Source of the DNA: Alphaproteobacteria bacterium | Lineage (GTDB): Bacteria > Pseudomonadota > Alphaproteobacteria > GCA-2731375 | Assembly: GCA_965232515.1 (NCBI GenBank) | Contig: CBDDPY010000002.1 | Coordinates: 2,784,001 to 2,848,000 of the forward strand | Length of the DNA stretch: 64,000 nt | Direction: 5' to 3' | Shown here: one piece after another, positions 1 to 64,000 of the stretch | Layout: each line of letters begins with the position of its first letter | How positions within the stretch are numbered: the stretch's first letter is position 1 | Position numbers and translations under genes: made by a program | Notes under the pieces: model-generated | Told to the model about the DNA's origin: nothing | Seen by the model: only the letters and a program-made list of their open reading frames with translations | The model's database searches: none

Positions 1-282
1 GTAGCGCAGTCCGGCCGCCAGCGCCGCCGGCAACCGTTCAAGCAGCACCGCCATGGCGACATGCTCGCCGCTCTTGAAGGCGACGGTGATGCTGAGCATA
101 CCGATCCAGGGGATGAACAGACGCGCCAGCGAATAGGTCCAGCTGAGCGCCGCGCCGGTCACCACCATGTAGAAAAAGCCGATGAACGAGATCGACAGCA
201 TCGCCAGGACGAAGGCGACGCAAACGGCAATGACGCCGCGGTTCAACCCATCGCTGACGGCGCGGGCACGACTGGACAACAT
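1..282 (-). CDS. dctQ: TRAP transporter small permease (DctQ-like), 3' end runs off the window
   Basis: Not in the ORF track; manual translation from ATG at 282 gives MLSSRARAVSDGLNRGVIAVCVAFVLAMLSISFIGFFYMVVTGAALSWTYSLARLFIPWIGMLSITVAFKSGEHVAM, with hydrophobic helices and a DctQ-type GEHV motif; lies directly downstream of dctP. Confidence 0.85.
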   Translation of the reverse strand, partial: MLSSRARAVSDGLNRGVIAVCVAFVLAMLSISFIGFFYMVVTGAALSWTYSLARLFIPWIGMLSITVAFKSGEHVAMAVLLERLPAALAAGLRY

Positions 283-310
283 CTCTAAGGGCAGGTTCCG
301 GCGGTTCGCC

Positions 311-352
311 TCGGACGCCGGGCCGTACGAACGATTGCGGCCCGGCGTCCGA
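311..352 (-). other. Intergenic stem-loop between dctP and dctQ (mRNA-stabilising or partial terminator)
   Basis: Perfect 15-bp inverted repeat TCGGACGCCGGGCCG / CGGCCCGGCGTCCGA with a 12-nt loop, just after the dctP stop. Confidence 0.7.
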
Positions 353-357
353 AGGGT

Positions 358-1476
358 CTAGTTGCTGCCGTAACGAGCCATGTTCATTTTGTCGACCTCG
401 GCGCTGATGCCGTCGACCTCGGCCCACAAGTCATCGACCAGCTTGCCGTCGATGCCGAAGTCCGTGGTGATCCATTGCTTCCAGGCCGGGCGGGCCAGCG
501 CCGCCATCTTCTCCTTCTCGGCCGCGGCGAGGATGTGGCATTCCTTGAATTCCTTGCAGGACGCGTTCCAGCCCTGAACCGCGGCGAGCGCGGCGATACC
601 GTGCGAGATCTGCACCGCCTCGCGGGCCGAATTGACAATCACCTGCTGGTAGTTCTCGGGCAGCGACTGATACCAGTTCTCGCTGACCATCCAGGAGATC
701 GAATTGTAAACGTGGCCGCTCCAGGTGGTGTAGTCGTTGACCTCCCAAAGCTTGAAGGCGCGGCTGACGCCGGGCGCGTTGAACTGACCGTCGGCAAGAC
801 CGGTGCCAAGCGCGGTGACCACTTCGCCCCAGGGTAACGGCGTCGCCGAGGCGCCGAGCGCCTTCATGGTGGCGACATGGGCCGGGTTCTCCTCGACGCG
901 GATCTTCAATCCCTTGATGTCGTCGACGGTCTTGATCAGCCGCTTGTTGTTCGTGAACGCGACGAAGCCGCCGCCGTCATCGAAGGTGCCGAGAAAGCGC
1001 AGCTTGCTGGAGGCGATGGCGCCCTTCATGAACTCGGCGTGCCAGGGGCCGTCGAAATAGGCCCGGGCCACGGCGTAGTTCGGAAACAGGAACGGCGTCG
1101 TGATGATCTGGTACTCGCGATAGAAGGACGACATGGCGCCGGACGACATCACGGCCGACTGCAGGGTCTTACCGACCTGCGCCTCCTTGCCGTTCTCGAC
1201 CTCGGAGCCGAGCGCGCCGCCGCCGAATATCTGCACATCGATGTCGCCGTCGGTCGCGGCCTCGACCAGCGCTTCGAAATGCACCAGCGCCGGATGAACC
1301 TCGTTGTTGGTCAGATCTTCCGGCAGCAGGTGCGCGATGACCATCTTGTATTCGGCGGCCTGCGCCGCCGGTACGGCGGGCCCGACCGTCAGCATCGCCG
1401 TCAAACCAAGGCCGATCGCGACCGCCGTCGCGCGAACGCCTTTGCGTGTCACTTGTCTGTCGAACGCCAACGTCAT
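358..1476 (-). CDS. dctP: TRAP transporter substrate-binding protein DctP
   Basis: Signal peptide, GGGALGSE, DIKGLKIRV, ALGASATPLPWGEVVTALGTGLADGQFN; adjacent to dctQ. Confidence 0.92.
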   Translation of the reverse strand: MTLAFDRQVTRKGVRATAVAIGLGLTAMLTVGPAVPAAQAAEYKMVIAHLLPEDLTNNEVHPALVHFEALVEAATDGDIDVQIFGGGALGSEVENGKEAQVGKTLQSAVMSSGAMSSFYREYQIITTPFLFPNYAVARAYFDGPWHAEFMKGAIASSKLRFLGTFDDGGGFVAFTNNKRLIKTVDDIKGLKIRVEENPAHVATMKALGASATPLPWGEVVTALGTGLADGQFNAPGVSRAFKLWEVNDYTTWSGHVYNSISWMVSENWYQSLPENYQQVIVNSAREAVQISHGIAALAAVQGWNASCKEFKECHILAAAEKEKMAALARPAWKQWITTDFGIDGKLVDDLWAEVDGISAEVDKMNMARYGSN

Positions 1477-1606
1477 AACGACCTCCCAACCCGTTCAGTT
1501 TTTCCAATAAAATTCGATTTATCTGATGAAAGTATGCGCAAGGCGGCCCTCGCGGTAAATCGAATTCGTTGCCGCGGTCCGACGTCGGCGTGTCGCCGGC
1601 GGTTTC

Positions 1607-2200
1607 CTAGTGCAGCAAACGCCGCAAGGTCTGCTGATCCGGCGCGCCCGTGGCGGTCAGCGAATTGTCCCGCTGGAAGCTCTGCAACGCGGCCTTGGTG
1701 GCAGGGCCGAAGGCGCCGTCGACGCTGCCCTGATAGTAGTTTCGTTCTTTCAGCGCCTGTTGCGTGCGCCGCAGGGTCTCGGCGTAGAGGTAGGTTCTGC
1801 CCTGCTCGCCCGGCAGCTCGAGCAGCTTCGAGCGGACGGCGATGCGCTCGTCTTTCAGCTTGCCGACCAGCGCCACCACCACATCGGCGAACCGGTCATC
1901 AGGGTTGTTGCTGCAGTGACTGCCGATCATTCTGGCCAAGAGGTCCGGGCTCTCGAAGGACAGCACGTCGAACGTGTCCGGTGAGAGGTGGTTGTAGGCC
2001 GAGACATAGCCCTCCAGCCACCCGCCGAACTGATAGAGCCGGTTCGTGCCGTTCTTGGCGGCATCGACGAACTGCGCGCAGTTCAATCGTCCGATGCCTT
2101 TCAGGGCGAAGGCGCCGTCCTTGTCGGCGGCGGACGCTATGGGCATCGCCAGCCAAAGAAACGCGGTTGCAAGGATCAATCTATGCGCGGTGGCGATCAT
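1607..2200 (-). CDS. Exported protein with a small helical N-domain (2 Cys, HdeA/Rap1a-like pattern) and a C-terminal peptidoglycan-binding (PG_binding_1) domain
   Basis: ATG at 2200 with GGAGAG upstream; signal peptide; QQALKERNYYQGSVDGAFGPATKAALQSFQRDNSLTATG is a classic PG_binding_1 motif. Confidence 0.8.
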   Translation of the reverse strand: MIATAHRLILATAFLWLAMPIASAADKDGAFALKGIGRLNCAQFVDAAKNGTNRLYQFGGWLEGYVSAYNHLSPDTFDVLSFESPDLLARMIGSHCSNNPDDRFADVVVALVGKLKDERIAVRSKLLELPGEQGRTYLYAETLRRTQQALKERNYYQGSVDGAFGPATKAALQSFQRDNSLTATGAPDQQTLRRLLH

Positions 2201-2254
2201 CTCTCCACGAAGCTCCCGAATTGTCATTCTTCCCGCACGGCCCGGCGCCGGTGG

Positions 2255-3529
2255 TCACCAGAGTCGGATCGGAAACGCCAGGGTCGCATCCAGGTCGGGC
2301 GCGTCCGACGTCAGGCCGACGCCGAGGCTGAAGTCGACCGAGGTCTGGTCCGTCAGGATGTAGGAAAAGCCGAACTGGAACTTGCCGACGGTGCCGGACG
2401 AGCCGGGCACGTCGAAGCCGTCGACGGTGCTCTTGCTCTGGAAATCCTGGCTCCAGCCGAAGTTGATCGACAGATCCGTGCTGAGCGCCACGGCCGACGC
2501 GATGCTGATGCCGACGATGTCGCCGGGGTCGACGTCGCCCACGGGCTTGTCGTCTTCGAGATTGAAGGTATAGCTGAGCGAGGCGATCAGCACGGCCGGG
2601 TCGACCGCCTTGACGAAGGTCACGGTCGGACGGATGGAGTGAAAGCCGGTGCCGAGCGCCAGATCGGCGTCGTTCTCGAACGGATCTTCCGCGGTCGGCG
2701 GTTTCCATTCGATGCGTGCCAATATGTCGGGCCAAGGTCCGCGGGCGAAGAAGACCTGATTGCTGAGGCCGATCTGGATGTCGCCGATGCCGTCGTTCTC
2801 GTCGTCGATCTCCTCGGCCGGCTGCGAGGCCGTAATGCGCTCCGAGCTGACGTAGCGGTAGGGGATGCTGATGTCGGCCTGGCTGTCGAAGGGCAGGCCG
2901 ACCCGGGCGCTGAACTCGCCGATCAGCGTGTCGCGCCGGACGCGCTCGGAAACGATGTCGCCGATCACCAGCACCGGCAGCAGCGCGAAGCCCTCGATGC
3001 TGATCGCGTCGAACGAGGAGTGCGAGTAGGTATAGCTGGTCTCGACCTCGAGGCCGCCCGGCGGCAGCAACAGGAGGTTGCGCCGCTGCAGCGCCGCCTC
3101 CAGGCCCCGGAGGTCTTCGCGGTGGATCACGGCGCCGGTTGAATCGTCCTGCGCGTCGGGCTCGGCCTGCGCGGCGGGCTCGGCCTGCGCCTGCGCGAGC
3201 GGCGGTTTCGGGCGCGGCGCATAGCGCGGCCCACCGAGCGATCCGTCCGGTGTCCGCACGCGCCCGATGCCGTTGATGACGTTGCCGAGATAGCTCGGCG
3301 CAACCGCCGGCGTCAGCGACAGGTTGATCTCGGGCTCGTCATCGCGTTGCGCGCGCTCGCGTTCGAGCTCCCGCGTCAGCGTGCCAACCTGGCCTTCAAG
3401 CCGCTCGATCCGGTCGAGCAGTTCCAGGATCAGCGTGTCGCGCGTGTCGTCGCTTAACGCCTGACCGAAGGCCGGCCCCGCGGCCAAGCCGATACCCGTC
3501 AGCAACGCCGCGAACGCCCGGTGCATCAT
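2255..3529 (-). CDS. fapF: FapF-like outer-membrane beta-barrel transporter
   Basis: Signal peptide, N-terminal coiled coil (LELLDRIERLEGQVGTLTRELE), Pro/Ala linker, amphipathic beta strands, GIGDIQIG, and C-terminal SLGVGLTSDAPDLDATLAFPIRLW matching the FapF-type GLTxDAPD end; 4-nt overlap with the C39 gene. Confidence 0.8.
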   Translation of the reverse strand: MMHRAFAALLTGIGLAAGPAFGQALSDDTRDTLILELLDRIERLEGQVGTLTRELERERAQRDDEPEINLSLTPAVAPSYLGNVINGIGRVRTPDGSLGGPRYAPRPKPPLAQAQAEPAAQAEPDAQDDSTGAVIHREDLRGLEAALQRRNLLLLPPGGLEVETSYTYSHSSFDAISIEGFALLPVLVIGDIVSERVRRDTLIGEFSARVGLPFDSQADISIPYRYVSSERITASQPAEEIDDENDGIGDIQIGLSNQVFFARGPWPDILARIEWKPPTAEDPFENDADLALGTGFHSIRPTVTFVKAVDPAVLIASLSYTFNLEDDKPVGDVDPGDIVGISIASAVALSTDLSINFGWSQDFQSKSTVDGFDVPGSSGTVGKFQFGFSYILTDQTSVDFSLGVGLTSDAPDLDATLAFPIRLW

Positions 3530-4344
3530 TGCCCGGCGGCATCGAGCCCGCTGCCCGATAGCGATACGGATTGATTGACGATGGAGGTGGTGAAATCGGT
3601 GCCGAAGCCTTCCAGCACCGAGGTAATGCGGCCCGAAAGGGAGCGGCGGGTGCGCAGCTCGAGCCGCCGGCTCATCAACGCGATGTTCCGGCGCTTGTCC
3701 GGAAACAGCAGCTCGACCCGCTCGAGTTCCAGCTCATGCCGGTCGGCACTTTCGGCGCCGCCCGAGCCGTCGAGGATGAAGAAGCCGATGCCGTCCTGCC
3801 AGGCATCGAGGAACTTGTCCCTGCGGATCACCGCATTGCCGACGGCGGGATCGGCGACAAAGACCCGGTCGCCCTTGACGTCCCGGAAGATGACGAAGTG
3901 ATTGAAGCCGAACAGGAACACCGGCACGATCGCCGGCATGTTGAACTCCTGCAGATCCTCGAGCGTCAGCTCGGCATAGCCTTTGGCGTCAAGGCCACGG
4001 GCGACGGCATACCGTTTCAGATCGAGCAGTGAGAAGCCGTCCCGCAGGATCGCGTTCAGCGACCGGCCGGACACCGGCACCAGCGTCTCAACGATCTCGC
4101 GTTCCTCGACCTCCAGGCCGTGCTGATAGCGCAGGATGGTCGCCAACGCGGCGGCACCGCAGGTGAAGTCCCAGTTCTGCCGAACCACCTGATTCTGGCG
4201 GATCTCCTGCAGCGACACGACCGACTTCGTGAAGCGTTGGCCGTTGATGCGAAAATCGGCAGCGTCAGCCGCCGGCGCCGCCGCGGCAACGATGCCGCAG
4301 AACACCAGGACTGACGCCGCTACAAGTCCACATGCAGATCTCAT
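3526..4344 (-). CDS. fapD: Stand-alone periplasmic C39 cysteine peptidase (FapD-like)
   Basis: Signal peptide; VVRQNWDFTCGAAALATIL (Gln and catalytic Cys), NHFVI (His), VADPAVG (Asp), GFSLLDLKRYA; no ABC domain. Confidence 0.88.
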   Translation of the reverse strand: MRSACGLVAASVLVFCGIVAAAAPAADAADFRINGQRFTKSVVSLQEIRQNQVVRQNWDFTCGAAALATILRYQHGLEVEEREIVETLVPVSGRSLNAILRDGFSLLDLKRYAVARGLDAKGYAELTLEDLQEFNMPAIVPVFLFGFNHFVIFRDVKGDRVFVADPAVGNAVIRRDKFLDAWQDGIGFFILDGSGGAESADRHELELERVELLFPDKRRNIALMSRRLELRTRRSLSGRITSVLEGFGTDFTTSIVNQSVSLSGSGLDAAGQ

Positions 4345-4351
4345 CCCGATT

Positions 4352-4789
4352 TTACTGAAACCCTCCGAGATTGGTCTGCGTCAGATTGTTGACCGTCGAA
4401 TCGACATTGATGTTCAGGTTCATGAGAACCTGGATCACCGCGTTGGCGGCATTGAGATTGACCAGGGCGCTGAGGTTCTGCTGCGCGCTGTCTGACACGT
4501 TGACGCTGCTGGTGACCGTGTTGGTCACGAAGGTCTGCGTCGGTTCCACCACTCCGATCGGAATGGCGCTCAATGTCACGTCCCCGGTGCCATCGACGGT
4601 GAACCGATTCCCCCCGACATCGTCGATCGCAAAGCTGAGTTGATTGGGCGCCGTGCTGGCCACTTCAAACGCGCCGGCCTTCACGGCGTCCAGTTCGTCG
4701 TCTGTCATCTCGCGGCCGCCGGCCTGGCTGACGCCGGCGGCCAACGAGAGACAAGCAACGAGTCCGACTAGCAGTCTTCCATGCGACAT
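4352..4789 (-). CDS. Secreted 145-aa putative minor fibre subunit with GG-type leader and one amyloid-like repeat
   Basis: Signal peptide ending SQA, then EMTDDELDAVKAG; C-terminal VNVSDSAQQNLSALVNLNAANAVIQVLMNLNINV...QTN; GGAGATACC before ATG is a weak RBS. Confidence 0.7.
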   Translation of the reverse strand: MSHGRLLVGLVACLSLAAGVSQAGGREMTDDELDAVKAGAFEVASTAPNQLSFAIDDVGGNRFTVDGTGDVTLSAIPIGVVEPTQTFVTNTVTSSVNVSDSAQQNLSALVNLNAANAVIQVLMNLNINVDSTVNNLTQTNLGGFQ

Positions 4790-4841
4790 GGAGGTATCTC
4801 CCGTCGTTCGAAGCTCGCTAAACCCCCGGAACGGCCGTTGC

Positions 4842-5828
4842 CTAGAACCGTCCCGTAATCACGTTGCTTTGACGCACTGTCCGCGATGAGGTCGTGAACG
4901 ACCCGCCGCAGCACCGGTTGACCCAAAGGTTCGAGCCCGTGCCGACGGCGCTGGAAGCCGCGTTGACGATCTTCAGGCCGGTGGCGTTGCTCTGCGCGGC
5001 GCCCGACAGCGTGACGTCGTCATCGGCGACCTTGGTGATGTCGCCGTTGCCGAGCGAGATCACTTCACCGGTCAGGCCCGTGCCTTCGGCTTCAAGCACG
5101 CTCGCGGCCGCGACGGCGGGCGTCGACGACGTGCCGATGTTGCGATCCGCCGTACAACCGCCACCAAAACAGAAGGCGGCATCGACCGGATCACCTTCCG
5201 ACCCGACTTCGAGGCCTGGACCGGAGAACTCGAACGGCCCAACTTCGATGCCGCCGGCATTGAGGTCTATAAAGGCCTCGCCAGCGACCGCGATATCGGT
5301 GTTGTTGGGCACCGACACCTCGATGACGCCAAGCACGTCGATTTCGAACTGCGCCTGGCTGGCCGAAACCGAACTGGTCGTCTGGTCGGTGTCGAGCGTG
5401 CCGGCCGCGGTCACGGTCGTGAAGTTGTTGAGCGCACCGGCGCCGGCATTCTGCGTCCGACTGGCGACGATCTCGTTGACCTGACTTGTGTCCGCGATCG
5501 TGTTCGAGAAGCTGGAGCTCCCCACCGCGCCTTCTTCGCCATTCTGAATGACGCTGATATTGACGGCGCTACCGATCGCGCTGTCAGCGCTGTTGAACAG
5601 CTCGAGGCCCGTTGCACCCTCCTGGGCATTGCCGTCCAGGTTAATTTCGCCGCGTGCGGAGATATTCACATCTCCGTCGCCCGCCTGGATCACGCCGCCA
5701 CTGAAGTCGGTCTCGCCACCGACAACCTGGGCGAGGCTGTTGTCGGTCATCTCGACCGGACCGGCAAACGCCGGCGTCGCCAGCAGGGCAATCACGCCGA
5801 CCCCTGCCGCTAGTTTTGCTAAAGTCAT
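4842..5828 (-). CDS. Secreted 328-aa putative amyloid-like fibre subunit (paralog B)
   Basis: ATG at 5828 preceded by GAGGAG; signal peptide ending AFA; EMTDNSLAQVVGG; two repeats; rich in G/S/T/N/A/V; ends in GRF. Confidence 0.75.
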   Translation of the reverse strand: MTLAKLAAGVGVIALLATPAFAGPVEMTDNSLAQVVGGETDFSGGVIQAGDGDVNISARGEINLDGNAQEGATGLELFNSADSAIGSAVNISVIQNGEEGAVGSSSFSNTIADTSQVNEIVASRTQNAGAGALNNFTTVTAAGTLDTDQTTSSVSASQAQFEIDVLGVIEVSVPNNTDIAVAGEAFIDLNAGGIEVGPFEFSGPGLEVGSEGDPVDAAFCFGGGCTADRNIGTSSTPAVAAASVLEAEGTGLTGEVISLGNGDITKVADDDVTLSGAAQSNATGLKIVNAASSAVGTGSNLWVNRCCGGSFTTSSRTVRQSNVITGRF

Positions 5829-5933
5829 CACCGTCTCCTCAAGAGCATTACCGCGCGGTCCCTGCTCGACCGTGTTTGTGTCGTGCCGACCGCGCTGTCT
5901 CATTACGTTCCCGTTCGTCTAGCGCCGCCGGTC

Positions 5934-6959
5934 CTAGAACCGGACATGCACGCTGTTGAACTGGTTGAGGTTGTTGGCGCCGCCGCTGAACGACCGCGAG
6001 CAGCAACGGTTGACCGACAGGTTCACACCGCTGCCCACGACGCTCGACGCGGCATTGACGACCTTCAGACCGGTGACGCCCTGCTGCGCGTTGTCGGTCA
6101 GGGAAACGACATCCTCGGTCGAGACCTCGATGCCGCCGCCGATGCCGTCTTCGCCTTCGCCGTTGCCGAGGCTGATTACTTCGCCGTGCAGGCCCTGGCC
6201 ACTGGCTTCGACAACCGACGCCGCGGCAACGGCCGGTCCTGACGTCGTGTCGTTTTCGCGACTGGCGTTACAGTTGCCGCCGGTCACGTAGCAGCCGGCG
6301 CCTTCGATGCCGGCATTGAGACTCGGTCCGTTGAGCGAGAAGACATCGACGTCGACGGAGAACGTCTCGATGTTGACCGTGGCGTCGCCTGCCATGGCGA
6401 AGCCCGTGCCTGTCGGCGCCGACACTTCAACGAGTCCGAGCACGTCCACGTCGATGGCGCCGGTGCTGACCGATGAGCTGTTCGTCGTGTTGTCCGTGGT
6501 CGCGATGCCGCTCGTGGTTGCGGTGGTGTAGTTGATGAGCGATTCCGCACTGGCGCTGTGGGCCGAGCTGAGCGTGATGATGTTTTCCTGGATCAAGTCC
6601 AGCGTCGAGTCGCTGGCCGAGCTGGTCGCGCCGGACAATGCCTCGAGACCGTTCTGCTCGACCGCGAGGTTGATACCGCTACCGATGTTGGAATGCGCCG
6701 TGTTGAACACTTCCAGCCCGGTCGCCATGCTCTGGGCGTCGCCCGAGAGATCGACGTCGCCGTTTTCGGTAAGCGTCACATTGCCGTCGCCGGCCGCGAT
6801 GATGCCGCCGGTGGGCGCGAGCGGGGTTTCGACGCTGAGCTCGCCCCCGACAACGCGCGCCAACGCGTCATCGCCCATTTCCTTCGGCGATCCAGCAAAC
6901 GCCGTTGCCGCGCCGAGGCACAGCACGCCGACCGCTGGCGTGAGGTATTTGAATGCCAT
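5934..6959 (-). CDS. Secreted 341-aa putative amyloid-like fibre subunit (paralog A)
   Basis: ATG at 6959 preceded by GAGGAG; signal peptide ending AFA; EMGDDALARVVGG; two repeats; colinear with paralog B; ends in VRF. Confidence 0.75.
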   Translation of the reverse strand: MAFKYLTPAVGVLCLGAATAFAGSPKEMGDDALARVVGGELSVETPLAPTGGIIAAGDGNVTLTENGDVDLSGDAQSMATGLEVFNTAHSNIGSGINLAVEQNGLEALSGATSSASDSTLDLIQENIITLSSAHSASAESLINYTTATTSGIATTDNTTNSSSVSTGAIDVDVLGLVEVSAPTGTGFAMAGDATVNIETFSVDVDVFSLNGPSLNAGIEGAGCYVTGGNCNASRENDTTSGPAVAAASVVEASGQGLHGEVISLGNGEGEDGIGGGIEVSTEDVVSLTDNAQQGVTGLKVVNAASSVVGSGVNLSVNRCCSRSFSGGANNLNQFNSVHVRF

Positions 6960-7039
6960 GGATTCTCTCCTCAACTACCGTGGTTGCAATCGATTCCAGT
7001 CACACCCTGGCGTCAGGGTGCACGATCCGATGCGCTGAA

Positions 7040-7260
7040 GAGGGCTTCAGACGTGATATGTCGCCACAAGGGCTTAGTATGGAATTTATTCGAGTATTGG
7101 TTTAGTCATGTCGCCCCCTACCGCGCCCGGAGTATCTGTTCCTATGACTTGATACCGTCATGTACCCTTAAGGCGACTACTTTCTTAATATTAACAAAGC
7201 CGAATTTCATTTGTGTGACCAAGAAGTGACATTTCCGAATATTTGGCCATTGACACACCT
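7040..7260. promoter_or_regulatory. AT-rich divergent promoter region (fibre operon / DMT transporter)
   Basis: Clearly lower GC than the flanks, non-coding, between divergent genes; no specific -35/-10 assigned. Confidence 0.5.
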
Positions 7261-7330
7261 CAGCGGCATGCGGGGAGGTCATGGCAGCGCTGCGGATTAA
7301 TCGTTTTGCCAAGAGTGGCGCGCATACTAA

Positions 7331-8302
7331 GTGGATGATCCTGAGGCGTTGAAACGCCGAACCGGAGAACGACCCATTACATCCGCCGTTGAGCGTACCG
7401 CCCCGTCGCAGGTGGCGGCATTGCGCGAGCCCGATAGCCGCGACGTGCTGATCGGCATCGGCTTCATGTGCCTGGCGGTCTGCGCACTGCCGGTCTTGAA
7501 CGCGTCCGCCAAGGTGCTGGTGCTGAGCTATCCGGTGGTGCAGGTGATCTGGGCCCGGTTCGCGGGCCACCTGCTTTACGTGCTGATCGCCTTTCTTCCG
7601 CGGCACGGCTGGCGCGTGTTCAAATCGCGCAGTCCGATCCGCCAGCTCGTGCGCTCGACGCTGTTGCTGGCCTCGACCGTGCTGTTCGTCAACGCCCTGC
7701 CCCATCTGCCGCTGGCGACGCTGTCGGCGATTACCTTCACGGCGCCCTTCATCGTCACCGCGCTGTCCGTGCCGATGCTGGGCGAACGCGTCGGCATCCG
7801 GCGCTGGTCGGCCGTTGCCGTCGGCTTTATCGGCGCGCTGATCATCATCCGGCCCGGCACCGAGTCGGCGCATTGGGCGATGCTGCTGGTGATCGGCAGC
7901 GCCAGTTGCTACGCCGTCTACCAGATCCTGACGCGACAGCTCGCCGCCGTCGACCGACCGGAGACCACCATGGTCTATACCGCAATCGTCGGCACCATCG
8001 GCATGAGCTTCGTCCTGCCGGCCCACCTGACCTGGCCGACGGAGACATCGCATTGGCTGCTGTTCGCCGGGCTTGGGCTGTTCGGCGGTCTCGGCCACAT
8101 CTTCGTGGTGAAGGCACTGCAATACGGGCCGGCGTCGGTGATCGCGCCGCTGGTCTATGCCGAGCTGCTGGGGGCAACGTTGCTGGGTTATGCGATCTTC
8201 GGCGATTTCCCTGATGCCATGACCCTGCTGGGCGCCGCCATTATCATCGCCTGCGGACTCTACATCGCCTATCGGGAAGGCGTCCGCCGCCGCGAAGGCT
8301 AA
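7331..8302 (+). CDS. DMT/EamA family transporter
   Basis: About 10 hydrophobic segments, LGERVGIRRWSAVAVGFIGALIIIRPG, ASVIAPLVY; start uncertain. Confidence 0.9.
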   Translation: MDDPEALKRRTGERPITSAVERTAPSQVAALREPDSRDVLIGIGFMCLAVCALPVLNASAKVLVLSYPVVQVIWARFAGHLLYVLIAFLPRHGWRVFKSRSPIRQLVRSTLLLASTVLFVNALPHLPLATLSAITFTAPFIVTALSVPMLGERVGIRRWSAVAVGFIGALIIIRPGTESAHWAMLLVIGSASCYAVYQILTRQLAAVDRPETTMVYTAIVGTIGMSFVLPAHLTWPTETSHWLLFAGLGLFGGLGHIFVVKALQYGPASVIAPLVYAELLGATLLGYAIFGDFPDAMTLLGAAIIIACGLYIAYREGVRRREG

Positions 8303-8796
8303 CCGTCGGCGTCCGGCGCCACCTGCTTGCCGTTCGCCGCGCCGAACAGCGCATCGATGGTCCGGCCGTTGCCGCTGAGCGGCAGGACGATGCTGCGGTA
8401 GCAGATCGTCGTCTTCCGCCGGCTGAGGTAGCGGCCGCCCCAGGACAGCGGCGCGCCGCTGTCCAGCACCTGTCGGCAATGGCTAAGACCGACACCCAAC
8501 AGGCAGTCGTCGGGAACGTCCGAGACCGAACGCCCGACGATATCGACGGCGCAATCGCCGATGACCGACGGGCCGACATCGGCGATCCGCAACTCGTTGC
8601 CGTCCATCGCATGCAGGACGAACCGGTGCGGCCAGGATCCGGGCAGGCTGTCGGGACTCATGTCGGTCAGTGCCGGGTAAGGCCGACTACCGCGCGCGCG
8701 CTGCCAATACCGGTAGAGCCGCGAGACCATGCGGTGCTCGCGCGGCACATGGGCGTCGGCGTCGAGATCGTATAATTGCGTCTGTTGGTCCATCAA
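8299..8796 (-). CDS. Stand-alone PAS_5-like domain protein
   Basis: LYRYWQRARGSRPYP at the start and YRSIVLPLSGNGRTIDALFG at the end, the typical alphaproteobacterial PAS_5 pattern. Confidence 0.75.
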   Translation of the reverse strand: MMDQQTQLYDLDADAHVPREHRMVSRLYRYWQRARGSRPYPALTDMSPDSLPGSWPHRFVLHAMDGNELRIADVGPSVIGDCAVDIVGRSVSDVPDDCLLGVGLSHCRQVLDSGAPLSWGGRYLSRRKTTICYRSIVLPLSGNGRTIDALFGAANGKQVAPDADG

Positions 8797-8853
8797 CGGA
8801 GCCGCAAGGCGGTTGCGCGGGCGGTGCTGGACCTGAACTTCGGCGCATTATGG

Positions 8854-8869
8854 CTAAGAACCGGTTAAC
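8854..8869. promoter_or_regulatory. Near-consensus CtrA-binding site
   Basis: CTAA-GAACCGG-TTAAC, one mismatch to TTAA-N7-TTAAC, about 60 nt upstream of the PAS gene. Confidence 0.5.
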
Positions 8870-8911
8870 GCGAGAAAACCCGGCATCATCACACACGCCG
8901 GCGGCTGGCCG

Positions 8912-10591
8912 TCAAAACAGCCCCTCGACCCGTCCTTCCGCGTCGATATGGATCGCTTCCGCCGCCGGCACGCGCGGCAGGCCGGGCATGGTCATGATCT
9001 CGCCGCAGATCACCACCAGGAACTCGGCACCGGCCGACAATCGCACCTCGCGGACCGGCACGACATGGTTCGTCGGCGCGCCCTTGAGGTTGGGGTCGGT
9101 CGAAAAGCTGTACTGCGTCTTGGCGATGCAGACCGGGAAATGGCCGAAGCCCTGCGCCTGCAGGTCGCGGAACTGATTGCGCACTTTCTGGTCGGCGATG
9201 ATATCGTCGGCGCCGTAGATGTTGCGCGCAATGGTGCGGGTCTTGTCCCACAGGCTCATATCGTCGGCATAGAGCGTGCGGAATTGCGACGTGCCGCTCT
9301 CGGCCAACTCGGCCACCCGGGTCGCCATGTCGGTGATGCCGGCGCCGCCACTGGCCCAGTGGTTGCACTCGAACGCCTCGACGCCGAATTCGGCGCAGTA
9401 GCGGCGCACGGCCTCCAGCTCGGCGTCGGTGTCGGCGGTAAAGCGGTTGATGGCGACGACGGCCGGGACGCCATACTGGCCGACGTTGCGCAGGTGCCGG
9501 CCGAGATTGTCGAGCCCGGCCTCGACCGCCGCGACATCCTCCTCGCCCAGCGCGTCGCGGGCGACGCCGCCATGCATCTTGAGCGCCCGAATGGTCGCCA
9601 CGACGACCGCGGCGTCCGGCGCCAGACCGGCCTTGCGGCACTTGATGTCGAAGAACTTCTCGGCGCCGAGGTCGGCCCCGAAACCGGCCTCGGTGACGAC
9701 GAAGTCGGCGAGCTTCAGCGCCGCCTTCGTGGCCATGACCGAGTTGCAGCCGTGCGCGATGTTGGCGAACGGGCCGCCATGGATAAAGGCGGGGCTGTTC
9801 TCCAGCGTCTGCACCAGGTTGGGCATCATCGCGTCCTTCAGCAGCACCGACATGGGACCGTCGGCCTTCAGGTCGCGGGCGTAGACCGGTTCGCGCTCGC
9901 GGGTGTAGCCGACGACGATGTTGCCCAGACGCCGGCGCAGGTCGGCGAGATCGGTCGCCAGGCAGAAGATCGCCATGACCTCGGAGGCGACGGTGATGTC
10001 GAAGCCGGATTCGCGTGGAAAGCCGTTCGCCACGCCGCCGAGATTGATCACAGATTGACGCAGCGCCCGGTCGTTCATGTCGACCACTCGCCGCCAGCTT
10101 ATCCGACGGGCGTCGATCTGCAGGCCGTTACCCCAATAGATGTGGTTGTCGAGCAGCGCGGCGAGCAGGTTGTGCGCGGCGCCGATGGCGTGGAAGTCGC
10201 CGGTGAAGTGCAGATTGATGTCTTCCATCGGCACGACCTGGGCGTAGCCGCCGCCGGCCGCGCCACCCTTCACGCCGAAGCACGGTCCCAGGCTGGGCTC
10301 GCGCAGGCAGATCGCCGCCGCCTTGCCGATCTTGTTCAAACCGTCGCCCAGACCGACCGTCGTGGTGGTCTTGCCTTCGCCCGCCGGCGTCGGCGTGATC
10401 GCGGTGACCAGGATCAGCTTGCCGTCGGGCCGGTCGTTGAGCGCGGCGATATAATCGAGATCGACCTTGGCCTTGTGGGGGCCGTAGCGGAACAGATGTC
10501 CGCCCGGAATGTCGAGGCGCCCGGCAACCTGCTCGATGGGCTGCATTTCGGCTTCGCGGGCAATTTCGATATCTGTCTTTACGTCCGCCAT
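8912..10591 (-). CDS. fhs: Formate--tetrahydrofolate ligase
   Basis: [64 protein letters not shown]. Confidence 0.97.
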
Positions 10592-10619
10592 GGCGTGCTC
10601 CCGTCTTTTGTCTGGAGGC

Positions 10620-11321
10620 CTAGGTTGTAACCAGGTCGAGGACGGCGTTTCGGCCGATTGGCCCGCCGCCGAACTCATTGGCCGCGTCCATCAGGCAGCC
10701 CCAGAGATAATCGGCCGACGCCCAATCGAACAGCAGGTGAAAGCCAGGCACGTCGCCGAGATCGGCGCGAATCACGATTCCGTTGATCCGCGCGACCGAG
10801 GTCTGGGCGACCGCGTCTTCGGCAAACTTGTGCGCGCGCAGATCGACGGCGCAAAGCTTGGCAAACATCTCCACGGCACGCGCGCCGGTAATCAACAGCC
10901 AGGCATGACTGTCGCTGCGGGGCAGCGAATAAACGCCATCGGCCGTATCCATCGACCAGGCCGACATCAGGCGGGCGCAGAGATCGCCGGCAGCCGGCAA
11001 ATCGGACAGCAGCAGATGCTCTTCCACGCTGAGCCGCGCCAGGACCGCGCCGTCGTCCAACCGTCGGGCCAGGTTCGGCGCCGACGGCAGCGTCAGGCCC
11101 TGCAGCTCAAGCCACCCCGGCGCTTCGCGCCCCTTGAATCCGATACGCGGCAGGACGCTCAGATCCGCCAGTCCGAGCGTTCTCGCCCGGGATGTCTCGT
11201 CGGCGCCGTCGAACGACATCGGGATGCAGCCGCCGGCGACGGCCGTCCATTCCGCGCCGGCCGAGGTCAGTACGCGGTGCAGCGGCGACCGCCGGGCGAA
11301 ATCGGCCGGATTGCTCGCCAT
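10620..11321 (-). CDS. mgdD: Heterotetrameric sarcosine oxidase-like gamma subunit (MgdD type)
   Basis: [38 protein letters not shown]; last gene of a beta-delta-alpha-gamma set; ATG at 11321. Confidence 0.75.
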
Positions 11322-11323
11322 GG

Positions 11324-14227
11324 TCAAAGCGCTTGCCGATTGTTGTCGGGGTCGTAGAACGGCAACGGCACGACCTCGGCCTCGAACATGCGGCCGCCGG
11401 GGCCCTTGATCTGAAAGCGGGATCCGTTTTCGGTCTGGTCCGGCGCCACATAGGCGAGGCCGATGACCCGCCCCAGCATCGCCGACCGGGCGATGGAGGT
11501 GACCCGCCCGACGATGTCGCCGTCGCGGATCACCAAATGGCATTCGCTCGGCAACGGCTCGGCCGTATCGTCCAACGTAAAGCCGACCAGAGACCGGGCC
11601 AGGCCCTTGGCCTCGTGGATCTCGATCGCCCGCTTGCCGACAAAGTAAGGTTTCTTGCGGCTGATCGCCCAGGCCATCGCCGCCTCCGGCGGCGTCGTCA
11701 GGCCGTCGGTGTCCTGGCCAACGATGATGTGTCCCTTCTCCAGCCGCAGCACCCGCTGCGCCTCGACGCCGAACGGCACGATGCCGAAGCCCTTGCCGGC
11801 GGCCCGCAACGCGTCCCACAAGGCCTCGCCCAGACTGGCGCCGACATGGATCTCATAGCCGAGCTCGCCGACGAAACCGACCCGCAGGATGCGCGCCGGC
11901 AGACCGGCGACGATACCCTGCCGGACACCCATATACGGAAACGCCTCGGCCGACAGATCGACGTCGTCGCAAATCGTCTGCAGGACCCGGCGGGCATTGG
12001 GACCCGCGATATTGACGCCGGCATAGGCGGCGGTGACGTTCGCGACGTCGACGTCAAGCCGCCATTGCGCGTTGTGCCAAAGCATCTGGCGGTAGACGCC
12101 GTCGACGCCGCCGGTGGTCGCCGTGACATAGAAATGCCGGTCGTGGAAGCGGCAGGCGACGCCGTCATCGACCACGACACCGGTTCGGTCGGTCATCAGA
12201 ACATAACGCGCGCGGCCGACCGGCTGTTTCAGATAGCCGAAGGTGTACATGCGGTTCAGGAACTCGGCCGCGTCGGGCCCGCGCACGTCGAGGCCGCCGA
12301 GCGTCGAGACATCGATCAGGCCGACATTCTCGCGCACGTTCGCGACCTCGCGGTCGATGCAGGCCGGCCCGTCCTGCCTGGCCCCGTACCAGGCCGGACG
12401 CAGCCAGGCGCCGGCGACCATCATGTGGGCACCGGCGTCGACATGCCGGTGGTGCATGGCCGTGTGGCGTACGGGATGGAAGCCCCGGCCGGCCAGATGG
12501 CCGAATTTTTCGGCCGCGAAGGGTGGTCGCGCCGTGGTGACGCCGATCTCGGACATCGGCCGGCCGGTTTCCTCGGCGACCAGGCGCGCCGTGTTCAGCG
12601 CCGCCGTGCGACCCTGGCTGGGCCCCATGCCGACGGTCGAATAGCGCTTCAACAGCTCGATATGCTCGAAACCGTCAGCCACGCCGTTGCGCAGATCGGC
12701 GACGGTCAGGTCTTCATCGAAGTCGACGAAGTCCTTGCCCTTGCGGTGGCGGAAGATCGGAAAGTCGAAACAGACGTCAGGTGACGCGGCGGGTTCGAGC
12801 GCCGGCGGTACTTCGGCGGCGAAGCCGGCATCCACCGCCGCCTGAGCGCCGGCGCGACGGCCGTCGGCCAGCACCACATCGAGGTCGTAACAGCCGTTGA
12901 CCGAACCGGCCGCGCAGAGATGCGCCGGCACGTCCTCGATCCGGAAGGTATCGGCCTCGGCGTCGAAGCCGGCCCGCGCGCCCGCGTGCAGCAGCAGTTG
13001 CGCCGTCGGCGCGTAGCCGACGCTGAGGCAGAGCAGATCGCAGCGGATAACTTCCTTGGTCTCGGCCCACTCGCCGCGTCCGACGATCGCCGCCAGCTTG
13101 ACGCCGGCCAGGTGATTGCGGTCGGGCCGGGTGCCGGCCTCGCAAACCGTGAGGCCATCGCCGATCCGGATCAGACGATCCCGAACCTCGGCACGCAGCG
13201 GGCACTCCGGTGGCTCCGGCCGCAAATCGAGAACGCCGGACAACTCGACGCCGGCGTCGTCCAGGTCAAGCGCGACGCCGTAGCCATCGCTGTTCGCCGT
13301 AACGACCAGCGCGCGGTTGCCGGGCTTGACGCCATAGAGCCGGATCAGGCGCTGCGCCGCCGATCCCATGACGATGCCGGGCAGGTCGTTGTTGCGGAAC
13401 ACCATCGGCTGCTCGATCGAGCCGGTGGCGGCGACCACCGACGTCGCCCGCAGCTTGGTCATGCGGTTGCCGTGGATCAAAGGCAGCCAGTTGTCGGCGA
13501 ACCAGCCATTCGCCGTCGTCGATGTCATCACGCGGATGTTGCGTTCGGACGCGACGGCGTGGCTCAGTTCCGCGCATTGCTTGCCGGCGCGGCTGCCGTC
13601 GACGTCGAACCGGGCATAGCCGAGACTGCCGCCGAGCGTCGCGTTCTCGTCGATCAGGACGACTTCGGCGCCGGCCCGCGCGGCGTCCAGCGCGGCGCTC
13701 ATGCCGGCGGGGCCGCCGCCAATCACGGCGACATCGGCGAAGGCATAGGCCTTGTCGTAGTAGCCCGCCGGCGCCGCCGGATTGATGCGCCCCAGGCCAG
13801 CGGCGCGGCGGATCAGCTTTTCCCAATGGCGCCAGGCGCCCTTGGGCCGGAAAAATGCCTTGTAGTAGAAGCCGACCGGCAGGAAGCGCGCGACGCTTTC
13901 GATCATCCGGCCACGGTCGCGGGTCAGGCTGCCGAGATAATTTTGCCCGCGGGCTTCGAGGCCCTCATAGATCGGTTGGCGGTCGGCGAGCACGCTGGCC
14001 TCGTCGCCGATCTGCACCAGCGTGTTGGCGTCCTGGCCCGCCATCGTCAGCGGCCCGCGCGGCCGGTGGTACTTGAACGACCGCGACAGCAGCCAGACCC
14101 CGTTCGCCGCCAGGGCCGAGGCCAGAGTGTCGCCCGCGAAGCCCTCGTAGCTCTTGCCCTCGAAGCGGAACGAGATTGGCTCGGTCCGGTCGATGGCCGT
14201 GCCGTAGGCGTCGCCCAGTCGGCTCAT
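11324..14227 (-). CDS. mgdC: Sarcosine oxidase-like alpha subunit (MgdC type) with GcvT-like folate-binding C-terminus
   Basis: GDTLASALAANG, SRSFKYHRPRG, IGGGPAG, KRYSTVGMGPSQG, DVSTLG, LRLEKG, PFYDP; ATG at 14227. Confidence 0.85.
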   Translation of the reverse strand: MSRLGDAYGTAIDRTEPISFRFEGKSYEGFAGDTLASALAANGVWLLSRSFKYHRPRGPLTMAGQDANTLVQIGDEASVLADRQPIYEGLEARGQNYLGSLTRDRGRMIESVARFLPVGFYYKAFFRPKGAWRHWEKLIRRAAGLGRINPAAPAGYYDKAYAFADVAVIGGGPAGMSAALDAARAGAEVVLIDENATLGGSLGYARFDVDGSRAGKQCAELSHAVASERNIRVMTSTTANGWFADNWLPLIHGNRMTKLRATSVVAATGSIEQPMVFRNNDLPGIVMGSAAQRLIRLYGVKPGNRALVVTANSDGYGVALDLDDAGVELSGVLDLRPEPPECPLRAEVRDRLIRIGDGLTVCEAGTRPDRNHLAGVKLAAIVGRGEWAETKEVIRCDLLCLSVGYAPTAQLLLHAGARAGFDAEADTFRIEDVPAHLCAAGSVNGCYDLDVVLADGRRAGAQAAVDAGFAAEVPPALEPAASPDVCFDFPIFRHRKGKDFVDFDEDLTVADLRNGVADGFEHIELLKRYSTVGMGPSQGRTAALNTARLVAEETGRPMSEIGVTTARPPFAAEKFGHLAGRGFHPVRHTAMHHRHVDAGAHMMVAGAWLRPAWYGARQDGPACIDREVANVRENVGLIDVSTLGGLDVRGPDAAEFLNRMYTFGYLKQPVGRARYVLMTDRTGVVVDDGVACRFHDRHFYVTATTGGVDGVYRQMLWHNAQWRLDVDVANVTAAYAGVNIAGPNARRVLQTICDDVDLSAEAFPYMGVRQGIVAGLPARILRVGFVGELGYEIHVGASLGEALWDALRAAGKGFGIVPFGVEAQRVLRLEKGHIIVGQDTDGLTTPPEAAMAWAISRKKPYFVGKRAIEIHEAKGLARSLVGFTLDDTAEPLPSECHLVIRDGDIVGRVTSIARSAMLGRVIGLAYVAPDQTENGSRFQIKGPGGRMFEAEVVPLPFYDPDNNRQAL

Positions 14228-14505
14228 TCGCCATAGTCCTTGCGGCCGACGAAGAACTCGCTCGAGGGATAGGTGCGCAGGATCTCGTCCGTGCGGGTAT
14301 CGCGCTCGGCGATGAACCAGAAGGACGTCGGCACGTGGAACCACCATTCGCGGACGACGCCGGCGGCGTTGTCGTGCAGGAACAGATAGTCCGCCCACGC
14401 GCCCTCATCGGCGGTCGCGGGATCCGGTTCGTGGACCACTTCGCCGCCGCAGACGAACTCCGAGATGTTTCGGGGGCCGTTCAATGGGCAGCGCATGGTC
14501 TTCAT
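14224..14505 (-). CDS. mgdB: Sarcosine oxidase-like delta subunit (MgdB type)
   Basis: MKTMRCPLNGPRNISEF...EWWFH...ERDTRTDEI; C-terminal part of ORF 14224..15300. Confidence 0.85.
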   Translation of the reverse strand: MKTMRCPLNGPRNISEFVCGGEVVHEPDPATADEGAWADYLFLHDNAAGVVREWWFHVPTSFWFIAERDTRTDEILRTYPSSEFFVGRKDYGE

Positions 14506-14516
14506 CGCGACCGCCT

Positions 14517-15758
14517 TTAATGCCCGACCGACGCCGCGCCCTTTTCGCCCAACTGGACGAAATCCTGAAAGCGCGTCAGACGGAAGGGTTCGAGCATCTC
14601 CGGCACGTTGCCGTTGGCGACGGTCTCGGCCATACGCTTGCCGCAGACCGGCGTCGCCTTGAAACCCCAGGTGCCCCAGCCGGCGTCGATGAAATAGTTC
14701 TCGACCGGCGTCAGGCCCATGACCGGCGCGAAGTCGGGCGTCATGTCCGCCATGCCTGCCCATTGCCGCAGCACTTTGGCCTCGGACAGGAACGGGAACA
14801 GCTCCAGCATGTCGGCCATCAGGGTTTCCTTGAACTCCAGCGTCGACCGGGTGCTGTAGAGCGAATAGGGGTCGGTGGCGCCGCCCATGACAAGCTCTCC
14901 GCGCGGAGTCTGCGAGACGTAGACATGCAGGCTGCCGGAAACGATGACCGGATCGAGAAACGGCTTCAGTGGCTGCGACACGCAGGCCTGGAGCGGGATC
15001 GTCCGGATCGGCAGCTTGAAGCCCGCCATCGCCGCCAACAGGGAACTGGAACCGGCCACGGCCTGCACGACACGGTCGGCGGCCACCGGACCGCGCGTGG
15101 TCTCGACGCCCGTCACGCGCCCATTGCTTTGCCGGATGCCCGTCACTTCGGTGCGCTGGTGGATCTCGACGCCCTGGTTCGCGGCTTCCCGGGCATAGGC
15201 CCAGGCGACCGCGTCGTGGCGGGCGATCGCGCCCGGCGCGTGATAGAGCGCGCCCAGGATCGGATAGCGCACGTCGTCCGACAGGTTCAGCGGCAGGCAA
15301 AGCCGGGCGATGTCGTCCGGGAAGATCAACTCGGAATCGACGCCCAGATGCTTGTTGACCTCGGCCCGCCAGCGCATGGTCCGGAGCGCCGCGTCGGTGT
15401 GCGCGAGCGTCAGATGCCCGCGCTCCGAATAAAGGATGTTGTAGTCGAGGTCATTCGAGAAGGTCTGGAACAGCCGGACCGATTCGTCATAGAAGCGGAC
15501 GCCCTCGGGCGTCAGATAATTCGACCGGATAATCGCGGTGTTGCGCGCCGTGTTGCCGCCGGCCAGGTAACCCTTGTCGAGCACGCAGACATCGGTGATG
15601 CCCCAGTCCCGAGCCAGATAGTAGGCCGTCGCCAGGCCATGGCCGCCGGCGCCGATCACGACGACGTCGTAGGCGGATTTCAGGTCCTTTTCGGCCGGAA
15701 ACTGCCGCCGGGCCGGGTAGCGCGGCAGAAATCCGTATTTCAGCAGGCCGAAGGGCAT
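14517..15758 (-). CDS. mgdA: Sarcosine oxidase-like beta subunit, probable N-methylglutamate dehydrogenase MgdA
   Basis: MPFGLLKYG start, IGAGGHGLATAYYL, GGNTARNTAIIRSNYL, GWGTWGFKATP, EKGAASVGH. Confidence 0.8.
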   Translation of the reverse strand: MPFGLLKYGFLPRYPARRQFPAEKDLKSAYDVVVIGAGGHGLATAYYLARDWGITDVCVLDKGYLAGGNTARNTAIIRSNYLTPEGVRFYDESVRLFQTFSNDLDYNILYSERGHLTLAHTDAALRTMRWRAEVNKHLGVDSELIFPDDIARLCLPLNLSDDVRYPILGALYHAPGAIARHDAVAWAYAREAANQGVEIHQRTEVTGIRQSNGRVTGVETTRGPVAADRVVQAVAGSSSLLAAMAGFKLPIRTIPLQACVSQPLKPFLDPVIVSGSLHVYVSQTPRGELVMGGATDPYSLYSTRSTLEFKETLMADMLELFPFLSEAKVLRQWAGMADMTPDFAPVMGLTPVENYFIDAGWGTWGFKATPVCGKRMAETVANGNVPEMLEPFRLTRFQDFVQLGEKGAASVGH

Positions 15759-16052
15759 GGGCGGGGACCGTCGTGTGACGTCATGGTGACAACATATCCA
15801 GCGACTATCACGGCAGAAAACTGCATTTCTGTCGATAGAGCGTCGCATTCTTGCGATTTTGCGCCGCAAGTCATTGACAAAGAAGGCATTTGCGAAATCG
15901 AGCGTGCGCATCAAGGTAAAAGAACAAATCAGGAAAACCGTCGCGATTCAGAGTGTATTAGGATTGGCATGCGATGGTTGAGTTACTGCGGCAATCGCCC
16001 CGGCATACGTGATAATCAACTTTTTGTTGTATTTATCGCGGTTTTTACGAAC

Positions 16053-16583
16053 ATGACTTTTTACGACGACAGCATCTCGCAGGGCACCGAGGACGAACGC
16101 CTGCCGCTCTCGGCGTTGAAGGACGAGAGCATGCAGGCCGTGCTCGCCTATTGGGAAGCGAAGCGCGGCGACAGCGTCATGCCGCCCCGCGCCGCGATCA
16201 GACCCGAGGAAATCGGCGGGGCGCTCGGCCGCGTGAATCTGATCGAAGTGACGCATGAGCCGCTCCGCTTCCGGTTCCGGCTGATCGGCACGCACGTGGT
16301 GCAATCGTTCGGCCTTGACCCGACGGGTCTGACCGTCGAAGAGCTGTCACCGCCCGATTATGCCGAACTGCTGATCCGCCACTTTACCGAGGCCGTGGCG
16401 GCGCGGGAGCCGCTGCTGCACGTCATGCGATTTCTGGAAATTCGCCAGGCCCACGAAATGCACCGGCTGAGCCTGCCGTTGTCGGACGATGGCGGCAACG
16501 TCGACATGCTGATGACGGTGTCAGGCTTCGGTCCCGAACTGCAGCGCTTCCGCGAGCGGCAACGCGCGGCCGGCGAAATTTGA
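16053..16583 (+). CDS. Stand-alone PAS_5-like domain protein
   Basis: LAYWEAKRGDSVMPPRAAIRP, LRFRFRLIGT, HRLSLPLSDDGGNVDMLM; real part of ORF 14484..16583. Confidence 0.82.
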   Translation: MTFYDDSISQGTEDERLPLSALKDESMQAVLAYWEAKRGDSVMPPRAAIRPEEIGGALGRVNLIEVTHEPLRFRFRLIGTHVVQSFGLDPTGLTVEELSPPDYAELLIRHFTEAVAAREPLLHVMRFLEIRQAHEMHRLSLPLSDDGGNVDMLMTVSGFGPELQRFRERQRAAGEI

Positions 16584-16624
16584 GACCATCGGCCATAAAG
16601 GCCGTATCCCGAGCGTTGGGATAA

Positions 16625-17866
16625 TCAGCTTTGATCGCGCCCGGTGATCAACCGGGCCCCCCGTTCAAACTTCAGATAGGCCCAGAACCAGTTGATCGCG
16701 ACGATCAATCGGCTGCGCATGCCGATCAGAAAATAGATGTGGGCAAAGCCCCACAGCCACCAGGCCAGCCAGCCCCGCAACCGCAGGAACCGGTAGTGGA
16801 TGACAGCGGATGTCCGGCCGATGGTGGCGAGGCTGCCGCGGTCGCGATACCGGAACGGCGGCGACGCGGGCCGCCCGGCCACGCGGGCGGCGATCAGGCG
16901 GCCGACATAACTGCCCTGCTGTTTCGCCACCGGCGCGATACCCGGCAACGCGTCGCCCGAGGCGAGCGCCGCCGTGTCGCCGATGACAAAGATCTCGTCG
17001 TGCGACGGTACCGACAGATCTGGCCGGACCAGCACGCGGCCGACCCGATCGGCGTCGGCGTGCAACCAGGCCGCCGCCGGCGAGGCCGCGACGCCAGCGG
17101 CCCAGAGCACGGTTTCGGCCGGAATCCGCTCACCGTCGACTTCCACGCCGAACTCGTCGCACAAACCGACGGGCGCGCCGAAGCGGAGCTCGACGCCGAG
17201 CCGCTCGAGCGATCTGGCGGCGAAGGCCGACAGCGATCCCGGAAACGCGGCCAGAACGCGGTCGCCGGCCTCCACCAGGACAACGCGCGCCTGGCGCGGA
17301 TCGATGTTGCGGAAATCGGCGGCCAACGCCTTGTTGGCCAGTTCGGCGATCGCGCCGGCAAGCTCGACGCCGGTCGGCCCGGCGCCGACGATGACGAAGG
17401 TCAATAGCCGTTGCCGTTCGGCCTCGTCCGCCGTCGTCTCCGCCCGCTCGAACGCCAGCAAAATGCGGCGCCGAATGGCGGTGGCGTCCTCGATGCGTTT
17501 CAGACCCGGCGCGAACGCGGCCCATTCATCATGTCCGAAATAGGCATGCTGGGCGCCGGTGGCGAGGACGAGAAAATCGTAGGGCTCGCGCCGCCCGTCG
17601 AACAGGACGTCGCGGGCCGCCGTGTCGACGCCGTCGACCTCGCCCAGCAGGACCCGGCAGTTCCGTTGCCCCCTGACCAGCCGCCGGATCGGCCAGGCGA
17701 TGTCGGCGGGCGACAGACCGGCCGTCGCGACCTGGTAGAGCAACGGCTGAAACAGATGATAGTTGCGACGATCGATGATGGTCAGCTCGACATCGGCGCG
17801 CGCCAGCGCGGCGGCAACCGACAGGCCGCCAAACCCGGCGCCGACCACGACCACCTTCGCCGTCAT
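16625..17866 (-). CDS. ndh: Type II NADH:quinone oxidoreductase
   Basis: VVGAGFGG, HLFQPLLYQVAT, VGAGPTGVELAG, WAAGV, APVAKQQG. Confidence 0.92.
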   Translation of the reverse strand: MTAKVVVVGAGFGGLSVAAALARADVELTIIDRRNYHLFQPLLYQVATAGLSPADIAWPIRRLVRGQRNCRVLLGEVDGVDTAARDVLFDGRREPYDFLVLATGAQHAYFGHDEWAAFAPGLKRIEDATAIRRRILLAFERAETTADEAERQRLLTFVIVGAGPTGVELAGAIAELANKALAADFRNIDPRQARVVLVEAGDRVLAAFPGSLSAFAARSLERLGVELRFGAPVGLCDEFGVEVDGERIPAETVLWAAGVAASPAAAWLHADADRVGRVLVRPDLSVPSHDEIFVIGDTAALASGDALPGIAPVAKQQGSYVGRLIAARVAGRPASPPFRYRDRGSLATIGRTSAVIHYRFLRLRGWLAWWLWGFAHIYFLIGMRSRLIVAINWFWAYLKFERGARLITGRDQS

Positions 17867-17920
17867 CCGACACCCACAGGCAGCTTCACCCGGTTCCGCC
17901 CCCGGCGCGCCGCCTGCCCG

Positions 17921-18721
17921 TCAGCTGCCCTTGAATTCCGGCTTGCGCTTCTCAAAGAAAGCTTCGACGGCCTCGGCGTGGTCGGCGGTGTGGTGCGCCA
18001 GCGCCTGGTAGGCGGCCGACATCTGCAGCACGGTGTCGAGGCGCGCATGCTGGCTCTCGCGCATCAGCCGCTTGGCCATGCGCAGCGCGTGCGGCGGATT
18101 GGCGGCGATGCGTCCTGCCAGCGCGCGGGCTTCCGGCATCAGCTCATCCGGCGCCACGACCTTCGAGACCAGACCGCAGGCCAACGCCTCCTGGGCATCG
18201 ATCTGATCGCCGGTGAAGGTCATCTCGGCGGCTTTCGAAACGCCGACAACCTTCTGCAGCAGGAAGGCGCCGCCATCGCCCGGTATGATTCCGAGCCGGA
18301 CGAAGCTCTCGGCAAAGCGGGCCTTCTCGGAGGCGATCCTGATGTCGCACATGCAGGTCAGGTCGCAGCCGGCGCCGATGGCGGGGCCGTTGACGGCCGC
18401 GATCGTCGGCACTTCCAGCTCGTAGAGCGCGAGCGGGATGTGCTGGATGCCGTTGCGGTAGAACTCGCGCGCCTGGAACGGGGTCCAGTGGCCGCCGCTC
18501 GCCCGTTCGCGCATGCCCTTGACGTTGCCGCCGGCACAGAAGGCCGGCCCGGCGCCGGTCAGCACCACGGCGCGCACGCTCATGTCGGCGTTGATCCGCT
18601 GGCAGACCTCGACGAACTCGGCATACTGGCCGTCGTAGGACAGCGCGTTCCGGCTTTCCGGCGCGTTCATGGTCAGCGTGACGACATGCTCGTCCTGCTC
18701 GTAAATCAGAAAATCACCCAA
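17921..18721 (-). CDS. Enoyl-CoA hydratase/isomerase (crotonase family)
   Basis: AFCAGG, IAAVNGPAIGAGCDL, EKRKPEFKG. Confidence 0.92.
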   Translation of the reverse strand: MGDFLIYEQDEHVVTLTMNAPESRNALSYDGQYAEFVEVCQRINADMSVRAVVLTGAGPAFCAGGNVKGMRERASGGHWTPFQAREFYRNGIQHIPLALYELEVPTIAAVNGPAIGAGCDLTCMCDIRIASEKARFAESFVRLGIIPGDGGAFLLQKVVGVSKAAEMTFTGDQIDAQEALACGLVSKVVAPDELMPEARALAGRIAANPPHALRMAKRLMRESQHARLDTVLQMSAAYQALAHHTADHAEAVEAFFEKRKPEFKGS

Positions 18722-18746
18722 GATTCAGCTCCTCCCAAACCGCCGT

Positions 18747-19247
18747 CTATCCGTCGTCCAGGCTGAACGAGGCCAGCAGCAGCATATTGACGGTTGCGCC
18801 GTCCTCCGACAACGGACAGCAAATGCGGATGTAGCGATAGGCGCCGTCGGCGCTCTGCGAGCGCACCTCATGCACCACAGGCGCGCGTTCGGCCACGGCC
18901 TCGCTATAATGCGCGATCAAGATATCCCGCTGGGCCTCCGGCTCGATCTCGTCGACCCATTGTCCGGTATTGTCGTGCCCGACGACGCGCGCGACGCCCG
19001 TCCCGACCAGTCGGAACCGGTAGCGCAGGGGATCGTGCGACACGTCCACAAGCGATATGCGGTCGAGATTGCCGCGCAGCGCCGTCGGCTCGATGTCGGC
19101 GCGGCGCGGCATCTCGGCGCCATGCCGCTGTTCCCGCCAATAAGATACGACGGCCAGAATACGGCCGTCCGCAACGTCATCCAACGGCACTCGCGTCGCG
19201 CCTGTGATCTCGGCCAGCGGCGCGTGTTTGTTGTCACCGCCGATCAT
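18747..19247 (-). CDS. Stand-alone PAS_5-like domain protein
   Basis: SYWREQRHGAEMPRRADIEP, LRYRFRLVGT, YIRICCPLSEDGATVNMLL. Confidence 0.82.
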   Translation of the reverse strand: MIGGDNKHAPLAEITGATRVPLDDVADGRILAVVSYWREQRHGAEMPRRADIEPTALRGNLDRISLVDVSHDPLRYRFRLVGTGVARVVGHDNTGQWVDEIEPEAQRDILIAHYSEAVAERAPVVHEVRSQSADGAYRYIRICCPLSEDGATVNMLLLASFSLDDG

Positions 19248-19274
19248 CGGTATGGACCCCTTTATGGAGCCGGC

Positions 19275-20810
19275 CTAAATCGTGCGGCCGGCGTCGCGCC
19301 AGTACGGCTCGCGCAGCTTGCGTTTGAAGATCTTGCCCGAGTCCTCCCGCGGCAGCGCGGCGCTGAACTCGATCAGCTTCGGCAGCTTGTAGTTGGCAAG
19401 CCGTTCTCGCAGGAATGCCCGCACCGCGGCCTCATCCAGCGTCACGCCCGACTCGGTTTCGACATGCGCGCACAGGCTCTCGCCGAACTCGTCGTCGGGG
19501 ATGCCGAACACGGCGCAGTCGTGCACACCGGGCATGGCGATCAGCTCGGCCTCGATCTCGGCCGGATAGATGTTCACGCCGCCCGAGATCACCATGTCGC
19601 GCTTGCGATCACACAGAAACAGATAGCCGTCGTCGTCCAGATAGCCGACATCGCCGACCGTCACCAAACCGTCCCGCTCGACCTCCTGCCGCTTGCCGTC
19701 AAGACCGTGATAGGTGAAGGCGGGATAGGCGTCGAGCTGCAGGTAGACCTCGCCGATCTCGCCCGCCGGCAACGCCTTGCCGTCGTCGTCGTAGATCCTG
19801 ACCTCGCCGCCCTCGATCACGCGGCCGACGGTGCCGGGCTTGGCCAGCGCCTCGTGGCTGTCGTGGAAGACGACGGCGCCGGTCTCGGTCGCGCCGTAAT
19901 ACTCGACGATGACCGGCCCCCACCATTCGATCATCGCCCGCTTGACCTCGGCCGGACACGGCGCGGCCGCATGCACAACCCATTTCAGCGACGACAGGTC
20001 GTACTTCCGCTTGACCGCGTCCGGCAGCTTCAGCAGACGCACGAACATGGTCGGCACCATGTGCAAGTGCGTGATCCTGTGGCGCTCGATCAACGCCAGA
20101 AGCTGCTCGGCGTCGAAGCGCGGCTGCAGCACGACGAAGCCGCCGTCGCGGGCCGCGGCGAGGCCATAGGCATTGGGCGCGGAGTGGTACATCGGGCCGG
20201 TGATGACGGTGCGCATCTTGCCGCCGGGCCGGATGTCGAAGACGCGGCCGACCATGCGGCCGATGGCATCGATGTTCGCTTGCGTCGGCGGCGCCCGGCG
20301 CACGCCCTTCGGCCGGCCGGTCGTGCCGGAGGTATAGATCATGCTGGTCCGGGCCAGCTTTGGCGGCTCGGCGCGCGGCGCCTGCGCCTCGACCCACCCG
20401 TCCCAGGCTTTCGCGTCAGGCGGCAGCGTCACATCGGTGTCGCCGATGCCGTAGGCATTCCGGATTTCCGGCGGCGTCTCGACGACGAAGACATGAGTCC
20501 CGGCAGGAATGCCGTCGGCCACGCCAGGCAACAGATCGGCGTGAACGACCAGCGCTTTCGCGCCGCAGTCGCGCAGGATGTAGCCGGCCTCGTCGGCCTT
20601 GAAGTGCCAGTTGACGGGCACCGCGTAGGCGCCGACCGCCGCCGCCGCCATCGAGGCCTCGAAAAAGGCGATATCGTTGCGCAGTATCAGCGCCACGGCA
20701 TCGTTGTCGCCAATCCCCAGCGCCTCGAACCCGCCCGCCGCCAGAGCGATCCGCCGCTCCAGCGCCGCCTGCTTCTCCTCGCGCTCACCACTGATAATCA
20801 CGCCGTCCAT
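19275..20810 (-). CDS. Acyl-CoA synthetase (AMP-forming)
   Basis: YTSGTTGRPKG, EYYGATE, GDVGY, SGGVNIYPAEIE, LPREDSGKIFKR. Confidence 0.93.
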   Translation of the reverse strand: MDGVIISGEREEKQAALERRIALAAGGFEALGIGDNDAVALILRNDIAFFEASMAAAAVGAYAVPVNWHFKADEAGYILRDCGAKALVVHADLLPGVADGIPAGTHVFVVETPPEIRNAYGIGDTDVTLPPDAKAWDGWVEAQAPRAEPPKLARTSMIYTSGTTGRPKGVRRAPPTQANIDAIGRMVGRVFDIRPGGKMRTVITGPMYHSAPNAYGLAAARDGGFVVLQPRFDAEQLLALIERHRITHLHMVPTMFVRLLKLPDAVKRKYDLSSLKWVVHAAAPCPAEVKRAMIEWWGPVIVEYYGATETGAVVFHDSHEALAKPGTVGRVIEGGEVRIYDDDGKALPAGEIGEVYLQLDAYPAFTYHGLDGKRQEVERDGLVTVGDVGYLDDDGYLFLCDRKRDMVISGGVNIYPAEIEAELIAMPGVHDCAVFGIPDDEFGESLCAHVETESGVTLDEAAVRAFLRERLANYKLPKLIEFSAALPREDSGKIFKRKLREPYWRDAGRTI

Positions 20811-20990
20811 ACGTTTCGTCCCACAAAACTGACCATTGTCCCGTTATCGCGATGGTAGCGCAGGCCCGCGCGCGGCTCCACACGCCATATCCCTTGCAAG
20901 CCGCACAGATTAGCGATTCGCCGGGCGATTAATCACGGCTACCATGCCGGCTGACCGCTATCGACCGGACCCGAACAAAGGAGCGACATC

Positions 20991-21284
20991 ATGCCCGCTG
21001 CGTATCTCATCGCCCAGATCGACATCACCGATGAAGAAACCTACGCCAGGTATCGCGAGCAGGTGCCGGCGACGGTCGCACAATACGGCGGCGAATACCT
21101 GACGCGCGGCGGCCGCTTCGATAGCCTGGAAGGCGCCGCGCCGCCCCCACGCACGGTGATCCTGAAGTTCCCGAGCTTCGAGCAGGCCAAGGCCTGGTAC
21201 GACTCGGACGAATATGCCGGTCCGAAAGCCGTCAGGCAGTCGGCGTCGACGGGCAACGTGATCCTGGTCGAAGGCGTGGACTGA
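20991..21284 (+). CDS. DUF1330 family protein
   Basis: QYGGEYLTRGG, FPSFEQAKAWYDSDEY; AAGGAG RBS. Confidence 0.9.
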   Translation: MPAAYLIAQIDITDEETYARYREQVPATVAQYGGEYLTRGGRFDSLEGAAPPPRTVILKFPSFEQAKAWYDSDEYAGPKAVRQSASTGNVILVEGVD

Positions 21285-21293
21285 GCCGGACGG

Positions 21294-21671
21294 CTATTTT
21301 TGTCGCCAGTTGCCGGCTTCGTCGAGGAACCAGGTGCCGGCGGGGGCCTGCTGCATAATCTGCTGGGCGTAGACGCGGCCGACCTGATCGGGCGACACGC
21401 CCTGTTGCTTGGCGCGGTCGGCGTAGATCTTGCCGCGCTTGGCGTTGACCTCGTTGATGACGCCCTGCGGCGCACCGCCCTGCCGCGCCACCAGGAGGCC
21501 GTCGAACCGCTCGCCGACGACGCCCGACGCGCGCAGCTGATCCAGCGACTGCGCCAGCGCGCCGCCAATCGACAAGGGCGCCAGCATCACGCCGGCCGCG
21601 AGCAGCAGCGCGCCCAGCCAACGTCGGCGCGCGGCGACCAAGTTCCGTCTGTCAGTTCGTAAACCTGTCAT
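21294..21671 (-). CDS. ydbL: YdbL family (DUF1318) periplasmic protein
   Basis: LRASGVVGERFDGLL, VNAKRGKIY, GTWFLDEAGNW; ATG at 21671; ydbH-ynbE-ydbL synteny. Confidence 0.85.
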   Translation of the reverse strand: MTGLRTDRRNLVAARRRWLGALLLAAGVMLAPLSIGGALAQSLDQLRASGVVGERFDGLLVARQGGAPQGVINEVNAKRGKIYADRAKQQGVSPDQVGRVYAQQIMQQAPAGTWFLDEAGNWRQK

Positions 21672-21910
21672 CAGAAGATATCCGGATTCTCTTCGATGTC
21701 TTCCTTGGCGGTCTCTTCCAGCTTCACGCGGACCTCCGCGTCGAGCTTGATGTTCAGGTTGATGGTGATCGGCTCCTTCGGCGCCTCGACGCGCACGGCC
21801 GGCGTGCAGGCCGCGATCCCGAACGCCAACAGGGCAACGGCCGCGAGCCGCGCACGGTTGGAAACGTGCCTGCAAAAAACATCGATCATACCGTCAACCC
21901 GAACCGGCAA
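21671..21910 (-). CDS. ynbE: YnbE family lipoprotein
   Basis: Lipobox IAAC, VEAPKEPITINLNIKLDAEVRVK, NPDIF; start uncertain. Confidence 0.9.
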   Translation of the reverse strand: MPVRVDGMIDVFCRHVSNRARLAAVALLAFGIAACTPAVRVEAPKEPITINLNIKLDAEVRVKLEETAKEDIEENPDIF

Positions 21911-21912
21911 GG

Positions 21913-24900
21913 TCAGCGGACGATAGCGCGCAGAGCGGAATCGGACAAGCGGAAGCCCTCCAGCACGGAGGCAAGGATTTGGTCGGCGTTGCCGCTGAGA
22001 TTGATGTTGATGGCGAAGGGATAGCCGTCCAGCACGTCGGGATTGCTGCCGGTGGTCTGCAGGCGGAGTTCCGTTTCGCCGTCGAGACGCTTGTCGACCG
22101 AGAAGGACAGGGTGTCGTACTGGAAGTTCTCGAGCGCCTGCAGCAGCAGGTCAACCGACTCGCCGCCGGATTCGAGCGCCTGACGCGCCGTCGGCGACCG
22201 GTAACGCAGCACGCCGCTGCCGGCCGTCCGCAGCGCACCGTCGACAACCGCGATCCGGTTGTCGCGGATCACGACCGGCAGCGATCCGTTCAGCACACCG
22301 GTGCCGGACAGGCCCTCGAGCTGAACGAGCTTGAGCAGCTCGGCGAGATCCACCCGATCAAACTGCAGGGTGAGACGATTTTCCGCCTGGCCGGTATCGA
22401 GCCCGGCATCGGCAAGCGATATCCGGCCACCGGCGAAAGCGACCGTGGCCGCGGGCAGATCCAGTCGGGCATTGCCGGCGTCGTCCAGGGCAAAACCGAG
22501 GCGCGCCGACAGATCGCGGAGCGGCACGCCCGCATCGATGGTCCGGATCGTCAGCGGCTGCGCGGGCCGGCTCGCCAACGGCAGCAGCGACGTGAAGTTC
22601 AACGTGGTCGAAAGTCCGGCAATGTTCACGCCCGCCGCCGTGAAGGACATGTCGGTGGCCCCCACCTCGGCCGTGCCGTCGACGCCATCCGCACCCCAGT
22701 CGACGGTCGCAACGGCATCGACGGCGCCGGATACGTCCGTGAGGTCCGACAGAAAGGCCGTCAGATCCTCGGGCTGCAGCGCGCCCGACGAGAAGGTGAG
22801 CGTCGGCACCTCGATGCGGGCGCGTCCTTCGGCGGCCGCAAGGTCATGGCTCCCTCGGATATCGATCTCGATGTCGGTGTCGGCGGTTTTCGGCCGCAGC
22901 GCGAACGTCACCGCGTCACCGTCGAGCACGGCGTCGCCGGCAAGCATCAACGGCGGCGCCGAGGGGTGCGCGACCTCGGCGACCGTGAACGCAGCCTCGA
23001 TTCGTGCCCCGGTCCCTACGGTGACGTCGATGCCGCCCGCCGTCAGGTCGTAGGCCGGCGCCTGCACGGTCTGTGTCGAAATGCGCGCGCGTCCTCTATG
23101 AGTGGCGCCATCGACCAGCGCGCCAGCGAGATCGATTGTCAGGGGCGTGATCCGGACCAGCGGCCTGTCGTCGCCGGCAACGACACGCATCTCGATATCG
23201 TTGCTGGTCAGGACCAGATCGTGCGGGACTTGCAGGGAATCGACGTCATCGAACGGCACGACAACGGACGTGTCGCCACGCGGGGTCAGCACCAGTTCGA
23301 GCGGCTGCAGCAGCTGTAAGGCCTCGGCGACGGCGACATCACCGAGTCTGACATTTGCCGGGCCCGTCTGCCTGGCGACGACGCGCGCGGGCGTCAGCTC
23401 GATCTCGAGTGGCAACTCGGCCGCGATATCGCGCGCCGCGATATTGCCCTGCGCCAGCGACGGCATGGCGGACGACAGCAAACCGCTTGCCGTCACCCGT
23501 TCGTCGACGAGGGTTCCGCTGGCCGAAAGTTGGATACGGGAGAAGCGTTGGTCCGCGGCCGACAGATCGCGCAGCTCGGCGTCGAGCCGGTCGAACGCCA
23601 GGCGGGCGAGCCGAGGTATCGGGGTCAGGCGTACGGTTCCGTCCAGGGCCGACGAAACCGATACCCGCGCCTTGCTCTCGCTCCAGACCGAAGCGATGGC
23701 GCTGAACGACGCCGTGTCCTCGGCGAAGGCGATCCGGGCCTGCGCGGCATCGGCGTGCCGGGCGCCGATGCTGGCCGAGAACGCGCCGGCGAACTGGCGC
23801 GCGAATTCCGGCGGCAGGCCCGCACGTTGCAACGCAGCCGCGTCGATTTCGGCGGCGTCGAGCAGGATCGGCGCCGGCAGGGTCAACATCAGCACATCGT
23901 CGACCGCGGCGAGATCCAAACCGGCCGTGGCCGACAGCCCGGCAACCAGTTGATCGTGCGCGACGTCTGTCAAATCGGCGGCGACGCTGGCGCGCCACGA
24001 ACCGGCCGTCAGGTACTGCACGATCGCGGCCGGCGCCGACGGTAGCGGGGCAGCGAAATCCGCACGGCCATCGGCGACAACCGATACAGTTGCCCGGCCG
24101 GCGCGGGGCGCCTCGGCGCCGACGAGCGACAGCAGGCTGGAGGCCGCGTCCACTTCGGCGTCGAGCCCAATTGCCATCCGGGGACGCAAGGGATCGTCGG
24201 TCTCCTCGGCCGACAGGCGGAGCTCGGCCTTGTGGTGCGGCGACGACACGGTGAGTTCGGCCGATCCGATGCCGTCCTGAAACCGCGTCGCGAACCGGCC
24301 CGTGCCGATCCGAATATCCCCCAGATCCAATGCCTGGAACGAAACTTTACCGTCCAAGGTTGGCACACGGTCCCGGGTGATAGCGCCTTCGATCCGTCCG
24401 GCGATGCCGACAGCGGTCAGGTCGGCCATGACGAAGCGCTCGGACGCCAGCGTGATTTCGCCGCTGATGTTACCCAGCAGCGACGCCGTTCCGCGTAGCT
24501 CGGCGTCCAATTGACCGAAGGCCGATGTGGCCAGCACCTTGGCTTCGACCGGGATCGCGTCCGGGTCTATTGGTCCCGCAGCGCCATCGATCCGAAGCGT
24601 CGCGTCGCCCCAGGGTGTCGGCGCCGACACCATCGCATCGTGCAATCGGATGGGACCGATGCGGATCGGCAGCGACAGAGGTGCACCGCCGTCGGTATCC
24701 GCGTCCGTCCGCATTTCCCGAAAACGCGCAATTGGTCCGCGGTCCAGCGCGCCGGCGTCGACGACCAGTCCCTCTATGTCGATGGAGTCGATCCGAGGCG
24801 GCTGAAGATCCAGCAGGTGGCGGAGGTCGTAGCTGATGACGATCCGCGCGGCTTGCACGGCTTCGCCCGCGGTGACGCCGGACAGGACGGCGTGCGAGAT

Positions 24901-25080
24901 CTCGACCTCGCCGACCTCGACCGTCACATCGGACAGACCGAGCGCGCCAAGGCGGTTATCGATCAGCGCCTGCAGCGCGCGCTTGCGCTCGACCGCGAGC
25001 AGGCCGAGGCCGAGGGCGGCGATCAGCAGGAAGACAATGAGTCCAATGGCAACGCGCCGAAGCACGCGAGGTCGCCTCAA
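21913..25080 (-). CDS. ydbH: YdbH family AsmA-like intermembrane lipid transport protein
   Basis: N-terminal membrane anchor, long beta-rich body, C-terminal LENFQYDTL...GSNPDVLDGYPFAININLSG; probable TTG start overlapping the upstream stop. Confidence 0.82.
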   Translation of the reverse strand: MRRPRVLRRVAIGLIVFLLIAALGLGLLAVERKRALQALIDNRLGALGLSDVTVEVGEVEISHAVLSGVTAGEAVQAARIVISYDLRHLLDLQPPRIDSIDIEGLVVDAGALDRGPIARFREMRTDADTDGGAPLSLPIRIGPIRLHDAMVSAPTPWGDATLRIDGAAGPIDPDAIPVEAKVLATSAFGQLDAELRGTASLLGNISGEITLASERFVMADLTAVGIAGRIEGAITRDRVPTLDGKVSFQALDLGDIRIGTGRFATRFQDGIGSAELTVSSPHHKAELRLSAEETDDPLRPRMAIGLDAEVDAASSLLSLVGAEAPRAGRATVSVVADGRADFAAPLPSAPAAIVQYLTAGSWRASVAADLTDVAHDQLVAGLSATAGLDLAAVDDVLMLTLPAPILLDAAEIDAAALQRAGLPPEFARQFAGAFSASIGARHADAAQARIAFAEDTASFSAIASVWSESKARVSVSSALDGTVRLTPIPRLARLAFDRLDAELRDLSAADQRFSRIQLSASGTLVDERVTASGLLSSAMPSLAQGNIAARDIAAELPLEIELTPARVVARQTGPANVRLGDVAVAEALQLLQPLELVLTPRGDTSVVVPFDDVDSLQVPHDLVLTSNDIEMRVVAGDDRPLVRITPLTIDLAGALVDGATHRGRARISTQTVQAPAYDLTAGGIDVTVGTGARIEAAFTVAEVAHPSAPPLMLAGDAVLDGDAVTFALRPKTADTDIEIDIRGSHDLAAAEGRARIEVPTLTFSSGALQPEDLTAFLSDLTDVSGAVDAVATVDWGADGVDGTAEVGATDMSFTAAGVNIAGLSTTLNFTSLLPLASRPAQPLTIRTIDAGVPLRDLSARLGFALDDAGNARLDLPAATVAFAGGRISLADAGLDTGQAENRLTLQFDRVDLAELLKLVQLEGLSGTGVLNGSLPVVIRDNRIAVVDGALRTAGSGVLRYRSPTARQALESGGESVDLLLQALENFQYDTLSFSVDKRLDGETELRLQTTGSNPDVLDGYPFAININLSGNADQILASVLEGFRLSDSALRAIVR

Positions 25081-25952
25081 TCGGGAATGTTGTAGTAGTC
25101 CGGCTTCGCGTAGGCCCAGTTGTCGCCCCACATCTGCTGACCGCCGTCAACGGTGATGCACTCGCCGGTGAGAAACTTGCCGGACGGGGCAGCGATATAG
25201 ACGCAGGCCTCGGCGACATCCATGACATCGCCGGTTCGCAGCATCGGATTGGCGTATTTGAACCGGGCCGATGCTTCCTTCGGATAGACGTTGAAACCCT
25301 CGGTCTCGACCACGCCCGGCGCGATGCAATTCACGCGGATGCGCAGCGGCGCCCATTCCACGGCCAGCGACCGGGAGAGGTAGGTGACGGCCGCCCGCGC
25401 AGCACCCGTATGCGCAATGTCCGGCATGCCGCGCCAGAAATTGGCGACGATATTGACGATGGATCCGGGATGTTCGGCGTCGCGCCAATGGCGGGCGGCC
25501 GCCTGCATCATGTACCAGGAACCGTTCAGGTTGGTGTCGATCACCGCGTTCCAGCCCTTGACCGAAAAGTCGATGGCAGGCTGCGGGAACTGGCCGCCGG
25601 CATTGTTGATCAGAACGTCGAGGCGGCCGAACCTGTCCCAGGCGGCCGCGAACATGGCGTCGACCTGCTCGGGATCGCGGATCGTCATGGCGTGCACGTC
25701 GACACCGGCGCCGAGGGCGCGTAGCCGCTCGGCCGTAACGTCGAGCTTGTCGCGGTTCCGGCCGCAGATCACCAGATCGGCGCCGAGGCGCGCGAACAGG
25801 AACGCGATCGCCTTGCCGAGGCCGCTGCCGGCGCCCGAGACCAGGACCGCCTGACCGTCGAACAGGCCGTCGCGGAACACTGTCGGATAGGCGGCCAGTT
25901 CGTCATCCGGCATCCCGAACGGCTTGTCGTCGGTCTCGGATTCGTTCGACAT
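25077..25952 (-). CDS. SDR oxidoreductase (2,4-dienoyl-CoA reductase/AtuG-like)
   Basis: SGAGSGLG, NNAGGQF, HTGAARA, RVNCIAPG. Confidence 0.88.
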   Translation of the reverse strand: MSNESETDDKPFGMPDDELAAYPTVFRDGLFDGQAVLVSGAGSGLGKAIAFLFARLGADLVICGRNRDKLDVTAERLRALGAGVDVHAMTIRDPEQVDAMFAAAWDRFGRLDVLINNAGGQFPQPAIDFSVKGWNAVIDTNLNGSWYMMQAAARHWRDAEHPGSIVNIVANFWRGMPDIAHTGAARAAVTYLSRSLAVEWAPLRIRVNCIAPGVVETEGFNVYPKEASARFKYANPMLRTGDVMDVAEACVYIAAPSGKFLTGECITVDGGQQMWGDNWAYAKPDYYNIPD

Positions 25953-26033
25953 CTCACTCCCACCCCTGTCGCCGGTTCGTTATCCCACGCGTCGTCAGCG
26001 CGCCGGCAAGCATAACCGAACCGCGACGGCGGC

Positions 26034-27194
26034 TCAGCTTGATACGGCGGCGTCGAGGCTGTCGCAAATCCGGTCGATATCCGCCGGAGTCAGATAGGGA
26101 TGGATCGGCAGATTCAGAATCTCCCGGCTCACCGTTTCGGCCACGGGCAGCGGGCCGTCCGCATACGACCGATAGGCCGGCTGCGAATGCAGCGGATACG
26201 GATAGTAGACCGCTGTCGGGATGCCCGCAGCCTTGAGCGCCGCCGCGACGTGATCGCGCCGCGGCACCCGCACGGCGTAGCTGGCCCAGGCGCTTAGCGC
26301 CGCCGGATGCCGCGGTGCGACCGCCTGCACCACGTTCGCCAGCCGCGCATCGTAGCGCTGCGCCACCTGTTCCCGCGCCTCGAGCTCGGAATCGAAGATC
26401 CCCAGCTTGGCGAGCAGGACGGCGGCTTGCAGGGAATCGAGGCGCGCGTTCAGGCCGACCCGCTCGGACAGCATCATGTCCTCGCCTACGCCGTGATGGC
26501 GCAGGCTGCGCCACTGTGACGCCCGCTCGGCATCGTCGGTGAAGAGCGCGCCACCGTCGCCGTAACAGCCAAGCGGCTTGGAGGGAAAGAAGCTCGCCGC
26601 CGTCGCGTCGCCGAAACTACCGACAGCGCGGTCGTTGAGGCGGGCGCCGAAGCTCTGCGCCGCATCGACCAGCATGAAAAGATCATGCCGATGGGCGATC
26701 TCGTCGAGGGCATCGTAATCCGCCGGCAGGCCGAACAGGTCGACCGGCATCACGGCGCGTGGTGTCAAGGCGCCGTTCCGCCGCACCTGCGCCAGGCGGC
26801 GTTCCAGGTCGGCCGGATCGACCGTCAGCCGGGCCGGATCGATGTCGACGAAGACCGGCGTCGCCCCGGCCAGAACAACGGCGTTGGCGGAGGCCATATA
26901 GGTGAAGGCCGGCACGAAGACCGCGTCGCCGGCGCCGACGCCTTGGGCCAGCATCGCCACCAGCAGGGCGTCCGTGCCGCTGCCGACGGCGACGCAATGG
27001 CCGGCGCCGGCCCGAAGGGCGAGCTCGGTCTCAAGCTCGGCGATTTCCGGTCCGTTGATAAAGCGCCGATGCGCCAGCACGCCGGCAATCCGCGCGGCGA
27101 CGTCGGATTCGATCCGGGCGTGCTGCGCCTCAAGATCGACGAACGCGACGGCGGCGGCGGGCGCCGTCGTGACAGGTGCGGCAGATTGGCTCAA
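26034..27194 (-). CDS. DegT/DnrJ/EryC1/StrS PLP-dependent sugar aminotransferase
   Basis: FVDLEAQ, SGTDAL, DAAQSFGA, SFFPSKPLGCYGDGG, NARLDSLQAA; probable TTG start at 27194. Confidence 0.9.
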   Translation of the reverse strand: MSQSAAPVTTAPAAAVAFVDLEAQHARIESDVAARIAGVLAHRRFINGPEIAELETELALRAGAGHCVAVGSGTDALLVAMLAQGVGAGDAVFVPAFTYMASANAVVLAGATPVFVDIDPARLTVDPADLERRLAQVRRNGALTPRAVMPVDLFGLPADYDALDEIAHRHDLFMLVDAAQSFGARLNDRAVGSFGDATAASFFPSKPLGCYGDGGALFTDDAERASQWRSLRHHGVGEDMMLSERVGLNARLDSLQAAVLLAKLGIFDSELEAREQVAQRYDARLANVVQAVAPRHPAALSAWASYAVRVPRRDHVAAALKAAGIPTAVYYPYPLHSQPAYRSYADGPLPVAETVSREILNLPIHPYLTPADIDRICDSLDAAVSS

Positions 27195-28219
27195 GACGCG
27201 GCGCGCGTTTCCGCCACCTCGGGCGCGGCCGCCGAAATGGCGTCGTTCACCATCAGCGCCAGGGCCAGCGCGTTGCGACCATCCTGGCCGCTGACCAAGG
27301 GCCGACGGCCGGTCCGGATCGAATGCAGAAACGCCCCTACTTCCAGCGCCACGACGTCGGTCTGGGGAAATCCGTTGATGCCGCCGGTCAGATCGTGCCG
27401 CGCCGACGTCGAGATATCGCCGTGCCGGGCGTGGCGGCAGGTCCGGTTCAGGAAATCGACATCGACGTCGCCGTCGGCCTGGCCGATGCGGACCGTGCGC
27501 TCGGCGCGCTCGGCCGAGCGACTGGCATAGAGGTGCACCTCGCAGCCGCCGACGAAATCGACCCGCGCCTCGGCCTCGTCTTCCGAGCCGGAGTAGATGC
27601 TGATGCCGCTGGCGCTCAGACCCTCGATCTCGGTGCCGAGCAGAGATTGCGCAATATCGATGTCGTGGATCATCAGATCCAACACCACATTGCAATCGAG
27701 GCTGCGTCCCGTCGGCGGCGCCGTGCGGCGACAGACGATGGATCGTGGGCCGACCGTCAGCGCCGGCAGGTCGAGCTGGGCGGCGAACAGCCGTTCCTGA
27801 TGCCCCACCTGCAGGACGGTTTCCTGGCGCGCGGCCAAGGCAATCAGCTCGTCGGCATCGGTCAGCGTCGTGGTGATCGGCTTCTCGACCAGGACGTGAA
27901 CGCCGCGATCGAGGAAAAACTTCGCGATCTCGAAATGGGTAACGGTCGGCGTCGCGATGCTGACCGCGTCGACCAGGCCATCGAGCTGCCGATAATCGGT
28001 GAAAGCCGGCACACCGAAGCGCCGACCCGCCATATCGCCACGCGGCTGGTCGATATCAACGACGGCAACCAGTCGCACGCCCGGCAAATGAGCATACTTG
28101 TCGAGGTGGTACTGCCCAAAATGCCCGACACCGACAACAGCGGTGCGGAGGTCATTTGGTCCTAACGCCAATGCCCCATCCTCCACGAATCGCCCAGAAG
28201 CATACACAACATGAGTCAC
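27191..28219 (-). CDS. Gfo/Idh/MocA family oxidoreductase
   Basis: VVGVGHFG, HVLVEKP, QVGHQER, DLMIHDID; start uncertain. Confidence 0.9.
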   Translation of the reverse strand: MTHVVYASGRFVEDGALALGPNDLRTAVVGVGHFGQYHLDKYAHLPGVRLVAVVDIDQPRGDMAGRRFGVPAFTDYRQLDGLVDAVSIATPTVTHFEIAKFFLDRGVHVLVEKPITTTLTDADELIALAARQETVLQVGHQERLFAAQLDLPALTVGPRSIVCRRTAPPTGRSLDCNVVLDLMIHDIDIAQSLLGTEIEGLSASGISIYSGSEDEAEARVDFVGGCEVHLYASRSAERAERTVRIGQADGDVDVDFLNRTCRHARHGDISTSARHDLTGGINGFPQTDVVALEVGAFLHSIRTGRRPLVSGQDGRNALALALMVNDAISAAAPEVAETRAAS

Positions 28220-28464
28220 CCGTCACCCTATAAGTGAGATCGGCTGCATTTGCGCAACAGCAGCGCCGATCCCAATTCGGCAAGTCGGATATGGGCGTCG
28301 AGGCGAGATTTACCTGCGACAAACCTGAGTCTGCACTCGCGCCAATGCACGACAAAAAGCAAATAGCACAGATTTATCTAGGCGAATCGGTCTGATTTCA
28401 GTGAGAGATCAAATATTGCTTCAATTTGTAACACCGGTTTTGCGGGTATTCCCTCGGCATCAGC

Positions 28465-29343
28465 TCACGACAGACCGGCATACCAGTCCGCCACCGCTTT
28501 GCCGATCTCGTCGGGCGAGTCCTCCTGGATGAAATGGCTGCCGCGAACCGTGACTTCCGTTTGATTTGGCCAAGTGCGGCAGAACTCCCGCTGTTTGCCG
28601 ATCAGAATGGCGCCGGGATCGGCATTGATGAAGAGCTTCGGCACATGGCTGCCCTTCAGCCAATCGGCGTAGTTCCGGACGATCTCGACAACGTCCGCCG
28701 GCTTGCCCTCGATCGGAATCTGCCGCGGCCAGGTCAGTGTCGGCCGCCGGTCCTCGCCCGCTTCCTCAAAGGGGCGTCGGTAGACCGCCATCTCGTCGTC
28801 GGTCAACCCCCGCAGCACAGAGCCGGGCAGGACCCGCTCGACGAAAATATTCTTCTCCAGAACCATGGCCTCGCCAGCCTCCGACCGGAAACCCTGGAAA
28901 ACCGGCGTCGCCTCCTTGCTCCAGTCGTCCCAGGTGACCGGCTGCACCAGCGCCTCCATATAGGCGATGCCCTTGACCGCCTCGCGGTGCCGGTTCGCCC
29001 AGTCGAATCCCAGCGCCGAACCCCAATCGTGAATCACGAAGGTGACGTTTCCGGTGACGCCCAACGCCTCGAGGATGCCGTCGAAATACTGCCGGTGCTC
29101 GACAAATCGGTAGCTGTCAGGTCCGGCATTATCGAGCTTGTCGGAGTCCCCCATGCCGATCAGATCCGGCGCGATGCAGCGGCCCAGATGCTTCATGTGC
29201 GGCATCACGTTGCGCCAGAGGTATGAGGAGGTCGGATTGCCGTGCTGGAAGACGATCGGGTCGCCCTCGCCCATCTCGACATAGGCCATGGTCTTGCCCA
29301 GGACCTGGACCGCCTTCTTCGGATGTTCGGCCGCGGAGATCAT
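28465..29343 (-). CDS. Haloalkane dehalogenase (HLD-II, LinB/DmbA-like)
   Basis: [20 protein letters not shown] (nucleophile Asp), YMEA (acid Glu), [15 protein letters not shown] (His); ATG at 29343. Confidence 0.93.
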
Positions 29344-29386
29344 CTGCTGTCCTTTCCCGTGATTGCCTGTTGCGCGCCAGGCGACG

Positions 29387-30175
29387 TCATGCGCCGTTGA
29401 ACGACGGCTTCTGCTTGGCGACAAACGCGGCGATGCCGCCGCTGCCGTCGGCCGTCTTCGTCATCTCGACGATGGCTTGAGCCTCCCGCTCCATCTGTCC
29501 CTCGAGCGTGTCGTTGAAGCTTTCGTGCAGCAGCTTCTTGACGGCGCCGTAGGCGCGGGTCGGGCCGGTCGCCAGTTCGTGGGCGAGCTTGCCGGCCTCG
29601 GCCATCAAGTCGTCGTCCGGCACGATGCGGTCGATCATGGCGATCCCGGCCGCCTCGTCCGCCGTCAGGACCCGGTTGGTCAGCATCAGCTCGCGCGCCC
29701 GCCGCAGGCCGATCAGGCGGGGCAGCATGTAGGTCGAGCTGCCGTCCGGCGACAGCCCGGCCGCCGTGTAGGCGAGCGTGAACTTGGCCGAGACACCGGC
29801 CAGCACGAGATCGGCGGCGACCGCCAGACTGAGACCGCCACCGGCGGCCATGCCGTTGACGGCGGCGATGACCGGTGCGTCCATGCGGGCGAAACGCGTA
29901 ACCGCGGCATGCAGATAGGTCGTCATCTCCTTCAGCAGCGCCGGCAGCCCGTCACCGGCGGCGGCAAATCCCTTGAGATCACCGCCGGCGCAGAACATAC
30001 GGCCGGCCCCGGTCAGCAGCACGGCCCGGATCTTCGGATCCTCGTCGCAGCGGATCGCCGCGTGCAGCAGTTCGCGGGTCATCTGAAGGTCGAGGGCGTT
30101 CGCGGCATCCGGCCGGTTCAGGGTGATCCGGGCGACGTGTGCGTCCCGCTCGAAGGTCAGCAATTCATAATCCAC
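29387..30175 (-). CDS. Enoyl-CoA hydratase/isomerase (crotonase family)
   Basis: [34 protein letters not shown]; GTG at 30175. Confidence 0.9.
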
Positions 30176-30200
30176 GTGTCCCTCCCCGGGCCATCGCCCG

Positions 30201-30797
30201 TCAATCCTTGTCGGCCGCCCGTTCGGCCAGATGCCGGCTGGCGCGCAGAATGCGCTTCGATACGGTTTCGCTTTCAACCGCCCGCGCCAGCATCAAGCCG
30301 CCAACGCACAGCGCGAGAACCGCATAGGACTTGTCTTGCGCGCCCAGATCGGCGCCGTCGCTCAAGCAGGCCGCCATGCGATCGGCCGACTTACGCAACT
30401 CGGTCTCGAAGACACGGCGCGCGTCGGGCCCGTCGCGGGCGATTTCCGGCGACAGCGGCGGAAACGGGCAGCCGTCGCCCGGATCGTCGCGATGCCGGAC
30501 ATTCAGATACCGCCGGGCGATCCAGGCCAGCCAAGCCGCCTCGTCCAGGTCGGGGCGCGGCTCGATCCAGCGCTCGCGGTGGTTCGTCGCCGCCGACAGG
30601 GCTTCCGCGACCAGCGCCTCTTTGTCTTCGAAATGACTGTAGAAGCCGCCATGCGTGAGCCCGGCCGCCGACATCACGTCCGCGACCGAGGCGCCGTCTA
30701 TGCCGCGTTCACGGAACAGCCGTGCGGCCGCGGCGACGATGGTGTCGTGCGACGCCTGCTTTTGAGCCTGCCGCGACGTTGTCGACGCGCCGTTCAT
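30201..30797 (-). CDS. TetR/AcrR family transcriptional regulator
   Basis: AAARLFRERGIDGASVADVMSAAGLTHGGFYSHFEDKEAL, GCP. Confidence 0.93.
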   Translation of the reverse strand: MNGASTTSRQAQKQASHDTIVAAAARLFRERGIDGASVADVMSAAGLTHGGFYSHFEDKEALVAEALSAATNHRERWIEPRPDLDEAAWLAWIARRYLNVRHRDDPGDGCPFPPLSPEIARDGPDARRVFETELRKSADRMAACLSDGADLGAQDKSYAVLALCVGGLMLARAVESETVSKRILRASRHLAERAADKD

Positions 30798-30809
30798 ACC
30801 TTCGCCATG

Positions 30810-30839
30810 CATTTCATATGATGAACATCATATGAAATG
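30810..30839. promoter_or_regulatory. Palindromic operator, probably bound by the adjacent TetR
   Basis: Perfect 14-bp inverted repeat CATTTCATATGATG-AA-CATCATATGAAATG just upstream of the tetR start. Confidence 0.8.
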
Positions 30840-30897
30840 ATCAGCGTATTCCGCATTGCAGTCAACCGTTGATCGCGACCGGGTACGCTTTGGTTCG

Positions 30898-32325
30898 TCA
30901 GTTCGCGCGGACGACGTCGAAGGCCACGCTGACACGCAGGGTATTGTCGCTGAACGGCACCGTACGGTGATAGAAATAGGATGGGAACATGACGATCATG
31001 CCCTCGTACGGCGACACCAGGCGGGTCAACGGTTCGGCACGGCAAAGGAAGTCGGCGCCGGGCCGGCCGAACTCGATCCAGCCGGCTTCCGGCTCGGCCG
31101 ACGGATCGGCGACATCAGGCAATCGGGCGTAGTAGACCCCGCTCATCCAGCCGAACGGGTGAATGTGCGGCGCCTGATGGCCGCCGCCGGCAAGCAACGT
31201 GCCCCAGACGTTCAGCCGCCAGCGCGCCGGCGGATCGGCCAGGAACGGGTGTTCCGGATCGCGTTCGATCGCCTGTATGCGCTCGGCGACCGCCCGCTCG
31301 ATCATCGCCAGCAGATCGCCGATAGGACCTGTGTGCTGCTGCTTCATCAGGTCGGCGGTCTGGTGACCGTGTCGCGTCGTCGAATGGTTCGGTTCGAAGC
31401 GCAGGCTGGGATGCGCCTGCAGCGCGTCGATCAACGCCGCGTGAAATGCCGCCCTATCGGCGTAGCCAGGCGGCGGATCGAGGGTTCTGACGGCAAGAAA
31501 CCGGTCGAAATCCAGCAGACGGTCGGCCGCTTCCCGGTCGCCGACCTCGTTCAGCAGCATGGCCTCGTTGGCGAGCGCTCGCATGCCTCCGGGATCGACT
31601 TGCCGATGCCTGCGACAGGCCTGCATGGCGCCGTCGACATCGCCCTTTTGCATCAGCGCATTGGTCAGGCCGTTGTAGCTTTCGCCCAGATCCGGCCGGC
31701 CGGCGATCGACTGCCGATACATGGCGATCGCGTCATCGAGCGCGCCGAGTTCCTGCAGCACGTTCGCCAGGTTCTTCATGATTTCCGGATCGGGTCTGGC
31801 AGCCAGCGCCTCGCGGTAGGTCGCCGCGGCTTCGGCCAGCGCTCCCTGTTCGAGCAACAGGTTCGCCAGATTTGCGCGCGCCTCGACGTAGTTCGGGGCC
31901 AGCGCCAGGATACGCCGGTAGAGATTAACCGCTTCGTCCATCTGCTCACGCATGCGCAGCAGGTTGGCGAGCGTGAACAGCGCCGTGAGATTGTTGGGAT
32001 CGACATCGAGCGCCCGCCGGCAGGCCGCCTCGGCCGCCGAAGACTGATCCTGCGCCAGCAGCACGGTGGCGTAGTTTGCCTGGGCGTCTGCGAAGTCCGG
32101 GTAGACGGCCGCCGCCTTGCCGAGCATGGAAAGCGCCGTTGCGGGATCGCCCGACTGAAAGGCCGCCATGCCGCCCAGGTTCAACGCATCCCGGTTGTCG
32201 GGCCGGTCCGCCAGCACGGACCGATAGAGCGTCAAGGCGTCGTCGATCCGCCCAGACCGATGATGCGCGACCGCCTGTTGCAGCCGGCCGAATACCTCTT
32301 CGTCGCTGGAAGCGCCCGCCGTCAT
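30898..32325 (-). CDS. TPR-repeat protein with C-terminal putative 2OG-Fe(II) oxygenase domain
   Basis: About 6 TPR-like repeats, then HIHPFGWMSGVYY...FPSYFYHRTVPF...RVSVAFD. Confidence 0.85.
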   Translation of the reverse strand: MTAGASSDEEVFGRLQQAVAHHRSGRIDDALTLYRSVLADRPDNRDALNLGGMAAFQSGDPATALSMLGKAAAVYPDFADAQANYATVLLAQDQSSAAEAACRRALDVDPNNLTALFTLANLLRMREQMDEAVNLYRRILALAPNYVEARANLANLLLEQGALAEAAATYREALAARPDPEIMKNLANVLQELGALDDAIAMYRQSIAGRPDLGESYNGLTNALMQKGDVDGAMQACRRHRQVDPGGMRALANEAMLLNEVGDREAADRLLDFDRFLAVRTLDPPPGYADRAAFHAALIDALQAHPSLRFEPNHSTTRHGHQTADLMKQQHTGPIGDLLAMIERAVAERIQAIERDPEHPFLADPPARWRLNVWGTLLAGGGHQAPHIHPFGWMSGVYYARLPDVADPSAEPEAGWIEFGRPGADFLCRAEPLTRLVSPYEGMIVMFPSYFYHRTVPFSDNTLRVSVAFDVVRAN

Positions 32326-32433
32326 TCCGGCACCTGCTTATCGCGTTTCGTCAGCACCAACGCCACCTGTTGACGCAACAAAGCGCAGGCAATCGGGAAA
32401 GGCAATCCCGCACGCGACGGCTGCGACAATCGG

Positions 32434-33198
32434 TCAGAGCGCAATGGGTTCGTAACGCGCCTGATCCGGCCGGCCGGCGGCGAACAGCCAGCGCGGCGAC
32501 TGCCGTTCCGATGTCAGTGACGTCGGCGGCACCGGCAACGCGATCAGCGAGCTGGAGGTCGTCCCGAAGCCCCAATCCGTCGCGATCGACATGGCCGCGG
32601 CCGGCCCGTCGGCGGCATCGAACGAGGTATCGGCGAGGACGTCCTGCCAGGCCCGCCACTCGTCCACCTCCGGCGCCGGCTCGTCGGCGGCCTCGAACCT
32701 GGGCAGATAGCGCCGGGTCCGCGCGCACGCGGGATCGTTCCGGTCGTGGGCCGTCAGCACGCTGAGACCGGTCGGCAGCGGCATCACCTCGATCCCCGCG
32801 GCATTGTCGGCGTTGCGCAGCCAGAACGCCGCGTCTACGTCGGCAACGATCAGGTTGAAGCTGCGATAGGCATCGGGATCCAAATCCGCCAAGGCCCAGG
32901 CCGCGGCAGACGCCTCGGCATGGTCGAGCGCCTCCAGCACCAGCTCGCCACGACTGCGTTTGTTCGATTGCGGTCCCAGACTGCCGGTACGGTTGAGGAT
33001 GGCAGCCAGCACGCCGTCGTCGTTGAGGCCCAGCCAGGTGCCGCCCGCCAGATGGTCGAGGCCGGCCACGACATCGGGGCGGTCCGGCCAGTGGCGCGCC
33101 GGCGGCGCCCAGGGCCGGTCTGTCATCTCGTCACGGTTGGCGGCGAACAGCACCGGCCAGGCATGGCCCGGGCGACGCAACAAAACGGCGGTGCACAT
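32434..33198 (-). CDS. NRDE/TANGO2 family protein
   Basis: MC start, AANRDE, GGTWLG, SRGEL, FNL. Confidence 0.9.
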   Translation of the reverse strand: MCTAVLLRRPGHAWPVLFAANRDEMTDRPWAPPARHWPDRPDVVAGLDHLAGGTWLGLNDDGVLAAILNRTGSLGPQSNKRSRGELVLEALDHAEASAAAWALADLDPDAYRSFNLIVADVDAAFWLRNADNAAGIEVMPLPTGLSVLTAHDRNDPACARTRRYLPRFEAADEPAPEVDEWRAWQDVLADTSFDAADGPAAAMSIATDWGFGTTSSSLIALPVPPTSLTSERQSPRWLFAAGRPDQARYEPIAL

Positions 33199-33202
33199 GC
33201 GG

Positions 33203-34288
33203 TCAGGCGCGCAGGGCCGCAAGCCCGTCCCAGTCGAACGCGACGCCGTGGCCGGGCCGTTCCGACGCGGTCGCGTAGCCGTCGACGATCTCCAGCGGCT
33301 CGGCGATGAAACGCTCGAGCCCAAACCCGTGCACTTCAAGGAAGGAGGCGTTCGGCACGGCGGCCAACAGATGCACGTGCAGGTCATGCACGCCGTGCGA
33401 CGTGACCGGCAGGTTATGCGCCTCGGCCAGATGCGCGACCTTCATCCAGGGCGTGATGCCGCCACAGTTCGAGACATCCGGCTCGGGGAAATCGACGCCG
33501 CCGGCGGCGATCATCTGGCGGAATTCATGCAGGGTACGGAAGTTCTCGCCGGTGGCGATCGGCAGCGGTGCTTCCTGCGCGATCCTCACGTGGCCAGGCA
33601 CGTCATCGGGAATGGTCGGCTCCTCCAGCCAGAATACGTCATGTTCGGCCAGCGCGCGGGACGCGCGGATCGCCTCGTCGACGCGCCAGCGCATATTGGC
33701 GTCGACCAGCAGCGGGACATCGGGCCCAAGCCGTTCGCGCATGGCGGCGACGCGTTCCACGTCCTCATGCAGCCGCGGCCGCCCGACCTTCATTTTTATC
33801 GCCCGAAAACCTTTCGCGATATTGTCGTCCGTTTGCTGCAACAGCGCGTCAAGCGTGAACTGCAGATCGATTCCGCCGGCATAGGCCTTGACCCGCGGGT
33901 CGTGGCCGCCGAGCAGGCGCCAGAGCGGCGTCCGCAGCCGGCACGCTTTCAGATCCCAGAGCGCAATGTCGATCGCGGCCATGGCGAAGCTGCCCGCGCC
34001 GCCGCGTCCGGCATAATGCATGCCCCACCACATGCGTTTCCAAAGCGCTTCGATCCGGTCGCCGTCCTTGCCGAGCAGCAGCGGCTTCAGATCGCCGTCG
34101 ATCAGCCGATGGATCGCCGCCGCGCCGGGGCCGACCGTATAGGTGTAACCGAGCCCCGTGGCGCCGTCGGCGTCCCGCAACCGCACCGTCACCAGATCGA
34201 AAAACGGGATGTCGCCGTGCGTGGAGTCCGACAGCGTCACCGGCAGTGGGATGCGGTAATGATCCGCGGTCAGTTCGGCAATGGTCAT
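33203..34288 (-). CDS. Mandelate racemase/muconate lactonising enzyme family protein
   Basis: IDIALWDL, KMKVG, VDAN, WLEEP, ATGEN. Confidence 0.92.
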   Translation of the reverse strand: MTIAELTADHYRIPLPVTLSDSTHGDIPFFDLVTVRLRDADGATGLGYTYTVGPGAAAIHRLIDGDLKPLLLGKDGDRIEALWKRMWWGMHYAGRGGAGSFAMAAIDIALWDLKACRLRTPLWRLLGGHDPRVKAYAGGIDLQFTLDALLQQTDDNIAKGFRAIKMKVGRPRLHEDVERVAAMRERLGPDVPLLVDANMRWRVDEAIRASRALAEHDVFWLEEPTIPDDVPGHVRIAQEAPLPIATGENFRTLHEFRQMIAAGGVDFPEPDVSNCGGITPWMKVAHLAEAHNLPVTSHGVHDLHVHLLAAVPNASFLEVHGFGLERFIAEPLEIVDGYATASERPGHGVAFDWDGLAALRA

Positions 34289-34326
34289 CCGGCTCTCCAC
34301 TCAATGTCGGCCGTGAAAGACTAGCA

Positions 34327-35322
34327 CTAAGCCAAGCGGTCGTCCGGGCCGACCAGAGACCGGGGCGCCTCGCCGCCGAGCGCGCGGCGGATGTTCTCGG
34401 CGGCACGTCGAAGACCGATCGCTCCGGCGCCCGGCACGGACGCCGAGTTGTGCGGTGAGGCCAGCACGTTCGGCAGGTCGAGAAACGGGTGGTCCATGCG
34501 GAACGCGCCGTGGCGGATGGGTTCGACCCACCAGGCGTCGACGCAGGCGGTAAAGTCGGGGTTTTCTTTCAGGTGCGCATAAAGCGCCGCCTCGTCGATA
34601 ATCTCGCCGCGCGCCAGATTGACCAGGATCGCGTCCGGCCGCATGCGGGCCAGCTCTTGCGGACCGATCAGACCCGTCGTCGACCGCGTCAACGGCGTTG
34701 CAATGACGAGAACGTCGGCGGCGCGCAACACCTCGCCCAGCGCTTCCGGCGGGCCGATGAACTCGACCGGCTGATCCGTGACGCCGCTCCGGTTGATCGC
34801 CATGACCCGCATGCCGAGCCCCCGCGCCAGGCGCGCCGTCGCCTGGCCGACACCGCCAAACCCGACGATGCCGCAGACGCCGCCGCCGAGCATTCTGTTG
34901 GCGGCGAATTGATTGAACTGACCCGCCTGCAGGTTCCGATGCTCGATCAGCAGCCGCTTCGACGCCGCGAGCGCCATGGCCATGCCATGCTCGGCCATCG
35001 GTTCGGCATAGGCGCCCGCATTGCAGGCGATAGGGAGACCGGCGGGCAGCCGGTCAAGCCGGATGAAATCGATGCCGGCGGAAACGAACTGCAAGAGCTT
35101 GGCGCCGGCGATCAGGGCGCACTCGTCATCGTGCAGTTCGTGATCCGTATTGCGGGACAGCACGGCGGCAGCGCCAGCCAGCAGGGCCGCGCGCTCCGAC
35201 TCCGAGGCATCGCCGAGATAGACCGGCTCGGCGCCACCGCCAAGCCCGGCGGCGATCGCCGCGCGCGCATCGCCGTTCGCCTTAAACAGGACAGCTACGT
35301 TATCCATGACGCCATCGTACAC
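34327..35322 (-). CDS. D-isomer-specific 2-hydroxyacid dehydrogenase
   Basis: GFGGVG, LVNLARG, SPHNS. Confidence 0.88.
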   Translation of the reverse strand: MYDGVMDNVAVLFKANGDARAAIAAGLGGGAEPVYLGDASESERAALLAGAAAVLSRNTDHELHDDECALIAGAKLLQFVSAGIDFIRLDRLPAGLPIACNAGAYAEPMAEHGMAMALAASKRLLIEHRNLQAGQFNQFAANRMLGGGVCGIVGFGGVGQATARLARGLGMRVMAINRSGVTDQPVEFIGPPEALGEVLRAADVLVIATPLTRSTTGLIGPQELARMRPDAILVNLARGEIIDEAALYAHLKENPDFTACVDAWWVEPIRHGAFRMDHPFLDLPNVLASPHNSASVPGAGAIGLRRAAENIRRALGGEAPRSLVGPDDRLA

Positions 35323-35369
35323 GCGGCGGCTGGCTGACCATGGTGCAAACGCCGACTGCCGGAACCGCG

Positions 35370-35864
35370 TCAGTCGCTGAACATGCCGATGCTGAAGACG
35401 AGGAATTCGAAGACCTCGTCTTCAGGCACCCGCCAGCCGACGTACACGCTGGTCTTCCGCGTCTGATCGTTCGGCGCGAATTCGCGCGCGCCGCTGGTCA
35501 CGTACCAGCCCTGCGCGTCCGGCAGGCCGATCACGCTGGTCGTGAAGTCACTGTGCGAAGGTTCCGGATTGTCGCCGATATAGTAGGTCGGCACCCAGTC
35601 ATCGGTACTGGCGAACAGCGGCTTGAACTGCAGCTCGAAGCGGATCTTGCGCCAAACCGTCTGATCGCGGATCAGCAGGTGCACGTCGTGGGACTTGGTC
35701 AGACTGATCAGCGAGGTGCCGGCTTCGGTGCGCAAATGCAGTCCCTCCTCGGTCAGGGTCTGCGTCACGCCGTCGCTGTAGACCTCCCAGCCTTCCATAT
35801 GCATGCAGGCGAATGGGGTCACGTTGAACGCCGAGCTTACCTTCGCGCGTGCGCGTCCCAGCAT
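35370..35864 (-). CDS. Hypothetical protein (164 aa, beta-rich)
   Basis: Natural amino-acid composition and GC-rich third codon positions; fills the gap; no family recognised. Confidence 0.6.
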   Translation of the reverse strand: MLGRARAKVSSAFNVTPFACMHMEGWEVYSDGVTQTLTEEGLHLRTEAGTSLISLTKSHDVHLLIRDQTVWRKIRFELQFKPLFASTDDWVPTYYIGDNPEPSHSDFTTSVIGLPDAQGWYVTSGAREFAPNDQTRKTSVYVGWRVPEDEVFEFLVFSIGMFSD

Positions 35865-36020
35865 GCCGCACCTTTTCGGCTGATCCTCGATCGTCCGGTC
35901 ACATGCGGGCCGCCAAGCGGCGGCGAATAGACCGAATCAACCGCTAAACAAGCACGGGGGTCGGGCCAGGGCAAGCCTGGCCAGGAACAATTCAGACGGG
36001 GAAACAGATTGGCGGAAACA

Positions 36021-36058
36021 GAAAACGCCCCGCGTGCCGTGACGGCGCGCGGGGCGTT
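36021..36058 (-). terminator. Rho-independent terminator
   Basis: GC hairpin AACGCCCCGCG...CGCGGGGCGTT running into TTTT on the minus strand, downstream of 36085..36363. Confidence 0.7.
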
Positions 36059-36084
36059 GTCGACCACCCTGTGCTGAGCTGTGC

Positions 36085-36363
36085 TTAACGCACCAGTTCG
36101 CGCCGCAGGCCGTGATAGACCCGTGTCGGCGGCGATCTGAACTCAACTTCGACCCAACGCGGCGCGCCGCTTTGAGTCTGCAACCGCCAGGTATCGCCGG
36201 TTTCGCGGTCGAGCAGCAGCACGCCGCCGCCTTCCGCCGTAACGATCTGATAACGCGGCGCTTCCGATACCTGCAATAGAGACGTCTCTTGCGCGGCAAG
36301 TGGCGCCGCCACGCCCAAACCGACCGTTATCGCGACGGCCGCAAAAAACTTCGATCTCATCAT
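36085..36363 (-). CDS. Small exported hypothetical protein
   Basis: GAGGA RBS, signal peptide ending LAA, RYQIV...VLLLDRETGDTW, followed by a terminator. Confidence 0.75.
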   Translation of the reverse strand: MMRSKFFAAVAITVGLGVAAPLAAQETSLLQVSEAPRYQIVTAEGGGVLLLDRETGDTWRLQTQSGAPRWVEVEFRSPPTRVYHGLRRELVR

Positions 36364-36435
36364 GCTGTTGTCCTCATTACCCTGCGGACATGATTTTGCA
36401 AAAATTTTATGAATTTTAAAAGGAATTATTTATTG

Positions 36436-36454
36436 TTAACTAATAATTAACCAT
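36436..36454 (+). promoter_or_regulatory. Consensus CtrA-binding site
   Basis: TTAA-CTAATAA-TTAACCAT, exact TTAA-N7-TTAAC; GANTC sites at 36455 and 36479. Confidence 0.7.
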
Positions 36455-36662
36455 GATTCGAGTTTTTATACTTAACAAGAATCAAGAAAATCTCAGATTT
36501 CGACCTAAAGTTGGAATGTTCCTGAAAAGAAGACAGTAACGTGCAAATTTCTTCAGATGACGCGCCGCAAACCAGAATTCGAATTCCCAAATCGCGGAAC
36601 CTTTTAACATCGACAACATGGTGTCTTCGGTTCAATATCGACCCTATAGGGGGCGCTGATGG

Positions 36663-37451
36663 TTGGGGCGACGTATGAGCAGAGCGTTAGCGGTCTGCGA
36701 AACGACGATGGCGCGATCACGCCGCTTGATGCTGCAAGGGCACGGCGACGAAGCGGCCAAGACGGCCGCACGCATTTACGACTGCCGCGGGCGCGCGTCC
36801 CTGAGATGCCCAAGGGCCCGGATCTGCGCCAAGCGATTTCCGGCGCCGACGCTGACGTCGACAACCAAGCCTGACGAACCGGGCCTGCTCGTCACGGACA
36901 CGCCGGCCCGAAACATCATCGTGAACGGCCATCGCACGCGGCACGGCGTCATCAACGTCGAAACGGCGGCCGACAAGCTTGGCAACGAAATCGTGGTTCG
37001 AACCTTGGACCTGGATCTCGCCCGCGGCTATGAGGACTCCGGCATGCGCACGTTCCTCGCCATGTACGAGGAGATGCGGCGGCCGACCTTCGACGACATC
37101 GGTTTCGACAGGCTGGCACAGCATTCCTGGATGCCCTGGCTCTACCGCATGGGCTTCGAGGACCCGAACAACCCCCGTTATCTCCATTGCGGCGACGGTA
37201 TCGTCAACCATTTCGGCGCCAATCATACCGGCCGCACGCTCGGCGACCTGGGCAGCGACAGTCATCGCCTGGTCATGGGTGGCATCAGCCGGAAGGTTCG
37301 TGTCGAGGGCCGGCCGCACTACGGGCGCATTACGCGGGTGCTGAGGGTGCCGGGCGCGATCCCCAGCCTGAGCTATCGGCGTCTGGAAGTTCCGATCTTC
37401 GACGGTGCGTCGGTGACCGGATCATTGGTCTACTTCTCGGCGGAGTGCTGA
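36663..37451 (+). CDS. Protein with a divergent PAS_5-like C-terminal domain
   Basis: RYLHCGDGIVNHFGANHTGRTL...RPHY...SYRRLEVPIFDGASVTGSL; true start probably downstream of 36663. Confidence 0.62.
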   Translation: MGRRMSRALAVCETTMARSRRLMLQGHGDEAAKTAARIYDCRGRASLRCPRARICAKRFPAPTLTSTTKPDEPGLLVTDTPARNIIVNGHRTRHGVINVETAADKLGNEIVVRTLDLDLARGYEDSGMRTFLAMYEEMRRPTFDDIGFDRLAQHSWMPWLYRMGFEDPNNPRYLHCGDGIVNHFGANHTGRTLGDLGSDSHRLVMGGISRKVRVEGRPHYGRITRVLRVPGAIPSLSYRRLEVPIFDGASVTGSLVYFSAEC

Positions 37452-38150
37452 GGTGTCGTCGGCGAGCTGGTCGAGCATCTCCGCGCGGCTGATGGCGTTG
37501 CAGTAGACGTCGTACTCGAGACCGAGCGGCTCGAACACGCCCGTCGAAAACAGCGTCGTGCTGGTATAGCCATAGACGCGCCGTTGCACGCCGTTGTCGG
37601 CCATGGCGCGGTCAACCAGGCCCGTGCACCAATCGACCTGCCAGTCGCGCATCGCCAACGCGCGGGGGATACGGGTGAGATACCAGGTCAAACGGCGACC
37701 GGAAAAATCATTCCCGCGCCATGGCGGTCGGACAACCGCAGCGCCGCCATGGCCGACGCGTCCCCGGATCGGCGGCATCGACGGGTCGTCGACAAAACCG
37801 CCGAGCGGTGTCGGCGGCGCACCGTCCGGACCACCCCAGAGCGTCCCCTCGCGCAGAACCTGCTTGTAGTCATCGCAGACGTCGAGCCGCTGGCAGGTCC
37901 AGGCAATGGTGTCGTCGCCGATGCGCATGCGAAACCAGCGCGCGACAAACGCATCCGGTGAGTGCCGACGCGGATCGAACCCCGGATAGATGAACCGGGC
38001 GACATCGCGATGCCGCTCCGCCGTCTCGAGCCAGCGCCAGAGATCGTCGTCGGCGGTGACCACAATGTCATGCCGGGCCAGGACGCGTTCGGCCAGACCA
38101 AGAAAAATCTCGATCCGGTCCAGGTCATCGTCTGTCAGATCGCCCGCCAC
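37422..38150 (-). CDS. Hypothetical protein, possible GNAT/acyltransferase-like fold
   Basis: GRVGHGGAAVVRPPWRG resembles GNAT motif A (V-x-P-x-x-R-G); YPGFDP; ends with YGY. Confidence 0.6.
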   Translation of the reverse strand: MAGDLTDDDLDRIEIFLGLAERVLARHDIVVTADDDLWRWLETAERHRDVARFIYPGFDPRRHSPDAFVARWFRMRIGDDTIAWTCQRLDVCDDYKQVLREGTLWGGPDGAPPTPLGGFVDDPSMPPIRGRVGHGGAAVVRPPWRGNDFSGRRLTWYLTRIPRALAMRDWQVDWCTGLVDRAMADNGVQRRVYGYTSTTLFSTGVFEPLGLEYDVYCNAISRAEMLDQLADDTSALRREVDQ

Positions 38151-38205
38151 ACCCCCGTCACCACGGCTCGCTTTGGCGGCCGGTCAGCTCGGACCGGCCG
38201 ATCGG

Positions 38206-38397
38206 TCAGTGTCTAGTGGCCTCCAGCTCGTGAGCGTCTTCGACCACGGCAAGGTTTGCCACCTCGATCAAATGCGCCACCAGCTTGAAGTCCGCCCGAA
38301 GCGCGGCGTCGCGCAGCGCCGAGAGCGCCGACTGCAACTCACGCGCGGTAAGTGAACGCTCGACCACGTCCATACCGCCCCCCACCGCGTTTTCCAT
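38206..38397 (-). CDS. Small helical hypothetical protein
   Basis: AGGAGA RBS; LSALRDAALRADFKLVAHLIEVANL forms a helical-hairpin pattern. Confidence 0.6.
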   Translation of the reverse strand: MENAVGGGMDVVERSLTARELQSALSALRDAALRADFKLVAHLIEVANLAVVEDAHELEATRH

Positions 38398-38536
38398 CGT
38401 ACGTCTCCTATCGTCCTGCTTTCATCTCGAATTGCGAACATCGCCGTTGATGAATCTTGGCGCTAATTGGTGTCCGCGCCTAGCCTGTCTTACGACGTAC
38501 GGCATTTGACGTACACGAAGGGGCGTGATTCGAGCG

Positions 38537-39178
38537 TTAATCTCGGCTGGGATGAATATCCGCGGCCAATGCCAGACGAATAAGTTCAGGCGTGCTTCGC
38601 GCCTGCATCTTGCGGCTGATACGCGAGAGATAAACTTCGACCGTACGGTGACTGATCCCGAGGCGCGCCGCGATCTCCTTTCGCCGCGCGCCACTCACCA
38701 GATGCCGCAACACCTCGACCTCACGATCGGACAATGACAGGAATCGATCCGCGGCGATGCTGTCGCGGTTACGGCGCACGGCCGCCGGCTGTGCCTCCCG
38801 CCGCCCCTGCTCCAGGCTGTCGAGCAGGATCGCCGGCGATGCCGGGCGCTCGATGTAGTCGTAGGCGCCAGCCCGCAACGCCCGGACCGCGAGCCGGACC
38901 TCGTTCGGACCGAGCAGCACGGTCGGTCGAACGAAGAGACCGCTGCCGCGAAGTTGGTCAAGGATCGCAAAACCGTCCATATCCGGCAGGTCGGCGTCGA
39001 TCAGCAGGCCCGAGATCGTGCCGATGTCGGCGACGTCGAGGAAATCCCAGGCACTGAGGTAGTTTACGGCCGTGTAGCCATTTTCTTCCAGCAACGCGGA
39101 GAGCGATTCGGCATCCTCGCGACTGCCGACGACGATCGCGATCTGCCTCGATTCCGGTCTGCAACTGCTTGCCGACAT
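38537..39178 (-). CDS. FixJ-like response regulator (atypical receiver plus LuxR HTH)
   Basis: LLIDADLPDMDG, AVRALRAGAYDYIERP, LSDREVEVL...KEIAARLGISHRTVEVY. Confidence 0.88.
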   Translation of the reverse strand: MSASSCRPESRQIAIVVGSREDAESLSALLEENGYTAVNYLSAWDFLDVADIGTISGLLIDADLPDMDGFAILDQLRGSGLFVRPTVLLGPNEVRLAVRALRAGAYDYIERPASPAILLDSLEQGRREAQPAAVRRNRDSIAADRFLSLSDREVEVLRHLVSGARRKEIAARLGISHRTVEVYLSRISRKMQARSTPELIRLALAADIHPSRD

Positions 39179-39322
39179 CGCCTCACCGCTGCCCGTGCGG
39201 GATATACTTGGTTGGCTGACGCCAATCAGATTCCCCACGCCAAGCTTTGAAAAGCATTGCATATACTAACGCCTGACGGCGCGTCACGTCAGCGTGGATC
39301 AATAATTAAAAAGGATTGTGAA

Positions 39323-39934
39323 ATGAGGCTTTTCAACTCCGTGGGACCGAACCCGAAAGTCGTGCGCATGTTCCTCGCAGAAAAAAATCTGACTCTACCT
39401 GTGATTGAGATCGATCTGCGTGGCGGCGAGAACCGGCAGGCGCCCTATACCGACAAAAATCCGTCCGGCCAATGCCCTTGCCTGGAACTCGACAACGGCA
39501 CCTATCTCTCTGAAATCACTGCCATTTGCGAGTATATCGAGGACAAGCAGCCAGCGCCGACACTGATCGGATCGACGCCAGAAGAAAAGGCGGAGACCCG
39601 AATGTGGGTGCGGCGCATCGATTTGAACATCCTCGAGCCCATGGCCAACGGATTCCGCTATTCAACCGGCTTGAAGATGTTCCAGGAACGGATTCACTGC
39701 ATCCCGCAAGCGGCCGACGACCTGAAAACGTCGGCGCAGGAAAAACTGGCATGGCTCGACGGCCTGATGGCGGACAGAGCCTACGTCTGCGGCGACCGAT
39801 TCACGCTGGCCGACATCATGCTGTTCGTCTTCGTCGATTTCTTCAACGGCATCGACCAGCCGATGAATCCCGATCTGAAAAACATCGCCGCCTGGCATGG
39901 CCGCATCAAGGAACGCGACAGCGCTAACGCTTAG
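39323..39934 (+). CDS. Glutathione S-transferase family protein
   Basis: [42 protein letters not shown]. Confidence 0.93.
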
Positions 39935-42287
39935 CCCGTAACGCCGACCAGATGCGTTCCGGCGTCGCCGGCATGTCGATATGCGTGATGCCGAACTCGG
40001 CCAGCGCATCGACCAGCGCGTTCATCACCGCCGGCAACGCGCCGGTGACGCCGGCCTCGCCGCAACCCTTGACGCCGAGCGCGTTGGTCGTGGCCGGCAC
40101 CGGATGCGAGGCGAAGCCGAAGTCCGGCACCTGGTCGGCGCGCGGCATGGCGTAGTCCATGAACGAGCCGTTGAGCAGTTGGCCCTCGCCGTCGTAGACC
40201 GCCTGCTCCATCAACGCCTGGCCGATGCCCTGGACGACGCCGCCATGCACCTGACCCTCGACCAGCATGGGGTTGACCAGCGTGCCGAAATCGTCGACCA
40301 CGACATAACCCGCGATCTCGACGGCGCCGGTCTCGGGATCGACCTCGAGCTCGCAGACGTGACAGCCGTTCGGATAGCTTGACGGCCCGGTGTCGGCGAT
40401 CAGCGAGGCATCGAGGTTCGCCGGCACATCGTCCGGCAGGTCGCCCGCCGCGCGCGCGCGGCGCGCGAGATCCATGATCGGGATCGTGCGGTCGGTGCCG
40501 GCCACGCGGAAAACGCCGTCGGCGAAATCGATGTCCTCGACGGCCGCCTCCAGGAAATGCCCAGCCAGCTGCCGGCCCTGGGCGATGACCTGGTCACCGG
40601 CCTGCAGGATGGCGTTGCCGCTGGCCATGGTGGAGCGCGAACCGCCGGTGCCGCCGCCGGCGATCAGTTCGTCGCTGTCGCCCTGCAGCAAGCGCACCTG
40701 CTCGAACGGCACGCCCAGCTTGTCGTGCAGGATCTGCGCGAACGTCGCGGCGTGACCCTGGCCGTAGTTCAGCGTGCCGGTGATGATGGTCACGCCGCCG
40801 TCGGCATCGAAGCGGATACCGCCCATTTCCTTGCCGGGCGGCGCCGTGACCTCGAGATAGCTGGCAAGCCCGATTCCGCGCAGCCTGCCGCGTTCGCGCG
40901 CCGCCGCCCGCCGGGCCGGAAAGCCCGACCAATCGGCCGCCTCTAGGCATTCGTCCATCAGCGCCGCGAAGTCGCCGCTGTCGTAGACCTGGCCCGAGGC
41001 GGCCGTGAACGGCATGGCGTCTGACGGGATCATGTTGCGGCGGCGCAGCGCGACGGGGTCGTGTCCGGTTTCGCGCGCCGCCTTGTCGATCAGCCGCTCC
41101 ATATAGTAGTTCGCTTCCGGCCGGCCGGCGCCGCGATAGGCGCTGACCGACGTGGTGTTAGTGAACACGCATTTCATGCGCACGGCGATGGCCGGCGTGC
41201 GGTAACAGCTCGGCAGGTTCTTGTGGATGTTGCCGGACTGCACGTTGGGGCCGACGGTCGACAGGTAGGCGCCCATATTGGCGAAGCCGGTGATGCGCGC
41301 GGCCAGGAAGTTGCCGTCGGCATCCAGCGCCAGTTCGGCGTCGACCAGACTGTCGCGGCCGTGCTGGTCGGAAAGAAAACTCTCGCTCCGCTCGTCGCAC
41401 CATTTCACCGGCCGGCCCAGCGCCCGGGCGGCATGCAGCAGCGCGACATATTCCGGGTACGGCGGCGCCTTCATGCCGAACGAACCGCCGACATCGTAGA
41501 TGCGCACGCGCATCTTCTCGGGCGGCACCTTGAGAATGTTGTTGGCAAGCGAATTGCGCAGCCCGAACGCGCCCTGCGCGCCGACATGCAGCGTGAAGCG
41601 TTCCTCGGCCGGGTCGTATTCGGCGACGGCCGCGCGCGGTTCCAGCGCCGCCACGACCAGACGGTTGTTGTCGATCCTGAGCCGCGTCACGTGCGCGGCC
41701 TCCGCAAAGGCGCGCTCGACGGCCTCAACGTCGCCGTTCTTCCAGTCGAGGCAGATATTGTTAGGCGCCTCGTCGGGCCAGATCTGCGAAGCGTCCGGTG
41801 CCACCGCCTGCTCGACCGTGGTCACCGCCGGCAGCGGATCGATATCGAGCATGACCAGCTCCGCCGCGTCCTTGGCCTGCGCCGGCGTCTCGGCGACGAC
41901 CAGCGCCACGGGATCGCCGAGATGTCGCACCCGCCCGACGGCGAGCGCCGGATGCGGCGGCACGATCAGCGGCCGGCCGTCATGGCTCTTTAGCGGCAAA
42001 GCGCAAGGCAGATCGCCGTAGTCAGTGAGATCGTCGGCGGTGTAGACCGCGAGCACGCCCGGCGCGGCGGACGCCTCGGACGTACCGAGCGTGTCGATAA
42101 CGCCGTGCGCGATCGTCGAACGGACCAGCACGCCGTAGACCTGCCGCGGCAAGTTGATGTCGTCGGCATAGCGGCCGCCGCCGGTCAACAGGCGCGGGTC
42201 CTCGGTACGTTTCACCGGTTGCCCGACGCCATACTTCTCGGTCCGCTCAAGCGGCGTGTCGACTACGTTCATCGTCGCAAATCCCAT
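39924..42287 (-). CDS. Xanthine dehydrogenase family molybdopterin-binding subunit (form II CoxL-like)
   Basis: [38 protein letters not shown]; start uncertain. Confidence 0.92.
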
Positions 42288-42422
42288 GTCGGAAGGCGCA
42301 TCCGCGGCCCGGAAGCGGCAGCCGCGGCACCACGCCACAAAGATCTAATGCAGAAGAGACGGAATGCTACACCAATTCCGCGCCCCGCCAACAGGTCATG
42401 CCGCTGCCATATCGGTGTGAGC

Positions 42423-44093
42423 TCAATCCAGCATCGGCAGTTTGAGATTGTGCTCGCGGGCGCATTGGATGGCGTCGTCGTAGCCGGCGTCGGCGTGGCG
42501 CATAACGCCCGAGGCCGGGTCGTTGTGCAGGACGTTGGCGAGGCGGCGGGCGGCGGCTTCGGTACCGTCGCAGAGGATGACCATGCCGGCGTGCTGGCTG
42601 AAGCCGATGCCGGTACCGCCGCCGTGGTGGATCGAAACCCAGGTGGCGCCGCCGGCGCAGTTCAGGAGCGCATTCAAGAGCGGCCAGTCGGCGACCGCGT
42701 CGGAGCCGTCCTGCATCGCCTCGGTCTCACGGTTGGGACTGGCGACCGAGCCGGAATCGAGATGGTCGCGGCCGATCACGACGGGGCCTTTCAGCTCGCC
42801 TGACGCCACCATCTCGTTGAAGGCGAGGCCGACGCGGGCGCGGTCGCCGAGGCCGAGCCAGCAGATCCGGCTGGGCAGGCCCTGGAACTGGATGCGCTGG
42901 CGCGCCATGTCGAGCCAGTTGTGCAGGTGCGGGTCGGCGACGAGTTCTTTCACCTTGGCGTCGGTGGCGTAGATGTCGTCGGCCTCGCCCGAAAGCGCGG
43001 CCCAACGGAACGGCCCCTTGCCGCGGCAGAACATCGGCCGGATGTAGGCGGGCACGAAGCCGGGGAAGTCGAAGGCGTGATCGACGCCCGCCTCCTTGGC
43101 GAACTGGCGGATGTTGTTGCCGTAGTCGATGGTCGGCACGCCGGCGGCGTGGAAGTCGAGCATGGCACGCACTTGTTGCGCCATCGACTGTTTCGCCGCG
43201 GCCTCGACCTCGGCGGGATCTGATTGCTGCTTCACTTCCCATTCCTCGACCGTCCAGCCGACCGGCAGATAGCCGTTCAGCGGATCGTGCGCCGCGGTCT
43301 GGTCGGTGACGATATCAGGCATGACGCCGCGTTTGACCAGCTCGGGGAACACGTCGGCGGCGTTGCCTAGCAGGCCGACGGAAAGGGCCTGCTTGTTGGC
43401 GCAGGCGGCGCCGACCCAGTCCAGCGCCTCGTTCAGATCGGCCGTCCAGCGGTCGAGATAACCCGTCTCGATGCGGCGCTCGATGCGGCTCGCCCGGCAT
43501 TCGACGGCCAGCAGCGAGGCGCCGGCCATGGTCGCGGCGAGTGGCTGCGCGCCGCCCATGCCGCCGAGCCCGCCGGTCAGGATCCAGCGGCTCGACAGGT
43601 CGCCGCCGTAGTGCTGACGGCCGGCCTCCACAAAGGTCTCGTAGGTGCCCTGGATGATGCCCTGGCTGCCGATATAGATCCAAGAGCCGGCGGTCATCTG
43701 GCCGTACATCATCAGGCCCTGGCGGTCGAGTTCGTGGAAGTGGTCCCAGTTCGCCCACTGGCCAACCAGATTGGAATTGGCGATCAGAACCCGGGGCGCG
43801 TCGGCATGGGTGCGGAACACGCCGACCGGCTTGCCCGACTGCACGAGCAGCGTCTCGTCGTCTTCCAGCGCCCGCAGGCTGTCGACGATGCGGTCGAAGC
43901 ATTTCCAGTCGCGGGCCGCGCGGCCGATGCCGCCATAGACGACAAGTTCGTTCGGCTTCTCGGCGACATCCGGATCGAGATTGTTCATCAGCATGCGCAT
44001 GGGCGCCTCGGCCTGCCAGCTCTTGCAGCTGATCTCTGTGCCCCGGGGCGAACGCACCTCGCGCGCATTGGCGAAACGATCCTGGTCCGTCAT
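42423..44093 (-). CDS. hutU: Urocanate hydratase
   Basis: [62 protein letters not shown]. Confidence 0.97.
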
Positions 44094-44119
44094 GGCGTGT
44101 CCTCGCTCAGGTTCAGGGC

Positions 44120-45070
44120 CTACGACGGCCGCAGGTCGGCGGCCGGCTCAACGAATGCCGCTCCCTCGCCGGCGCGCAACGCACGCCAATAGGTGCGATG
44201 AAACACGCCGTAGCCCGGCGATGTGACGGCCAGTCGATCCCGCATCAGGTCGTGCAGGCGCGGCAGGGCGTGGAACGGCACGGCGGGGTAGACGTGATGC
44301 TCGGTATGGAACGGCATGTTCCACATCAGAAACCGCACCAGTGGCGTCGCGAATGTCGTGCGCGTGTTGCGCAACATGTCGTTGGGGTCTTCAATGCAGC
44401 CGGTGTGCTCGGCCAGCAGGTAGAGCCGCAGGAACGGCTGACCCAAGACGGCCGGCAGAACCCAGAACCAGAGTGCGGCGGACGATCCGGTGACAGCGGA
44501 GACCGCCAGCACGGTGGCATACGCCAGCAGATGGAGCCGCGCCTCCCAGGCGATGGCGCGACGTTCGGCCGTGGGCACGAAGCCAGCCTGGACCCGGCCG
44601 ACGGCATGCCGCGCGAGCTCACCGAACCGGTCGCGCCAATAGCGGAAGCCCGAGATGTAGAGCAGATAGCCGGCCGTCGTCGCCGGCTTGGGCCCGGCCA
44701 GTTCCGGATCGCGGGCCGGATCCTGGGTGTGGCGATGATGGGCGGTGTGGAAGCGGCGGAAAAACCGCGCCGGCAGGAAATGCACCAGGCCGGTGACGGT
44801 GGCGACGATGTCGTTCAGCCAGCGGCTGCGAAACGCGGTGTAGTGCACGGTCTCGTGCAGACCGGCGAACAGGGCGACCTGCACGATACCGTGCAGCAGC
44901 ATGGCCGGCAGCATCCACCAGGTGCCGAGCGTCGCCGCGATCCCGCTCGCCGTCAGCGCCAGTACGCCAATATGGCCGAGCAGCTGCAGGGAACCCCTCG
45001 CGTCCGAGCGCCGGTTCAGCGGCGCGACGGCCGCGGCGGAAAGCAACGCATTGCGGTCACGGACGGTCAT
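44120..45070 (-). CDS. Membrane di-iron desaturase-fold enzyme (MocD/rhizopine oxygenase-like)
   Basis: His boxes HETVH, HTAHHRH, HTEHH; [29 protein letters not shown]. Confidence 0.85.
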
Positions 45071-45101
45071 CGCGGCAGTCTAGCTCAGGGCGCCGCCCGC
45101 G

Positions 45102-45908
45102 TCAGTTCAGTCGGGCATAACCCGCTTCCGCGGCCGCGGTTTCCATTTCCAGAATGCGGTCGTAGGCCGGGAGGTCGAGCACCGCGATATCGGCGATGAG
45201 CAGGTTCGCGCGCACATCCACGAGCGCCGGATCGGCGACGGCACGCGCCAGCCCGGCGCGCAGGCGCTGGACCAGTTCCGGCTTCGCGCCGCCGCGCGTG
45301 ACGTAAGGCAGGCCGGGCGCGGGCGCGGACCGATCGAGAATGCGCACCGCCGACAGCAGCGCTGGATCGTACTTTTCGATCAGCGCATAGGTGACGCAGT
45401 CGATCGCCGCGACGTCTGCGTCGCCGGCGGCGACCTTGGCGATGCTCTGCACGTGGCTGCCGCTGACGACGATATCGGCGAAGAAGCGGCCGTCCCGGGC
45501 CAGCGGCGCGACCGCATGACGCAAGGCGCTCATGCCGGATTGCGAATCCCAGCCGTTGACGGCCGCGACCCGCCCACGCAGGTCCGCCATCGTGCCAAAG
45601 GTGCTGTCGGCGGGAACGATCAGATGGCTGACATAAGTAGGGCCGACACATCCCGACGCGGCGTAAGCCGGGGTCGCCACCAGCACGACCCGGCCAGCCA
45701 ACGCATGGGTCAACGGATATCCGCAGGTCTGCGCGAGCAACAGCTCGGGCGATGTCAGTAGGGCCTTGTGGTCAGTCGGCCGCGCCAGACGCGGCGGCAA
45801 ATCTTCCAAGCCCTCCGCGCCCAGCGTGCGCCGCAGACCCTGCCACCAGGCGTCGACGGCCGGCCGCATTCGCGGCAGATCGTACATCGCGAGGGCGGCG
45901 AGGTTCAC
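45102..45908 (-). CDS. PhnD/SsuA-type binding-protein fold, no signal peptide
   Basis: QTCGYP, AVNGWDSQSG, SGSHVQSI, ADVAAIDCVTY; GTGA overlap with the regulator. Confidence 0.8.
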   Translation of the reverse strand: MNLAALAMYDLPRMRPAVDAWWQGLRRTLGAEGLEDLPPRLARPTDHKALLTSPELLLAQTCGYPLTHALAGRVVLVATPAYAASGCVGPTYVSHLIVPADSTFGTMADLRGRVAAVNGWDSQSGMSALRHAVAPLARDGRFFADIVVSGSHVQSIAKVAAGDADVAAIDCVTYALIEKYDPALLSAVRILDRSAPAPGLPYVTRGGAKPELVQRLRAGLARAVADPALVDVRANLLIADIAVLDLPAYDRILEMETAAAEAGYARLN

Positions 45909-46768
45909 GCTTCCGTGCCCGATTCGAGTTCGGTGAGCAGACTGCGCAAGAACGCCGGCACGTCGGGCGGCTGCACCACCGCCGCGCGGATCAGACCGTC
46001 GAAATGGCGGGTCAGAACCCGGATATGCTCGGTCGTATTGAAGACGAGATACATCTGGCCGACATAGACGGCGGCGCGTTGCGGACCGAAGATCGTCACC
46101 GGCACGGAATAGCGTTTCAGGCCGTCATAGAGGAACCAGCGCAGGGTCGGATACAGCTCCTCCACCAGCTTGATCATGAGCCGCAACTGCTCGATGCGGT
46201 CGTCCCGGTCGAGGCCATTCCAGATGTTCTTGCCTTGCGCAAAATCCTGCAGGTGCTGGACGGTGTTGCAGATCTCCATGTCGGTCTCGGGCAGCCGGGA
46301 ATACTCCAGCCGGCCCGCAGCCTGCACGCGCGCGTCCTCGGTCCGCACGGTTTCCGACGGCACGTATTCATATTCAATGACCCGATCGGTCTTCATCAGG
46401 TCGGGAATCGTCGTGGGCACGTAGCGGATCTTGTAGCCCGACGCCTCCTCGAACCAGTCCGCTAGGCGCCGCACGCTGCTCAGCGGATCGCTGCGCTCGA
46501 TCTGCAGGGACTGCTCGAGAATGTCGGCGCCGAGCTGGGCGTCATGGCTCAAGCCCAACAGCCAGTCGAGGCTGACCTGGAGCGTTGCCGCCATGGCCGC
46601 CACGGTATCGGCGCGCGGCAGGCGGTCATTTTCCTGGGACAGCAGTTGCGACAACGTCGAACGGTCGACGCCGACCTGCCGCGCCAGAGCGGATTGCGTG
46701 AGCCCGGTCCGCTCCATGGCCTGGGCCAAATTGCTGCGAAACAAGCGAACGGTGTCACGCCGGTCCAT
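45905..46768 (-). CDS. XRE-family HTH regulator with C-terminal sensor domain
   Basis: TQSALARQVGVDRSTLSQLL, LQVSLDWLLGL. Confidence 0.88.
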   Translation of the reverse strand: MDRRDTVRLFRSNLAQAMERTGLTQSALARQVGVDRSTLSQLLSQENDRLPRADTVAAMAATLQVSLDWLLGLSHDAQLGADILEQSLQIERSDPLSSVRRLADWFEEASGYKIRYVPTTIPDLMKTDRVIEYEYVPSETVRTEDARVQAAGRLEYSRLPETDMEICNTVQHLQDFAQGKNIWNGLDRDDRIEQLRLMIKLVEELYPTLRWFLYDGLKRYSVPVTIFGPQRAAVYVGQMYLVFNTTEHIRVLTRHFDGLIRAAVVQPPDVPAFLRSLLTELESGTEA

Positions 46769-46779
46769 GGTTTGCAATC

Positions 46780-47010
46780 CTGTGCGCTTTTTCTCTAATG
46801 TTAAAACTCATCAGCATATTGTTTCGTAAAATCACCAATACATAAAATTTAATACAATATTTGCGAATTGTAGCACAAACCCTCGTTGCTTCAACAACGC
46901 GCATTCTTCTAACCTGACGTCATCTTAAATGGCGACACGCGGCACGGTCGGTTTGCCGATCGAATCCCGGAAAACTGCCGTTTTGCCATCAATCGCGACA
47001 CTGGAAAGCT
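46780..47010. promoter_or_regulatory. AT-rich divergent promoter region
   Basis: Low-GC non-coding gap between the XRE regulator and the second desaturase. Confidence 0.55.
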
Positions 47011-47023
47011 TTTGCGCGGATAC

Positions 47024-47971
47024 ATGCAATCGATGGCGAAACGGCCCGCTTGTGACAAAAATTGGACGAACGCCGCATGGCGTCGGTTCGAGCTGCCGAC
47101 CTGGGCCGTGGCGGCCGGTATCTATGTCGGCTTCGGTCTGCTGACCTGGCACCATCACACACTGCCCATCTGGCTGTTGCCGCTGCTGGGCGGCTGGTTC
47201 GTCTGCTGGCACGGATCGTTGCAGCATGAAATCGTGCATGGCCATCCGACGCGCTGGTCCTGGCTGAACGCCGCCATCGCCCTGCCGTCGTTGGCGCTCT
47301 GGCTACCCTATACGCTCTACCGCGAGATCCATATCGCCCATCACCGCACCGACGCGCTGACCTGCCCGACACACGACCCGGAATCGTTCTACGTTCGGCC
47401 CGAGGACTGGGCACGCTTCGGGTCGCCGCATCGCTGGCTGTTGCAGGTCATGAACACGCTCGCGGGTCGACTGATTCTGGGGCCGATCTATGTTTGCGTC
47501 CGCTTCTGGCACGCGGAACTCCACCGCATCGCCGCGGGCGACCGACGGCGCCTCGGGCACTGGCTGCTGCATGGCGCCGCCGTCACGCCGGTTCTGTATT
47601 GGACTCTCGCGGTCTGCCAGATCCCGCTCTGGCACTATCTGCTGTTTTTCGTCTGGCCCGGTATCTCGCTGACGCTGCTGCGGTCATTTGCGGAACACCG
47701 CGCGGCGGCCGATCCGGACCACCGGACCGCGATCATCGAGAGCAACGGCCTGATCTCGCTTCTGTTCCTGAACAACAACCTGCACGCGGTGCACCACGAC
47801 GACCCGCGCCTCGCCTGGTACGAGCTGCCGCGGGTCTACCGTGCGGCGCGCGGGCGGATCGCGGCGCAAAACGGCGGCTATGTGATGCGCGGCTATGCCG
47901 AGTTGGCGCGGCGGTTCCTGCTGCGGCCGAAGGACTCGCCGGTGCAGCGGTGGACCACCGCCGCGACGTGA
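47024..47971 (+). CDS. Membrane di-iron fatty acid desaturase-fold enzyme
   Basis: His boxes HEIVH, HIAHH, HAVHH; DPESFY, RSFAEH, LFLNNNLH; start uncertain. Confidence 0.87.
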   Translation: MQSMAKRPACDKNWTNAAWRRFELPTWAVAAGIYVGFGLLTWHHHTLPIWLLPLLGGWFVCWHGSLQHEIVHGHPTRWSWLNAAIALPSLALWLPYTLYREIHIAHHRTDALTCPTHDPESFYVRPEDWARFGSPHRWLLQVMNTLAGRLILGPIYVCVRFWHAELHRIAAGDRRRLGHWLLHGAAVTPVLYWTLAVCQIPLWHYLLFFVWPGISLTLLRSFAEHRAAADPDHRTAIIESNGLISLLFLNNNLHAVHHDDPRLAWYELPRVYRAARGRIAAQNGGYVMRGYAELARRFLLRPKDSPVQRWTTAAT

Positions 47972-48091
47972 GCAAACGGGCCATTCGGCGACGCCATTGG
48001 GCCATCCCGGCCCTTTCCCCAATGCTATAGCGTAGACAACGACATGCGGCCGCCTCCGCCGCGGCCGTGTGCGAACAAGGAGATGTTGACG

Positions 48092-49423
48092 ATGACCACG
48101 CTGCCCGAGTCCACGACCTATGCCGTCATCGGCGCCGGCGTGCACGGCATGAGCACGGCCTGGCACCTGGCGATGGAGCTGGAGGCCCGCGGCAGCGGCT
48201 CGGGCGCCGACATCGTCGTGCTGGACAAGACCGGGCCCGGCGCCGGCGCCACCGGCATCGCCTGCGGCTGCGTGCGCAACTTCTACATGACCGAGCCGCT
48301 GCACGCGATCCTGCGCCACTCGGTCGATGTCTGGATGCAGGACCCGATCAACTTCGGCTTCCAGCAGACCGGCTATATCTCCTGCGGCGAGACCAACCAG
48401 ACCGACGACTACGCGGCCATGCACAAGAGCCAGAACGCGGTCGGCTATACGTCCGACCTCTACGTGGGCCAGGAGGCGCGCGACTTCCTGACAGGCATCT
48501 GGCCCGACTTCAAGACCGACGGCATCGACGTGGCGCTGCACGAGAAGCCGTCGGGCTATGCCGGCACCTGGCAGTTCGTGCGCGGCATGGCGGCGAAGCT
48601 GGAACAGCACGGCGTGCGGCTGCTGTCGGGCGTCGAGGTGACGGGCTATGACGTGGAGAACGGCGTCGTCAAGGCGCTGCACACCAACCAGGGCGACATG
48701 AAGGTCGACATGGTGGTGCTGAGCGCCGGCGCCTGGGTCAGCAAGCACTGGCAGATGCTGGACAAGCCGGCGACCATGGATTGCCGCTATCCCGACGGCA
48801 CGGCCGCGACCAAGGACATGTGGACCTATTGGCGGCTGGTCGAAGGCGAGGTCTATGTCGATGAGCCCTATCGCACTTCGGACGACCGCGACCCGCCGGT
48901 GCTGCACGTCGAGTTGATGAACACGCCGGTCGTCACGCCGGACGGCCGCGAGCTCGACGATCATCTGTACGTCTACTGGAAGAACGCGGCCGAACGCATG
49001 GACCGGCCCGGTGTGCAGGGCGGCTCGATTCCGGTGCTGATCGGCCCCGACGCCGCGCTCGACCCCTACGGCCACGACAACGACGACTACCAGGCCGAGC
49101 CGGAATTCGCCGATTATCTGACCGCGGCCATGGGCCAGTTGATGGGCCGGTTCGAGGGCTGCCGCAAGAACTTCCGCGAGCGGCGCAACGGCGGCATCGG
49201 CGCCTTCACGCCGGACAACGTGCCGATCTTCGACTGGATCTCACCGAACGTGTTCATGCTGGCCGACTCCAACCACGGCTTCAAAATGACGGGCGTCGGC
49301 AAGCTGCTGGCGAAGCAACTGGCGGGCGGCAACGCGGTCTCCGAGCTGCAGCCGTTCAGCCTCGGCCGCTTCGCCGAGGGCAAGACCTTCGGCGGCAGCA
49401 ACAGCCACTGTCCGTGGGTTTAG
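48092..49423 (+). CDS. FAD-dependent oxidoreductase (DAO/sarcosine oxidase-like)
   Basis: IGAGVHGMSTAWHL, GATGIACG, FTPDNVP, SNHGFK; AAGGAG RBS. Confidence 0.87.
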   Translation: MTTLPESTTYAVIGAGVHGMSTAWHLAMELEARGSGSGADIVVLDKTGPGAGATGIACGCVRNFYMTEPLHAILRHSVDVWMQDPINFGFQQTGYISCGETNQTDDYAAMHKSQNAVGYTSDLYVGQEARDFLTGIWPDFKTDGIDVALHEKPSGYAGTWQFVRGMAAKLEQHGVRLLSGVEVTGYDVENGVVKALHTNQGDMKVDMVVLSAGAWVSKHWQMLDKPATMDCRYPDGTAATKDMWTYWRLVEGEVYVDEPYRTSDDRDPPVLHVELMNTPVVTPDGRELDDHLYVYWKNAAERMDRPGVQGGSIPVLIGPDAALDPYGHDNDDYQAEPEFADYLTAAMGQLMGRFEGCRKNFRERRNGGIGAFTPDNVPIFDWISPNVFMLADSNHGFKMTGVGKLLAKQLAGGNAVSELQPFSLGRFAEGKTFGGSNSHCPWV

Positions 49424-49450
49424 GTGGCGAGGGCGTCAACCGATATCGCA

Positions 49451-49550
49451 TGCTTCGAGACGCGGCCGCGCCGCTCCTCAGCATGAGGCTGGGGGTCGAT
49501 ATAGGATCAGGGCTTCATCCTGAGCAGGCCCAATGGGCCGTCTCGAAGGA
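49451..49550. repeat. Inverted pair of alphaproteobacterial REP-like palindromic elements
   Basis: TGCTTCGAGACG...CTCCTCAGCATGAGG and its inverse TTCATCCTGAGCAG...CGTCTCGAAGGA, between convergent genes. Confidence 0.7.
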
Positions 49551-49585
49551 TCGGCCATAGAGCGGCGGTCGCCGCCGCTTCGCCC

Positions 49586-51700
49586 CTATTCCGCCGCGTC
49601 GACCTCGACGGTGATCACCGGCTCGACCTGCTGCAGCTCGGCGAGCGGGATGTGGCAGGCGATGACGTGGTCGGGCGCGGCCTCCTGCTCGGGCGGCGGC
49701 TGCTCGTCGCAGATCGCCCCCACTTTTCGCGGACAGCGGGTCGCGAAGGGACAACCCTTCGGCGGATTCAGCACGCTCGGCAGGTTGCCTTCCAGCACGA
49801 TGTGCCGCTTGGAGACCGAGGTGTCGGCGATCGGCACGGCCGACAACAGGGCTTCGGTATAGGGGTGATAGGGCGGCGAGAAGACCTCTTCCGTGCCGCC
49901 ACGCTCCATGATCTGGCCCAGATACATCACCACGATCCGGTCCGACAGATAGCGCACGACCGAGAGGTCGTGGCTGATGAACAGCAGCGTGGTACCGAAC
50001 TTGCGCTGGATATCCATCAGCAGGTCGGTCACCGCCGCCTGCACCGAAACGTCGAGCGCCGAGACCGGCTCGTCGGCGATCACCATGGCCGGGTTGCCAG
50101 CAAACGCGCGGGCGATGCCGACGCGCTGTTTCTGGCCGCCCGACAGCTGGCGCGGCCGCCGGTCGGCGAACGCGCGCGGCAGCTTCACCAGGTCCAGCAG
50201 CTCCATGACCCGCTCGTGGATCTTGTCCTTGTCGCTCTCGACGCCGAACTTGCGGATCACCCGGGCGATCTGCTGGCCGACCGTGATCGACGGGTTCAGC
50301 GTGTCGTTCGGGTTCTGGAACACCATCTGCAGCGAGCCGATCTCCTCGGGCGTGCGCTGCTCGACCGGCTTCTCGCCGATCTGCTCGCCGTTGAAGACGA
50401 TCTCGCCCTTAGTCGTCGTCTCCAGGCCCATCAGCACCTTGGCGAAGGTCGACTTGCCGCATCCGGACTCGCCGACGATGGCCAGCGTCTCGCCCTTGCG
50501 CGCCTTGAAGTTCAGACGCTCGTTCGCCTTCACGTAGCGCACCGTCTCGCCCGACAGCATGGCTTTGATCGAGCGGTCGTGGATCGGATAGTACTTCTGC
50601 ATATCCTCGATATGCAGCACCTCGACGCCGGGCGGCACTTCCTCGAAGGTCGGCGGCGGCGGGGGCGGCGGTTCGCCGGCAAGATCGTTCCAACGCAAGC
50701 AACGCACCCGGTGGTCCGCCGACGGGTGCTGGATCTCGCTCATCTTTATGTCGTGGCTGTCGCACAGACCGGCCTGGGCATAGTTGCAGCGCGGACCGAA
50801 GTTGCAGCCCTGCGGGCGTTCATGCGGCAGCGGCAACTGCCCGGGAATGGCAACCAGTGGCCGGCTGTTCTTGTCGGCCGCCGGCACCGGAATGCAGCCG
50901 AACAGGCCTTGCGTATAGGGATGCCGTGGATTTTCGAAGATCTCGCCGATCTCGGCCTCCTCGACCACCTCGCCCGAATACATGACGCAGACCCTGTCGC
51001 AGGTCTCCAGGATCAGGCCCATATTGTGCGAGATGTAGAGCATGCTGGTGCCGAACTTCTCGCTGATCTCGGCGATCAGCTCGACGATGCCGGCCTCGAC
51101 CGTCACGTCGAGCGCCGTCGTCGGCTCGTCCAACAACAGGAGGCTGGGGTTCGACAGCAGCGCCATGGCAATGACCACGCGCTGCTGCTGGCCGCCCGAG
51201 ATCTGGTGCGGATAGGCCGCCATGACCCGGTCCGGGTCGGGCAGGCGCACGTCGGCCAAGATCTGCCGGGCCCGATCGTAGGCGTCCTGTTCGCTGATGT
51301 CCTCATGGAACAGCGGCACTTCCATGAGCTGGCGGCCGAGCGTCAGGCTGGGGTTCAGCGCGGCCATCGGCTCCTGATAGATCATGGCGATCTCGGAACC
51401 GCGCAGCTGGCGCAGCTCCTCCTCGCTCATGGTCATCATGTCGCGGCCCTTGAACTTGATCGAGCCGCCGACGATCTTGCCGGCCGTGCCCATGTAGCGC
51501 ATCACCGCCATGGCGACGGTCGACTTGCCACAGCCGGATTCGCCAACGAGGCCGATCGCCTGGCCATGCTCCAACGTCAGCGAGAAGTCGATCACGGCCG
51601 GGATTTCGCCGGCCCGCGTGAAGTACGAGATGTGCAGGTTTTCGATCTCCAGCACCGACTCCATGGAGCCGCCGCCGTTGCCCGTCGCCGGTGCCGTCAT
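49586..51700 (-). CDS. Peptide/opine-type ABC transporter, fused double ATPase
   Basis: Two GESGCGKST, ISGGQQQR and LSGGQKQR, two HPYT and Cys-rich oligopeptide-ABC tails. Confidence 0.95.
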   Translation of the reverse strand: MTAPATGNGGGSMESVLEIENLHISYFTRAGEIPAVIDFSLTLEHGQAIGLVGESGCGKSTVAMAVMRYMGTAGKIVGGSIKFKGRDMMTMSEEELRQLRGSEIAMIYQEPMAALNPSLTLGRQLMEVPLFHEDISEQDAYDRARQILADVRLPDPDRVMAAYPHQISGGQQQRVVIAMALLSNPSLLLLDEPTTALDVTVEAGIVELIAEISEKFGTSMLYISHNMGLILETCDRVCVMYSGEVVEEAEIGEIFENPRHPYTQGLFGCIPVPAADKNSRPLVAIPGQLPLPHERPQGCNFGPRCNYAQAGLCDSHDIKMSEIQHPSADHRVRCLRWNDLAGEPPPPPPPTFEEVPPGVEVLHIEDMQKYYPIHDRSIKAMLSGETVRYVKANERLNFKARKGETLAIVGESGCGKSTFAKVLMGLETTTKGEIVFNGEQIGEKPVEQRTPEEIGSLQMVFQNPNDTLNPSITVGQQIARVIRKFGVESDKDKIHERVMELLDLVKLPRAFADRRPRQLSGGQKQRVGIARAFAGNPAMVIADEPVSALDVSVQAAVTDLLMDIQRKFGTTLLFISHDLSVVRYLSDRIVVMYLGQIMERGGTEEVFSPPYHPYTEALLSAVPIADTSVSKRHIVLEGNLPSVLNPPKGCPFATRCPRKVGAICDEQPPPEQEAAPDHVIACHIPLAELQQVEPVITVEVDAAE

Positions 51701-51710
51701 GGCCGGTCCC

Positions 51711-52601
51711 TCAATCCCTGATCGAAATTTCGCGCAAGCCGTCGGCGAGCAGGTTCAAGCCCAGCACCAGCGAGGAGATCGCGAGGCACGGGAACACGCT
51801 CATCCATGGGAACACCTGCGCCATGGTGCGGGTCTCGTTGATCATGCCGCCCCAGTCAGGATTTGGCGGCGGCAGGCCGAGGCCGAGGAAGCCGAGCACG
51901 CCGATGGTGATGGTGACGTATCCCAGACGCAGGCAGGCATCGACGATCAACGGCCCGCGCGCGTTCGGCAAGATCTCGACCAGCATGATCCACATCGAGG
52001 ACTCGCCGCGCGTCTGCGCCGCCGCGACATAGTCCCGCGTGCGCAGGTCCAGCACCAGGCCGCGCACGATGCGCATGATGCCCGGCGCGCTGGCGAAGGT
52101 GATGGCGATCAGGATGTTGATCCCCGAGGCGCCGACCGTGGCGATGATGATGACGTAGAGCACCAGCACCGGGAACGACAGGATCAGGTTGGCGACGAAC
52201 GACAGGATATCGTCCCACCAGCCGCCCTTGTAGCCGGCAACGACGCCCATCAGAATGCCGACCGCGTAGGCGCAGATCGTCGCGACCGGCGCGTAGATCA
52301 GCACGGTCTGCGAGCCGTAGATGATACGCGACAGGATGTCCCGGCCGATATGATCCGTGCCCAGCCAGAAGGTGCCGCCCTCGGGACCGTCGAACGGCGA
52401 GAACGGCGGCAGCATCGGCGCCAGCGTCGCGTTCGGCGGGAACGGCGCGATCAGCGGCGCGAACAGCGCCATCAACACCCAGAATACGATGATCACGGCG
52501 CCGATCATGGCGACGCCGCTTTCGCGCAACAGCACAAAGGATTTCAGAATGCGGAAGATCAGCGGTTCCCGTTTCGGGATATCGGCCGTCGTGTCTGCCA
52601 T
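51711..52601 (-). CDS. ABC transporter permease (DppC-like)
   Basis: LGTDHIGRDILSR, YVAAAQTRG, PDWGGMI. Confidence 0.95.
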   Translation of the reverse strand: MADTTADIPKREPLIFRILKSFVLLRESGVAMIGAVIIVFWVLMALFAPLIAPFPPNATLAPMLPPFSPFDGPEGGTFWLGTDHIGRDILSRIIYGSQTVLIYAPVATICAYAVGILMGVVAGYKGGWWDDILSFVANLILSFPVLVLYVIIIATVGASGINILIAITFASAPGIMRIVRGLVLDLRTRDYVAAAQTRGESSMWIMLVEILPNARGPLIVDACLRLGYVTITIGVLGFLGLGLPPPNPDWGGMINETRTMAQVFPWMSVFPCLAISSLVLGLNLLADGLREISIRD

Positions 52602-52616
52602 GATACCGCGCCTCGC

Positions 52617-53549
52617 CTAGCTGAACCGGATGCGTGGGTTGAGATAGGTGTAGCCGATATCGGCCAACGTCTGCGTGCTTACCGCGACGAAGACCGCGAC
52701 CATGGCGCAGGCTTCGATCACGTAAATATCCTGGGCCAGCGACGCTTCCAGCAGCAAGGCGCCGAAGCCCTTATAGGCGAAGAAGAACTCGACCACGATG
52801 ACGCCCGACAGCAGCCAGTTGATCTGCAGCATGATCACCGTGAATGGCGCGATCAGGGCGTTGCGCAGCGCGTGCTTCATGATCACCACGCGATAGGGCA
52901 GACCCTTCAGCACCGCCGTGCGGATGTAGTGCGTCGTCATCACCTCGGCCATGGACGCGCGGGTCATGCGCGCGACATAACCGAAGTCGTAGAGCACCAG
53001 CACCATCACGGGCAGGATCAGTTCGACGAAATTGAATCCGTCCGTCATCCCCGATGTGCCGGGCAGCAAGCCCAGGCCGAAAACGAAGATCGTCGACAGC
53101 AGCACGGCGCTGGCGAATTCCGGCACCGAGGTGAAGACAATACCGATGACCGATATCGAGCGGTCCTGAAAGGACCCCTCCTTCATGCCGGCAAGCACGC
53201 CCAGCGTCAGCGACAGCGGGATCATGACCAGGAACGTCGCCAGCCCCAGGATCCCGGTGTTGGCCAGCCGGTCCCAGAGAATGTCGTTGACCGGCACCTT
53301 GTATTTGATCGATTCGCCCAGATCGCCGGTGACGAAGCCGCCGAGCCAGTCGAAATAACGAATAAAGAGCGGTTCGTTGTAGCCGTTTTCTTCGAGCCAG
53401 ATCGCGCGCTGTTCTTCGGACGAATACGGCCCCAAAACCTTCGTGGCGATGCTGCCGGGCGAGAACTCCAAGACCAGAAACACGATCAGCGACAGCACCA
53501 ACATGGTCAGCGCCATGTAGGCCAACCGCCGGGCTAAAAATACCAGCAT
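52617..53549 (-). CDS. ABC transporter permease (DppB-like)
   Basis: GDLGES, YIRTAVLKG, HALRNAL, YLNPRIR. Confidence 0.95.
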   Translation of the reverse strand: MLVFLARRLAYMALTMLVLSLIVFLVLEFSPGSIATKVLGPYSSEEQRAIWLEENGYNEPLFIRYFDWLGGFVTGDLGESIKYKVPVNDILWDRLANTGILGLATFLVMIPLSLTLGVLAGMKEGSFQDRSISVIGIVFTSVPEFASAVLLSTIFVFGLGLLPGTSGMTDGFNFVELILPVMVLVLYDFGYVARMTRASMAEVMTTHYIRTAVLKGLPYRVVIMKHALRNALIAPFTVIMLQINWLLSGVIVVEFFFAYKGFGALLLEASLAQDIYVIEACAMVAVFVAVSTQTLADIGYTYLNPRIRFS

Positions 53550-53610
53550 CTATGCGCCCCCTGCTGCGCCCATCATCTGTCGCGATGGTTGTTCTGGCTG
53601 GGTTGTCGGT

Positions 53611-53632
53611 GGGGGCGGCGTTGGCCGCCCCC
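53611..53632 (-). other. Stem-loop downstream of the binding-protein gene
   Basis: GGGGGCGGC-GTTG-GCCGCCCCC. Confidence 0.6.
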
Positions 53633-53644
53633 GCACAACTTGAC

Positions 53645-55339
53645 TCAAGCGCTGAACCCGACCTTGCGGAAGTCGTGGTACTGCGTCGGATGCGTTGCGT
53701 AGCCGGCGACCTTCTTGCTGGTCGCTGAGAAAACGCCACGCCAGAGCGGCTGCACCATGATGGCGTCGGTCTGCAGAATGGTCTGAACCTTCTCCATCTT
53801 CTTTTTCCGCTCGGCCACGTCGAGTGTGGCGCTGGCGTCGTTAAGCGCCGCTTCGAACTCGGGATTGCTGTAGTGGCTCTCGTTCCAGGGCACGCCGGCG
53901 CGATAGGCGAGGTTGAGCACCATGACGCCCAATGGCCGGTGGGTCCAGGAGGTGAAGCCGAACGGCGTCTTGTCCCAGACTTCCCAGTAGGACGAGCCGG
54001 GCATGATGTTGAGCTCGAGATTGATGCCGGCGGGCGCCAGTTGCTCGCGCATGACCTGCATGGCGTCCGCGTGCCACTTGTCGGCCGAGCCGAGATCGAT
54101 CTTCAGGTTCAACCCGCCGCCGTGGCCGGCATCGGCCAGCAGCTTCTTCGCCTTGTCGTAATCCTGGCTCATCTTCGGCAGGGCGAAGTATTCCGGGTGG
54201 ATCGGCGCGACATGGTGATCCTCGCCGATGGCGCCGCGGCCGCGATAGGCGATGTCGAGCAGCTTCTGATGATCGATGCAGGCCTGCACCGCCTGACGCA
54301 CACGGACGTCATCGAACGGTTTCTGATCCATCTGCATCCGGGCGACGCCGGTCTGTGCGGTCACCGCTTCGTGCAGCACCAGATGCGGCACCTTCTCGAC
54401 GATGTCGATCTGCGTGATGTCGACCTCGTAGACCATATCGACCTGGCCCGAGATCAAGGCGTTCAGCAGCGCCGAATAGTCGTCGCCGTGATCGATATAG
54501 GTGATCTGGTCGAGATAGACGTCGCCGCCCCAGTAGCCGGGCCGCTTCTTGACCACGTACTTCTCACCGACGCGGTATTCGACCTGCTCGAACGGGCCGG
54601 TGCCGATCGGGTTCTTCGACAGGTCGCCGCCCATCTCGTCGAACTTCCGATGCACGATCGCGGTCGGATAGTTGTAGAGGTTCTCCGGCACCGCCAGCTC
54701 AGGCGACTTCAGGTTCAGCCGTACGGTGTGCGCGTCGACCTTCTCGACCGCGCCCGAGATCATGCGCTTCGACATGACGGCGTTGCCGTCCTTGTCCTTC
54801 TTGCCGGTGTCGATGTCCTCGACCATGCCGGAGAACAGACCGATGTTGGACGAGCCCGTCGCCGGATCGAGCCAGCGCTCGAAATTGTGCACGACGTCAT
54901 CGGCGCCGAAATCGTCGCCGTTGTTCCACTTCACGCCCTTGCGCAGATGCAGCGTCCAGGTCTTGAGATCGTCCGACGCTTCCCACTTCTCCGCCAGATA
55001 GGGGCGGGTCACGTTGTCGGTGCCGGTTACCGTCAGGTATTCGATGATCTGCCGCGCCTGGTTCGACTTCTGCGTCCAGTCGAACGTCGCCGGATCGGTC
55101 ATCTCCTGCACCCGCATCGAGCAGCGCATGTTACCGCCCATTTTCGGCGTCGCGGCCTGCGCCTTCGGGACGAAGCTTTCGCCGGTCACCTGGCCGACCA
55201 TGGCGTAGGCCGCCGTGGCCGACACGCCGAGCAAGGTCGCGGTGCGCAGGAATTCGCGCCGGTCCACCTCACCCTTCTTGAACTGCTCGTAAATCTCCGG
55301 GACGTAAGGGTGAACCTTCGCCTTCCCATTCCTGGCCAT
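53645..55339 (-). CDS. Family 5 ABC substrate-binding protein, Tat-exported
   Basis: DRREFL twin-arginine motif, LRKGVKW, IGTGPF, PFDDVRVRQA. Confidence 0.95.
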   Translation of the reverse strand: MARNGKAKVHPYVPEIYEQFKKGEVDRREFLRTATLLGVSATAAYAMVGQVTGESFVPKAQAATPKMGGNMRCSMRVQEMTDPATFDWTQKSNQARQIIEYLTVTGTDNVTRPYLAEKWEASDDLKTWTLHLRKGVKWNNGDDFGADDVVHNFERWLDPATGSSNIGLFSGMVEDIDTGKKDKDGNAVMSKRMISGAVEKVDAHTVRLNLKSPELAVPENLYNYPTAIVHRKFDEMGGDLSKNPIGTGPFEQVEYRVGEKYVVKKRPGYWGGDVYLDQITYIDHGDDYSALLNALISGQVDMVYEVDITQIDIVEKVPHLVLHEAVTAQTGVARMQMDQKPFDDVRVRQAVQACIDHQKLLDIAYRGRGAIGEDHHVAPIHPEYFALPKMSQDYDKAKKLLADAGHGGGLNLKIDLGSADKWHADAMQVMREQLAPAGINLELNIMPGSSYWEVWDKTPFGFTSWTHRPLGVMVLNLAYRAGVPWNESHYSNPEFEAALNDASATLDVAERKKKMEKVQTILQTDAIMVQPLWRGVFSATSKKVAGYATHPTQYHDFRKVGFSA

Positions 55340-55676
55340 CTATCTGCTCCCTGCTTTGAAGATTGTCGTGATCGCTGCGTTTCGGTCGCTAATTCTATCG
55401 AGACGTCCGCAAAAAGGCGTCAAATAGAACCATAGAAATTCTCAGCTCGCGCCCAATATCCATAAGACGACTTTTTATATTCGATTCGCGACAGCCGCGT
55501 TGTCGTCAATTATATTAGAATTGGACAAACCGAAACTTGGCCCTATCGCCTCCCGTTGATTAGGCCGATCTGCCGATATCATCTGATCTTGTGGCAACTC
55601 TGTCAAACCAATTCCGGGGAAAACACAGGACTTCCCGTGGAATCACTTGGGTTTGACATCGCGGTTGGCCCGCGCG

Positions 55677-57206
55677 TCAGGGCCGGAACAATCCTTCGCC
55701 AACGGACCCGCGGAACCCGCCCTGCCGGATCCATGCCGCGACGGCGCCGATCTCCGCGGCAAGCGACCGGTCCTCGGCCAGAAACGGGCTGATCCGCCGA
55801 AGTTGTCCATGCACGGCCGACAGATCGGGCGACGTTGCCAGGGGCCGGCGTAACTCAACCGCCTGGGCGGCGGCCAGCAACTCTATGGCGATAACACCGG
55901 CGGCGTTCTCGCACATGGTGTCGAGACGCCGGGCGGCATAGGTCGACATCGAGACATGGTCTTCCTGATTGGCCGATGTCGGCAGGCTGTCGACGCTGGC
56001 GGGATGCGCCAGGGCCTTGTTTTCGCTGACCAGCGCCGCGGCGCTGACCTGCGCCAGCATGAAGCCCGAATTCAGGCCGCTGTCCGGAATCAGAAAGGCC
56101 GGCAGGCCGGAGTTCATGTTCGGATCGACCAGCAGCGCGATGCGTCGCTCGGCCAGCGCGCCGATTTCGGCGATCGCCAGCGCCAGGTTGTCGGCCGCAA
56201 AGGCCACCGGTTGACCATGGAAATTGCCGCCGCTCAGCACCTCGCCGCGGTCCGCGAAGACCAACGGGTTGTCGGACACCGCGTTCGCCTCGGTGCCCAG
56301 GACGGTCGCCGCATGCGACATCTGGTCCAGACAGGCGCCCATCACCTGCGGCTGACAGCGTAGCGAATAGGGGTCCTGCACCCGGTCGCAATCGATATGG
56401 GAATCGCGGATCTGGCTGCCGTCCAGCAGACGGACATAAACGTCCGCCACATCGCGCTGTCCGGCATGGCCGCGCAGCGCGTGAATGCGCGGGTCGAACG
56501 GCGTCGTGCTGCCAAGCGCACCATCCACCGACATGGCGCCGGCGACAACCGCGGCGGCGAACACGTTTTCAACGGCGAATAGCCCGGCGAGCGCAAGCGC
56601 CGTCGAGACCTGGGTGCCGTTCAGCAACGCCAGCCCTTCCTTCGCTTCCAGCGCGAGCGGTTTCAGTCCGGCTTTCGTCAGGCCCTTGGCGGCGGGCACC
56701 ACCTTTCCGTTCAGCCGGACCTCGCCCTCGCCGATCAGCACGGCGCTGAGATGCGCGAGCGGCGCCAGGTCGCCCGACGCGCCGACCGAGCCCTTCTCGG
56801 GCACGACCGGATAAGCCCCGGCGTTGAACAGCGCCACTAAAGCCTCGACGACCTCGCGCCGGACGCCGGAATGACCGAGCGCGAGGCTGCCGGCCTTCAG
56901 CGCCAGAACCAGCCGAATGACATCGTCGGCGAGTGGCGCGCCAAGGCCGGTCGCATGGCTCAAGACCAAACGTCGCTGCAGCGTTTGCAGTTGCGCGTCG
57001 TCGATGCGCGTGCGCGCCAGCAAGCCGAAGCCGGTATTGACGCCATAGATGGTGTCGCCCTTGTCGACGACGTCGCGCACGGCCCGTGCCCCGGCATCGA
57101 TGGCGGCATGGCATGCCGGGTCCAGGGTCAGCTTGACGCCGCCGTTCGCGATGCAGCGCAGGTCGCTCAACGAGAGCGCGCCCGGAGAAAGCTGGCGTGT
57201 CGTCAT
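55677..57206 (-). CDS. hutH: Histidine ammonia-lyase
   Basis: [12 protein letters not shown] (HAL-type SH), [12 protein letters not shown] (MIO-forming ASG), [16 protein letters not shown]. Confidence 0.96.
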
Positions 57207-57352
57207 GGTCGATCCAGATCGATTCGTCGCGCCCGATAGCATGGCATGCGCGCGCGCTCGAGAGGCGAACGATTTCGCGCCGTGATGAACCGATTAGCCG
57301 ATATGGTAGGCGCCGCACGACACTTGATAAGAGCCACGAAAGGTCGGAACGC

Positions 57353-58525
57353 GTGACGGACAATCTCGGCGCCTTCATCAGCCACGACAAAGTCGCCATC
57401 AAAGGCGCGGAGAGCGGCCCCTTGCGGGGCCTGACGTTTGCCGCCAAGGACCTCTACGACATCGCCGGACACGTGACGGGCGCGGGCAATCCGGAATGGC
57501 TGCGCACGCACGAAGCCGCGACCGAAACCGCGCCGGCCGTGCGGATGTTGCTGGACGCCGGCGCCGATCTGATCGGCAAGACCCATACCGACGAGCTGGC
57601 CTACAGCCTGAACGGCGAGAACGTGCACTACGGCACGCCGGTGAACAGCGCCGCGCCCGGCCGCATTCCCGGCGGCTCGTCCAGCGGGTCGGCGTCCGCC
57701 GTCGCCGGCAAGGCGGTCGATTTCGCGTTGGGCAGCGATACCGGCGGTTCGGTCCGCATTCCGGCGAGCTATTGCGGGCTGTTCGGCCTCAGACCGACGC
57801 ATGGCCGCATACCCATCGATTGCGCCGTGCCGCTGGCGCCGAGCTTCGACACGGTTGGCTGGTTCACGCGAGACGGCGAACTGTTCCAGCGCGTCGGCGA
57901 AGTGCTGCTGCCGGACTATGCGGCAAAGCCCCGACCGCCATCGATCCTGCTGGCGCGCGACGCCTTCGACATGCTGCCCGGCGAAATCGCCTCGGCGCTC
58001 GCGCCGGCCGTGGTGCGGCTGGCCGCCCTGATCGGCAACGGCGTCGAAGTCACGGTCAGCCCGGACGGCCTCGATTCCTGGATGCCGCACTTTCGCGTGC
58101 TGCAGGCCTTCGAGGTCTGGCAATGCCATGGCGATTGGGTCGGCGCGCACAATCCCGATTTCGGCTCCGGCGTGCGCGAGCGGTTCGAGATGGCAGCCGG
58201 GATCAGCGAGGCCGAAGCCGCCGCACACCGGCCCGCGCGCGCCGCGATCACCGAACGCATGAACGACCTGCTGGCGGATGGCGCGGTACTCTGCCTGCCG
58301 ACGGCGCCCGGCATCGCGCCGCTGAAGGACACGCCGGCCGACGAGCTCGACGACTTCCGCTATCGGATCCTCGGCCTGACCTGCATCGCTGGTCTCTCCG
58401 GCTGTCCGCAGATCAGCCTACCGTTGGCCAGTTATCAGAACTGCCCACTCGGCCTGTCGCTGATCGCACGCCGCGGCGACGACGAGGTGCTGCTCGATAT
58501 CGCGGCCGAGATCGGTGTGGTTTAG
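57353..58525 (+). CDS. Amidase signature family enzyme
   Basis: AAKDLYD, PGGSSSGS, GSDTGGSVRIPAS; GTG at 57353. Confidence 0.92.
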   Translation: MTDNLGAFISHDKVAIKGAESGPLRGLTFAAKDLYDIAGHVTGAGNPEWLRTHEAATETAPAVRMLLDAGADLIGKTHTDELAYSLNGENVHYGTPVNSAAPGRIPGGSSSGSASAVAGKAVDFALGSDTGGSVRIPASYCGLFGLRPTHGRIPIDCAVPLAPSFDTVGWFTRDGELFQRVGEVLLPDYAAKPRPPSILLARDAFDMLPGEIASALAPAVVRLAALIGNGVEVTVSPDGLDSWMPHFRVLQAFEVWQCHGDWVGAHNPDFGSGVRERFEMAAGISEAEAAAHRPARAAITERMNDLLADGAVLCLPTAPGIAPLKDTPADELDDFRYRILGLTCIAGLSGCPQISLPLASYQNCPLGLSLIARRGDDEVLLDIAAEIGVV

Positions 58526-59418
58526 GCCTTGCGCGGATTGACCAGGGCGACGCCGCCCAGCAGCAGCACCAGGCTGAGCCAGATCCAGGCGCTGTGCGTC
58601 TCGCCGAACAACAGCATGCCCCAAAGCACGCCGGCGACGGTGACGACGTAGGCGACCTGGCTAAAGAACACCGGCCCGGCACGATTCAGGATCACGAAAA
58701 ACAGGAATTGCGCGAAGGTCGCGATCAGGATCAGCAGCAGGATCGCCAGATGCGTCACGTCCCAGGGCGGCAGGACGCTGTAGGTGTTGCCCGTCAGCAG
58801 CGCCGCGGTGCCGAGCAGCAGACCACCGCCCAGCAACATGCCGGCGGCCAAGGCCAGACTGTCGGCATCGACTGGCCGGAAGCGCGTGCCCACAATGTTG
58901 TTTACGGCGTAGCAGACCGGCGCGATCAGCGCGACCAAAGCCCACAACAGACCGTCTTCGCCCGGCAGGTTGGCCTCAGGCCCGATGATCAGCCAGACGC
59001 CGGCGAGGCCCAGCGTCAGCCCGACCAACCGACTGAGCGTGATCTGCTCCATCGACAGCGTCAGCGCCAGGCCATAGGTCATCATCGGGACGGTCGTGAC
59101 CAGCATCGACAGGATGCCGGCCGGCAGGTGTGGCGCCGCCGTATAGAATGCCGCCGACGGCAGGGCGATGCCGGTGGCGCCGGTCAGCAGATAGAATGCC
59201 GCGTAGCGTACCGACAGCGGCGGCGGCCGGCCGCGCAGCAAGCCGACCGCCATCAGCACGGCGCCGCCGCCGAAGCCTTGCCACATGGCGACGCCCAGTG
59301 GATGACCGCCGGCGCTGACCGCGATCTTGGCCAGGCTGAAGCTGCCGCCCCACATGGTGCCCAACAGCAACAGCGCGCCGTAGACCCATAACGGCGGACG
59401 CGCGGAACTCGCGTTCAT
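58522..59418 (-). CDS. DMT/EamA family transporter
   Basis: About 10 hydrophobic segments, WGGSF, GPVFFSQVAY, LFGE. Confidence 0.88.
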   Translation of the reverse strand: MNASSARPPLWVYGALLLLGTMWGGSFSLAKIAVSAGGHPLGVAMWQGFGGGAVLMAVGLLRGRPPPLSVRYAAFYLLTGATGIALPSAAFYTAAPHLPAGILSMLVTTVPMMTYGLALTLSMEQITLSRLVGLTLGLAGVWLIIGPEANLPGEDGLLWALVALIAPVCYAVNNIVGTRFRPVDADSLALAAGMLLGGGLLLGTAALLTGNTYSVLPPWDVTHLAILLLILIATFAQFLFFVILNRAGPVFFSQVAYVVTVAGVLWGMLLFGETHSAWIWLSLVLLLGGVALVNPRKA

Positions 59419-60062
59419 GGACCGCGCAGAAACGGCAACAATTTCAAGGCGTCAGACACCGACTCCGCCGGCAAGACCGGAAACGCGTCATCTGCTTCGG
59501 CCAGAACGGCTTCGCGATGCGCGGCGCCATAGCCCGTCATCACATGCATGCCGCCGGCAAGCCCCGCCTTCTTTCCGGCCTCGATATCGCGGGCATGGTC
59601 GCCGATAATCCAGGATCGACCGAGCTCTATCCGCAGCATTGCGGCAGCCGTGTTCAACATGCCCGGATTGGGCTTGCGCGCCGGATGATCGGGATGCGCG
59701 TAGGGCGGCTCGGCGTCGGGATGGAACGGGCAGGCCATGATGGCGTCAATGCGCGCACCGCCGGCATCGAGCTCGGACAGAATGCGCGCCTGTACGTCCG
59801 CGAAGTCTGGCCAACCAAACAGGGCCCGGCCGATACCCGACTGGTTGGTGACGATGACGACATGCAGGTCGCGCGCGTTCGCCGCGGCAACCACCTCGAT
59901 GATCCCCGGAATAAGCCGCACGTCCCCGGGCCGGCGCAGGTGATGCACCTCCTCGACGATCACGCCGTCGCGGTCCAGGAACAAGGCCGGCGCCGACCGG
60001 GGCTCGGCGCGGCGCTCGGCCCAGACCAGATCGTCGCCGACCTGCGGCGGCAGCTTGCTCAC
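59415..60062 (-). CDS. gmhB: HAD-IIIA phosphatase, D,D-heptose 1,7-bisphosphate phosphatase-like
   Basis: FLDRDGV, VTNQSGI, CPFHP, RKPNPGM, IGD. Confidence 0.85.
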   Translation of the reverse strand: MSKLPPQVGDDLVWAERRAEPRSAPALFLDRDGVIVEEVHHLRRPGDVRLIPGIIEVVAAANARDLHVVIVTNQSGIGRALFGWPDFADVQARILSELDAGGARIDAIMACPFHPDAEPPYAHPDHPARKPNPGMLNTAAAMLRIELGRSWIIGDHARDIEAGKKAGLAGGMHVMTGYGAAHREAVLAEADDAFPVLPAESVSDALKLLPFLRGP

Positions 60063-60081
60063 AGGTCAGCCCGGCGCGCCT

Positions 60082-60843
60082 TCAGTTACCGCGGGCGGCG
60101 GCGATTTCGGCCTTGGCGCCCAGCGCCATCAGGCGGACGTCGTTCAGGATGGTGCAGAACTGGAAGCCCTTGTCGACCATGCGCTTGACCATGTCGCCCG
60201 AGCCGCAATGGATGCCGGCGGCGATGCCGGCCTCTCTGGCCGCCGTCTTGATGGTCTCGATGGCGTCGACCACGGTCGGCTCGCTCGGGTCCGGGCTGGG
60301 CGGAAAACCCAGGCTGATCGACAGGTCGCTCGGGCCGACGTAAATGCCGTCCAATCCCGGCGTCGACACGATCTCGGCGACGTTGTCGAGCGCTTCGCGG
60401 GTCTCGATCATCGCCATCGTGATGATGGTGTCATTGGCGTGCTGGGCATAGTCGGCGCCGCCATAAAGGATGCCGCGCGCCGGCCCGAAGCTGCGATAGC
60501 CCTGTGGCGCGTAACGGCAAGCGCCGACAAACTTCTCGGCCTCGGCCCGGTTGTTCACCATCGGGCAGACGATGCCATAGGCGCCGGCGTCCAGCAGCTT
60601 CATGATCGGCGCCGGGTCGTTCCAGGCGACGCGCGCCAGCGGCGGCTTGTCGGTCGTGGCGATGGCCTGGAACATCGGGATCGCGGCCTGGAAATCGACC
60701 ATGCCGTGCTGACAGTCCACGGTGACGCTGTCAAAGTCCTCGTGCGCCAACACCTCGGCGCTATAGGAATCCGCGGCGCCGCACCAGGCGTTGACGACGG
60801 CGCCGCCCTCGGCCCAGATCTTTTTGACTTTGTTCTCACGCAT
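60082..60843 (-). CDS. HpcH/HpaI aldolase family protein
   Basis: VDCQHG, LLDAGAYGIVCPMV, MIET, YVGPSDL. Confidence 0.92.
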   Translation of the reverse strand: MRENKVKKIWAEGGAVVNAWCGAADSYSAEVLAHEDFDSVTVDCQHGMVDFQAAIPMFQAIATTDKPPLARVAWNDPAPIMKLLDAGAYGIVCPMVNNRAEAEKFVGACRYAPQGYRSFGPARGILYGGADYAQHANDTIITMAMIETREALDNVAEIVSTPGLDGIYVGPSDLSISLGFPPSPDPSEPTVVDAIETIKTAAREAGIAAGIHCGSGDMVKRMVDKGFQFCTILNDVRLMALGAKAEIAAARGN

Positions 60844-60860
60844 GATTCGTTCCTTCCCGT

Positions 60861-61916
60861 TTAGGCGCGCGGCCGAGGTGGCCGGACGCCGAGCTTGTCG
60901 GCCCAGGGCTGCAGCGCCCCCATGATCGTCGGATAGAGTACGACACCATTCTCCAATGCCGCGCGCTTTCGCGCCAGTGCGCCGTCGCCCGGCATGCGCA
61001 CGGGCGGCTTGCCGTCCGGCACCGCCGCGGCGCGGCAGACATCAGCCAGATGACCGGTTTCGCGCCGAAACGCCTCGGCGCCGCCGAACGCGGCGGGGTC
61101 GATGATCTGCAGGAACACCGAGGCCCCCCACTGCGTCGGTCCCTCGGCGCGGCCGTAGCCGCACAGCCCCGAGGTCAACGCTTCGATCATCAGCGCCAGG
61201 CCGAAACCCTTGTGGCCGCGGTCGGGGCCGCCCAACGGCTGGAAGGCACCGGGCGGATCGGCACTCAACACCGCCGGGTCGTCACTGGGCCGGCCCTGAT
61301 TATCGATCAGCCATGGACCGGGCAGGCGCTCGCCCGCCGCGTCGAAACGGCCGGCCAGGCCCATGGTCGTGGCGGACGCGCTGATGTCGATCAGCACCGG
61401 ATCGCCGGATGTGGGAAAGCCAAAGGCAAGCGGGTCGGGCGTGAAGGTCGGCTGATAACTGCCATAGGGCGCCACGGCTTTCACCGACGGGTCCGAGCAG
61501 GTCAGCAGCACGGCGTATCCGCGTTCCGTGGCCAATGGTAGGAACGCCGCGAGACAGGCGATGTGGTGGCTGCGACGGATCGACACCGAGACCGTGCCGT
61601 GCTCGGCGACACGGCCCATGGCGGTCTCGATGGCGTGCGCGACCAGCCAGACACCGGACATATACCGGCCGTCCCAGGTCAGGACTCCACCGCGATCGGC
61701 GACCACGTCAGGCTCGCCGTCGGCCGCCATTTTGCCGGCCTCGAGGTCGCCGAGATAACCCGGCGCCTGGGCCAGGCCGTGGGTGTCGTGCCCCATCAGG
61801 TCGGCCTCGACCAGCAGCTCGCCGACCACCTTGGCGCGCGCCGCCGGCATGCCGAGGCCGGCGAACAGGTCGGCGCAATACGTCATCAGCGCCGACGCGT
61901 CGTACCGTTCGGCCAT
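60861..61916 (-). CDS. Ldh_2 (malate/L-lactate dehydrogenase type 2) family oxidoreductase
   Basis: ADLMGHDTHG, SHH, GHKGFGL, VRMPG. Confidence 0.9.
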   Translation of the reverse strand: MAERYDASALMTYCADLFAGLGMPAARAKVVGELLVEADLMGHDTHGLAQAPGYLGDLEAGKMAADGEPDVVADRGGVLTWDGRYMSGVWLVAHAIETAMGRVAEHGTVSVSIRRSHHIACLAAFLPLATERGYAVLLTCSDPSVKAVAPYGSYQPTFTPDPLAFGFPTSGDPVLIDISASATTMGLAGRFDAAGERLPGPWLIDNQGRPSDDPAVLSADPPGAFQPLGGPDRGHKGFGLALMIEALTSGLCGYGRAEGPTQWGASVFLQIIDPAAFGGAEAFRRETGHLADVCRAAAVPDGKPPVRMPGDGALARKRAALENGVVLYPTIMGALQPWADKLGVRPPRPRA

Positions 61917-61918
61917 GC

Positions 61919-62776
61919 TCAGGCGACCTCGGCCCGCCCGTTGTTCAGCACCACCACGTCGCGCTCGACGACGCTGCTGCGGAACGAGATCACGCCGTCG
62001 TCGCGCCAGACTTCGGTGCGGATGGTCTCGCCCGGATAGACCGGGGCCGAGAACCGGAGCGCCATGGACTTGAAGCGCGCCGGGTCGTAACCGCAGGCCG
62101 TCTTCAACAGCGCGTGCCCGGCGACGCCAAGCGTGCAGAGGCCGTGCAGGATCGGCCGTTCGAAGCCGGCCGCGACCGCGACCTTGGGATCGGCGTGCAG
62201 CGGATTGAAGTCACCCGACAGCCGGTAGATCAGCGCCGCCTGCGGCAGTGTGGGCAGGTCACAGACCTCGTCCGCATCGCGCTCAGGCAGCGCGTGCGGT
62301 TTCGGCGACGGTCCTTCCGGCCCGCCGAAGCCGCCGTCCCCGCGGGCGAACGTGGTCGAGGTCAGTGTCGCCAGCAGGTCGCCGCTCGCCTTGTCGACGA
62401 CGTCACGTTCGGACAGGATCAACGCGCCCCGGCCCTCGCCCTTGTCGATGATCTCGGTGACCCGCGTCCTGCCGACAACCGTGCCTTCGGCCGGCAGCGG
62501 CTTGTGCACGATGATGCCCTGCTCGCCGTGCAGCACCTTGACCCAGTCGACGCCGGTCTCCGGATCCTTCAGCCAGAAGCCGGGATAGCCCAGCACCACG
62601 CTCATGGTCGGCAGCGCCGCCATGCCGTCCTCGTAGACGAAGCGGAGCTGACGCTCGTCCATGGGATCGGCGCCGAGGCCGAGGCCAAGCGCGTAGAGGA
62701 TCGAGTCCTTGGTCGTGTAGGTCTGCTCGATCTCGCCGAAGTCCCAGTTCTTCAGCTTGTCGTAATCGATCGCCAT
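61919..62776 (-). CDS. Double-hotdog MaoC-type (R)-specific enoyl-CoA hydratase
   Basis: LYALGLG, LHGEQ, YRLSGDFNPLHADP, PILHGLCT. Confidence 0.93.
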   Translation of the reverse strand: MAIDYDKLKNWDFGEIEQTYTTKDSILYALGLGLGADPMDERQLRFVYEDGMAALPTMSVVLGYPGFWLKDPETGVDWVKVLHGEQGIIVHKPLPAEGTVVGRTRVTEIIDKGEGRGALILSERDVVDKASGDLLATLTSTTFARGDGGFGGPEGPSPKPHALPERDADEVCDLPTLPQAALIYRLSGDFNPLHADPKVAVAAGFERPILHGLCTLGVAGHALLKTACGYDPARFKSMALRFSAPVYPGETIRTEVWRDDGVISFRSSVVERDVVVLNNGRAEVA

Positions 62777-62792
62777 CTCGTCCCGCCCCGGC

Positions 62793-63713
62793 TCAGACCG
62801 GATCCCAGCTGAACACGTCGGCCGAGCGGTCCAGCGGATAGAAATGCGCCTTCATGGCCGGCATGGCGTGCTCGGCAATGGCTTCGGGCGTCCAGCCCTC
62901 GCTGCGCTGCACCGAGCGGATCGGCCGGTTCTGGCTGAACAGGAAGATCTCGTTGTGGCGGCAGCCGAAAATCTGGCCCGTTACTTCCGAGGCGGCGTCG
63001 CTGCAGAGATAGACCGCCAGCGGCGCGATCTTGGCCGGCACCATGTTCTTGATCTTCTCGACACGCTCGCGCTGCGCCTCGTCCGCGATCGGGATCGTGC
63101 CGATCAGCCGGCTCCAGGCGAACGGCGAAATGCAGTTCGAACGCACGTTGAAGCGCGCCATGTCGAGCGCCACCGACTTCGACAGGCCGACGATGCCGAG
63201 CTTGGCCGCAGCGTAGTTCGCCTGACCGAAGTTGCCGACCAAGCCCGAGGTCGAGGTCATGTGCACCATGGCGCCGGACTGCTGCTCGCGGAATTGCGTC
63301 GCCGCCGCGCGGGCGACGTTGAAGCTGCCCTTCAGGTGCACCGAGATCACCGAGTCCCAGTCGTCCTCGGTCATCTTGTGAAAGATGACGTCGCGCAGGA
63401 TGCCGGCATTGTTGACGACGCAGTCGATGCGGCCATAGGTGTCGACGGCCTGTTGCACCATGTTCTGGGCGGCCTGGAAGTCGGTGACGCTGTCGTAGTT
63501 GGCGACCGCCTCGCCGCCGGCCTCCTTGATGTCGCCGACCACCTCCATGGCGGGCGTGCGGTCCGAGCCCTCGCCCTTCTCGGTGCCGCCGATATCGTTC
63601 ACCACCACCTTGGCGCCCTGGGCGGCCAGCAGCAGCGAGATGTCCCGGCCGATGCCGCGTCCGGCACCGGTCACGATGACCACCTTGTCCTTAACCATCT
63701 GTCCGTTCGTCAT
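62793..63713 (-). CDS. SDR, (3R)-hydroxyacyl-CoA dehydrogenase-like
   Basis: TGAGRGIG, VVVNDIG, NNAGILRD, GNFGQANYAAAK. Confidence 0.92.
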   Translation of the reverse strand: MTNGQMVKDKVVIVTGAGRGIGRDISLLLAAQGAKVVVNDIGGTEKGEGSDRTPAMEVVGDIKEAGGEAVANYDSVTDFQAAQNMVQQAVDTYGRIDCVVNNAGILRDVIFHKMTEDDWDSVISVHLKGSFNVARAAATQFREQQSGAMVHMTSTSGLVGNFGQANYAAAKLGIVGLSKSVALDMARFNVRSNCISPFAWSRLIGTIPIADEAQRERVEKIKNMVPAKIAPLAVYLCSDAASEVTGQIFGCRHNEIFLFSQNRPIRSVQRSEGWTPEAIAEHAMPAMKAHFYPLDRSADVFSWDPV

Positions 63714-63859
63714 GGCGTTTACACCCTTACCCTGTTGTCGTTCCGGTCGTATCTGCCCTCTTTTTAGGCCGCGACAACCGGCGGGGCCAGCGCTTAACAC
63801 CATCGTTTTCGAAAATTACGGCCGTTCGTTAGAATGCGGACCGCACGGAGGAGACATTT

Positions 63860-64000
63860 ATGTTTGAACGCACGTTGTATGACGAGGAACACGAGATCTT
63901 TCGCGAGACGGCGCGCCGGTTCGTCGAGAAGGAGATCGTGCCCTATCACGACCAGTGGGAGAAGGACGGCCAGATCTCGCGTGAGGCCTGGCGCGCCGCC
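63860..64000 (+). CDS. Acyl-CoA dehydrogenase, 5' part (runs off the window)
   Basis: Manual translation MFERTLYDEEHEIFRETARRFVEKEIVPYHDQWEKDGQISREAW; GGAGGAG RBS. Confidence 0.85.
   Translation, partial: MFERTLYDEEHEIFRETARRFVEKEIVPYHDQWEKDGQISREAWRAA

Follow-up and report, generated by a model that had tools for sequence, protein, structure and literature searches.

The six-gene operon described here lies in a 64,000-nucleotide stretch of alphaproteobacterial DNA, referred to as the window. It probably encodes a two-step secretion system that belongs to the FapD/FapF superfamily and has its own cargo family, and most likely represents a separate branch of the Fap/Fil/Nap exporter group rather than a Fap amyloid operon. 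The trait that marks this superfamily (Fap, Fil and Nap), a stand-alone C39 peptidase with a signal peptide encoded beside a barrel homologous to FapF, is found in the operon. In addition, the three cargo proteins A, B and C each carry a 12-residue leader of the double-glycine type, as in bacteriocins, directly behind a Sec-type signal peptide. The operon defines an unannotated cargo family, the gene order of which is kept in at least two phyla.

Organization and conservation of the operon

ORF calling revealed six co-oriented ORFs on the minus strand, in the order of cargo A, B and C, the C39 peptidase, the outer-membrane barrel and a PG-binding protein, all with signal peptides that were judged by eye:

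6960–7330, minus strand, intergenic region upstream of the operon, read directly; GC down to about 0.59
5934–6959, minus strand, cargo A, 341 aa from the ATG at 6959, immediately preceded by a GGAGAG ribosome-binding site
4842–5828, minus strand, cargo B, 328 aa from an internal ATG
4352–4789, minus strand, cargo C, 145 aa, with signal peptide, leader and one module
3526–4344, minus strand, stand-alone C39 peptidase (PF03412), 272 aa, predicted to be periplasmic
2255–3529, minus strand, FapF-family outer-membrane barrel, 424 aa
1607–2227, minus strand, PG-binding protein (PF01471), 206 aa

The gene of the peptidase shares 4 nt with that of the barrel (3526–3529), and the remaining intergenic gaps are 7 to 52 nt. 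The six genes and the overlap had already been listed, at the same positions, in a sequence-only reading of this DNA, and all of them are present. The length of 328 aa assigned to B is also that of its database relatives. The longest ORF of A starts from a TTG at 6974. No sigma-70-like site was found in 1300–7500. Contigs from RNA-seq libraries span the operon at 95–99% identity and are weak evidence of RNA, with DNA carry-over as a possible source.

Of 24 related loci from Gammaproteobacteria and Desulfobacterota, 19 show the same succession of genes (A-like, long B-like, C-like, C39, barrel) and the remaining five are cut by contig ends, so the arrangement is not due to chance. The earlier reading had named a lack of co-occurrence between relatives of A, B and C and C39 plus barrel genes as grounds for refutation, and the outcome is in its favour. 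A genome of the same class contains A-like, C-like, C39 and barrel genes as well.

The exported PG-binding protein consists of an N-terminal domain without an assigned family and a C-terminal PG_binding_1 domain (58.2 bits). Its homologues adjoin a FapF-like barrel in locus 3 of the same genome and in two genomes of the same class, and were found neither in the 24 related loci nor in locus L092. The gene is apparently an accessory that is specific to the lineage of the window.

Elsewhere, the same genome possesses a near-canonical fap operon (FapD 265 bits, FapF 422 bits) and an intermediate one, two further Fap-like loci that the sequence-only reading did not mention, one of which also has a PG-binding gene. 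The FapE family has matches only at loci 2 and 3 of the genome and none in the window. One genome that combines the system of the window with a near-canonical and an intermediate fap operon provides a natural three-way comparison. Dueholm 2013 restricts Fap to Beta-, Gamma- and Deltaproteobacteria, in agreement with the range given in the earlier reading, and the Fap-like loci found here, in a genome with alphaproteobacterial features, extend it.

Cargo proteins and their leader

The leaders of A, B and C share a consensus in which −12 and −7 are Leu/Met, −10 is Asp, −4 is Val/Ile and −2/−1 are Ala/Gly-Gly; in double-glycine leaders in general, positions −12, −7 and −4 are hydrophobic and −2/−1 are Gly.

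6843–6893, minus strand, leader of A, residues 23–39, GSPKEMGDDALARVVGG, with predicted cleavage after G39
5715–5762, minus strand, leader of B, residues 23–38, GPVEMTDNSLAQVVGG
4673–4720, minus strand, leader of C, residues 24–39, GGREMTDDELDAVKAG

Among 74 sequences of the A/B family, Leu or Met occupies −12 in 72 and −7 in 73, Val, Ile or Leu occupies −4 and Ala or Gly −2 in all 74, and Gly occupies −1 in 67. All five positions are kept in 16 of 16 sequences of the C family. A genome-wide scan for the leader pattern gave 13 matches, and the motif is preceded by a signal peptide only in A, B and C. The occurrence of the leader on all three cargo proteins was absent from the sequence-only reading.

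Profile searches found no Pfam or NCBIfam match for A, B and C. The three proteins belong to a rare unnamed family of ~118 representative clusters, the unit of which is a ~70-residue module with invariant Gln/Asn, present twice in A and B and once in C. The features that define this family, a signal peptide, an L-x-D-x-x-L-x-x-V/I-x-A/G-G leader, Gln/Asn modules, and C39 and barrel genes alongside, are all found here. From its N-terminus, A comprises the signal peptide, the leader, module 1, a central region with a Cys pair, and module 2:

6567–6800, minus strand, module 1 of A, residues about 54–131, with Q76, N97, Q124 and N126 invariant in the alignments
5940–6176, minus strand, module 2 of A, residues about 262–340, with Q292, N302, N313, Q333 and N335 invariant in the alignments

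Comparison of the two modules using hhalign revealed an internal duplication (probability 99.2%, E 1.3e-19). B is a paralogue of A with 46% identity. C aligns to the A/B family (hhalign 97.7%, E 1.8e-12), and its single module to module 2 of A (hhalign 95.1%, E 3.5e-8). Relatives of the cargo have many more modules, with 8 to 15 matched stretches and lengths of up to 1401 aa. A, B and C are acidic, with a calculated pI of about 4, and their mature forms are calculated to have 106 to 302 residues.

The input for modelling and docking was P0007, a representative from the database with 99% identity to A of the window. The AF2 model of A is all-β and of middling confidence (mean pLDDT 69.3, pTM 0.50), with pLDDT of about 90 over residues 60–100 and above 90 over residues about 280–310, and a poorly predicted central third. 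A model made from five sequences only had a pLDDT of 25.9. Compared to known folds, including β-solenoids, the model gave 0 Foldseek matches at E ≤ 0.001, and the best VIA Z was 2.5.

These data bear on the possibility, which we regard as rather unlikely, that the exporter works as proposed and its cargo proteins are not fibres but effectors, either soluble or bound to the surface (for example adhesins, pore-formers or bacteriocin-like agents). A precedent for such cargo exists in the Nap peptides (PMC11798529), and the weak fold matches of A are mostly to long β-hairpins of pore-forming toxins (lysenin, Z 2.5; iota toxin pore, Z 2.2), as are comparable Foldseek rows, for which E is above 0.6; the poorly predicted central third of A is also compatible with this reading. 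However, all the toxin-like fold matches are at chance level, the operon has no immunity-like gene, and large, acidic, modular proteins with such long relatives suit structural repeat proteins better than toxins.

Peptidase and outer-membrane barrel

The peptidase matches Peptidase_C39 of Pfam with 68.5 bits and aligns with the double-glycine peptidase domains of LahT and PCAT1. Its catalytic set of Gln56, Cys62, His149 and Asp165 is intact, and is invariant in 22 sequences. Because it has its own signal peptide, the peptidase is expected to act in the periplasm. The score of 118 bits against FapD (NF058616; cut-off 330) indicates a homologue rather than an equivalog, and the match to FilB (118.8 bits; cut-off 475), to which the earlier reading did not refer, is as strong as that to FapD. 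In the C39 tree, the peptidase of the window has an end branch of 1.75 and no supported placement, and belongs to no starred set.

Complex prediction docked the A leader onto the peptidase with a score of 0.84, compared to 0.24 for the best of three controls, a pass that may reflect likeness to solved complexes rather than binding by this copy, because leader–peptidase complexes have already been solved. Of 80 solved complexes, 58 reach the score mark, as do 2 of 110 mismatched pairs. The runs have at least 73% of contacts in common, with a partner pLDDT of at least 57, and the predicted interface is formed by residues 59–63 and 146–150 of the peptidase, and leader residues 23–30 and 32–42.

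The barrel protein consists of a signal peptide, a heptad-like segment, a Pro/Ala-rich linker and the barrel itself (residues 158–421), and its N-terminal coiled coil, judged by eye, spans residues about 28–62. Among solved structures, FapF is the sole match, with an E of 9e-22 over residues 158–421. Together with the peptidase score against FapD, this match upholds the FapD/FapF-related core that had been claimed from the letters alone. Against the NCBIfam models, the barrel scores 111 bits for FapF (NF058560; cut-off 700) and 51.1 bits for FilC (cut-off 630). In the barrel tree, it forms one clade with 19 barrels from A/B/C-type loci (SH-aLRT 100), separate from Fap proper, with the FilC-like barrels in a distant one (SH-aLRT 100). 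The barrel of the window sits on a long branch (1.38). That it falls within the FapF/FilC superfamily, in a separate clade, is in line with the sequence-only reading.

An alternative is that the operon is a true Fap functional-amyloid operon that has diverged strongly, in which A, B and C are FapC, FapB and FapE beyond recognition. The matches of peptidase and barrel to FapD and FapF, the six genes with cargo ahead of peptidase and barrel, the leader spacing shared with the conserved motif at the N-terminus of FapE (10 Fap loci), and the conserved Gln/Asn reminiscent of Fap and curli repeats would all fit such an origin. Nevertheless, we consider it improbable: both scores fall far under their cut-offs, the barrel clade is separate from Fap proper, and the genome already has a near-canonical fap operon. 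Moreover, A, B and C have no match at E ≤ 1 to FapB or FapC (NF058557, NF058558), FapE or FapA, and none of the six proteins of the window matches the FapA and FapE models of NCBIfam. Comparison of the A/B family with the FapB/C-like proteins of the same genome gave an hhalign probability of 7.8%, with the signal peptide alone aligned. The earlier claim that the cargo belongs to a different family is supported by these results.

That the barrel is a MetA/phenol-pathway-type uptake channel placed beside secreted proteins by coincidence is hardly credible, despite 53.9 bits against Phenol_MetA_deg of Pfam (cut-off 22), a family that covers FapF relatives because the near-canonical FapF of the genome also matches it, given that FapF is the sole solved relative of the barrel, that its gene overlaps the peptidase gene, and that the synteny of the related loci already contradicts coincidence.

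Proposed mechanism and comparison with known systems

For the two-step secretion system preferred here, we propose that the precursors of A, B and C are exported to the periplasm by Sec, where the C39 peptidase would recognize the leader and cut after Gly-Gly (Ala-Gly in C). The largely unfolded cargo would then pass through the FapF-type pore. Outside the cell, the ~70-residue Gln/Asn-ladder modules might pack into a β-rich surface assembly, in which the one-module C may serve as cap, nucleator or anchor, and the PG-binding protein might tie the apparatus to the cell wall. Assembly and attachment are more speculative than the steps before them.

A wider reading, which we offer as a tentative possibility, is that a double-glycine-type leader behind a Sec signal acts as a general address tag of the two-step class (Fap via FapE, Fil via FilA, Nap, and the A/B/C family). 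In this reading, the periplasmic C39 peptidase would link removal of the leader to transit through a FapF-type pore, and the A/B/C modules would stack by their invariant Gln/Asn ladders into a functional-amyloid-like fibre, a third kind in Gram-negative bacteria in addition to curli and Fap. If so, this operon would offer the clearest test in nature, because the canonical tag is present on every cargo protein. Secretion requires the catalytic Cys of FapD, a periplasmic enzyme; the target of such a periplasmic peptidase is still called unclear in the same paper (Rouse et al. 2017), and a 2026 preprint says only that FapD takes part in precursor processing. With a near-canonical recognition sequence at a fixed place in all three cargo proteins, the operon could therefore reveal the target of this enzyme class and the coupling of cutting to export.

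Like the Pseudomonas fapABCDEF system, the operon encodes Sec-dependent cargo upstream of a stand-alone periplasmic C39 peptidase, the catalytic set of which is intact, and a FapF-related barrel that has a periplasmic extension at its N-terminus (FapF is trimeric; PDB 5O65, 5O67 and 5O68), and its leader has the spacing of the FapE motif. They differ in the leader, which has Gly at −1 and occurs on all three cargo proteins here, whereas in Fap such a motif is found in FapE only, with Arg/Lys at −1, and in the extra PG-binding gene of the operon.

The putative pilus system Fil (FilA DUF6160, FilB C39, FilC barrel and FilD FadL-like; NF050077 to NF050080) resembles the operon in its peptidase FilB, and in a Fil-like locus the signal peptide of the FilA-like protein is followed by a similar motif, MDDAALSGITGQ. 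However, the window lacks the DUF6160 cargo, the FadL-like gene and a MalM-like gene: among its six proteins, Pfam searches gave no match to DUF6160 or Toluene_X, both of which are present in the Fil-like locus L084.

The nap island of Neisseria, a published system absent from the sequence-only reading, encodes the C39 peptidase NapP, the FapF homologue NapF and the peptides NapA, NapB and NapC with a GG motif, and thus likewise has a C39 peptidase and a FapF homologue beside double-glycine cargo. It differs in its cationic, autolysis-promoting peptides of <10 kDa, compared to the acidic modular proteins here (PMC11798529).

Finally, the peptidase resembles those of PCAT1, ComA and LahT in fold, catalytic residues and leader spacing. 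In contrast to peptidase-containing ABC transporters, it is not fused to an ABC transporter and has its own signal peptide, and the leader, which stands at the start of the protein in PCAT-type systems, lies behind a Sec signal peptide in A, B and C.

Layout, neighbourhood and possible transcription of the operon

The six co-oriented genes described in the sequence-only reading were confirmed on the minus strand at window 1607-6959, spaced 7 to 52 nt apart except for the peptidase and barrel genes, whose 4-nt overlap our ORF reading also reproduced.

5934-6959, minus strand: cargo protein A, 341 aa
4842-5828, minus strand: cargo protein B, 328 aa
4352-4789, minus strand: cargo protein C, 145 aa
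3526-4344, minus strand: C39 peptidase, 272 aa
2255-3529, minus strand: barrel, 424 aa
1607-2227, minus strand: PG-binding protein, 206 aa

The start codon of A is the ATG at 6959, preceded by a GGAGAG site, and the length of B is the same in its database relatives. Judged by eye, all six proteins carry a signal-peptide-like segment at the N-terminus. The neighbouring genes are unrelated, namely a TRAP solute-binding protein below the operon and an EamA-type transporter above it. A promoter/terminator scan around the operon gave no promoter-like sites and four terminator-like sites, compared to 4.7 expected. Further along, at window 8912-10678 and 11324-14398 (-), there are a formate-tetrahydrofolate ligase-like ORF, named by eye from its sequence, and a sarcosine oxidase alpha-like ORF, which shares 52-57% identity with plasmid-borne genes that have sarcosine oxidase delta subunits annotated next to them. 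The two ORFs belong to ordinary one-carbon metabolism and bear no relation to the operon.

Contigs 95-99% identical to the operon are present in three RNA-seq libraries (X4, X8 and X9) from two studies. In library X4, contigs cover 29 of 30 bins, the flanking ones included. One long contig each in X8 (1514 nt) and X9 (1182 nt) runs across B and C into the 5' end of the peptidase gene, and only short low-depth pieces are found elsewhere in these two libraries. The contigs may represent carry-over of DNA. The uneven cover in X8 and X9 suggests that the cargo genes are transcribed in a close relative. In both of these libraries the related strain is one base short at window 4350, within the 7-nt spacer that separates C from the peptidase gene.

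The cargo family and its leader

A, B and C matched no Pfam or NCBIfam family. Word-indexed search of 5.8 billion proteins revealed five clusters for A (8000 candidates scored) and three for C (226 candidates). A profile of A and B gave 118 matches at E <= 0.001 among 1.84 billion representatives, including 40 at E <= 1e-10 and seven at E <= 1e-30. Most members of the A/B family are 350-420 aa long; a few of 1100-1400 aa hold 8 to 15 matched stretches, which indicates that the module can be repeated many times. The giant relatives P0017, P0018 and P0020 range in length from 1159 to 1401 aa, and each contains 8 to 15 such stretches.

Alignments revealed a common plan consisting of a signal peptide, a 12-residue leader and a module marked by Q-x9-N-x10-N ... 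Q-x-N; A and B alone continue with a variable central part, which holds a pair of Cys residues, and a second module. Within A, one module aligns with the other at an hhalign probability of 99.2% (E 1.3e-19). By the same method, the single module of C aligns with the second module of A (95.1%, E 3.5e-8), and C with the A/B family over the family's N-terminal part (97.7%, E 1.8e-12). Comparison of the A/B family against the FapB/C-like proteins of the same genome showed no relation, with a probability of 7.8% and the signal peptide alone aligned. By calculation, the mature cargo proteins are acidic, with a pI near 4, and Gly, Ser, Ala, Val, Thr and Asn are abundant in them.

AlphaFold2 prediction with 74 sequences, run on P0007, the database representative 99% identical to A, yielded an all-beta model with a mean pLDDT of 69.3, a pTM of 0.50 and a confidence above 90 in both modules; a five-sequence alignment of A gave an unusable model (pLDDT 25.9). 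The A/B-family profile found nothing below E 0.11 among PDB sequences, and Foldseek search of the better model against the PDB gave no match at E <= 0.001. A wide VIA search placed 7 of 48,161 chains at Z >= 2 (best Z 2.5), and the best ESM Atlas score for A, 0.80, is at chance level. From the Foldseek and VIA searches of this predicted model, neither a new nor a known fold follows. Our literature searches returned just papers on Fap, Fil as a vaccine antigen and Nap, and nothing in print on A, B or C, which constitute an undescribed cargo family.

Numbered backwards from the predicted cut, the leader is highly conserved in the A/B family, and its five key positions (-12, -7, -4, -2 and -1) are kept in 16 of 16 C-family sequences. 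The spacing is that of classical double-glycine leaders.

Leader residues in the A/B family (position, residue, sequences)
-12, L/M, 72/74
-10, D, 56/74
-7, L/M, 73/74
-4, V/I/L, 74/74
-2, A/G, 74/74
-1, G, 67/74

The leaders in the window are MGDDALARVVGG (A), MTDNSLAQVVGG (B) and MTDDELDAVKAG (C). A scan of the whole genome for the leader pattern gave 13 matches, and a signal peptide precedes the motif in A, B and C only.

The peptidase and the barrel

The peptidase belongs to Peptidase_C39 (68.5 bits) and scores equally against the NCBIfam models of FilB (118.8 bits, cut-off 475) and FapD (118.0 bits, cut-off 330). The double-glycine peptidase domains of LahT (PDB 6mpz) and PCAT1 (PDB 4ry2) align with it, and an alignment of 22 relatives shows no variation at residues Gln56, Cys62, His149 and Asp165. 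In the C39 tree, the peptidases of the A/B/C-type loci are nearest to that of the window, but the branch is without support.

Complex prediction of residues 23-62 of A on the peptidase scored 0.84, compared to 0.24 for the best of three controls; 58 of 80 solved complexes attain that mark, as do 2 of 110 mismatched pairs. The runs had at least 73% of contacts in common, with a partner pLDDT of at least 57. On the peptidase side, the predicted interface includes residues 59-63 and 146-150, which lie around Cys62 and His149; on the cargo side it includes leader residues 32-42. As leader-peptidase complexes have already been solved, this docking indicates likeness and is no proof of binding by this copy.

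The barrel scored 111 bits against NCBIfam FapF (cut-off 700), 51 bits against FilC and 53.9 bits against Pfam Phenol_MetA_deg. The latter label is no argument against kinship with Fap, because it is matched by the genome's own near-canonical FapF as well. Among solved structures, FapF is the sole match (E 9e-22, residues 158-421). No leader was seen in the N-terminus of the barrel itself. A quick IQ-TREE search on 59 rows, unrooted with respect to MetA-type channels, separated FilC-like barrels (SH-aLRT 100), Fap proper, including locus 3 of the same genome (98), a middle Fap-like group (99), one row of which comes from the unpublished genome G423, and the 19 barrels of A/B/C-type loci together with that of the window (100), which sits on a long branch (1.38). 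Of 401 genomes sampled from the phylum, 31 have a FapF-family match, above the cut-off in five of them, and this count includes seven genomes of the same class, G423 among them. FilC-like matches occur in 13 of the 401, none above the cut-off.

Related loci and comparison with known systems

A scan of one genome per species, using the narrower alignment A4 as query, found 24 loci encoding relatives in Gammaproteobacteria (Ectothiorhodospira, Marinobacter and Pseudomonadales MAGs) and Desulfobacterota (Desulfuromusa and Desulfobacteraceae). Nineteen bring together one or two A-like, a longer B-like, a C-like, a C39 and a barrel gene, in the order A-like, B-like, C-like, C39, barrel except in locus L035, where cargo and machine are divergent; in the other five, contigs end within the cargo genes. 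The A/B family is present in 3 of 401 sampled genomes of the window's class, its own counted, and another of the three (G443) encodes A-like, C-like, C39 and barrel genes.

The PG-binding gene is present in none of these 24 loci, nor was a homologue found in the gammaproteobacterial or Desulfobacterota loci. The protein ends in PG_binding_1 (58.2 bits), and its N-terminal domain matched no family. The genome encodes four more full-length paralogues, of which one belongs to locus 3 and the other three lie outside it. The three members of the Fap-proper clade that come from the same class, L049 (genome G180), L054 (genome G228) and L045 (locus 3), each have a homologue directly upstream of the FapF-like barrel.

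The 7.39-Mb genome contains two further peptidase-barrel loci. Locus 3 (L012, G000:C2:7108000-7124000) is a near-canonical Fap operon with a FapB-like protein, five tandem FapC-like proteins (279-285 aa), FapD (265 bits), a FapE-like protein, the PG-binding homologue and FapF (422 bits). Locus 2 (L011, G000:C2:6170000-6186000) is an intermediate Fap-like locus with three FapB/C-like proteins, a C39 peptidase (142 bits against FapD) and a lipoprotein-like protein of 271 aa that contains LDESEMATERGA as an internal motif; the barrel of this locus (164 bits against FapF) lies about 2 kb off on the other strand. The genome encodes GcrA, which is typical of Alphaproteobacteria, and therefore fits that class. 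The accessible text of Dueholm 2013 reports Fap solely from Beta-, Gamma- and Deltaproteobacteria; should the genome prove alphaproteobacterial, L012 falls outside that range.

Sequences resembling the leader were also seen in other systems. In ten Fap loci (L040-L053, with FapE ORFs between FapD and FapF), the N-terminus of FapE has L-x-D-x-E-L/M-x-x-L/M-R-G-R/K soon after the signal peptide, with the spacing of a double-glycine leader but Arg/Lys at -1. Going by its sequence, this motif is a candidate FapD recognition site. The accessible portion of Rouse 2017 calls the target of the FapD-type peptidase unclear, states that canonical C39 sites are absent, and considers GG/GA motifs of FapE without spelling out the L-x-D-x-E-L/M motif. 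Similarly, in a Fil-like locus (L084:6289-6747, plus strand), a FilA-like DUF6160 protein has MDDAALSGITGQ directly behind its signal peptide, with the spacing of the cargo leader and Gln at -1.

By the membership tests of Fap and of Fil, the operon belongs to neither. The earlier proposal of a Fap-related system with a different cargo stands in its relatives of FapD and FapF and its cargo unrelated to FapB/C. The operon is a variant of an already known kind of exporter, and this assignment, made from sequence comparison, concerns the exporter; its product may be a fibre or an amyloid. The available part of a report on the Neisseria nap island (PMC11798529) describes a C39 peptidase and a FapF homologue with small peptides carrying a GG motif. 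By analogy, the present operon would work in a similar way to Fap, Fil and Nap.

Follow-up and report, generated by a model that had tools for sequence, protein, structure and literature searches.

Classical double-glycine leaders lie at the extreme N-terminus of their substrates, have no Sec signal before them, and are removed at the cytoplasmic side of the membrane by a transporter-fused C39 domain during small-peptide export. A different arrangement is found in the Fap fibre system of Pseudomonas (fapABCDEF), where Sec-exported fibre proteins are encoded upstream of a signal-bearing stand-alone C39 peptidase (FapD), followed by a trimeric coiled-coil barrel (FapF). The accessible text of Rouse 2017, which quotes the double-glycine leader consensus, places FapD in the periplasm and reports that its Cys38 is required for secretion, with a Cys38Ala substitution abolishing it. 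Mass spectrometry described there does not see the N-terminus of FapE and saw no processing of FapA-D. The paper also discusses C39-like domains that lack catalytic activity and the possibility that FapF is cut. The earliest FapE peptide in the supplementary table of Rouse 2017 begins at residue 72, which fits a cut near residue 40 and equally one further downstream, neither supporting nor excluding the former. These data are tryptic, and with a FapE leader that ends in Arg or Lys, trypsin would cleave that bond too. The substrate of FapD is treated as unsettled, with FapE proposed, in the accessible parts of both Rouse 2017 and a 2018 review, as the initial annotation of the present DNA had also stated, and none is given in the searchable literature.

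The uncharacterised surface-fibre gene cluster described here lies in a 64,000-nt stretch of an alphaproteobacterial contig, hereafter the window, in which all coordinates are given. Six genes, all on the minus strand, form an apparent operon encoding the subunits A, B, and C, a C39 peptidase, a FapF-like barrel and, as the final gene, a peptidoglycan (PG)-binding protein. As in Fap, the stand-alone peptidase precedes the barrel and the Sec-type fibre proteins lie upstream. The features are as follows:

5934-6959, minus strand: subunit A precursor, 341 aa
6894-6959, minus strand: Sec-type signal peptide of A, residues 1-22, ending AFA (hydrophobic core and A-x-A read by eye)
6843-6893, minus strand: propeptide of A, G23-G39, 17 residues, predicted cut after G39
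6843-6881, minus strand: leader of A, EMGDDALARVVGG, residues 27-39
4842-5828, minus strand: subunit B precursor of 328 aa, paralogous to A (~49% identity)
5715-5762, minus strand: propeptide of B, G23-G38, 16 residues, predicted cut after G38
5715-5753, minus strand: leader of B, EMTDNSLAQVVGG, residues 26-38
4352-4789, minus strand: subunit C precursor of 145 aa, a mini-subunit with signal, leader, and a single A-type repeat module
4673-4720, minus strand: propeptide of C, G24-G39, 16 residues, predicted cut after A38-G39
4673-4711, minus strand: leader of C, EMTDDELDAVKAG, residues 27-39
3526-4344, minus strand: stand-alone cysteine peptidase of the C39 family, 272 aa, likewise bearing a signal peptide
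2255-3529, minus strand: outer-membrane barrel of FapF-like type, 424 aa, with a coiled-coil region at its N-terminus
1607-2227, minus strand: protein with a signal and, at its C-terminus, a peptidoglycan-binding domain (PG_binding_1, 58.2 bits)

The ATG codons of A (MAFKY, 6959) and B (MTLAKL, 5828) are preceded by GAGGAG at 7 and 6 nt, respectively, and the A reading frame has an additional upstream TTG start at 6974. The barrel ORF and the peptidase stop overlap by 4 nt. No A, B, or C match to a Pfam or NCBIfam family was found at E<=0.1, except one chance-level match of C, and none of the six operon proteins, scanned against the same two collections, matched an ABC-transporter family. Profile comparison with hhalign (C family against A family: probability 97.7%, E 1.7e-12, 90 columns) showed C to be homologous to the N-terminal module of A and B. 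Searched against PDB sequences, neither the A/B profiles nor that of C gave a meaningful match, hence no solved relative for either family, and an AlphaFold2 run on A from a six-sequence alignment returned an unusable model (mean pLDDT 26). No promoter-like site came out of a promoter and terminator scan, in which terminator-like sequences were no commoner than in shuffled sequence. Contigs 95-99% alike over the operon occur in the RNA-Seq libraries of two studies, and one contig (1,514 nt) covers the 5′ end of the peptidase gene, C, and most of B, although presence in an RNA library is no proof of transcription.

A 13-residue motif stands behind the Sec-type signal in each of A, B, and C. Counting the last glycine as -1, M occupies -12, L -7, and V -4 in all three, the endings are G-G in A and B and A-G in C, and the conserved core of the propeptide reads h-x-D-x-x-L-x-x-V-x-G/A-G. 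These strings, the coordinates of the A copy (6843-6881), and the hydrophobic positions are as the initial annotation gave them, confirmed with the ORF list and a script run on the window, and the residues that follow the GG or AG are ELSVET (A), ETDFSG (B), and AFEVAS (C), the mature N-termini it had predicted. Its estimate of a 16-17-residue propeptide is matched by predicted lengths of 17, 16, and 16 residues, with signal-peptidase sites placed by manual reading under the -3/-1 rule (between AFA and G in A and B, between SQA and G in C).

The peptidase matches the C39 family (Pfam PF03412) over residues 52-184 at 68.5 bits, above the cut-off of 22, and retains Gln56, Cys62, His149, and Asp165; this quartet is invariant in all 22 peptidase homologues. 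Its nearest solved structure is LahT150 (PDB 6MPZ, E 4.8e-9, with the Q/C/H/D residues aligned), placing it in the same fold family as the C39 domains of AMS/PCAT exporters, including PCAT1 (4RY2). Unlike these, the enzyme here is free, having a predicted export signal of its own and no transporter domain. Against NCBIfam models it scored below the cut-offs of both FilB (118.8 bits, cut-off 475) and FapD (NF058616; 118.0 bits, cut-off 330). The barrel likewise fell below those of FapF (NF058560; 111.3 bits, cut-off 700) and, more weakly, FilC (51.1 bits, cut-off 630), and it scored 53.9 bits against Pfam Phenol_MetA_deg. At the N-terminus of the barrel itself, L-L-D-R-I-E-R-L-E-G-Q was weighed as a leader and rejected, as it lies within the coiled coil and lacks the hydrophobic residue at -12. 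With a signal-bearing stand-alone C39 peptidase, a FapF-related barrel, and leader-bearing Sec cargo, the locus has the composition of a wider FapD/FapF-type module, a grouping with no formal definition.

Using patterns from the C-terminal repeats (a 14-sequence alignment), and thus not the leader, we found 23 related loci, assigned by record titles to Gammaproteobacteria, Desulfobacteraceae/Desulfuromusa, and Acidobacteriota. In 21 of these, the same strand encodes immediately downstream a homologue of the C39 peptidase (E 1e-34 to 1e-43), one of the barrel beyond it, and a C-type subunit; the remaining two are interrupted by contig ends. Upstream of the peptidases in the related loci we counted 58 leader-bearing ORFs. 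The PG-binding protein has no homologue in any of the 23 loci but has a paralogue in another of its genome's C39 clusters, and is a lineage-specific accessory.

The check on homologues that the initial annotation suggested bears the motif out. In A, B, and four homologues (47-87% identity), the motif is invariant at nine of its 13 positions, while the stretch right after the GG carries a 6-9-residue indel. A profile search of 1.84 billion representatives returned 116 remote A/B relatives at E<=1e-3, with a profile that contained the leader and may favour leader-bearing matches. A signal-like hydrophobic start is present in 109 of 119 proteins, and 105 of these 109 carry the leader, which is kept down to ~20% identity with the consensus L-S-D-x-Q-L-D-x-V/I-T-A-G. 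Among the 105 leaders, -12 is L/M in 101, -10 is D in 84, -7 is L/M in all, -4 is V/I/L in 103, and -1 is G in 93. Mean column identity across a 64-sequence alignment of the A/B family is only 24%, and the leader is the family's best-conserved part. The C-type homologues carry the leader in 21 of 21 cases, ending in G (13), A (7), or S (1), with Ala at -2 invariant across 22 C-type sequences; a close homologue of C (L001) ends A-R rather than A-G. The GG/AG ending described in the initial annotation fits A, B, and C themselves, but the norm of the family is A-G, with -2 being Ala in 92 of the 105 leaders and Gly in 13. Among 401 genomes of the same phylum, the A/B profile found matches in the own genome only.

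Like the leaders of AMS/PCAT substrates, those of A, B, and C hold hydrophobic residues at -12, -7, and -4, with small residues at -2 and -1. Unlike classical leaders, they are internal, behind a Sec signal, and precede predicted mature proteins of 106-302 residues, and the Ala usual at -2 in their family differs from the classical rule, which has Gly at -2 followed by Gly, Ala, or Ser at -1. Closer analogues are found on Sec cargo of other systems. In five of five bona fide Fap loci examined, FapE (identified in L047 by 353 bits against NF058559) carries L-K-D-x-E-L/M-A-x-L-R-G-R/K right behind its signal, and thereby shares with A, B, and C the spacing h(-12)/D(-10)/L(-7)/h(-4)/G(-2). In contrast to Fap, the A/B/C locus lacks FapA, FapE, and the FapB/C amyloid-repeat proteins, and its leaders end G-G or A-G, not G-R/K. 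In the Acinetobacter-type Fil (DUF6160) system, as here, all subunits carry a post-signal leader, in this case M/L-D-D-x-x-L-S-x-V-T-G-Q, and our peptidase matches FilB as well as it does FapD; A, B, and C, however, have no similarity to DUF6160/FilA, and the Fil leaders end G-Q. Given R/K at -1 in FapE and Q in FilA, these enzymes therefore also depart from the classical Gly(-2) rule. A native DUF6160-type filament from cave water (PDB 9XFV, a map-built model; UniProt A0A257CJ09 according to PMC12956863) has a chain that begins at the predicted +1 residue after G-Q and extends to the C-terminus, although its start could reflect disorder instead of cleavage. A second DUF6160-type query of the PDB returned no additional filament entry.

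The initial annotation had proposed that the motif acts, once Sec export has taken place, as a leader for the neighbouring C39 peptidase in the periplasm. This proposal is supported by the conservation, the linkage in 21 of 23 loci, the retained catalytic residues, the FapE and FilA analogues, and the start of the 9XFV chain, while the cleavage of A, B, and C, its exact site, the order of the steps, and the purpose of the propeptide are what we infer from them. Most likely, the exported C39 peptidase recognises and removes the leader, and A, B, and C are probably pre-pro-proteins whose double-glycine-type leader is cut after Sec export as part of a FapD/FapF-type fibre secretion pathway. In such a scheme, signal peptidase would take off residues 1-22 or 1-23, leaving the 16-17-residue propeptide, and the C39 peptidase would reach the periplasm via its own signal peptide. 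There it would bind the leader by its hydrophobic face (-12, -7, -4), and the Cys62/His149 pair would cleave after G39 in A, G38 in B, and G39 in C, whereupon the mature subunits would exit through the FapF-like barrel and assemble outside. The propeptide may serve in docking to the export machinery, in preventing subunit assembly in the periplasm, or both. Processing of A, B, and C would then amount to a variant of double-glycine leader processing that takes place in the periplasm, after Sec export, and acts on a new cargo family.

The leader might instead serve for docking or targeting, being bound and not cut. Either the peptidase-like protein or the barrel's periplasmic coiled coil would then grasp the unfolded subunit at this helix and pass it to the pore, and the peptidase would cut something else, such as a barrel linker or a downstream site. 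The -1 residue, which varies across families (G, A, S, R, K, Q), and the A-R ending of L001 would suit such a role, as would the non-catalytic C39-like domains and possible FapF cut considered in the accessible text of Rouse 2017 and the first FapE peptide starting at residue 72 rather than ~41. We nevertheless regard it as unlikely: Gln, Cys, His, and Asp are all maintained across the 22 peptidases, secretion is lost in FapD Cys38Ala (as given in the accessible text of Rouse 2017), the 9XFV chain starts exactly at +1, and the hydrophobic spacing sets the G/A-G end at the classical C39 cut position.

That the segment belongs to the mature subunit, for example as an N-terminal extension for subunit contacts, with any removal due to another protease, seems highly improbable. 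N-terminal extensions are used in other fibres; yet the segment always sits directly behind the signal peptide and is followed by a variable, gapped linker, a C39 gene co-occurs in 21 of 23 loci, and the same spacing recurs on unrelated cargo (FapE and DUF6160). Chance resemblance, inflated by paralogy, is scarcely credible. With A and B sharing 49% identity, and C a homologue of their N-terminal module, the three motifs are three copies, not three independent events; loose regular expressions, moreover, match many unrelated frames (881 and 183). Against this stand the retention of the motif in 105 of 109 relatives, reaching ~20% identity, and its association with the peptidase in the independent lineages named above, and, as judged from these sequences, the leader motif in A, B, and C is not a product of chance.

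Removal of the leader by the C39 peptidase, the reading we favour, would make the A/B/C leader a precise candidate recognition and cut site for FapD-type proteases, whose target is still unsettled, and would extend double-glycine processing from small peptides coupled to a transporter in the cytoplasm to large fibre subunits in the periplasm. It also offers a rule for finding cargo, namely a signal followed by h-x-D-x-x-L-x-x-h-x-G/A-x beside a signal-bearing C39 gene, and brings out an unannotated cargo family through the representatives recovered in the profile search. Tentatively, and with slightly more doubt than belief, we suggest that stand-alone periplasmic C39 peptidases and FapF-type barrels constitute a widespread, undescribed two-step maturation pathway, in which the propeptide is both a ticket to the pore and a lock on assembly and FapE, FilA/DUF6160, and A/B/C are the substrates. 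A, B, and C, with a leader ending V/I-T-A-G, Asn/Gln-rich repeat modules, and the mini-subunit C, would then represent a new kind of surface fibre.

An initial loose regular expression was discarded, its 881 matches being mostly membrane segments, and later ones overlooked true variants without Asp at -10 and also caught a segment within peptidases. A loose signal-plus-motif expression gave 183 matches in the own genome, seven of them inside its three C39 clusters (22.8 kb, 0.31% of the genome) versus ~0.6 expected, although two of the seven are false, lying within peptidase or barrel frames. A leader HMM built only from leaders at the FapD loci of other genomes gave C rank 11, B rank 29, and A rank 70 out of 465 signal-context matches in the own genome, all at low scores, and was rejected as an identifier of A and B, which it does not single out. 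By these ranks and scores, A, B, and C form a distinct sub-type, and the link across families therefore rests on spacing and not on strong similarity.

At FapD-type loci, a regular-expression match lies within 3.5 kb in 27 of 40 cases. Inspection by eye found E-L-x-x-x-R-G-G/R-type variants in nine of the 13 misses (L062, L064, L067, L069, L070, and L072-L075) and no leader variant in L078 and L079, while L076 has a truncated peptidase and L068 reads ambiguously. Whereas every subunit of the present locus has a leader, in Fap-type loci the expression flags FapE. A few FapB-like proteins in these loci show a looser match to it.

The three predicted Sec-exported subunit precursors A, B and C belong to a six-gene cluster that lies entirely on the minus strand in the ORF list of the window, with intergenic gaps of 105, 52, 7, -4 and 27 nt along it and GAGGAG 6-7 nt before the start codons of both A and B. 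The genes and leaders are:

5934-6959, minus strand, subunit A, 341 aa
6843-6881, minus strand, leader of A, EMGDDALARVVGG
4842-5828, minus strand, subunit B, 328 aa
5715-5753, minus strand, leader of B, EMTDNSLAQVVGG
4352-4789, minus strand, subunit C, 145 aa
4673-4711, minus strand, leader of C, EMTDDELDAVKAG
3526-4344, minus strand, C39 peptidase, 272 aa
2255-3529, minus strand, outer-membrane barrel, 424 aa
1607-2227, minus strand, signal-bearing protein with a C-terminal PG_binding_1 domain, last gene

A profile scan returned no matching Pfam or NCBIfam family for A, B or C. The barrel reached 111.3 bits against NCBIfam FapF (cut-off 700) and also matches Phenol_MetA_deg. The three leader strings and coordinates read in the initial annotation were confirmed by script on the window sequence, and the hydrophobic spacing held, with M at -12, L at -7 and V at -4 in A, B and C (-1 being the last motif residue). 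Each leader is preceded by a hydrophobic signal ending, with sites assigned by eye, in AFA (A), AFA (B) or SQA (C). A and B are paralogues, and C shares homology with their N-terminal module (hhalign 97.7%, E 1.7e-12), so the three copies in this operon do not count as separate events and any test against chance must use relatives.

A word-indexed search gave only 5 close relatives among 8,000 scored candidates, and in an alignment of A, B and four of these, 9 of the 13 motif positions do not vary, with a 6-9-residue indel directly following the GG. A profile run against 1.84 billion representatives, possibly biased in that the query contained the leader itself, yielded 116 proteins at E<=1e-3 (40 of them <=1e-10). 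The motif proved to be conserved: among 119 proteins collected, 105 of the 109 with a signal-like start carry the leader directly behind it, three of the other four are internal fragments, and the 10 lacking such a start are mostly fragments. The relatives' consensus is L-S-D-x-Q-L-D-x-V/I-T-A-G, with L/M at -7 in all 105, V/I/L at -4 in 103, D at -10 in 84, A (92) or G (13) at -2, and G at -1 in 93. The predicted cut follows residue 39 (median of leader-bearing relatives), and the rest of the protein is much less conserved than the leader (mean column identity 24%, 64 sequences).

Because the profile query had included the leader, related loci were also fetched via C-terminal repeat patterns (V/I-A-N-G-V-N... 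and N-A-A-G-S...), with the leader left out. The 23 loci found come, according to their record titles, from Gammaproteobacteria (Pseudomonadales, Ectothiorhodospira, Marinobacter), Desulfobacteraceae, Desulfuromusa and several Acidobacteriota. Immediately downstream in 21 of them, and in the same orientation, there is a C39 homologue (E 1e-34 to 1e-43), together with a barrel homologue (E 1e-55 to 1e-74) and a C-type mini-subunit; the remaining two (L098 and L101) stop at contig ends. Upstream of the peptidases in these loci are 58 leader-bearing ORFs (three obviously hydrophobic false matches removed), comprising the A-type, a larger type (~390-560 mature residues in most loci) and the C-type. 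The leader is present in every one of the 21 C-type homologues, with Ala invariant at -2 (n=22 sequences) and G (13), A (7) or S (1) at -1 among the 21; a related metagenome bin holds a close homologue of C whose motif finishes in A-R.

Against Peptidase_C39 the peptidase scores 68.5 bits; its hits to NCBIfam FilB (118.8 bits) and FapD (118.0 bits) fall short of the model cut-offs. It has a signal-like N-terminal segment and lacks a transporter domain. Gln56, Cys62, His149 and Asp165 of the enzyme line up with the catalytic positions of LahT150, a solved C39 domain (6MPZ, E 4.8e-9), and are invariant in 22/22 peptidases of the related loci. Residues 23-50 of the barrel (A-L-S-D-D-T-R-D-T-L-I-L-E-L-L-D-R-I-E-R-L-E-G-Q) are faintly leader-like; this candidate was rejected, as it sits in a predicted coiled coil without the -12 hydrophobic residue.

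The initial annotation had proposed Sec export followed by periplasmic C39 cleavage of a pro-peptide, exposing ELSVET, ETDFSG and AFEVAS. We retain this two-step maturation as the best reading of the sequences, with the addition that the leader is conserved and peptidase-linked. Sec export and signal-peptidase cleavage of the subunits would be followed by recognition of the amphipathic leader by a free periplasmic C39 enzyme, with a predicted cut behind G-G in A and B and behind A-G in C, and by subunit export via the barrel.

Evidence bearing on leader removal comes from related systems. A PDB search with a DUF6160 protein (L080:9697-10152) found 9XFV_A, a chain of 173 residues titled 'bacteria pilus (like)' (E 1.2e-5). 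Its first residue aligns with query position 39, directly after ...S-G-V-T-G-Q, and it extends to the aligned C-terminus. This start fits removal of signal and leader in the DUF6160-type family, though it could also reflect disorder of uncut residues; PMC12956863 describes 9XFV as a native cave-water filament whose model was built automatically from a 2.9-3.4 Å map and then assigned to a UniProt entry. For the Pseudomonas amyloid system, Rouse 2017 reports that FapD works in the periplasm, that Cys38Ala abolishes secretion, and that MS detected no processing of FapA-D and no FapE N-terminus. The earliest FapE peptide in its table, at residue 72, would fit a cut near residue 40 and equally one further downstream. 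The same paper describes the Fap proteins as being without canonical C39 sequences and the target as unclear; a 2018 review calls the FapD substrate yet to be determined, and a 2025 paper and a 2026 preprint describe FapD as a protease modifying or processing Fap proteins, with no site given. Within the full-text literature covered, limited to papers readable without subscription, no description of a double-glycine-type leader behind a Sec signal was found.

Across the phylum, the NCBIfam FapD model at E<=1e-15 has matches in 33 of 401 genomes (5 above cut-off), a tally that takes in G423, a genome flagged unpublished; 40 loci were fetched around such matches. A fixed leader regex matched <=3.5 kb from the peptidase in 27 of the 40, with 50 matches in 286 kb near the peptidase against 21 in 445 kb far from it, some near matches being a segment inside the peptidase itself. 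Nine of the 13 regex-negative loci hold variants without Asp at -10, as read by eye. All five bona fide Fap loci have FapE (NF058559; 353 bits for locus L047), each with L-K-D-x-E-L/M-A-x-L-R-G-R/K directly after the signal and then Y-V-M-P-G. FapE-like proteins of other loci show E-L-x-x-x-R-G-G/R/K, and DUF6160/FilA-type proteins M/L-D-D-x-x-L-S-x-V-T-G-Q then D-G-I/V-S. An HMM built only from other genomes' leaders ranked a FapE-like protein 1st of 465 signal-context matches in the window's own genome, with C 11th, B 29th and A 70th, which marks the leaders of A, B and C as a distinct sub-type; on its own, this cross-family HMM would have missed A and B. An internal segment of FapD-type peptidases, V/I-x-D-P-x-L-V-x-x-x-G-F then S-L-L-D, matches a loose leader regex (window peptidase, 3526-4344, minus strand, ~residues 95-108; also the peptidases of L051, L053, L055-L057 and L059) and is probably no more than a conserved element of the fold that gives false positives.

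As to purpose, the regex flags the motif in FapE in true Fap loci, and FapB-like proteins show a looser match in a few Fap-like loci. On this pattern, and with no FapA-D processing seen by MS in Rouse 2017, the leader probably does not serve as a general ticket to the pore. In the window cluster and Fil-type loci every subunit bears the leader, as would be expected if it kept subunits from assembling too early.

The own genome contains two further C39 clusters. The second, of FapD/FapF type (G000 C2:7108927-7119661), has the leader on only some of its cargo: a FapB-like 199-aa protein has I-N-D-D-A-L-R-D-I-A-G-V after the signal and a FapE-like protein V-S-D-V-E-L-A-D-M-R-G-R then F, while five paralogous ~280-aa acidic-repeat proteins have none. 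Its peptidase is FapD-like (264.6 bits, below the 330 cut-off), and it also holds a barrel and a paralogue of the window's PG-binding protein. The latter (1607-2227) has no homologue among the 23 related loci and may serve, in this lineage, to anchor the machinery to the cell wall. The third cluster (G000 C2:6176050-6182938) encodes a signal-bearing C39 peptidase, three exported paralogues of ~280 aa and, on the opposite strand, a coiled-coil barrel. It also encodes a lipoprotein-like protein in which E-M-A-T-E-R-G-A then F occurs internally, ~150 residues in.

Two Cys pairs are conserved in both A and B: in A, C223/C230 (C-x6-C) and the adjacent C319-C320; in B, C220/C225 and C306-C307. The first pair is near-invariant in 64 relatives. 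Both proteins end in R-F, and there may be disulfides or an assembly signal at the C-terminus. An Asn/Gln-rich module (A-Q-x-x-x-x-x-L-x-x-x-N-x-A-x-S...) occurs twice in A and in B and once in C. RNA-Seq libraries from two studies hold contigs 95-99% identical to the operon (window 4050-5631), and two library contigs (1,514 and 1,182 nt) run from the 5' end of the peptidase gene across C into B. Contig variants at 4676 and 4727, in or near the C leader, fall at third codon positions.
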